Positions 1-29,148 of a DNA stretch of 29,148 nt are shown in pieces. Position 1 is the first letter of the stretch. Each line of letters starts with the position of its first letter. The DNA lies in IMG/VR virus record IMGVR_UViG_3300021514_000007, positions 1-29,148 of that record; one strand, written 5' to 3'. Under the pieces are notes generated by a model. That model was not told the origin of the DNA and made no database searches. It was given only the letters and a program-made list of their open reading frames with translations. A program made the position numbers and the translations under genes. Source of the DNA: a virus. Lineage: Duplodnaviria; Caudoviricetes.

Positions 1-159
1 TTATTTTTCTTTCTGAGAATGACGCATAACTATCATCGCTGCTTTTATTCCATTCAACCTCAAAATCATAGCTATTCACTTTTAGCTTTTTAATTCTTTT
101 TATTTTCCATACCCACCTCATTTATCTAGCATTAATGATTCTCTTTTCAATATTATCCA

Positions 160-342
160 TCAAGCATCAAAATCTATTTTTTCGTGGTCGATTTCTTCAT
201 GGTGGAATACTTGCCCTAAGTCCCTTTTGTCAACGGATTGACCGCATCCCACACATTTATAAAAATTATCAAGCTCATTTTCTGGGTCGCCACCTTCTCT
301 GTGACCAATAATTCCTCTTGCTGAATTAGTAATTTTAGACAT
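160..342 (-). CDS. small putative Zn-binding phage protein
   Basis: 60 aa, CxxC (CVGC) plus HHE..H; GAGG upstream on the minus strand. Confidence 0.6.
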   Translation of the reverse strand: MSKITNSARGIIGHREGGDPENELDNFYKCVGCGQSVDKRDLGQVFHHEEIDHEKIDFDA

Positions 343-365
343 ATTAACCTCTCTTCAATATTGAT

Positions 366-734
366 TTATCTAGCCTGTGCAATTCGTCTTTCCCATTCAT
401 CGTAAGACTCGCCTGGTCTCGCCGGTATATTTAATCGCTTACCTTTTTGCTCGGCTGTCTCCTTAACTTCTTTCTCTGGCAACTCCCACGGCTCATCCCA
501 ACTTTCAGTATTAACCGAGAAGAACGTAGAAGCCTGCATAACAAACGGAGTGTTCAACATACCCATTCCCTTGCAATAAGCATAATAACGCAGTACACCA
601 GCCTGTAAGTCGCTGTAAAGTACCTTTTCTTTGAGTCTTGCGGTAAATGCTTTAAAGGCTAGAGGTTTTTTTCTACCTCCTGACCGAGCGGGGTATATTT
701 TCCACAACATCTCAAAATCATCGGAGTAATTCAT
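366..734 (-). CDS. phage replication-protein-like helical domain protein
   Basis: F..LWKIYP.R.G...K..AFKAF and F..QASTFF..N..W motifs resemble the C-terminal domain of phage replication initiators; ATGA coupling with 731..922. Confidence 0.55.
   Translation of the reverse strand: MNYSDDFEMLWKIYPARSGGRKKPLAFKAFTARLKEKVLYSDLQAGVLRYYAYCKGMGMLNTPFVMQASTFFSVNTESWDEPWELPEKEVKETAEQKGKRLNIPARPGESYDEWERRIAQAR
622..685. repeat. 64-bp exact direct repeat, copy 1 (copy 2 at 1312-1375)
   Basis: ACCTTTTCTTTGAGTCTTGCGGTAAATGCTTTAAAGGCTAGAGGTTTTTTTCTACCTCCTGACC is identical at an offset of 690 bp. Confidence 0.95.
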
Positions 735-922
735 TTTTTAATCTTCTTCTGCTCATTATTTATATCCGCTAAATCTCCACTTAGCTTTGAGCATAAAACT
801 TTCCATTGAGCTATCTCTTTGTCCGCTTGCTTTCCATACTTAATCACATCTGGGCAAACAGTGCTCTCCCATTGTCTGTTATACTTATCTAATTCTCTTT
901 TTATTTTTTCTTCATATTTCAT
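731..922 (-). CDS. hypothetical protein
   Basis: 63 aa, ATGA overlaps at both ends, AAGGTGA RBS. Confidence 0.6.
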   Translation of the reverse strand: MKYEEKIKRELDKYNRQWESTVCPDVIKYGKQADKEIAQWKVLCSKLSGDLADINNEQKKIKK

Positions 923-1305
923 ATCTTCACCTTTTTAATATTTTGTACTAACCTGTAAACTTCTCTTGCTTCATCAACGCTGCGGATGCTTGTCGTATGG
1001 TATTGCCAGCCTAGTTTGTCACTCAATAATTTATATATTTCTTTTCTCTTCATCTGTTTAGATTTCCATATTGGATCTAATATTGCGTGTATGTGTTTTC
1101 TAGCGTTCTTTATTTCAGGAGTAGGGATGCAGCCTAGCGGCCTTGTTCTATTCTCTGTCTTATGGTGACAGCCAACAAAATTGCCACATGCGTCACACTT
1201 CCAGAAAGGTAAATCAGACAAATCTTTTCTGTGTGGATAAATCTCTGTGCCATCCGTTAACCTAGCCTCAACTTTATCACCGCAACCACAACATCTAATA
1301 ATCAT
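919..1305 (-). CDS. zinc-finger protein (DUF3268-like)
   Basis: CCGCG...IYPHR.DL....FWKCDACGNFVGCH...PLG...R...H...DPIW pattern; AAGGTGA RBS. Confidence 0.7.
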   Translation of the reverse strand: MIIRCCGCGDKVEARLTDGTEIYPHRKDLSDLPFWKCDACGNFVGCHHKTENRTRPLGCIPTPEIKNARKHIHAILDPIWKSKQMKRKEIYKLLSDKLGWQYHTTSIRSVDEAREVYRLVQNIKKVKI

Positions 1306-1424
1306 ATCTTCACCTTTTCTTTGAGTCTTGCGGTAAATGCTTTAAAGGCTAGAGGTTTTTTTCTACCTCCTGACCTTTTAGGGTATATGCCCCATATTTG
1401 TTCAAAGTCTTTAGAGTAATTCAT
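1302..1424 (-). pseudogene. truncated 40-aa paralog of the N-terminus of 366..734
   Basis: Reads MNYSKDFEQIWGIYPKRSGGRKKPLAFKAFTARLKEKVKI* versus MNYSDDFEMLWKIYPARSGGRKKPLAFKAFTARLKEKV; ATGA-coupled at both ends; below the ORF-track size cutoff. Confidence 0.75.
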
Positions 1425-1696
1425 TTACTTGGATCTCTTAAAGATTCAATTTTTACCCTTCTGTCACACTCTATTTTAAATTTAGATTCTGCTGCACTAA
1501 CACTATTCTCAACCTGCTTAATCAAATAATCATAAGCATCGCTCCAGGAGTCATAATACCTAGCCCAATCAGAGATTTTATTATGCCGCCTTTCACTATT
1601 ACCAGAAGCGGTAAACACGCATTTTTCAGTTTCACGCAATACTTCGACAGTCTCAATATTATCCTTTGACCAACCAACTACATATTTAGTTATCAT
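1421..1696 (-). CDS. hypothetical phage protein
   Basis: 91 aa, preceded by the TAACGAAAAGGTGA leader/RBS. Confidence 0.7.
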   Translation of the reverse strand: MITKYVVGWSKDNIETVEVLRETEKCVFTASGNSERRHNKISDWARYYDSWSDAYDYLIKQVENSVSAAESKFKIECDRRVKIESLRDPSK

Positions 1697-1700
1697 AATT

Positions 1701-1751
1701 TCACCTTTTCGTTATTACCATCAATACTACTCTATTACTTTGTAAATACAA
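1701..1751 (-). promoter_or_regulatory. leftward sigma70-like promoter with palindromic operator over -35 and conserved leader
   Basis: Minus strand TTGTAT-N16-TAGTAT; the 17-mer TTGTATTTACAAAGTAA (1751-1735) is identical to 7886-7902; leader TAACGAAAAGGTGA at 1714-1701. Confidence 0.65.
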
Positions 1752-1773
1752 GTTATTTAAGTAAATATATTAA

Positions 1774-2439
1774 TTATCTAAAATCTGTCTCATCATAGTT
1801 AGACTTTCCTAGATTACAGTCTTGGCATAGTATTTGTAGATTATCTAAATCGAACTGTAATTTAGGGTATTTCGATCTCGGCTTTATGTGGTCAACATGA
1901 ATCTGAACACCGTCTTTTGCTGATGCCCCGCATAACGTACACCTGCCATTTGATTGCTGTAGAGCAACGAACCTTAATTCGCGCCATTTTTTTGACGAAT
2001 AAAACTCATCGGAACTCATATAGTTATATTTATTATGATGGTTTCTACCGGATAAGTTTTTCCAATAATCAATCATCATCATATTGGTGTTTTTATCTGT
2101 GCTTGGTATTTCTGCGCCACATTCATTATGAATACATAAGCAAATACCGATATTTGTAGCAAACTTATGTAATTTAAAATGTTTAATTAATGCTTCTCGA
2201 GCTTTTATCTTGTCTTTTGTTCTTCTTCTTCTGTTACCTCTATTTCCTTTAGGTTTTTTCCTTACTTTAGATTTTATTAAGTTATTTTGGCAAGTCTTAC
2301 AAGGCGGCCTATCTCCTGGATTGTCACCAATAGTATCTAAAAATCTATTATCAGTATCACAATAAGTCGTTTTTGTTATTGGATTAACTATATGAATAAC
2401 TCGATTACGTTTTTTACTATTATAAGCGTATAAGTGCAT
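1774..2439 (-). CDS. HNH endonuclease with N-terminal Cys cluster and basic linker
   Basis: C-terminal FYSSKKWRELR...CTLCG...HVDHIKPRS...NLQILCQDCNLGKSN; GGAG RBS. Confidence 0.9.
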   Translation of the reverse strand: MHLYAYNSKKRNRVIHIVNPITKTTYCDTDNRFLDTIGDNPGDRPPCKTCQNNLIKSKVRKKPKGNRGNRRRRTKDKIKAREALIKHFKLHKFATNIGICLCIHNECGAEIPSTDKNTNMMMIDYWKNLSGRNHHNKYNYMSSDEFYSSKKWRELRFVALQQSNGRCTLCGASAKDGVQIHVDHIKPRSKYPKLQFDLDNLQILCQDCNLGKSNYDETDFR

Positions 2440-2790
2440 ATTAACTCCATTGTATTAACCGGATATCTTGTATGTCAGGCATAGTTCTACTACCCCTAAT
2501 AAAAGAGGGTAGAACAATCATTAACCGAATAGTGCTTTGTAGCGGTCTGACACTCGAGTTTCTCTTTTTACCTTAAAATCGTATCAACTCTGGAAGGTTT
2601 CCCAATATCCAATTTCTGATAACCATTAAAGCAACCTATCTGGCCGTCCTCGATTCGTTCTGACCCTTGAGCTTTGATAAGACCCCACACTGTAGCTCGA
2701 TACAATAAACGCGCAGCCGTTGTCCACACCACGAATAAGGATCTGGTAAAAAGTATTGAGGGCGTAAAAAGTAAGAGGTAGTAGAAAGTG

Positions 2791-2821
2791 TTGACATGGT
2801 ATTTTATATTCATGCTATACT
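2791..2821 (+). promoter_or_regulatory. sigma70-like promoter (extended -10)
   Basis: TTGACA (2791-96), 19-nt spacer (long), TG-C-TATACT (2813-21). Confidence 0.5.
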
Positions 2822-2971
2822 ATCTACATACTCTGGGCTACCCTCAACAAGTGACCAGATAACGTAATGATAACCCCGTTAGGGATTTCATACAAACGGT
2901 TTCCCTCATCCCGTATCGAATATGAGAGCTACTCGGATGTTACTCACCTTTCTGAAGAGATAGCGTTAATT

Positions 2972-3000
2972 GGTCTACCCTAGTGGTAGGCCTTTTTTTT
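2972..3000 (+). terminator. intrinsic terminator
   Basis: GGTCTACC-CTAGT-GGTAGGCC followed by T8. Confidence 0.8.
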
Positions 3001-3015
3001 GGTTATAATATATAG

Positions 3016-3101
3016 GCAGCTAGGCTGATCCCCGAAAGTGAAGTTCGTTACTTCATTGCTGCAAAACCTTTAAACGATAACTTTTTAACGGAGAGTTACA
3101 A
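3016..3101 (+). promoter_or_regulatory. structured c4/CI-like leader RNA upstream of HNH, copy 1
   Basis: TATAAT at 3004-09; GCAGC/GCTGC closing stem, GAAAG, hairpin TGAAG-TTCGTTA-CTTCA, downstream AAACGATAA and ACGGAGA; homologous to 7285-7369. Confidence 0.6.
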
Positions 3102-3593
3102 ATGATTACACAATTAGAGCTTAAAAAAGAATTACATTACAACTCGAAAACTGGTGTTTTTACTAGGCTCGTAAATATAAATTGCGGAACAAAAATTGGT
3201 GACATTGCTGGGCACTTAAATGCACGTGGATATATTGAAATAAGCGTAAAAGGAAAGAGTTATCGAGCCCATCGTCTCGCGTGGTTTTATGTTTACGGTG
3301 TTTGGCCTAAAGATCATCTTGACCACATAAATCATGATTTTTCTCATAACCCAATAGATAATTTACGAGAAGCGAACGCTCAAGAAAATGGAAGAAACAG
3401 ATCTTTAAATAAAAATAATTTATCTGGGATACCTGGCGTTCTTTGGATGAAAAGAGATAATAAATGGTGGTCGCGTATAGTGGTAAGCGGAAAAACATTA
3501 CATTTAGGAAGTTTTGATGATTTTTTCAAAGCATGTTGCACTAGAAAGTCAGCGGAAAACAAATACGGATTCCACGCAAATCACGGAAGATAA
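3102..3593 (+). CDS. HNH homing endonuclease (HNH_3-type with AP2-like C-terminus)
   Basis: AHRLAW.Y.YG..P...DHINH....N.IDNLR...EN..N...SGIPGV.W...KW...I...GKT.HLG.F. Confidence 0.9.
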   Translation: MITQLELKKELHYNSKTGVFTRLVNINCGTKIGDIAGHLNARGYIEISVKGKSYRAHRLAWFYVYGVWPKDHLDHINHDFSHNPIDNLREANAQENGRNRSLNKNNLSGIPGVLWMKRDNKWWSRIVVSGKTLHLGSFDDFFKACCTRKSAENKYGFHANHGR

Positions 3594-3599
3594 CTAATT

Positions 3600-3628
3600 A
3601 GCCCACTTTAATCGGTGGGCTTTTTTTT
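3600..3628 (+). terminator. intrinsic terminator
   Basis: AGCCCAC-TTTAATCG-GTGGGCT plus T-run right after the HNH stop. Confidence 0.8.
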
Positions 3629-3704
3629 GGATCATTTTTGTATTATAATGACAGCATGGAATTAATGAATATCAATTTAGAACGACCGGCACTCTCGTAA
3701 AAAT

Positions 3705-3781
3705 GCGCGGGTGATGGAATTGGTATACATGCTTGATTTAGAATCAAGATTCTGAGAGTTCGAGTCTCTCCCCGCGCACCA
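3705..3781 (+). tRNA. tRNA-Leu(TAG), short variable loop
   Basis: Acceptor GCGCGGG/CCCGCGC, anticodon arm CTTGA-TTTAGAA-TCAAG, T-arm GAGAG-TTCGAGT-CTCTC, A73 and encoded CCA. Confidence 0.9.
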
Positions 3782-3785
3782 CACA

Positions 3786-3862
3786 CGGGGTATAGCTCAG
3801 TCTGGCAGAGTCCACGGTTTGGAACTGTGTTGTCGTAGGTTCAAATCCTACTACCCCGACCA
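3786..3862 (+). tRNA. tRNA-Pro(TGG)
   Basis: Acceptor CGGGGTA/TACCCCG, anticodon arm CACGG-TTTGGAA-CTGTG, T-arm GTAGG-TTCAAAT-CCTAC, encoded CCA. Confidence 0.93.
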
Positions 3863-3874
3863 AATTTAATAATT

Positions 3875-3902
3875 AGCCTCCCTTAATACGGAGGTTTTTT
3901 TT
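3875..3902 (+). terminator. intrinsic terminator after the tRNA pair
   Basis: AGCCTCC-CTTAATAC-GGAGGTT plus T-run. Confidence 0.75.
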
Positions 3903-3918
3903 ATGCTATAATGAAATC

Positions 3919-4000
3919 TTAGCAGATAGTTCAATGGCAGAATCTAGGTGTGCACTCTAAAATAGAGCCTGGGATGTTAGTTCGATTCTAGCTCTGCTAA
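3919..4000 (+). ncRNA. tRNA-like RNA with expanded anticodon loop
   Basis: TTAGCAGA/TCTGCTAA acceptor, D-arm GTTC-AATGGCA-GAAT, CTAGG/CCTGG stem with 19-nt loop, T-arm GTTAG-TTCGATT-CTAGC; TG-C-TATAAT at 3904-12; no CCA. Confidence 0.65.
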
Positions 4001-4237
4001 TTAAATATAAACTAGGCAACGGTGATTAATATGAATAAAAAAATAATTAAGTAGCTAGGAAGTCGGAGGCATAACCGTAAATATGTATAACACCAGCAAC
4101 GCCATAGAGCATAAGCGAAAGCGACTCAGTTAATATGGGACTATGTTTCACAGGGCGTACCATGCTGGTTACTTATTTAATGCTCTATTAAACTTCATTC
4201 ACTTTCCTAGAACGTGAAGGGCAAAAATATCTAGACT

Positions 4238-4261
4238 GCCGCTTAACTGCGGTTTTATTTT
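4238..4261 (+). terminator. probable intrinsic terminator
   Basis: GCCGC-TTAACT-GCGGT then TTTATTTT. Confidence 0.55.
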
Positions 4262-4276
4262 AAATAGATTAAATAA

Positions 4277-4343
4277 TGCTTGCAATTGCCAAGCAACAAG
4301 CTATAATTACTTTAAGAGTTAAGACAATCTAACGAAAAGGTGA
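4277..4343 (+). promoter_or_regulatory. rightward promoter with palindromic operator and conserved leader
   Basis: TTGCAA(4280)-N16-TATAAT(4302); inverted repeat TGCTTG-N7-CAAGCA over -35; leader TAACGAAAAGGTGA at 4330-43. Confidence 0.7.
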
Positions 4344-4348
4344 AAAAG

Positions 4349-4528
4349 ATGAGTGATAAAACTTTTAAATGCTCAAGCTGTAAAAAAGAATACGGCACAC
4401 ACACATATTTTAGTTGCGGAGCCTATAATGATGAGCTTGGACGGCTAAAAACCTATCAAATTGAAATGTATAAATGTGTTTGCTCTTACTGTAACCATGC
4501 AAATACTGACGTAGAAAAGCAGGGCTAA
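4349..4528 (+). CDS. small Zn-ribbon protein
   Basis: CSSC...CSYC; ATG at 4349 fits the AAGGTGA RBS better than GTG at 4340. Confidence 0.6.
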   Translation: MSDKTFKCSSCKKEYGTHTYFSCGAYNDELGRLKTYQIEMYKCVCSYCNHANTDVEKQG

Positions 4529-4542
4529 TTAAAAGGTGATTT

Positions 4543-4740
4543 ATGAACACAAGCAATAAAGGGTTTGAAGAGTGGAAAAAGAAATACGGTGTTATGTTGC
4601 CGCCTAGCTTTGATGATTTGGAGCAAGCCTATAACGCTGGATTTAACATCTGTAAAGATGCGGCAGAAAAGATAGTTAGAGAGGCTGATTGTTATGTCTG
4701 TGAAGCAATGGCTGATGAAATTAAGGAAATTAAACAATGA
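4543..4740 (+). CDS. hypothetical protein
   Basis: AAGGTGA RBS, ATGA coupling to the next gene. Confidence 0.65.
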   Translation: MNTSNKGFEEWKKKYGVMLPPSFDDLEQAYNAGFNICKDAAEKIVREADCYVCEAMADEIKEIKQ

Positions 4741-4931
4741 TGACAACAGCACAGTGCGCTAAATTAGCGGGTTTCAAGCACCTCAATGAAGTCGCAGAAA
4801 TAATCGGCAAGACTACCGAAGCTCTGAGATTTTGGCACAAACACAATTATAAGTTGTTTGAGGTTATCTTATACGGCGCAGGAGTTAAGAAGTTTGGGCA
4901 TGGTGTCTGGGTATTTAATAAAGGTGAATGA
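4737..4931 (+). CDS. small helix-turn-helix DNA-binding protein
   Basis: GFKHLNEVAEIIGKTTEALRFW fits an HTH. Confidence 0.6.
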   Translation: MMTTAQCAKLAGFKHLNEVAEIIGKTTEALRFWHKHNYKLFEVILYGAGVKKFGHGVWVFNKGE

Positions 4932-4932
4932 T

Positions 4933-5184
4933 ATGTTTAATTTAAGCTATATGTCTCCATGCGAGACTCAAGGAAAAATACAATTAAGTAAGCGGCCATC
5001 TGGATTGGGTCGATATACTGATGTTCACGGTGTTGAGTGGGACATAAACGGAATAGTTGGTAATTTTGTGCAGGCATGTAAGTTAGATGATTTACACGCA
5101 TATTATTCTGATACTAGCGCAACGAACGCGTATGGTTTGGTTCAGCAAGAATGGAAGCCGTACGAAGTTGAAATAATTGAATAG
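4933..5184 (+). CDS. hypothetical protein
   Basis: In-frame ATG (MFNLSY...) behind AAGGTGA within track ORF 4858..5184. Confidence 0.55.
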   Translation: MFNLSYMSPCETQGKIQLSKRPSGLGRYTDVHGVEWDINGIVGNFVQACKLDDLHAYYSDTSATNAYGLVQQEWKPYEVEIIE

Positions 5185-5263
5185 ACACAACCATCAATTA
5201 AGCCCTATTTAACCATTAAATAAGGTGATAATTGATAAAACAGTCAATAAAAAGGTGAGTAAA

Positions 5264-5476
5264 ATGAGCGAAATAAAATTAATGCCGGTATTGAATATTT
5301 ATTCTGGAGAGTATGAGGATTTAGTGTGTAGTTTTGAAATCTTCCTCAGCAAAGGAAAGCTAAAGGGCGCAAGCATTGAATCAATCACAAGTAAGGCCGG
5401 ATTTGACCTAATGCCATATTTAGAGCCAGATGGCATACCCCATGCGCTTGAACAGAAATTCATGGAGGAATGGTAA
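5264..5476 (+). CDS. hypothetical protein
   Basis: ATG (MSEIK...) behind AAGGTGA within track ORF 5225..5476. Confidence 0.55.
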   Translation: MSEIKLMPVLNIYSGEYEDLVCSFEIFLSKGKLKGASIESITSKAGFDLMPYLEPDGIPHALEQKFMEEW

Positions 5477-5569
5477 TGAGATATTTTATGCGAGAAGTTA
5501 AACACCTAACACGCAGAACATTACTTAAGCGTTTAATTGACTTCCTACAATCAAAGCCAGGATTCTGAT

Positions 5570-5812
5570 ATGTTGACTCAAATAGTTAAATTCTGGCAAC
5601 TATTATTCTCCTTAGTCTTCACGATTATGGCAATAATAAACTATTTCAGCGGAGACAAGATTTACCCGGTACTAATTAGCGTTGCATTTATTATTTATTT
5701 AATCGGGGAAATTGCGGTATTTGTTTTAAATTATCAGTTTGACCGGCGTAAATTCGATTTTGGGATTGACCAAAGAGAATATGACCGGCTAATGATACGA
5801 CAAACGGACTAA
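5570..5812 (+). CDS. small membrane protein (2 TM)
   Basis: Two hydrophobic stretches; ATG at 5570 within track ORF 5537..5812. Confidence 0.55.
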   Translation: MLTQIVKFWQLLFSLVFTIMAIINYFSGDKIYPVLISVAFIIYLIGEIAVFVLNYQFDRRKFDFGIDQREYDRLMIRQTD

Positions 5813-5821
5813 AGGTGATTT

Positions 5822-6001
5822 ATGACTGATAAAGTAAAGGTTCAAGAGCTTGCCTCAGAAGTTCTCAAGCTCGAATATTTATGCTTAGAGGGTGAGCAGG
5901 ATGATCGCAAACTGGAGAAGCAGTTAAAATTTGTGGCTGATTTAGCAAGAAATATGACCTGTGCGCAGTATGACAAATCAGATGACCAAGGGATGTTTTA
6001 G
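5822..6001 (+). CDS. hypothetical protein (59 aa)
   Basis: AAGGTGA RBS, MTDKVKVQELASEV...QGMF*; stop overlaps the MTase GTG. Confidence 0.55.
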   Translation: MTDKVKVQELASEVLKLEYLCLEGEQDDRKLEKQLKFVADLARNMTCAQYDKSDDQGMF

Positions 6002-6984
6002 TGAAGGTTTTGGATCTCTTCAGCGGAATCGGCGGCTTTTCTCTTGGTTTAGAAAGAGCTGGAATGGAAACGGTCGCTTTTTGCGAGATAGAAGAATACC
6101 CTAGAAAAGTATTAGCAAAGCACTGGCCTAATATTCCAATTTATGAGGACGTGAGAAATGTCACAAAAGAACGACTCGATGCAGATGGGGTTCGACCAGA
6201 CGTTATTTGCGGAGGATTCCCCTGCCAGGACCTATCAGTTGCCGGAAACCAAAAAGGCATCACCGCAGAAAGAAGTGGATTATGGTCAGAATTGTGCCGA
6301 ATTATTGGCGAGGTACGACCAAAGTACGCAATCGTGGAAAACGTCACAGCACTCATTAGTGGAGACTCAGGGCGATGGTTTGGCCGAGTTCTTGGAGACT
6401 TGGCCGAGATCGGGTATGACTGCGAATGGCACTGCATATCAGCTTCCGAACTTGGCGCGCACCATCACAGAGATAGGGTCTGGATTATTTGCCACCCCCA
6501 ACACGCTGGACGGGATGCCACCGAAATCAGAGAAAGCAATCAAGCGGGAAATGGAAGTAACCAGGAGGGGGCGAAGCCAACCCGCAAATCTGCGCGACCA
6601 GGTAACACAGAAATATTGGGCAACGCCGAGAAGTTGCAGCGCAATGAGTGCGACATTAACAGAGAAAACGGCAAATCACAGGTTTCCGAACCTAGAGACT
6701 CAGATAGCCCGAACGATATGGCCAACCCCGTCAGTCAGCGACAACAGGGACAGAGGGAATTTATCAAACCCTTGTTTGCAGAGGCGATTAAAAATTGGCA
6801 AGCAATTAATGTTGAGTCAGGTTGTGTCTCTGGAGTCTGGGCAACTGAATCCGAGTTGGGTCGAGTGGCTAATGGGGTTCCCAGAAGAGTGGACCGACTT
6901 AAAGGATTAGGCAATGCTGTTGTTCCTCAAATACCAGAATCAATAGGCAGAGCAATCATGGAGGTAGAAAATGAGCTTCTTTAA
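6001..6984 (+). CDS. C5-cytosine DNA methyltransferase, catalytic (alpha) polypeptide
   Basis: Motifs I FSGIGG, IV GFPCQD, VI ENV, VIII H.RDRVWII, X LGNAVVPQI; motif IX not evident in this frame. Confidence 0.92.
   Translation: MKVLDLFSGIGGFSLGLERAGMETVAFCEIEEYPRKVLAKHWPNIPIYEDVRNVTKERLDADGVRPDVICGGFPCQDLSVAGNQKGITAERSGLWSELCRIIGEVRPKYAIVENVTALISGDSGRWFGRVLGDLAEIGYDCEWHCISASELGAHHHRDRVWIICHPQHAGRDATEIRESNQAGNGSNQEGAKPTRKSARPGNTEILGNAEKLQRNECDINRENGKSQVSEPRDSDSPNDMANPVSQRQQGQREFIKPLFAEAIKNWQAINVESGCVSGVWATESELGRVANGVPRRVDRLKGLGNAVVPQIPESIGRAIMEVENELL
6158..6910 (+). CDS. nested +1-frame MTase partner (beta) polypeptide with motif IX and TRD-like repeats
   Basis: 250-aa ORF wholly inside the MTase; GAGG 9 nt before ATG; ends LNPSWVEWLMGFPEEWT; FATP/WATP/WPTP repeats. 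Confidence 0.75.
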   Translation: MSQKNDSMQMGFDQTLFAEDSPARTYQLPETKKASPQKEVDYGQNCAELLARYDQSTQSWKTSQHSLVETQGDGLAEFLETWPRSGMTANGTAYQLPNLARTITEIGSGLFATPNTLDGMPPKSEKAIKREMEVTRRGRSQPANLRDQVTQKYWATPRSCSAMSATLTEKTANHRFPNLETQIARTIWPTPSVSDNRDRGNLSNPCLQRRLKIGKQLMLSQVVSLESGQLNPSWVEWLMGFPEEWTDLKD

Positions 6985-7270
6985 AGACTCGCCATACAGA
7001 AACAAGGAATACTTAGACTGGGTGAAAGAGCAGCCTTGTGTTATTACTGGATTGCCAGCAGATGATCCGCATCACGTTATTGGTGTCGGAGAAGGTGGAA
7101 CAGCAACTAAGGCATGTGACCTGCTTTGTTTTCCCGTAATAAGAGAGGAGCATGGTAAATTCCATAGGCTAGATTTATATCCTGAATTAAGAGACGAGCA
7201 ATGGAAATATTGCGCCAAGACTTTGCAAAAAGCATTAAAGTCTGGATTCTTTAAAGGTGTTGATATATAA
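6971..7270 (+). CDS. DUF968-like putative nuclease (His-Me finger)
   Basis: RNKEYLDWVKEQPCVITG..ADDPHH.IG.G.GG..TKA.D...FP. Confidence 0.7.
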   Translation: MSFFKDSPYRNKEYLDWVKEQPCVITGLPADDPHHVIGVGEGGTATKACDLLCFPVIREEHGKFHRLDLYPELRDEQWKYCAKTLQKALKSGFFKGVDI

Positions 7271-7284
7271 TTGTTGCCTTAGTA

Positions 7285-7369
7285 GCAGCTAGACTTAGCG
7301 GTTGAAAGTTGGGGGTCGTCCCCCCAATGCTGTGAATCTTAAAACGATAATTCACTCACGGAGAATTAC
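7285..7369 (+). promoter_or_regulatory. structured c4/CI-like leader RNA upstream of HNH, copy 2
   Basis: TATAAT at 7266-71; GCAGC/GCTGT closing stem, GAAAG, hairpin TTGGGGG-TCGTC-CCCCCAA, downstream AAACGATAA and ACGGAGA. Confidence 0.6.
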
Positions 7370-7882
7370 ATGCTCACACAAGAAAAACTAAAAGAACAAT
7401 TAAGTTACGATAAGTTAACAGGATGCTTTGTCTGGCAAACGTATGGTCGCGGTAAAAACTATTTAAAGGTTGCTGGATGCAGGTCTAGCGGGTACATAGT
7501 TATACAGATAAACGGAAAGTCTCAAAAAGCCCATCATTTAGCATGGCTCTACGAGTACGGGTATATTCCCAAACAAATTGACCATATAAACCATATTCGC
7601 GATGATAATAGAATCATAAACCTTAGAAAGTCTACACAAAAAGAAAACACAAAAAATTCAAGTCTGTCATCAAGAAGCAAGTCTGGAATAACCGGCGTAT
7701 CTTGGTGTAAAAGAAGTAAAAAATGGTTGTCGCAAATAATGGTTGATGGGAAAACGAAGCATTTAGGGTATTACTGCGATAAATTCGAGTCGATATGCGC
7801 CAGAAAGTCAGCTAACAACAAATATGGGTTTCACGTAAATCATGGACAAAAAGCCATAAAGGAAGGATTTAAGTTCAAATAA
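7370..7882 (+). CDS. HNH homing endonuclease, paralog of 3102..3593
   Basis: AHHLAW.Y.YG..P..IDHINH.RDDNRI.NLR; shared C-terminus RKSA.NKYGFH.NHG. Confidence 0.9.
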   Translation: MLTQEKLKEQLSYDKLTGCFVWQTYGRGKNYLKVAGCRSSGYIVIQINGKSQKAHHLAWLYEYGYIPKQIDHINHIRDDNRIINLRKSTQKENTKNSSLSSRSKSGITGVSWCKRSKKWLSQIMVDGKTKHLGYYCDKFESICARKSANNKYGFHVNHGQKAIKEGFKFK

Positions 7883-7885
7883 TGT

Positions 7886-7938
7886 TTGTATTTACAAAGT
7901 AACGTGCTACAATACGTATAGATTAACGAAAAAGGTGA
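7886..7938 (+). promoter_or_regulatory. rightward promoter with palindromic operator and conserved leader
   Basis: TTGTAT-N16-TACAAT with TG extension; 17-mer identical to 1751-1735; leader TAACGAAAAAGGTGA. Confidence 0.7.
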
Positions 7939-7943
7939 ATAAG

Positions 7944-8078
7944 ATGAAAATAACAGTTATACCGTTTTTGATAGGCTCTTACGGCGTTTCATATTTTATT
8001 GATAATTATGATTTTAGTATTTCTGCAACAGTTTTACTCATAATGCTTGCGCTATTAAAGCAAGTGGATTGGATTTAG
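7944..8078 (+). CDS. small hydrophobic peptide (44 aa)
   Basis: AAGGTGA RBS; MKITVIPFLIGSYGVSYF...VLLIMLALLKQVDWI*. Confidence 0.5.
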   Translation: MKITVIPFLIGSYGVSYFIDNYDFSISATVLLIMLALLKQVDWI

Positions 8079-8090
8079 GGAGCGAATAGC

Positions 8091-8300
8091 GTGTACGAAT
8101 TCAATTATGTAAAAGGCGAAGGCTTAAAGGTTCAGATTAATAAAGATGATGAGTTAATGGAAGATGATATTGCATATGAAGAAAAGCGCGAAGAAGCTAG
8201 AATTGAAAATCTGGAATATATTGAAGAATGCAAGAACGACAGAGATTTTGAACAACAAGAGAAATTAGATTCTGGAATGAAAGAAAGCGATTTTTGTTAA
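8091..8300 (+). CDS. acidic hypothetical protein
   Basis: 69 aa, GGGAG upstream of GTG. Confidence 0.55.
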   Translation: MYEFNYVKGEGLKVQINKDDELMEDDIAYEEKREEARIENLEYIEECKNDRDFEQQEKLDSGMKESDFC

Positions 8301-8695
8301 AGAATTGGCGAAAGCCTAAAAAGGCACTCAGTTCCCACGGATAGGAGTTGAGATCCTGTTCGCTACTATAGGAGCGCAAGCCGCTTAAGCCACACCGATA
8401 ACGAGGGGAACACGGTAGCGGGGGAGGAAAGAGGGTTATAGGGAGAGGATCGAATCTCTCCCTAGCGTTTAATTAAATCAAGCTGTAAAGAATCTCTTTA
8501 CAACTGGACTACCAAGCCCACCACATTAACGCCCCTTAATTGGGGTTTTTGGGTGAAAGGATCCAAAGCTAAACATATATTCTTTTAACTCAAGCATGAG
8601 GATAGAAAAATGATAGCGCAGGGGTAACGCCCTTAGAGATTGACAACCTTCGAGACATAGCCTCTTAGTTGAGGCTTTGTTGGTAAAAGGTTTAC

Positions 8696-8769
8696 GGGTG
8701 GCGATGACTTAGCTAATCATCATTAGTGGCAAGCGATCTTGTGCAGGTGCGAACCCTGCCTACCCTCCA
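8696..8769 (+). ncRNA. degenerate tRNA-like element
   Basis: GGGTGG/CTACCC acceptor, GATGA/TCATC D-like stem, GCAGG-TGCGAAC-CCTGC T-arm, terminal T-CCA; no canonical anticodon arm. Confidence 0.5.
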
Positions 8770-8809
8770 AATAACCACAGCATAAGGCTGTGTAGAAAAG
8801 GTGAATAGA

Positions 8810-9598
8810 ATGAATGATATAACAGTGAAAGATGTTGAGAATATGACGGACGAAGATATTGAGATTTTGAGAATTAAAAGCTTAAATATTTATCAGCGCA
8901 TCAATGAGATTAGAAAAGAAGTTGAATATCTGAAAAAAGAAAAAGCCGTTCAAGGATACAAGGTTGTCACACACGACCAAGTAACAGGAGCACTGCGCGA
9001 ATTTTTTATAAAATATGGTGTAATTGTTGTTCCTAACGAAATGGGGTCAACAATGATTGAAACCGGAACCCAGACAGGAAGCGGCACACCTTGGCTTAGA
9101 TACGAGGCAAAATATACTATTGAATTTGTTAATATGGATGAACCAGAGCAAACAATATCGATTAACGTATCTGCACACGCAATGGATACTGGAGACAAAG
9201 CACCTGGCAAAGCCTTAAGTTACGCAACAAAAACAGCAATGCTCAAGCTGTTCTCAATTGAAACAGGTGAAGATGACGAAGAGCGAGTTGAGCAGAAACG
9301 GACTGAGGAAGCATTAACGCCAGCAAAATTATATAAAAAAGCTTCAAGCCACATGAGCGCAGTCATGGATAATATCGACACAGTTATGGCGATTAAAGGA
9401 TATTTAGCTGGAGATGATTTAGATGCGGCTGCTGAAGCGTGGTCTGAGATAACAGATTTCAAGGTGATTAGCGCGCTATCTATGGCTCCAACGAAAGGCG
9501 GCTGCTTTACCGTAGCAGAAGGCAAGAAAATGAAAGGCGAGGAGTTCAAAGGCTTTATGGCTGTACACCGCGCAGAAAACCCACTAACAGGAATATAA
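8810..9598 (+). CDS. ERF-family single-strand annealing protein
   Basis: NIYQRI..I...V.YL.K, D.GDKAPGKALSYATK..MLKLF.IETGEDDE signature; ATG at 8810 fits the AAGGTGA RBS. Confidence 0.85.
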   Translation: MNDITVKDVENMTDEDIEILRIKSLNIYQRINEIRKEVEYLKKEKAVQGYKVVTHDQVTGALREFFIKYGVIVVPNEMGSTMIETGTQTGSGTPWLRYEAKYTIEFVNMDEPEQTISINVSAHAMDTGDKAPGKALSYATKTAMLKLFSIETGEDDEERVEQKRTEEALTPAKLYKKASSHMSAVMDNIDTVMAIKGYLAGDDLDAAAEAWSEITDFKVISALSMAPTKGGCFTVAEGKKMKGEEFKGFMAVHRAENPLTGI

Positions 9599-9601
9599 AA
9601 A

Positions 9602-9904
9602 ATGAGTGATACACCAGAATTTGTAGACGGACTAATAGTAAAGAAACCACACGACAACGCGCCCGACTTCGTTAAGTGCTCAGTATCAATAAAGCGCAGC
9701 GAATTAATATCTTGGCTATCCACAAGAACAGACGACTGGATTAACTTAGACGTGAAAGAGAGCAAAAAAGGAAGCTGGTATGCACAAGTCAATACGTTTA
9801 AACCTGAAAGCCGACAAGATGCAGCGGCAAGGCAAAATGCACCACAAAGCCAGCCTGCACCTCCTGTAATTGATCCAGATTTTTCGGACGATATACCGTT
9901 CTAG
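9602..9904 (+). CDS. putative single-stranded DNA-binding protein
   Basis: Q/P-rich linker and C-terminal DDIPF tail; lies next to ERF. Confidence 0.7.
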   Translation: MSDTPEFVDGLIVKKPHDNAPDFVKCSVSIKRSELISWLSTRTDDWINLDVKESKKGSWYAQVNTFKPESRQDAAARQNAPQSQPAPPVIDPDFSDDIPF

Positions 9905-9913
9905 GAAATAATT

Positions 9914-10294
9914 ATGCTTTTATCAATAAAACAAGCAGACGAAGTTGAATTGATGCTCAGAGAAAAAGAAGAGTTGATTGAAAATCGTGAGCACAATAAA
10001 AAAGAAGTAAGACGGCTAAGAATATTAGAGGAAGTGGCAACCGCCCTGGAATATCGAGTGTTAGAGAAAAGTATTGATGTAGGAATGAGAAGAATACAAG
10101 CTCAAACTTTACGGATTGAAGCCTTAACAGATAAGAAAATAGCTGAAAAGGTTGGAGCCAGTCTAGATGCGGTAAGGTATCACAGTAAATCAAGCCTTAA
10201 GCACAATACACCTGACAGACAGCATAGAATAATGAATGAAATTAAAAGACGTAAGACCCCTGCTTATAAGGGTGCGTTGAGGTCGGTGTTTTGA
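9914..10294 (+). CDS. hypothetical protein, possible HTH
   Basis: LTDKKIAEKVGASLDAVRY resembles an HTH. Confidence 0.5.
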   Translation: MLLSIKQADEVELMLREKEELIENREHNKKEVRRLRILEEVATALEYRVLEKSIDVGMRRIQAQTLRIEALTDKKIAEKVGASLDAVRYHSKSSLKHNTPDRQHRIMNEIKRRKTPAYKGALRSVF

Positions 10295-10588
10295 ATGGGT
10301 AAGTATAGAAGGGCTGAATCAACAGATTTAAATCAGAAGGATATAGTCAAAGAGCTAAGGAAGTTTTGTAAAGTTGAGCTAAACCATGATGACATATTCG
10401 TTGGCTACAAAGGCGTTAATTACTGGTACGAGATTAAACAGGAAAAGCACGTAAGTAAGAAAACTGGAAAAATACTGGAATCAGCTAAAGAAGATAGCCA
10501 GATTAAATTAGAAAACGAATGGCAAGGACACTACAAAATAGTACACAGTTTAGATGAGATATTAGAAGATATGGGAATAGAGCAATGA
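10295..10588 (+). CDS. PD-(D/E)XK (VRR-NUC/resolvase-like) nuclease
   Basis: D.NQ..IV.ELR, DIFVGYKG...YEIK, Q......W.G....V.S.DE. Confidence 0.7.
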   Translation: MGKYRRAESTDLNQKDIVKELRKFCKVELNHDDIFVGYKGVNYWYEIKQEKHVSKKTGKILESAKEDSQIKLENEWQGHYKIVHSLDEILEDMGIEQ

Positions 10589-10691
10589 AAAACCTATTTT
10601 ATTACTTATTAGCTACTGCTGAGATTATTCTAATAATTTATGCAATAACCTGGCTATGGAAAACGAGTAGTTTCTTTTGTGGGGTGAGCGG

Positions 10692-11186
10692 ATGAATAAC
10701 GCGCAATTAATAAATCAGGACAGCGGTAACTTTGAATATTACACGCCTATTGAATTTCCGACCGCGGCGAGAGAGGTTATGGGTAGCATTGACCTTGATC
10801 CAGCTTCCAGCGAAACAGCTAACAACAAAATAAAAGCTGATTATTATTTTAATGAAAGCGGCCTAGACAAAACGTGGTTTGGTAATATCTGGATGAATCA
10901 TCCATTTAGCCGGGTAAATAATCCACTATGGATAAGCAAGATATGCTCATCTTTTGAGAATGGAGATATAGATCAGGGAATTTGTATAACATTCGCCGCA
11001 ACATCTGAGACATGGTTCAGACCACTACTTAGTTATCCGCAATGCTTTATTCATGGCAGAACAAACTATTATTTGCCAGACGGAACGAAGAAAAAAGGCG
11101 TAACAAAGGGAAGCGTCATCACCTATTTAGGGGATAATAACGAGAGGTTTGCGGATATATTCAGCAAGTTTGGTACGGTTAAGTGA
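10692..11186 (+). CDS. phage DNA N6-adenine methyltransferase
   Basis: EYYTP, IDLDPASS, GL...W.GNIWMNHPFS, TSETWF..L. Confidence 0.8.
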   Translation: MNNAQLINQDSGNFEYYTPIEFPTAAREVMGSIDLDPASSETANNKIKADYYFNESGLDKTWFGNIWMNHPFSRVNNPLWISKICSSFENGDIDQGICITFAATSETWFRPLLSYPQCFIHGRTNYYLPDGTKKKGVTKGSVITYLGDNNERFADIFSKFGTVK

Positions 11187-11352
11187 GAGTTAAAACTTTA
11201 AAGCCAGATGATAATAGTTTAGGCCGATGGAATGTGTATGTCAGTGAGGGCAAAGACAAAGCAGAGCGCAATGAAAGGCTAAGCGAAGCACCTGAAGCAC
11301 TAAGGACTATTATTAAGAATCACGTTATTTTATGCTTTAAGATGAGGTCTAA

Positions 11353-11685
11353 ATGAGAGAGATAATTACAGAGGAAGAAGTGGAAAAAGCTCTGCATTAC
11401 TTATCAAGCAGCGTAAAGGATTTTGCTAGCTGGAAGTCTAGAATGAAATACCTTGAGAGCCACAGAAAGAGCGTAAGAGCAGCTTGTATCCTTAAGGCAA
11501 CAGGAAAGACAATGGCAGAAAACACACAAAGAGGCGAGGCGGCTGAAGATTATAAAAACGCCCTTCTGGAATATGAAGAAGCTGTATATGAATTTACATT
11601 GATTGACGCTTATCGACACGCGGCAGAAACCAAGATAGCCGCATGGCAGACAATTTCAGCATCTAATAGACGAGGGCATGTATGA
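11353..11685 (+). CDS. hypothetical helical phage protein
   Basis: 110 aa, GAGG RBS. Confidence 0.65.
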   Translation: MREIITEEEVEKALHYLSSSVKDFASWKSRMKYLESHRKSVRAACILKATGKTMAENTQRGEAAEDYKNALLEYEEAVYEFTLIDAYRHAAETKIAAWQTISASNRRGHV

Positions 11686-11833
11686 CAAAGATAGCCTTAA
11701 TATCAATCGGAATATTGTTTATAATGGCGTTTACAATTGTATTTACTGTAAGGATTTTGTGTTGCTTATATGGCGACCGTAAAGTGGTTAATCTAACTAA
11801 CCCAGATGAAAGAGGTTTGCTTGAGAGGTAATT

Positions 11834-12016
11834 ATGTCGTATATATTAGCAGATGAAAAAAAGCCAATGACCGGAATTGATGTGCATGTGGTTACTGAGG
11901 GCGGAGTTAAAGGTGTTGCTAAGTATTGGGATTTAACTGGCCAATGGATAGCTCAAGATAAAAAGTTAAATCATGGTGATGTTGTAAAGAAATGGAAATA
12001 CGCTAACGCAACATAA
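11834..12016 (+). CDS. hypothetical protein
   Basis: 60 aa, GAGG RBS. Confidence 0.55.
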   Translation: MSYILADEKKPMTGIDVHVVTEGGVKGVAKYWDLTGQWIAQDKKLNHGDVVKKWKYANAT

Positions 12017-12147
12017 TTTATCTAATAGGCAGAAACAATGGAATATTGGCTCATAATCATTTGCTTATGTATTATCGTATTTTATTGTATAAGGGCTTAT
12101 ATAGCTCCTAAGTAAAGAATTAACACAACAACCAAAGGTGAAATAAA

Positions 12148-12456
12148 ATGAAAAACATTACTAAATATGTATTAACCCTTCTTCTAACTATGCCGTTAGC
12201 TTTAAAAGCTGAGAGTTATGTAGCTGTAGAGGCCAATGTAGGCCAAGAATTGTCAATTAATAGCGATCACTGGGAAGGCGAATATCCTGTTGAGCTTAGA
12301 GTGTCTTATGTAAAATCACTTGATAAGCACATATACTTTACAACAGGCTATTCTCATATAAGCAACCTGGCAAATGGCTCACTTATTAATGGCGGCTATG
12401 AAAGCGTACTAGATAGAGTATTTATGGGTATTGGTGTAAAATTTAATATTGAATAA
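12148..12456 (+). CDS. exported protein with outer-membrane beta-strand pattern (PagL-like HxSN)
   Basis: Signal peptide MKNITKYVLTLLLTMPLALKA; GYSHISN; C-terminal FMGIGVKF. Confidence 0.55.
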   Translation: MKNITKYVLTLLLTMPLALKAESYVAVEANVGQELSINSDHWEGEYPVELRVSYVKSLDKHIYFTTGYSHISNLANGSLINGGYESVLDRVFMGIGVKFNIE

Positions 12457-12470
12457 CACGGTAATATAAT

Positions 12471-12896
12471 ATGCCAGCAGGTAGACCATCAGAATATACA
12501 GAGGAAGTGCTAGAGATAGCAAAAGACTACCTTGATAACTTTAGGGATGAGTACGAGCACGCCATCCCTAGTGTTGTCGGTCTAGCTAAAGTCCTTAGAA
12601 AAAGTAGGGAATGTTTATATAACTGGGCTAGGGACGAAGAAAAGAAAGAATTCTCTGACATATTAGAGCAAATCAATTCAGATCAAGAGTTTGTGTTGGT
12701 GAATGGAGGGCTAAACGGCTCACTAAACAGTAATATAACAAAACTTGTTCTTGGCAAGCATGGCTATTCAGATAAAGCAGACACCACCATCGCAAATCCT
12801 GATGGAACTAATATAGCTCCCTCGACCGACATTGAAATAGCGCGTAAACTAGCATTTGTCCTTGATAAAGCATTAAAGGATAAAGAGTCGGAATAA
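12471..12896 (+). CDS. terS: terminase small subunit (P22 gp3-like)
   Basis: MPAGRPSEY, IPSVVGLA..L......LYNW, EFSDILE.I...QE..L.NGGL.G..NS.ITKL.LGKHGYSDK. Confidence 0.85.
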   Translation: MPAGRPSEYTEEVLEIAKDYLDNFRDEYEHAIPSVVGLAKVLRKSRECLYNWARDEEKKEFSDILEQINSDQEFVLVNGGLNGSLNSNITKLVLGKHGYSDKADTTIANPDGTNIAPSTDIEIARKLAFVLDKALKDKESE

Positions 12897-12938
12897 TCCG
12901 GCACTCCATTAGCAACTATAACAAGCAGGAGATTTACC

Positions 12939-13397
12939 ATGGCATTATTTACAAGTGTTCACGGAAAGCGATTAGGTTTAGGCGAGAAAGGTCAATTGGT
13001 GGCAAATAAGATTAACGTATCACAGCCTTGCGTCAATGCAACAATCACAGTCAGCGCAGAAGGGGCTACTACAGCCAATACGCGAGATATTGTTGTTCAA
13101 TTACTCGATGCAGACGGTAACGACATTAACTATGTTGAGACTGTTGAAGTCATTATGTACTTGGATGCGGCTCAAGCTGCATTTGTTGCGACAGGTGGCT
13201 CAACGGGTATTACTATCGGTGCAGCCGGTGACGGTGCTGTTCTTGATGTTGTAGCGAAGAAATATTTCCTTGCAATGTCTGAAGCGGATGGAGATATTGA
13301 CCTTGATTGGTTAGATACTGGTACTGAAGTAGCGTTTCTTGGTATACGTCTACCCAATGGCCGTATCATCGTTTCAGATGCTTTAACTAATACATAA
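12939..13397 (+). CDS. putative virion/structural protein, beta-rich
   Basis: AGGAG RBS; A/G/T/V/D-rich; lies between terS and terL. Confidence 0.65.
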   Translation: MALFTSVHGKRLGLGEKGQLVANKINVSQPCVNATITVSAEGATTANTRDIVVQLLDADGNDINYVETVEVIMYLDAAQAAFVATGGSTGITIGAAGDGAVLDVVAKKYFLAMSEADGDIDLDWLDTGTEVAFLGIRLPNGRIIVSDALTNT

Positions 13398-13543
13398 AGT
13401 TTACAGGTAGCGGCGCTGAAAGTAGAAGCGCAGGAATTATAAGCGCACCGCCGTAGGGGCGGGTAAGCGGGATATTCCCAGACCCCAAAGGCCACGGGGA
13501 GCCAGAGTAACGCCTGGCCTACCTTCTTATTTAAGGGCGGTTA

Positions 13544-16108
13544 ATGTCATCAATATCTGAAATACTCCAAGCCCTTGAAACAATGCCTGACGATAAGAAG
13601 GCAGAACTAGAGGCGCAAGCTAATCAAGCAATAGATTTAAAATGGATACCGAACCCTGGACCTCAAACAGAAGCCTTCTACTGTAAAGCAGATGAATTGT
13701 TCTTCGGAGGATCAGCAGGGGGTGGTAAGTCTGCACTAATAGTAGGTTTATCACAAACAAGCCACGAACGCTCTTTAATCCTTCGCCGTTTCCGTGATGA
13801 TGCAAAAGAGTTGGCTGAAACAGAACTGATTGATAAATCTCTTGATGGTGATCGTAATGGTTGGAATGGTGCTGACCTCATCTACCGCGGAAAAGGACAT
13901 ATTACAACTTTTGGCGGATGTCAGGCTGAAACTGATAAACAGAGATATAAAGGGAAGCCGCACGATTTAAAGTGTGTAGGGGAAGGCACGCCAGTATTAA
14001 TGGGTAATGGATCGTATAAGCCAATTCAAGATATTGCGGCGGGCGATATGGTAGCCACACTGGAGGGAGCTAAGAAAGTAATAAAATCGTTCTTAACTCC
14101 AACTAAAGCAGCCGTTAAGCTGTCCGTATCAATGTTAGACGGAACTATAGTTCACCAGATTCAGTCTGCTTCGCATGAAATTCTAACGCGTACAGGGTGG
14201 GTTGTCCCCGATATGTCATCCGTTTCTTGCCTGGAGCACCAGACGGGCCTTTTATCCAGCGGATTTTGTGTTTCTGACACAACCTCTTCCATATCTTCGT
14301 CCCTGTCTTTGTCAATTTTGCCAGATCTCGATAAGTTAAATGTGTTGGCGCGAAATATCTTGCGACCTCTACAAGCTGCGAAACTAGATCTGGATTGCTT
14401 AACTCAACAGGGGTCACTCTACGGTAAGGTTTTACAAGCTCAGGAAATCTGTTACGAAGAGTTTGATGACAGACTCCAAGCTCATCAGCAGCAAGCCTTA
14501 TTCCCCCAAGTCTCGCTAAAGTTTCTTTCACTAAAGAATCTGGCATTTTCTTCTGACGGGCTAAATTCATCTTTAAAGTATGATGGCTTCGATGTTCAGA
14601 AAAAGTCATTACCTGTAGGTTTTCTGGATCATTGTCGGTTCTTATTTCGTTCCTGTGGTGCACACATTCTCGAATTGACGGGTCTTCGTGCTGTATTAGT
14701 GGTCGGCCAGCAATATCTTCGCCAACCAATCTGTGTTGAGCAACATAGCCCCATCGGTTTGCTAGACGGTGGTGCGGGACGAGCTCCCACACATAACCAC
14801 CATAAATGGTCGTATTGCCACCCTTATACGAAGGAAAAACGTCAAAGTACGGCTCCTCGTTCTTTTTTGTCATATAAAGTTACCCCTGTAAGCAGTAGAA
14901 AGTTGTTTGATCTTGAAGTGGAAGAAGTTAATCATTTTATCACAAAAGGGGGAATAGTAAACAAGAACTGTTTTGATGAGGTGTCTGATTTTCTCGAATC
15001 ACAGTATGAATTCATTATCGCGTGGAACAGAACTACAACCAAAGGTCAGCGATGTCGTGTTGTATCTACCGGAAACCCACCAACAACCGCAGAAGGCCTA
15101 TGGGTTGTAAGACGCTGGGCTGCGTGGCTTGACCCTTCACACCATAATCCTGCCAAATCTGGTGAATTACGATGGTTTACCCGCGATGAAGAAGGCAAAG
15201 AAATAGAAGTCGAAGGTCGTGGCCCACACATTATCGGAGAAAGAGAAGTATTTGCTAAGTCTCGAACATTTATACGAGCAGGGCTATCGGATAATCCTGA
15301 TTTAGCATTAGATGGTCAATATGAGGCAATGCTTTCACAGCTACCAAAGGAATTACGTGATGCTTACCGTGATGGTAAGTTTGATGTAGCCCTGAAAGAT
15401 GGCGCATTTCAAACAATACCAACTAATTGGATCAGAGCAGCACAAGCAAGATGGACTGAAAAACCACCAGAAGGCGTACCAATGTGTGCAATTGGTGTAG
15501 ACGTAGCTCAAGGAGGCGAAGATAATACAGTTTTAGCACCTCGGCATGATGGGTGGTATGCGCCATTTATTACTATACCTGGGAAGCTTACGCCTGATGG
15601 AAAGTCTGTTGCTGGCCTTGTAGTTGCTAATCGACGCGATAATGCAAAAGTTATTATAGATATGGGTGGCGGCTATGGCGGCGCAGCTTATGAACACATG
15701 AAAGATAACAATATTGAAGTTAAAGGCTATAAAGGAGCAGAAGGATATAGTGGGCGCACTTCTGATAGGCAGTTAAAACTATATAATACTCGGTCTGCTG
15801 CTTACTGGAAGTTTAGGGAGGCATTAGATCCATCACAACCAGGCGGCTCCACAATAATGTTGCCTGATGATCCAGAAATGGTAGCTGATTTAACAGCTCC
15901 AACTTACGCTGTAACAAGACAAGGTATTCAAGTTGAGCCGAAGAAAGATGTGGTTAAACGGCTTGGCAGATCTCCTGATATTGGTGACGCTGTTGTTATG
16001 GCTTGGTGGGACGGGCTAAAAGGTGCTAATATACAAGGGGGCTTCAAGAAGAGAAATACTGCGCCTGTTGTTGTAATGAGCAAAAGAGCAAGGATTAGAA
16101 AAAGATGA
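13544..16108 (+). CDS. terL: terminase large subunit precursor containing an intein
   Basis: PNPGPQ, Walker A GGSAGGGKS, Walker B DLK^CFDE split by the insert, TGNP, nuclease GVDVAQGGED and RSPDIGDA. Confidence 0.95.
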   Translation: MSSISEILQALETMPDDKKAELEAQANQAIDLKWIPNPGPQTEAFYCKADELFFGGSAGGGKSALIVGLSQTSHERSLILRRFRDDAKELAETELIDKSLDGDRNGWNGADLIYRGKGHITTFGGCQAETDKQRYKGKPHDLKCVGEGTPVLMGNGSYKPIQDIAAGDMVATLEGAKKVIKSFLTPTKAAVKLSVSMLDGTIVHQIQSASHEILTRTGWVVPDMSSVSCLEHQTGLLSSGFCVSDTTSSISSSLSLSILPDLDKLNVLARNILRPLQAAKLDLDCLTQQGSLYGKVLQAQEICYEEFDDRLQAHQQQALFPQVSLKFLSLKNLAFSSDGLNSSLKYDGFDVQKKSLPVGFLDHCRFLFRSCGAHILELTGLRAVLVVGQQYLRQPICVEQHSPIGLLDGGAGRAPTHNHHKWSYCHPYTKEKRQSTAPRSFLSYKVTPVSSRKLFDLEVEEVNHFITKGGIVNKNCFDEVSDFLESQYEFIIAWNRTTTKGQRCRVVSTGNPPTTAEGLWVVRRWAAWLDPSHHNPAKSGELRWFTRDEEGKEIEVEGRGPHIIGEREVFAKSRTFIRAGLSDNPDLALDGQYEAMLSQLPKELRDAYRDGKFDVALKDGAFQTIPTNWIRAAQARWTEKPPEGVPMCAIGVDVAQGGEDNTVLAPRHDGWYAPFITIPGKLTPDGKSVAGLVVANRRDNAKVIIDMGGGYGGAAYEHMKDNNIEVKGYKGAEGYSGRTSDRQLKLYNTRSAAYWKFREALDPSQPGGSTIMLPDDPEMVADLTAPTYAVTRQGIQVEPKKDVVKRLGRSPDIGDAVVMAWWDGLKGANIQGGFKKRNTAPVVVMSKRARIRKR
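14145..14873 (-). CDS. HNH homing endonuclease encoded antisense inside the intein
   Basis: GYV....P.H..AN..GYVAQHRLV.E...GRPL...E.VHHRNE.RTDN.PENL......EH..HH, then HTH-like GGIRLAADELGVCHQTLRNRF; AGGGG upstream of ATG. Confidence 0.9.
   Translation of the reverse strand: MTKKNEEPYFDVFPSYKGGNTTIYGGYVWELVPHHRLANRWGYVAQHRLVGEDIAGRPLIQHEDPSIRECVHHRNEIRTDNDPENLQVMTFSEHRSHHTLKMNLARQKKMPDSLVKETLARLGGIRLAADELGVCHQTLRNRFPELVKPYRRVTPVELSNPDLVSQLVEVARYFAPTHLTYRDLAKLTKTGTKIWKRLCQKHKIRWIKGPSGAPGKKRMTYRGQPTLYALEFHAKQTESGEL
14934..14961 (-). promoter_or_regulatory. candidate antisense promoter for the intein-internal HNH
   Basis: Minus strand TTTACT(14961-56)-N16-TAAAAT(14939-34) with TG extension, 60 nt upstream of the HNH ATG. 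Confidence 0.45.
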
Positions 16109-16272
16109 CCATATTAGGTAAGCGTCCAAAGATTCCAATTCCAGAAATTGAGCCCCCTGCTCCTCTTGTCGATGAAGAGAAGCTAAAAATGGCACGAAAG
16201 AAAAACATATCTAAACAGCGCAGCCGTTCAGGCCGCACATCAACAATATTATCAGATGAGGGGTTAGGATAA
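16105..16272 (+). CDS. small virion-associated protein (55 aa), SGR.STIL motif
   Basis: MTILGKRPKIPIP...SGRTSTILSDEGLG*; ATGA overlap with terL and TAATG with the next gene. Confidence 0.7.
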   Translation: MTILGKRPKIPIPEIEPPAPLVDEEKLKMARKKNISKQRSRSGRTSTILSDEGLG

Positions 16273-16631
16273 TGGGACGACCATTTTCAAGCGGAAGACT
16301 TGGCGGGCCAAAAGTAAAAAAATATGGCACTGTCTTAACGGATTACGATAAAGCGCGTGAACCTTTGCGGGAATCCAATCTTAGAGCCGAACAGAGAGAA
16401 AAAGAGAGAAAGGCTAAAGGCGGCGGCTTTAGAAGGTATGACGAAGAAGATCTTGACAAGATAAAAACCCAAAATGAGGCTGCACTTAAAGCTAACCTTA
16501 TTATTCCAACTACAACACCAACATTATTAGCGGACGAAACCGCTATAACAAAGAAGAAGAGAAAGAAAATATCATCAGACCGACTTACAAGCGGTAGAAT
16601 GTCGACTATTCTCGGCGATACGTTAGGATGA
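16272..16631 (+). CDS. small virion-associated protein, SGR.STIL motif
   Basis: C-terminus SGRMSTILGDTLG* parallels the preceding ORF; lies just before the portal module. Confidence 0.7.
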   Translation: MGRPFSSGRLGGPKVKKYGTVLTDYDKAREPLRESNLRAEQREKERKAKGGGFRRYDEEDLDKIKTQNEAALKANLIIPTTTPTLLADETAITKKKRKKISSDRLTSGRMSTILGDTLG

Positions 16632-17089
16632 GAACGGTGCAAGAAAGGTTTGATAGTAAGGTTGAGCGGATACCAGAAGGCGGCTGTCATGTTTGGATGG
16701 GTGGCTTGCTAGCCTCTGGCGGTTATGGCGTGTTTATGGCAAACAAAGTGTCACATAGAGCGCATAGATTCTCATGGATACAAGCTAATGGAGAGATACC
16801 CAAAGGCATGTTCATACTGCATAGTTGTGATAACCCATGCTGTGTTAATCCTGACCATTTATCGGTAGGAACACATCAAGATAATATGGACGACATGGTC
16901 AAAAAAGGCCGACAGAATCCTGCTCGCGGCACAAAACATTCGTCACACAAGCTAACAGAAAAGCAAGTTCGGGCTATCCGAGCTAGCTCTGTTTCAAGCA
17001 GAAAACTTGGTGCTGAATATGGTGTAAGTAAAACGCTTATCAATCACATTAAAACCAAAAGTAAAAAGGGATGGGGTTGGCTAGAATGA
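16628..17089 (+). CDS. HNH homing endonuclease (Zn-binding loop type) with C-terminal HTH
   Basis: GCHVWMG...GYG...AHRFSW....GEIP....LHSCDNPCCVNPDHL..GT..DNM.DM..KGR; ATGA-coupled on both sides. Confidence 0.9.
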   Translation: MRTVQERFDSKVERIPEGGCHVWMGGLLASGGYGVFMANKVSHRAHRFSWIQANGEIPKGMFILHSCDNPCCVNPDHLSVGTHQDNMDDMVKKGRQNPARGTKHSSHKLTEKQVRAIRASSVSSRKLGAEYGVSKTLINHIKTKSKKGWGWLE

Positions 17090-18714
17090 AAATCAAGGCA
17101 TTGAAGGACAGAGGGGAGCAATTATTTAATAAACGGCATGGCTTACTTTCCTTATGGCAAGAAATCGCTTCAAACTTCTACCCAGAACGAGCCGACTTCA
17201 CCAACATAAGAAACATCGGTGATGATATGGCGGGTCATTTAATGACAAGCTCCCCTGCGATTGCGCGTCGAGATCTAGGTAATGCCTTTAGTTCGATGTT
17301 AAGACCTACCGCAAAAGAGTGGTTTCATGTTGGTACTAGCCGACCTGACACGCAAGATACCGAAGCAAAGCAATGGTTAGAATGGGCAACAAAACTCACT
17401 AGAAACGCCATGTATGACCGACCTGCTCAATTTAATCGAGCGACAAAGGAAGGCGATCATGATTTCGCTGCCTTTGGTCAATGCGTTATCTCAACAGAGC
17501 TCAACTTAAAAACAAACACACTACTATACCGCTCATGGCATTTGCGTGATGTGGCATGGGTAGAAGACGAGGCTGGTGAAGCATCTACTGTTTATCGTAA
17601 GTGGAAGCCTACTGCGATTGACCTTAAGACGATGTTTGGCAATAAAATCCATGAGAAGGTTGCTAAAAAACTATCAAAGACCCCGTATGATGAAATAAAC
17701 GTATGGCATATCGTAATGCCAACAGAGGCTTATCAAGACGTTGAAAGCTCAAAGAAGATTAACCAGCCTTTTGTTTCTATTTATATTGATGTGGATAACG
17801 AACATATCATTGAAGAAGTGGGTCAGTGGGTGAATATGTACACTATCCCACGTTGGGCGACTGTTTCAGGCTCACAATATGCTCACTCCCCCGCGACCGT
17901 TACTGCTTTAGGTGATGCACGACTCATCCAGACAATGACTTCTACTATCCTGGAAGCAGGAGAAAAAGCGGTTAATCCTCCGTTATTAGCAATTCAAGAA
18001 GCTATCCGTAGTGATGTTAGTGTTTATGCTGGTGGTATTACGTGGGTAGATGCTGATTACGATGAGAGACTAGGCGAAGTATTACGCCCAATGACGCAAG
18101 ATAAGTCAGGGCTTAATTTTGGCCTTGATGTGAATGAGAGCATTAAAGAACAAATCTTCGAGGCTTTCTTTCTTAATAAGCTCAATCTACCGCCTACAGG
18201 TGGACCAGACATGACCGCTTACGAGGTTGGTCAACGAGTACAAGAATATATCCGAAACGCCCTACCTTTATTTGAGCCTATGGAAGCCGATTATAACGGC
18301 AGATTGTGTGAGAACACCTTTGACATCATGCTTCGCGCCGGTGCTTACGGCGACCCACGCAACATACCTAAGTCAATTCAAGGTGCAGATATACGATTTA
18401 CCTTTGAGTCTCCATTACACGAAGCGTCTGAGAAAGCAAAAGTTGGTCAATTCATGGAAGCCCAACAAATTCTTGCTCAAGCTATTAATCTTGATCCCTC
18501 TACCGCACTTATTATTGACGGTAAGAAAGCGACTCGTGATGTATTGGAAGCAGTCGCTCCGGCTGACTGGCTAAATACTGAAAGTGATGTAGACGCGATG
18601 ATTGCTCAACAGCAACAAGAGCAAGAAACCCAACAGATGCTCGACCAAATGGCTCAAGGCGCAACGATTGCGAAGGATTTAGGTCAATCTAATATGGATG
18701 AAATGCCTGCGTGA
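17086..18714 (+). CDS. portal (head-tail connector), T7/BPP-1-like
   Basis: About 542 aa; W.EIA..FYP, IPRW...G..Y..SP, MTAYEV.QR.QE; ATG at 17086 is coupled to the HNH stop. Confidence 0.9.
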   Translation: MKIKALKDRGEQLFNKRHGLLSLWQEIASNFYPERADFTNIRNIGDDMAGHLMTSSPAIARRDLGNAFSSMLRPTAKEWFHVGTSRPDTQDTEAKQWLEWATKLTRNAMYDRPAQFNRATKEGDHDFAAFGQCVISTELNLKTNTLLYRSWHLRDVAWVEDEAGEASTVYRKWKPTAIDLKTMFGNKIHEKVAKKLSKTPYDEINVWHIVMPTEAYQDVESSKKINQPFVSIYIDVDNEHIIEEVGQWVNMYTIPRWATVSGSQYAHSPATVTALGDARLIQTMTSTILEAGEKAVNPPLLAIQEAIRSDVSVYAGGITWVDADYDERLGEVLRPMTQDKSGLNFGLDVNESIKEQIFEAFFLNKLNLPPTGGPDMTAYEVGQRVQEYIRNALPLFEPMEADYNGRLCENTFDIMLRAGAYGDPRNIPKSIQGADIRFTFESPLHEASEKAKVGQFMEAQQILAQAINLDPSTALIIDGKKATRDVLEAVAPADWLNTESDVDAMIAQQQQEQETQQMLDQMAQGATIAKDLGQSNMDEMPA

Positions 18715-19001
18715 CAAAAAAGAAGCAAGTAAAAAGGACTGAATCAGCCCCTTATTGTTTTAGAGCGGATTGGCAGCCACCTGATGCGAGCGCATTACAG
18801 GCTCTTGAGAAAGGTGAGGCTGACGAGCACCAACAAAAACGTGCCTTAGCATGGATAATTAATGTTGCGGCTGGAACCTATCAAGTCGCATGGGAGCCTG
18901 ACAATGAGCGGGCATCCTCTTTTGAATCGGGTCGTCGTTTCGTCGGCTTGAAAATCGTCGAGCTAATAAAGCTCAATTTAGCAAACTTTAGCAAACTTTA
19001 G
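18711..19001 (+). CDS. conserved small protein after portal (Bbp19-like)
   Basis: QQKRAL.WI, F.SGRRFVGL.I motif; position after portal. Confidence 0.65.
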   Translation: MTKKKQVKRTESAPYCFRADWQPPDASALQALEKGEADEHQQKRALAWIINVAAGTYQVAWEPDNERASSFESGRRFVGLKIVELIKLNLANFSKL

Positions 19002-19012
19002 GAGAATAAAAA

Positions 19013-19948
19013 ATGAGTGAAGAGCAGACACCCCTTGAAGAAGGCGCTGCAACAGATAAGCAGACCACAGAAGATCTTGAAACAGCACAAAAAGCAATAG
19101 ATGTAGCGAAAGATACGGTTGATAAAGGTTTAACCGAGGCTGACGCCGAAACAGCTAAAGATAACTGGGGCGACGACTGGCGACAAAACTATGCCGGTGA
19201 AGACGATAAAATGGTTAAGCGGATGGAACGCTACTCATCCCCTAAAGCTGCATTAGACGCATTAGTCGCAGCACAAAACAAAATCTCCAGCGGAGAACTC
19301 AAGACCGCACTACAATCAGACGCTTCAGACGAAGAAACCGCAACATGGCGTGAAGAAAACGGCATTCCTAGCTCGGTTGATGATTATGAAATCAATTTAC
19401 CTAACGGCATTGTGGTGGGCGAAGAAGATAAACCAATGGTTGATAGCTTTTTAGAGTCGGCATTAGCCTCTAATCTTCATCCTGACCAAGTAAACAACGC
19501 ACTAGGCTGGTATTACGACTACCAAGAACAAACTATTCAACAACAGCAAGACGCAGATATAGCATCAAAGCAAACAGGTGAAGACGAGTTACGTGTTGAA
19601 TGGGGTCAAGATTATCGCCGCAATGTACAGATAGCGACTAACTTTCTCGATAATGCGCCAGAAGGCTTTAAAGAACAGATTATGGGCGCAAGATTAGCTG
19701 ATGGTACGCCATTAGGTAGCGATCCAACTTCTTTGAATTGGCTGGTTGATATGTCTCGACAAATTAATCCTGTTGCAACTGTAGTGCCTGGTTCCGGTAC
19801 AAACGCTGTTCAAGCAATCGAAACTGAATTAGCATCACTTAAGAGTATGATGGGCGACCGTCAAAGCGAATATTGGAAGGGTGACAACTCTGCCAAGAAT
19901 CAAGCGCGTTATCGTGAATTAGTGGAAACCGTACAGAAGTACGGCTAA
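19013..19948 (+). CDS. capsid scaffolding protein
   Basis: Acidic; G.P....DY.I, L..EWG.DY..N motifs; between portal and capsid. Confidence 0.75.
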   Translation: MSEEQTPLEEGAATDKQTTEDLETAQKAIDVAKDTVDKGLTEADAETAKDNWGDDWRQNYAGEDDKMVKRMERYSSPKAALDALVAAQNKISSGELKTALQSDASDEETATWREENGIPSSVDDYEINLPNGIVVGEEDKPMVDSFLESALASNLHPDQVNNALGWYYDYQEQTIQQQQDADIASKQTGEDELRVEWGQDYRRNVQIATNFLDNAPEGFKEQIMGARLADGTPLGSDPTSLNWLVDMSRQINPVATVVPGSGTNAVQAIETELASLKSMMGDRQSEYWKGDNSAKNQARYRELVETVQKYG

Positions 19949-19950
19949 TA

Positions 19951-19978
19951 TTGTAATATAGTTATATAGGTGTAAAAT
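19951..19978 (+). promoter_or_regulatory. promoter upstream of the capsid gene
   Basis: TTGTAA-N16-TAAAAT. Confidence 0.5.
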
Positions 19979-20154
19979 GTAATATGTAACACAACAGCCA
20001 AGCTAGGCCCTATGATAGCCAGTATTGACCCCGCAAGGACAACTCAATAAATGCTGAATTAGATACCCCAAATGCAAGGTAAAACTTAATTTTGTAGTAT
20101 TTAAAGTGCTTTTACAGAATACCGTTAAAAGCCCTATCATAGGAGTATAGCCAA

Positions 20155-20985
20155 ATGGCTGATACAGCATTTCAAACGCAATACCGAGATGAATTCATCG
20201 CCGGTTTCGAGCAGCGTCAATCGCTCGTTCGCAATACTGTTACCACAGAAGCAGAAGTAAAGGGCAATAGTGCCGTTTTCCTTGTTGCTGATTCTGGTGA
20301 CGCAACTGCATCCACCCGTGGCGTAAATGGTTTAATCCCTGCACGCGCGGACAACTTAGAACAAAACGCAGCAACTCTCGTAGAATGGCATGACTTGGTT
20401 CGTCGTACTGGTTTCAACTTGTACGCTTCTCAAGGTGATGGTCGCCGCATTATGCAAGAAACAACTATGGCGGTTCTAAACCGTAAAGTGGATTCTGACA
20501 TCATTACTGCATTAGAGAATGGTACGCAGGACACCGGCACAGCGGCAACAGGGTCATTAGATATGGCAATGTACGCTTTAGCAATCTTAGGTAATAACGC
20601 TGTTCCTTTGGACGGTAAAATATCTGCCTTGATTACACCGGCAATGCACGCTTACTTCATGCAGACTAAAGAGTTCGCTTCTGCGGATTACATCAACAAC
20701 AAGCCGTTTGAAGGCAATCTGACTCAATATCGTTGGGCTGGCGTAAACTGGATTGTTCATCCTAATCTAACAGGTGCAGCAACTTCGGCTGAAAAATGTA
20801 TCATGTATCATCAATCGGCTATTGGTCACGCTTGCAACATGTCAAGCATCATGACTGCGGCTGGTTACGATGAAGAGCAAGATTACAGCTTCGCGCGTGC
20901 TTCAACGTACATGGGTTCCAAGTTACTGCAAAACAGTGGCGTGGTTATTATGAATCATGACGGTAGCGGTTACGCTGCTCAATAA
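20155..20985 (+). CDS. major capsid protein
   Basis: 276 aa; Q...S..R.TV, A.LNRK.D.DII.AL, S.DY....P, W.GV.WI; AGGAG RBS; synteny. Confidence 0.85.
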   Translation: MADTAFQTQYRDEFIAGFEQRQSLVRNTVTTEAEVKGNSAVFLVADSGDATASTRGVNGLIPARADNLEQNAATLVEWHDLVRRTGFNLYASQGDGRRIMQETTMAVLNRKVDSDIITALENGTQDTGTAATGSLDMAMYALAILGNNAVPLDGKISALITPAMHAYFMQTKEFASADYINNKPFEGNLTQYRWAGVNWIVHPNLTGAATSAEKCIMYHQSAIGHACNMSSIMTAAGYDEEQDYSFARASTYMGSKLLQNSGVVIMNHDGSGYAAQ

Positions 20986-20997
20986 AGGAGAGATACA

Positions 20998-21243
20998 ATG
21001 GCTTACGCAACAACTAACCCACCAGCATGTATTATCCCTCGCATTGGTACACATTCAGCAGTTTGGATGTACACCGATGGGGACGCACATACTGATGTTG
21101 ATCTCGCTGGATACTTTACTGATGGCGCAGCCCTCGGTTTAACGGCTGACGATGTAATGATCGTAGTCGATACGGCGACACCAACCTGTACTATTCATCA
21201 AGTGCTAAATGCAACCAGCATCACGCCGGCTACATTAGCGTAA
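20998..21243 (+). CDS. small virion protein (possible decoration protein)
   Basis: Y...D....V..AGYF......L...D.; AGGAG RBS; directly after the capsid gene. Confidence 0.6.
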   Translation: MAYATTNPPACIIPRIGTHSAVWMYTDGDAHTDVDLAGYFTDGAALGLTADDVMIVVDTATPTCTIHQVLNATSITPATLA

Positions 21244-21248
21244 CTGAT

Positions 21249-21272
21249 AGGGGGCGAAAGCTCCCTTTCTTT
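21249..21272 (+). terminator. intrinsic terminator/attenuator after capsid genes
   Basis: AGGGGGC-GAAA-GCTCCCT then TTCTTT. Confidence 0.7.
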
Positions 21273-21284
21273 AAGGAGATTATC

Positions 21285-21731
21285 TTGGAAGACAAAAAAC
21301 CAACAATTCGTAAGATTATTAGTCCGCAATTCAGCCTTGCAGAACAAAAGCGTCTTGTATGGCACGCTCAACCAGCGGAAGGCGTAACAATTAAAGACAT
21401 GCTAAACCCGATTTACTGGACGCACGTAGCATCAAACCTCATTAAAGGCGCACGCATTGAAGCGGTCGCAGAAGACGGCACTTGGTTCGCAGAGTTTTAT
21501 GTGAAGTCTGCCAATAAGATTGAAGCACATGTCACGTTAATGCGTGAAGTCGCACTCAGCAAAGCGGTCGCTAAACTAAAGATCGAACCTAAATTCAAAG
21601 TAAATCATGTAGGCGGTGGTAAATGGCGCGTTCTTCGCACAGAAGACAATGCTGAACTGCAAACAGGATTTAAAAGTAAAGAAACTGCACAATCATGGCT
21701 TGATAACCATTTAAAAGAAATTGCTGCTTAA
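21285..21731 (+). CDS. hypothetical protein in the structural module
   Basis: TTG start with AAGGAG RBS. Confidence 0.7.
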   Translation: MEDKKPTIRKIISPQFSLAEQKRLVWHAQPAEGVTIKDMLNPIYWTHVASNLIKGARIEAVAEDGTWFAEFYVKSANKIEAHVTLMREVALSKAVAKLKIEPKFKVNHVGGGKWRVLRTEDNAELQTGFKSKETAQSWLDNHLKEIAA

Positions 21732-21746
21732 TAAAGTGAGGGTGAC

Positions 21747-22385
21747 ATGGCAACACAACTCAGTCTGTATAATGAAGCCCTTAGAATATGTGGTGAGCGT
21801 AAACTAGCCTCTTTAACAGAGAATAGGGAGCCTCGCCGTGTTCTTGATGCGGTATGGGATAATGATGCAATTAACTATTGTCTTGAACAAGGTCAGTGGA
21901 ATTTCGCTATCCGCTCCGCAAAACTTGAATATAACCCCTCAATGGAGCAGCCTTACGGCTATCAATATGCCTTTGAGAAACCTACCGATTTAATCCGATT
22001 AACTGGATTGTGTTCAGATGAATACTTTAATGTCCCCCTAACTCAATATACTGAGGAAGGTGGCTTTTGGTTCTCTGATTTAGATGAGATTTACATCAAG
22101 TATGTCTCAAATGACACAAGCTATGGTAAAGATTACAGCCTTTATCCTGAAACCTTTATGCGTTATGTCGCGTCCTACTTAGCTTCTGAGATTGTTGACC
22201 GGATAACCCAAAACAACTCTTTATGGGATAAGGTCTACGGCATTATGCGTCGAAGACTCACTGATGCACGCTCTAAAGATGCAATGGCAGATCCAACTCA
22301 ATTCCTACCTACAGGCGCATGGGTAAGCTCTCGTCGTGGAGGTGCGCGTTCAGATCGCGGTAACCGCAATAGATTAATTGGATGA
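21747..22385 (+). CDS. tail tubular protein A / adaptor (T7 gp11-like)
   Basis: N.AL...GE....SL.E, WNFA.....L, Y.YAF..P.D.IR; synteny. Confidence 0.8.
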   Translation: MATQLSLYNEALRICGERKLASLTENREPRRVLDAVWDNDAINYCLEQGQWNFAIRSAKLEYNPSMEQPYGYQYAFEKPTDLIRLTGLCSDEYFNVPLTQYTEEGGFWFSDLDEIYIKYVSNDTSYGKDYSLYPETFMRYVASYLASEIVDRITQNNSLWDKVYGIMRRRLTDARSKDAMADPTQFLPTGAWVSSRRGGARSDRGNRNRLIG

Positions 22386-25048
22386 AGGCATTACACGCAT
22401 TACTTTCATTTAACCGAGGTTTAGTCTCTCGTCTTGCGCTTGCACGTATTGACTTAAAGCGAACAAGCCTTTCTGCCGAAGTACAAACTAACTGGATACC
22501 GAGAGTTTTAGGCTCAATGATGCTTCGTCCAGGCTTTAAGTATGTCGGCTCAACAAAATCTGACCTACCCGCTAAAATAATCCCTTTCATGTTCACAACA
22601 AGCGACAGTATTAAAGTCGAATTGACTAACCTGCTTATGCGCGTGTGGATTTCAAATGAACTTATTACTCGCTCTGCGGTGACTGCCACTATTACCAACG
22701 GGGCATTTACTTCTGATGTGACAGGCTGGACGGATTCTGACGAATCAGGTGCAGTCTCAGCATGGCTAACTGGCGGGTATTTGTCTTTATTAGGGGCGGG
22801 CGTTAATTCAGCTATTCGAGATCAAGAAGTCACTGTAACCGAAACCGGCACAGAGCATGGGCTTTCAATTCATATTCAGCGTGGAATCGCAGTATTAAGG
22901 ATTGGATCAACAATTGGTGATGATGATTATCTTCCAGATACCATTTTACGTGAAGGCTATCATTCTATTGCAGTCACGCCGACCGCTAATATGTGGATCA
23001 GACTTTCAAGCTCTACCAGCTACGCTTCATTAGTTGATAGTATTGCTATTGAGTCAGCGGGCGAAATGGAGGTGACAACGGCATGGCCTGAGTCTGCCCT
23101 ACAAGATACCCGTTACGATCAATCTGGCGATGTTATCTTCATGGCCTGTAAGGACTATCAGCAATACCGAATAGAGAGACAAGATACACGCTCATGGTCT
23201 GTGGTGAAATACTTGGCAGATGATGGGCCGTTTAAGCTTATTAACACCGGACCTATTCGTATCACGCCTAGCGCATTGAGTGGTGATGTCACATTAACAG
23301 CCACAAAAGACTTGTTTAAGTCTACTAATGTCGGTTCATTATACGAATTAACCTCAACAGGGCAGAATGTTGTTGCGAGCATTTCAACAGAAGACACGTT
23401 TAGCGATCCAATCCGTGTCACTGGTGTAGGGTCGTCACAAAGACAATTCTCAATATCTTTAACGGGTACGTGGTCTGCGACTGTACATTTACAGCGGTCA
23501 GTCGGTGAAGCGGGTGATTGGACAGATGTTAAAAGTTATACGGTTAACGGGGTTGATAATTATAATGACGGGCTAGATAACCAGATCATTTATTACCGCG
23601 TTGGCATTAAAACAGGAAACTACACGTCTGGAACGACCGAGATAGCGATTGTTTACACGTCAGGGTCTATTACCGGAATAGCAAGAGTTACCGCCTACAC
23701 AAGTGCTACGGTAGTTAGTGCGCACGTCTTGGTGGCGTTAGGTGGCACAGACTCAACAGATGATTGGGCGGAAGGCGAATGGTCAGACAGACGCGGTTGG
23801 CCTACCTCCGTCGTTTTGCATGATGGTCGTCTTTGGTGGGCAGGTAAAGACAATATATGGGGGTCTGTGTCTGATGGGTTTAATTCATTTGATGCAAATA
23901 CCGAGGGAGATTCTAGCCCCATTCAACGTAGTATCGGCTCTGGTCCGGTAGATGTGATTAACTGGCTTGTCTCAACAACTAATTTGTTAGTGGGTGCTGA
24001 TGGGTCTGAATTAATCGCAAGAGCATCTAGCCTTGATGAACCTTTAACGCCGTCTAATTTTGGCTTAAAGCCCGTCGAAACATTAGGCTCTGCAACGATT
24101 AAAGCGGTCAAAGTTGGAACAAATGTTATTTTTGTTCAACGTAACGGCTCAAGAGTGTATGAATTGTCTTTTGATGGCGGCACTTATAATTATGTGGCGA
24201 ATGACCTTACCGCAATTGTGCCTGAAATTGGATTACCTTCATTTGTCCGTATTGCCGTTCAGAGACAACCTGATACCCGTATTCATATTGTGCGCTCAGA
24301 CGGAAAAGTGGCTGTATTAATTTATGACAAAGTAGAAAACGTAACCTGCTGGATGCTTGTTGAGACAGATGGAATTATTGAAGATGTCATTATTAACCCT
24401 GGCACCGAAGAAGATGAAGTTGCTTATGTGATTAAACGGACAATAAACGGATCAACAAAGCGATATATCGAAGAATGGGCATTAGAAAGCGAAGCTCAGG
24501 GCGGTGAAACAAATAAATGTATGGATTCTCATGTCACTTATTCAGGAACATCAGCAACAATCATGACAGGATTAAGCCATTTAGAGGGCGAATCGGTGGT
24601 TGTTTGGGGAAATTCCAAGTATTTAGGCGAATATACCGTATCAAGCGGGTCAATTACCTTATCCGAGGCTGTGACCTTAGCTTATATCGGGCTGACGTAC
24701 ACCGCTCAATTCAAAAGCGCGAAACTTGCCACCGCTGTAGCAACACAACAAAACCCAACTCCTTTAACTCAGCGTAAGCGAATAGACCATTTAGGGCTTG
24801 TGTTAGCGGACACTCACGCTTCCGGCCTTCAGTATGGCGTTAGCTTTGATGAATTAGATGACCTACCTTTAGTAGAGCAAGAATTAGAGGTCGATCCAGA
24901 TGCAATTCATACTGATTATGATATGGACTCCATCGAAGTCAATGGAGAATGGAGTACTGATACCCGTCTTTGCTTGCAGGCAGTCGCACCAAAACCATGC
25001 ACCGTATTAGCGGCAGTCATTGGGATAAGCGCACATGACAAGATGTGA
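22382..25048 (+). CDS. tail tubular protein B / nozzle (T7 gp12-like)
   Basis: 888 aa; SFNRG.VS, N.IP...G....RPG, GWP..V..H..RLW.AG, LTP.N. Confidence 0.85.
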   Translation: MKALHALLSFNRGLVSRLALARIDLKRTSLSAEVQTNWIPRVLGSMMLRPGFKYVGSTKSDLPAKIIPFMFTTSDSIKVELTNLLMRVWISNELITRSAVTATITNGAFTSDVTGWTDSDESGAVSAWLTGGYLSLLGAGVNSAIRDQEVTVTETGTEHGLSIHIQRGIAVLRIGSTIGDDDYLPDTILREGYHSIAVTPTANMWIRLSSSTSYASLVDSIAIESAGEMEVTTAWPESALQDTRYDQSGDVIFMACKDYQQYRIERQDTRSWSVVKYLADDGPFKLINTGPIRITPSALSGDVTLTATKDLFKSTNVGSLYELTSTGQNVVASISTEDTFSDPIRVTGVGSSQRQFSISLTGTWSATVHLQRSVGEAGDWTDVKSYTVNGVDNYNDGLDNQIIYYRVGIKTGNYTSGTTEIAIVYTSGSITGIARVTAYTSATVVSAHVLVALGGTDSTDDWAEGEWSDRRGWPTSVVLHDGRLWWAGKDNIWGSVSDGFNSFDANTEGDSSPIQRSIGSGPVDVINWLVSTTNLLVGADGSELIARASSLDEPLTPSNFGLKPVETLGSATIKAVKVGTNVIFVQRNGSRVYELSFDGGTYNYVANDLTAIVPEIGLPSFVRIAVQRQPDTRIHIVRSDGKVAVLIYDKVENVTCWMLVETDGIIEDVIINPGTEEDEVAYVIKRTINGSTKRYIEEWALESEAQGGETNKCMDSHVTYSGTSATIMTGLSHLEGESVVVWGNSKYLGEYTVSSGSITLSEAVTLAYIGLTYTAQFKSAKLATAVATQQNPTPLTQRKRIDHLGLVLADTHASGLQYGVSFDELDDLPLVEQELEVDPDAIHTDYDMDSIEVNGEWSTDTRLCLQAVAPKPCTVLAAVIGISAHDKM

Positions 25049-25406
25049 GATTAGAACAGCTACCGCAAAAGACGCTCATGATTTTTATGGGAAACCACCA
25101 TCGAATAGTTTTAAAGGGTTTGTGGCGGTTAAGTCTGGCAGGGTGATTGGAATAGGCGGCGTGTTCTATACAAAGACAGGGCTGATTGCTTTTTCAGATA
25201 TGAAACCTGAAATGCGACAACATAAGAAAGCGATAGTAAAAGGCTGTAGAATGATAATGGACATGGTAAAAAATGCGGAGGTTCCCGTTTATGCGGTCGC
25301 AAACGACAATGAGCCAACAGCAAATAATTTATTAGAAAGATTAGGGTTTGTTAATACAGGTGTAAAAAACGAACTTGGTGACACTTTAGTTTGGAGGGAT
25401 GAATAA
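25035..25406 (+). CDS. GNAT-fold protein (T7 gp13-like position)
   Basis: G.VIGIGG, A...LLERLGF. Confidence 0.65.
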   Translation: MTRCEIRTATAKDAHDFYGKPPSNSFKGFVAVKSGRVIGIGGVFYTKTGLIAFSDMKPEMRQHKKAIVKGCRMIMDMVKNAEVPVYAVANDNEPTANNLLERLGFVNTGVKNELGDTLVWRDE

Positions 25407-25912
25407 TGGCAGCTATGACAGCCTTTCAGGTAATATTTTCTGTTATGCAGGCGAGCGAAGAAAGAAAAGCCGGTAAAGCAGCGGATAAACTTGCTCAATT
25501 CAAAGCCGATCAACTTGAACAAAAAGCAGGGCAAGAAAGAGCGGTATCACAACGTAAAGCAGATAGCGCAAGACGCACCTCACGGTATGCTGAATCAAGA
25601 GCATTAGCTTTAGCTGCGGCTTCAGGTGGTGGTGCTTCCGATCCAACCGTTGTCAATATTATGGCGGGGATTGCAGGAGAGGGCGAAATGGCTGCTCAAT
25701 CTGCACTTTATGAAGGCGAAGAACGCGCAAGAGGTTCGGAAATGGCCGCAGATGCAAGTCGCTATGAAGGTGCTCAAGCTAAACGCGCAGGAAACATTAA
25801 AGCAGGAACAACCTTAATGAGTTCATTTTCTAAGTTTGGAAACCAAAGCTTGACCGAAAAATATACGCCAGGTGACGCTTATCAACCATCAGCAATGTAC
25901 TACGGACGATAA
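25406..25912 (+). CDS. internal virion (ejection) protein, gp14-like
   Basis: A/G/Q-rich, AAASG motif, synteny. Confidence 0.7.
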   Translation: MAAMTAFQVIFSVMQASEERKAGKAADKLAQFKADQLEQKAGQERAVSQRKADSARRTSRYAESRALALAAASGGGASDPTVVNIMAGIAGEGEMAAQSALYEGEERARGSEMAADASRYEGAQAKRAGNIKAGTTLMSSFSKFGNQSLTEKYTPGDAYQPSAMYYGR

Positions 25913-25914
25913 TA

Positions 25915-27576
25915 ATGGCTAAGTTACCAACAGCAATCGACTTTAATCGACAAACTCCTTCGGCTTCACGTCAAATAGTCGGGTATCAGACAGGACAAGT
26001 CGAAGCGGCGACCGCTAACTTCGCTCAGACAATGGGTGGCGTAATCGAGCAGGAACAAAAGAAACTTGACGATATTCGTGTTGAGGATGCCATCAATAAG
26101 GCTAAAATGAGCGCATTAGAGCTATCTAAGGGCGAGAATGGCTTCTCGTCTGTAAAAGGTGAGGATGTTGTCACTAAGCCTGTTAGAAACGATTACACAA
26201 CACGCCTGAATAAATCCTTTAAAGATATTGAAGGCGGATTAAACCAAAACCAAGTCGCACTATTTCGTCGTCGCTCACAACCTTTGTCGTTGTCTTATCA
26301 GTCTGGGCTTATCGGCCATATTGCCGGAGAGACTTCTAACTATCAGGATTCTACCGATATGGCGACCATTGATATTGAAACTCAAGATGCAGCGGCTAAT
26401 TGGACAGATCCACAGTCTGTTGTTAATTCAGCGTCAAGAATTAAGTACACTGTCAACAGCGTAGCGGATAGAAAAGGATTATCAGGTGCAGCAAAAGAGC
26501 AGTTATTAAATGATTCCATGACAAAAATGCACAAAGGTGTTATTTACTCAATGCTCGAATCAACGCCTAGCCAAGCCAAAATTTACTATTCAAAGAACAA
26601 GAAAGCCATTAATGGACTGGATAGAGCGTCAATTGAAGACGATTTAAACAAGGGCGCAGTAAAACAAGAGTCACAATCCTTAACAGATGAAGTAATTGCT
26701 AAAGATTTAAGCTCAACAGAGTCATTAGCTTTGATTAGAAAGAAGTCAGGTAAAAATGCTGATTTACGTGAAGCCTCGGTCAGTCTTTATAAGCAGCGGT
26801 CACACGAAACTGACTTAGCGATTAAAGATGCGACTTATGATGCGGGTATTTATATTGCAGAAAATGGCACGCTTGACGGTCTCCCACAAGAAACGCTAGA
26901 TATATTACCTGCTGATAAACGTAACACAATGGAAAAGGTTGCAAGAGAGCAGCGTCAAGGTGTTGAGCCAATTCAGAATCATAAAGAATGGAATGATTTT
27001 AATCTAAAGGTAGGGCGAGCTTATGCGGGTGATAAAGTCGCAATGAACTCCTTAAAGGATATGGATGTATACGGCGAATTAAGATTAAAGCTTGATGACA
27101 CTCATTATGACCAAGCCTTAGGTATGCAGCGCGCATTTACGACCAGCGACTCAAAAGAGAAAGCTAAAGCGGGCGCAATGGCGGGGCAAGTGGTTACTCA
27201 TGGTGCAGCGGCAAACGACTTTATTAACCAAATATTAAGCGTTAAGAAATCTTCAGATCGCAATGAATCAGGACAAGAATTTGCTCGCCAATTCATGCAG
27301 CTTGCTCAGGCTGAGATTAGCCAATGGGGAGTTGAAAACCCCAATAAGAAAATACCACCAACAGAAAGAAATAGAATTTACCGAGATTTAGCGCAAACGA
27401 TGATGGTAGAAGATGGCGGGTTTATGTGGTTTGACAAGGATTATGATATTGCCGATATTCCAGAAGATTACATTAACGTTATTGCTGATGACCTAAGACA
27501 AAACAATATCCCTGTTACTGGTAGAAATATGATTAATGCTTATTTAGCCGCTAAAGAAAAGGGGTTGATTGACTAA
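25915..27576 (+). CDS. internal virion (ejection) protein, gp15-like
   Basis: 553 aa helical, MAKLPT start, G.....KG.D; synteny. Confidence 0.65.
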   Translation: MAKLPTAIDFNRQTPSASRQIVGYQTGQVEAATANFAQTMGGVIEQEQKKLDDIRVEDAINKAKMSALELSKGENGFSSVKGEDVVTKPVRNDYTTRLNKSFKDIEGGLNQNQVALFRRRSQPLSLSYQSGLIGHIAGETSNYQDSTDMATIDIETQDAAANWTDPQSVVNSASRIKYTVNSVADRKGLSGAAKEQLLNDSMTKMHKGVIYSMLESTPSQAKIYYSKNKKAINGLDRASIEDDLNKGAVKQESQSLTDEVIAKDLSSTESLALIRKKSGKNADLREASVSLYKQRSHETDLAIKDATYDAGIYIAENGTLDGLPQETLDILPADKRNTMEKVAREQRQGVEPIQNHKEWNDFNLKVGRAYAGDKVAMNSLKDMDVYGELRLKLDDTHYDQALGMQRAFTTSDSKEKAKAGAMAGQVVTHGAAANDFINQILSVKKSSDRNESGQEFARQFMQLAQAEISQWGVENPNKKIPPTERNRIYRDLAQTMMVEDGGFMWFDKDYDIADIPEDYINVIADDLRQNNIPVTGRNMINAYLAAKEKGLID

Positions 27577-29148
27577 TGGGTATGTTTGCCGAAGCATTGC
27601 AGCAGACTGAGGACTTCGACAAGAAGCCTGATGTATTAGATTTGCAGCAAGAATCTAAGCAGCTTCAACTCGGCCTGAGTTTTGAGCAAACAACCGATGT
27701 AAACCCTGATGAACACGCAGAAGCTATGGACCTCTCAAAAGAGGTTAAACTGCCGCCTGATGCCATAAGACAAGACTTACCGACTTACCGCGAGCAATCA
27801 AGAAAACAAAAAGTCGATTATTCAAGGCTTTTAAAAGAGCATCCAAAACTATCTCAATCTTTAACCGATCCAGATTTTGCGAAGGTATCAGCGGACGACT
27901 TAGATAATCTAAGCCTTTTAGAGCGTATAACTCAAGGCTATAGCGAGACTGTTGATTACACTACAGAAACTATTGAAGACGTAGTAATTGGGTTTGAAGC
28001 TGGTCAAGTTACCGATAGGTTAGGTATTCTAGGTCAAGCGTCAATGATGGACGGAGCAACGCCAGAGCAGCAATCAAGAATTATCGAGCTTCAAAATAGA
28101 CTTGAGCACCTAAAAGGAACAGGTGGATTTCTAGAGAACGCCGCTAAGATCATAGGGCAAATGTCTGAAGGGTTCCCAGATGCGGCAAAAACAGGTGTCA
28201 CGACAGGATTAGCAACGGGAACAGCCGTTGCTATAGCGGGTCAGCTAGGGCCACAAGTAGCTCTTCCAGAAGAAGTTATTACTGTCCCTGTTGCGTTTGG
28301 CGGTGGCTTTACAGCAGGTTTCGGCGCAAAACAAGCAGAAAGAGCATATAAGGTGGAAGCTGGACATGCTTATCTTGATATGATCGAAACAGGAATAGAT
28401 CAGGATACCGCGCGTGTTGTCGCTCAGAGTGTTGGCACAATTAATGCGGCATTGGAGATGGTAGGGCTCTCGGCAGTAACTTCCCCTGTTAGAAAGCTAG
28501 CTTCAAAAATGGTGCGTGAAGCAGCAACAGAATATTTGATTAAGCCAACTATGGTAAAGGCCGCGAAAGGCTTTGCTAAAGATTATGTAACTGCGTGGGC
28601 TGGCGAGGTTACAACAGAAGTTTTACAAGAAATCGTCACAATGGCTGGTAGCGAGATTGCCCGCCAAATTACACCAGAAGAAATGGAGTCTTTATTATCC
28701 ACACCAGAAGGGAGAGCTCAATTCAAAGAGCAGCTTGCTGGTATTTTTGAGCAGGTCGGTAAAGGTATGGCGATACTTGCCTTGCCTGGAGCAAGCGTTA
28801 ACTTTGTTTACGAAACTAGAAAAGTAAAGCAAGCAACAAAGAATCAGCGTGTTATGGAGGCTTTAGGTGATGCCTCCGCTGAATCTAAAGTAAGACAGCG
28901 CGCGCCTGAGCAATTCCAGAAGTTCATTGACGAAACTACAAAAGATGGCCCAGTTGAGAATGTCTACATATCGGCTGAAAAGTTTGACGAGTATTTTCAA
29001 ACGCAAGGAATTGATCCAGATCAAGTAATGAGCGAATTACCTGAGATTCAAGAACAACTAGCTCAAGCAAGAGAAAGAAACGGCGATATTGTTATCCCGA
29101 TTAACCTGTATACAGGAAAGATAGCCGGTACAGAGCATCATGCCGGAT
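27576..29148 (+). CDS. large internal virion protein, gp16-like (partial, runs off the window)
   Basis: TAATG coupling; MGMFAEALQQ...; no stop in the part read by eye, and absence from the ORF track fits an ORF with no stop before the edge; G/A-rich hydrophobic segments. Confidence 0.75.
   Translation, partial: MGMFAEALQQTEDFDKKPDVLDLQQESKQLQLGLSFEQTTDVNPDEHAEAMDLSKEVKLPPDAIRQDLPTYREQSRKQKVDYSRLLKEHPKLSQSLTDPDFAKVSADDLDNLSLLERITQGYSETVDYTTETIEDVVIGFEAGQVTDRLGILGQASMMDGATPEQQSRIIELQNRLEHLKGTGGFLENAAKIIGQMSEGFPDAAKTGVTTGLATGTAVAIAGQLGPQVALPEEVITVPVAFGGGFTAGFGAKQAERAYKVEAGHAYLDMIETGIDQDTARVVAQSVGTINAALEMVGLSAVTSPVRKLASKMVREAATEYLIKPTMVKAAKGFAKDYVTAWAGEVTTEVLQEIVTMAGSEIARQITPEEMESLLSTPEGRAQFKEQLAGIFEQVGKGMAILALPGASVNFVYETRKVKQATKNQRVMEALGDASAESKVRQRAPEQFQKFIDETTKDGPVENVYISAEKFDEYFQTQGIDPDQVMSELPEIQEQLAQARERNGDIVIPINLYTGKIAGTEHHAG

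Follow-up and report, generated by a model that had tools for sequence, protein, structure and literature searches.

The large terminase gene (terL) of a tailed phage (Caudoviricetes; IMG/VR record IMGVR_UViG_3300021514_000007) is split by an intein whose opposite strand carries a gene for an HNH endonuclease. The window, meaning the whole stretch of 29,148 nucleotides that was analysed, is one member of a family in which this layout is kept in dozens of uncultured phages. A single model, in which protein splicing, expression of the nuclease from a hidden promoter and homing driven by nicking act together, is considered highly probable. The two-strand layout itself is already known; its HNH version is not among the published classes.

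The terminase locus

A sequence-only reading of this DNA had proposed that a 332-aa intein splits TerL just before Walker B and that 522 aa remain after its removal, and both the motifs and the coordinates agree with this (Table 1). That reading would have been undone by a stop or frameshift in the plus frame. None is present in a Logan contig (run X1, possibly the source of the record) that covers positions 12400-17200 with 0 differences and 0 gaps. A contig from another study (X2) crosses the 3' intein junction (14877-15112), also with 0 differences.

Table 1. Features of the terminase locus, with positions in the window
Feature	Position	Strand	Basis or remark
TerS-like gp3	12471-12896		one flank of TerL
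TerL precursor, 854 aa	13544-16108	+	phrog_2 E 2e-22, phrog_979 E 1e-17
N-extein and C-extein of TerL	13544-13972 and 14969-16108	+	522 aa after insert removal (854-332)
Intein, 332 aa, class 1 type, two codons before Walker B Asp	13973-14968	+	motifs, profiles, empty alleles
N-terminal splicing (Hint) half: Cys1, block A, block B with His68 (14174-14176)	13973-14212	+	
Unstructured 'shadow' insert, residues 89-270	14237-14782	+ (TerL frame)	pLDDT mostly <50
C-terminal splicing half: HPY strand, block F Asp313, NHFIT, block G end N-K-N	14807-14968	+	
+1 Cys and Walker B (C-F-D-E)	14969-14980	+	sequence
Sigma70-like promoter: TTTACT, 16 nt, TG-extended TAAAAT, within block F/G codons	14934-14961	-	
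Shine-Dalgarno-like AGGGGT, 8 nt ahead of HNH ATG	14882-14887	-	
HNH endonuclease gene, 242 aa: I-HmuI-like nuclease domain and two HTH-like units	14145-14873	-	
HNH catalytic motif: His72, His73, Asn81, Asn85, His94, His98	14580-14669	-	
Weak terminator-like stem just past HNH stop (uncertain)	14109-14122	-	1 found, 1.2 expected by chance
Head-tail connector	17071-18714		other flank of TerL

The intein

The intein begins with Cys, contains a SASH motif that includes His68, and ends in KN followed by Cys. Cys1, His68, Asp313 and Asn332 are invariant across 32 aligned inteins, and the HPY strand of the C-terminal half is likewise invariant and retained in the mini-inteins seen. The +1 Cys is present at 55/55 distinct intein ends, 22 of which were found by a pattern requiring it. 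Together these supply the residues that mark a class 1 intein: Cys1, a His in block B, an Asp in block F, the terminal Asn and the +1 Cys. A penultimate His is usual in class 1 inteins, not obligatory. In the window this residue is Lys, and the 55 ends have K (37), R (11), Q (4), S (2) or G (1) and no His, the 22 pattern-derived ends having been required to carry K/R-type codons there. Class 1 inteins that splice without a penultimate His have been described (PMC5050341).

Profile matches to inteins are weak: Hint PF05203 is matched at E 2.7e-4, below its cut-off, and TIGR01443 scores 16.7 bits on the whole protein (cut-off 15.6). A Hint fold is nevertheless predicted. AlphaFold is confident at residues 1-80 (pLDDT 88-98) and 279-332, and the top Foldseek matches of the model are all inteins (gp41-1, MchDnaB-1 and PI-SceI, E 2.6e-4 to 8.4e-4). 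Seventeen distinct empty alleles continue uninterrupted through the insertion site, indicating that the insertion is precise and in frame. From these residues and the predicted fold, it is likely that the intein excises itself from the 854-aa precursor despite the missing penultimate His, which would leave a 522-aa terminase.

It is very improbable that the insert is instead removed at the RNA level, as a group I-like intron with an antisense HNH gene, or that the terminase functions as two unspliced pieces. I-HmuI-like nucleases do occur in group I introns (PMC2988022), but an intron could do without an open frame in TerL, and the invariant splicing residues, +1 Cys included, and the predicted Hint fold also argue against this explanation. 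Rfam gave no match at E<=1 within 12000-17000, a result that alone does not exclude a group I intron.

In canonical bifunctional inteins the endonuclease shares the intein's reading frame and lies between blocks B and F. The window's intein departs from this layout: as had been read from its motifs, no endonuclease family was found in the plus frame by Pfam, PHROG or NCBIfam profiles.

The antisense HNH gene

The minus-strand ORF, previously described as an HNH gene, matches HNH_3 (PF13392) above the cut-off when both strands are searched (26.2 vs 24.8 bits), and also matches eight PHROG HNH families. It lies opposite intein codons 58-301, so that its 3' end overlaps block B, as had been pointed out, while its 5' end overlaps a folded C-terminal stretch of the splicing domain (residues 279-301). 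H72, H73, N81, N85 and H94 are invariant in 43 aligned homologues. The structural model (pLDDT 88.5) has I-HmuI (1u3e) as its best structural match over 76 residues (rmsd 2.6), with a Z of 6.9 that falls in the tool's ambiguous range. Foldseek with the same model returned nothing at E<=0.001 and I-HmuI only at E 0.98, and the HNH profile had no match under E 0.33 among PDB sequences. The ORF has the beta-beta-alpha-metal motif and fold of the I-HmuI type and, by analogy, its product may nick DNA as I-HmuI does.

Two overlapping reading frames

Both frames had been reported as stop-free where about 11 stops would be expected, and shuffling gives similar expectations. In the window, 0 TerL-frame stops are seen against 9.6 in synonymous and 12.0 in codon shuffles, and stop-free sequences arose in 0/200 shuffles of each type. 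Across 33 distinct inteins there are 0 TerL-frame stops opposite the HNH gene, compared with 248.7 (synonymous) and 329.4 (codon shuffle). Avoidance is visible in single codons: Phe before a codon starting with A, which would force a TerL-frame stop, never occurs (36.3 expected), and Ile before A is encoded by ATA in 59/59 cases vs 62/279 elsewhere. As a control, 57/71 distant HNH relatives carry 1-10 stops in the equivalent phase, and the remaining 14 are open, each of them within a long host frame whose ends resemble those of inteins.

Purifying selection acts on the HNH frame. Its dN/dS is 0.09-0.24 in the five of eight pairs with estimable dS, and third positions are the most variable in 8/8 pairs. 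The TerL-frame insert, with an apparent dN/dS of 1.3-3.4 (eight pairs), is an unconstrained, disordered shadow of the HNH gene. These data support the view that the TerL frame stays open solely so that a junk translation can be spliced off, and also the two-strand, two-protein element proposed earlier.

A 5-base deletion in one related locus (L109) disrupts both frames, as might be expected if the minus-strand ORF were a relic in decay or had been created by faulty assembly. This explanation is extremely improbable, being contradicted by the stop avoidance, by the low dN/dS and invariant catalytic residues, and by the identical contigs from separate assemblies. Another locus, L169, has no block A.

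Start signals of the nuclease gene

In the window by itself, such promoters are no more frequent than chance predicts (2 found, 1.8 expected). On the family scale, the promoter lies at the same position, with a mean -35/-10 match of 9.54/12 vs 9.05 +/- 0.13 in synonymous recodings, 0/2000 of which reach the family's score. Hint-codon usage served as the null; one based on extein codon usage was dropped as too lenient, because intein third positions are more AT-rich. The sequences behind this statistic are related, only four mini-inteins were available for comparison, the excess is modest, and the bulk of the match comes from the amino acids themselves.

Judging from these signals, the last codons of the intein likely conceal a promoter from which the HNH is produced as a protein in its own right, with transcription presumably starting off the site in the block F/G codons. 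A rather unlikely alternative is that the promoter-like sequence is a by-product of splicing residues, and that the HNH comes from read-through antisense transcription or is barely expressed, the rest of the model standing unchanged. The 9.05/12 yielded by amino acids alone, the AT bias of adjoining third positions and the scores of 7-9 still held by the mini-inteins fit this explanation. Against it stand an excess of -11A (39/48 vs 27.2 +/- 3.3 in recodings), an ACA codon that supplies a -17 T in 23/48, and perfect 12/12 sites in L006, L089, L122 and L153. The mini-inteins also count against it: -11A is present in 41/50 full inteins (missing from nine) vs 0/4 minis (Fisher p 0.002), and the HNH ATG is at its fixed place in 43/50 vs 0/4.

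Distribution and probable homing

The family comprises 198 cluster representatives at E<=1e-30. A single-protein HNH search of viral contigs returned no relative, and an alignment-based search was required; the intein alignment was too variable as a seed for locus searches, and loci were instead sought with a degenerate pattern that matches the end of the intein. Among cultured phages there was no match to the intein, and the HNH gave only partial domain matches (32 records, none covering 80%). In a tree of HNH domains built from 116 rows and 85 columns, a supported group (98) unites 45 Walker B HNHs, the window's among them, and ten others are intermixed with free-standing ones without support.

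Horizontal spread of the intein, and with it the homing suggested earlier, appears supported: a near-identical intein occurs in terminases that have diverged, and the distribution is patchy. L005 and L108 have inteins with only 3 differing bases in 951 (99.7% identical), while their flanks are 84.4% and 76.9% identical and mismatches restart 13 bases before and 12 bases after the intein, suggesting recent homing. An assembly chimera might also account for the L005/L108 pair. Among the terminases, the window's is sister to the empty allele L124, which has Gly at +1 (SH-aLRT 99 for the grouping), and well-supported branches of the extein tree, built with a quick version of the tree search, require at least four gains or losses. 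Extein and HNH identities are correlated (Spearman 0.67), which suggests that much of the inheritance is vertical or between close relatives. One pair in this comparison is an alignment artefact: the apparent 100% extein identity between L087 and L176 stems from end gaps.

The search for related alleles recovered the empty, mini and antisense-HNH forms that had been anticipated. The proposed empty target with a +1 Cys is a reconstruction: in nature, the closest empty allele carries Gly at +1, and only 2/17 empty alleles have Cys, as L133 and L142 do. The intein lineage, moreover, occupies four adjacent codons. The HNH would probably nick intein-free terL, with repair copying in the whole element; in a recipient without Cys, the +1 codon may be co-converted to Cys.

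The 15/17 empty alleles without +1 Cys, and the use of four adjacent codons, unexpected under a strict homing site, would also suit an HNH that is a free-standing selfish gene sheltering in the intein and cutting elsewhere, the intein moving passively or by ordinary recombination. Related HNH domains are indeed common outside inteins, as the 57 distant loci with stops and the 32 phage records indicate. This explanation is nonetheless unlikely, since 33/33 full-length relatives of the window's HNH reside in its own intein type and the tract transferred between L005 and L108 ends at most 13 bases from both intein edges.

A mini-intein had been proposed as the recipient of an invading HNH gene. 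Minis P0133 and P0138 instead carry apparent antisense HNH remnants, judged by eye, and at least these two appear to be deletion products; deletion of the HNH, with loss of the promoter base and start codon, is probably how mini-inteins arise. The element itself probably began when a free-standing phage HNH gene was captured in antisense orientation. The idea that an in-frame HNH was inverted finds no support, as no relative of the Hint family with an in-frame nuclease was found among 173 related proteins (0/173, HNH profile only).

One joint reading, tentative and falling somewhat short of probable, would treat the whole as a triple-coded selfish element. The last 45 intein bases would spell both blocks F/G and, on behalf of the antisense nuclease, a sigma70 promoter of consensus type, the HPY strand would double as the nuclease N-terminus, and the odd N-H-Y-I-T and the N-K-N end without penultimate His would be promoter-shaped. 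A tolerant nickase bringing its own +1 Cys would let the lineage colonise nucleophile-less terminases and slide over four adjacent codons.

Relation to known elements

The sequence-only reading knew of no described example of the layout. However, antisense LAGLIDADG and VSR-like intein nucleases have been reported by Gosselin, Arsenault and Gogarten (bioRxiv 10.1101/2025.01.02.630785), and that preprint credits Gorbalenya 1998 and Gogarten 2002 with earlier antisense cases (Synechocystis DnaX, Chloroflexus SpoVR-like). As in the window, their antisense inteins have a separate opposite-strand nuclease ORF in a contiguous intein and an in-frame interior without fold, and many lie in terminase large subunits. 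The authors propose the same invasion model, a free-standing HEN entering an intein, and see signs of ongoing transfer. Their four classes contain no antisense HNH (their HNH class is in frame), whereas the window's nuclease is I-HmuI-like. A promoter goes unmentioned in their main text, while a promoter-like site is found here on the family scale, and the window's family, unlike their cases, is large and not found in cultured phages. No antisense HNH intein was found in the literature searched, whose scope left subscription journals mostly outside.

According to PMC5050341, mycobacteriophage TerL inteins splice and cut empty alleles. They share with the window's intein the terminase ATPase host domain and Walker B site (TerL1-e), class 1 residues and penultimate variants without His; in them, in-frame HNH and canonical types alike, the nuclease lies within the intein polypeptide, whereas in the window a gene of its own encodes it on the opposite strand. 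I-HmuI and Mob-type HNH nickases (PDB 1u3e; PMC2988022) likewise have an HNH_3 motif and a C-terminal DNA-binding region, but are intron-encoded or free-standing, while the window's HNH is antisense in an intein and has two HTH-like units. The ShiLan insertion in phage methylases (PMC11855218) also combines a hidden other-frame HNH ORF, an open host frame and apparent homing; its HNH is on the same strand and it has no detectable splicing domain, in contrast to the opposite strand and Hint domain here.

Implications

In a large family from uncultured phages, the supposedly rare antisense-nuclease intein is the usual form. Because their in-frame interior resembles junk, such inteins would be labelled decayed in annotation. 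How overlapping genes evolve can be studied cleanly in this natural setting: one frame is selected only against stops, the other to preserve a working protein, and a promoter probably overlies catalytic codons. The family also makes testable the expression of an antisense intein nuclease, left open by the published description, and the homing of a nicking enzyme into sites without a +1 nucleophile.

Architecture of the terminase intein

The window carries a podovirus-like packaging and head module, as judged by Pfam and PHROG profile matches. Its large terminase subunit (TerL) is interrupted by a predicted intein, opposite which lies a predicted HNH nuclease gene. A Logan contig covers this terminase region with zero differences, and a second contig, from a separate study, covers the 3' intein junction; both source runs are labelled hydrothermal vent metagenome.

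Features of the terminase region and other genes of the window
Feature	Position	Strand	Length	Remarks
TerL	13544-16108		854 aa	
Intein insert in TerL	13973-14968		332 aa	Cys first, SASH with His68, N-K-N last, then C-F-D-E
HNH ORF	14873-14145	minus	242 aa	HNH_3 match above cut-off
Gp3-type small terminase, head-tail connector, capsid, tail tubular proteins	window			profile matches
C5 DNA methyltransferase ORF	6001-6984	plus		PF00145 spans residues 1-184 only
Nested ORF, other frame	6158-6910	plus	250 aa	phrog_1008 'DNA methyltransferase' match, E 8e-27
Separate free-standing HNH	1774-2439	minus		PF01844, NinG-like; Pfam family differs from intein HNH
ORF between TerS and TerL	12939-13397	plus	152 aa	Pfam and PHROG searches without match

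The end of the nested methyltransferase ORF looks like motif IX, and the pair resembles the two-polypeptide arrangement of M.EcoHK31I; a literature search gave no confirmation of this likeness.

The sequence-only reading had proposed a TerL intein with no nuclease in its own frame, and both points held. Across 32 aligned inteins of the family, Cys1, His68, HPY, Asp313 and the last Asn do not vary. AlphaFold models residues 1-80 and 279-332, a predicted splicing (Hint) domain, with confidence but gives no confident structure to 89-270, the top Foldseek matches are inteins, and TerL is uninterrupted across the insertion site in 17 distinct intein-free relatives. Profile searches of the TerL plus frame matched no nuclease family, and an Rfam search of the TerL region gave no match. 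None of 55 intein ends in the family has a penultimate His; splicing has been described for class 1 inteins lacking it (PMC5050341; general steps in PMC5874633).

A maintained gene on the opposite strand

The HNH ORF lies opposite intein codons 58-301. The two frames share their first codon positions, which places the wobble base of the HNH over the second base of TerL codons. The HNH has 116 homologues, and His72, His73, Asn81, Asn85 and His94 are invariant in the 43 of them that were aligned. The structure model (pLDDT 88.5) contains two HTH-like units and best matches I-HmuI (Z 6.9, rmsd 2.6, 76 residues); Foldseek alone found no significant match for it. In eight pairs of relatives, the third position of the HNH frame is the most variable; HNH-frame dN/dS is 0.09-0.24 (the five pairs with estimable dS), and the TerL frame shows an apparent 1.3-3.4 across the overlap, as expected of a shadow translation. 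By these sequence comparisons, the antisense ORF is a maintained predicted nuclease gene, which bears out the earlier minus-strand assignment.

Full-length HNH matches came from 44 loci, window contig and duplicates included; every one lies inside a TerL intein ahead of Walker B and keeps the same antisense phase stop-free over the best-matching segment. Excluding ten duplicates and the frameshifted L109 leaves 33 inteins, whose TerL frames hold no stops, against 248.7 and 329.4 expected under two shuffles. In these inteins, no Phe stands before a codon starting with A, where 36.3 would be expected, and every Ile before A is written ATA (59/59, against 62/279 elsewhere). L109 is near-identical to L083, and its 5-base deletion in the overlap disrupts both frames. 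Among 71 distinct distant HNH loci used as control (79 rows minus 8 duplicates), 57 have stops in the antisense phase. The 14 open ones comprise seven of this Walker B intein family and seven P-loop inteins. The open TerL frame over an antisense HNH is thus a family trait.

The P-loop inteins (L028, L030, L050, L061, L073, L079 and L119) are terminase-like and also carry an antisense HNH, whose relative phase is that of the Walker B family. The six of them labelled Walker A, together with L119, do not match the Walker B family's N-terminal Hint profile; this different Hint N-terminus suggests the same design with a separate origin.

A profile search for the intein family gave 198 cluster representatives at E<=1e-30. 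Of 173 related proteins examined, 149 have the antisense shadow, six are mini-inteins and 18 are unclassified; none has an in-frame HNH. No carrier was found among the cultured phages searched.

Putative start signals within the splicing codons

On the minus strand, the codons of blocks F and G at the intein C-terminus contain, at a fixed place, a -35 box separated by 16 bases from a TG-extended -10 box. The match is 9/12 in the window, which alone is at chance level, and 12/12 in four relatives. In 2000 recodings of 48 inteins that preserved the amino acids and drew codons by Hint usage, no draw reached the observed family mean of 9.54 (9.05 +/- 0.13 by recoding); most of the match comes from the amino acids themselves. 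An A at -11 occurs in 39/48 inteins (27.2 expected), and in 41/50 full inteins but 0/4 mini-inteins (p 0.002, with few mini-inteins and related sequences; L164, a full intein duplicating a truncated row, was left out). A fixed-place ATG is likewise found in 43/50 against 0/4, and, by raw count, 30 of those 43 have a Shine-Dalgarno-like word. The HNH is likely expressed from this promoter-like site, judging by sequence conservation.

Mobility and a sliding insertion site

The search for related alleles recovered all three versions anticipated: empty (17 distinct), mini-intein and antisense-HNH. Only 3 of 951 bases separate the inteins of L005 and L108, yet the flanking identities are 84.4% and 76.9%; mismatches come no nearer than 13 bases upstream and 12 downstream of the intein. 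Chimeric assembly may account for this pattern. On a quick extein tree, the window terminase is sister to the empty allele L124 (support 99), and at least four intein gains or losses are forced. Extein and HNH identities are correlated (0.67), which counts against pure mobility.

Only 2/17 empty alleles have Cys at +1, the first residue after the intein, and the closest has Gly; we therefore infer that the element selects Cys alleles or converts the +1 codon at entry. The distance from intein start to the Walker B acid is 2, 3, 4 or 5 residues in 43, 3, 1 and 5 inteins (52 with a located start). Extein spacing is constant across these positions, so one lineage occupies four adjacent codons.

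At nine loci (L006, L099, L122, L148, L150, L152, L153, L176 and L177), the intein lies 1-3 codons upstream of the main insertion site, with Cys following in every case; family protein matches also include +1 Ser or Thr. In L169, block A is missing, some 27 residues with Cys1 among them, but the frame is open and the antisense HNH intact; a deletion or an assembly error would explain this. The terminases P0123, P0141 and L163 carry a Walker A and a Walker B intein (full or mini), the Walker A intein of P0123 and P0141 matching LAGLIDADG in Pfam; L008, L082, L088 and L123 likewise have long ORFs.

Proposed mechanism and relation to known inteins

These comparisons show that both frames are open, that selection is split between them, that the start signals are conserved and that the element has been transferred recently. 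TerL mRNA would yield the 854-aa precursor, and splicing would release a 522-aa terminase, discarding the Hint domain with its disordered loop. An antisense transcript would give the HNH protein, which may nick intein-free terL close to Walker B, much as I-HmuI and Mob enzymes do at their own sites (PMC2988022), and repair would copy the element in. HNH loss would produce mini-inteins; P0133 and P0138 show apparent antisense-HNH remnants by eye. Capture of a free-standing HNH, possibly by a mini-intein, is a plausible origin; in the HNH-domain tree, 45 Walker B HNHs, the window's included, form a supported group (98), and 10 others are placed without support among free-standing HNHs.

The sequence-only reading knew of no described example of the layout, but inteins carrying anti-sense LAGLIDADG and VSR-like nucleases, many in terminases, are reported by Gosselin, Arsenault and Gogarten (bioRxiv 10.1101/2025.01.02.630785), who propose invasion by free-standing nucleases and credit earlier cases to Gorbalenya 1998 and Gogarten 2002. 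The HNH class described in that preprint is in frame, whereas the window HNH is antisense; its main text does not use the word promoter, whereas the window family has a promoter-like site. The hidden HNH of ShiLan (PMC11855218) lies on the same strand without a splicing domain, unlike the window HNH, on the opposite strand of an intein. No antisense HNH intein was found in the literature searched, a coverage mostly outside subscription journals.

In summary, the feature is real and mobile, and selection maintains it; it probably works like the published antisense-nuclease inteins, of which it is an HNH variant. It adds to them an embedded putative promoter, overlap with folded splicing residues and a sliding insertion site.
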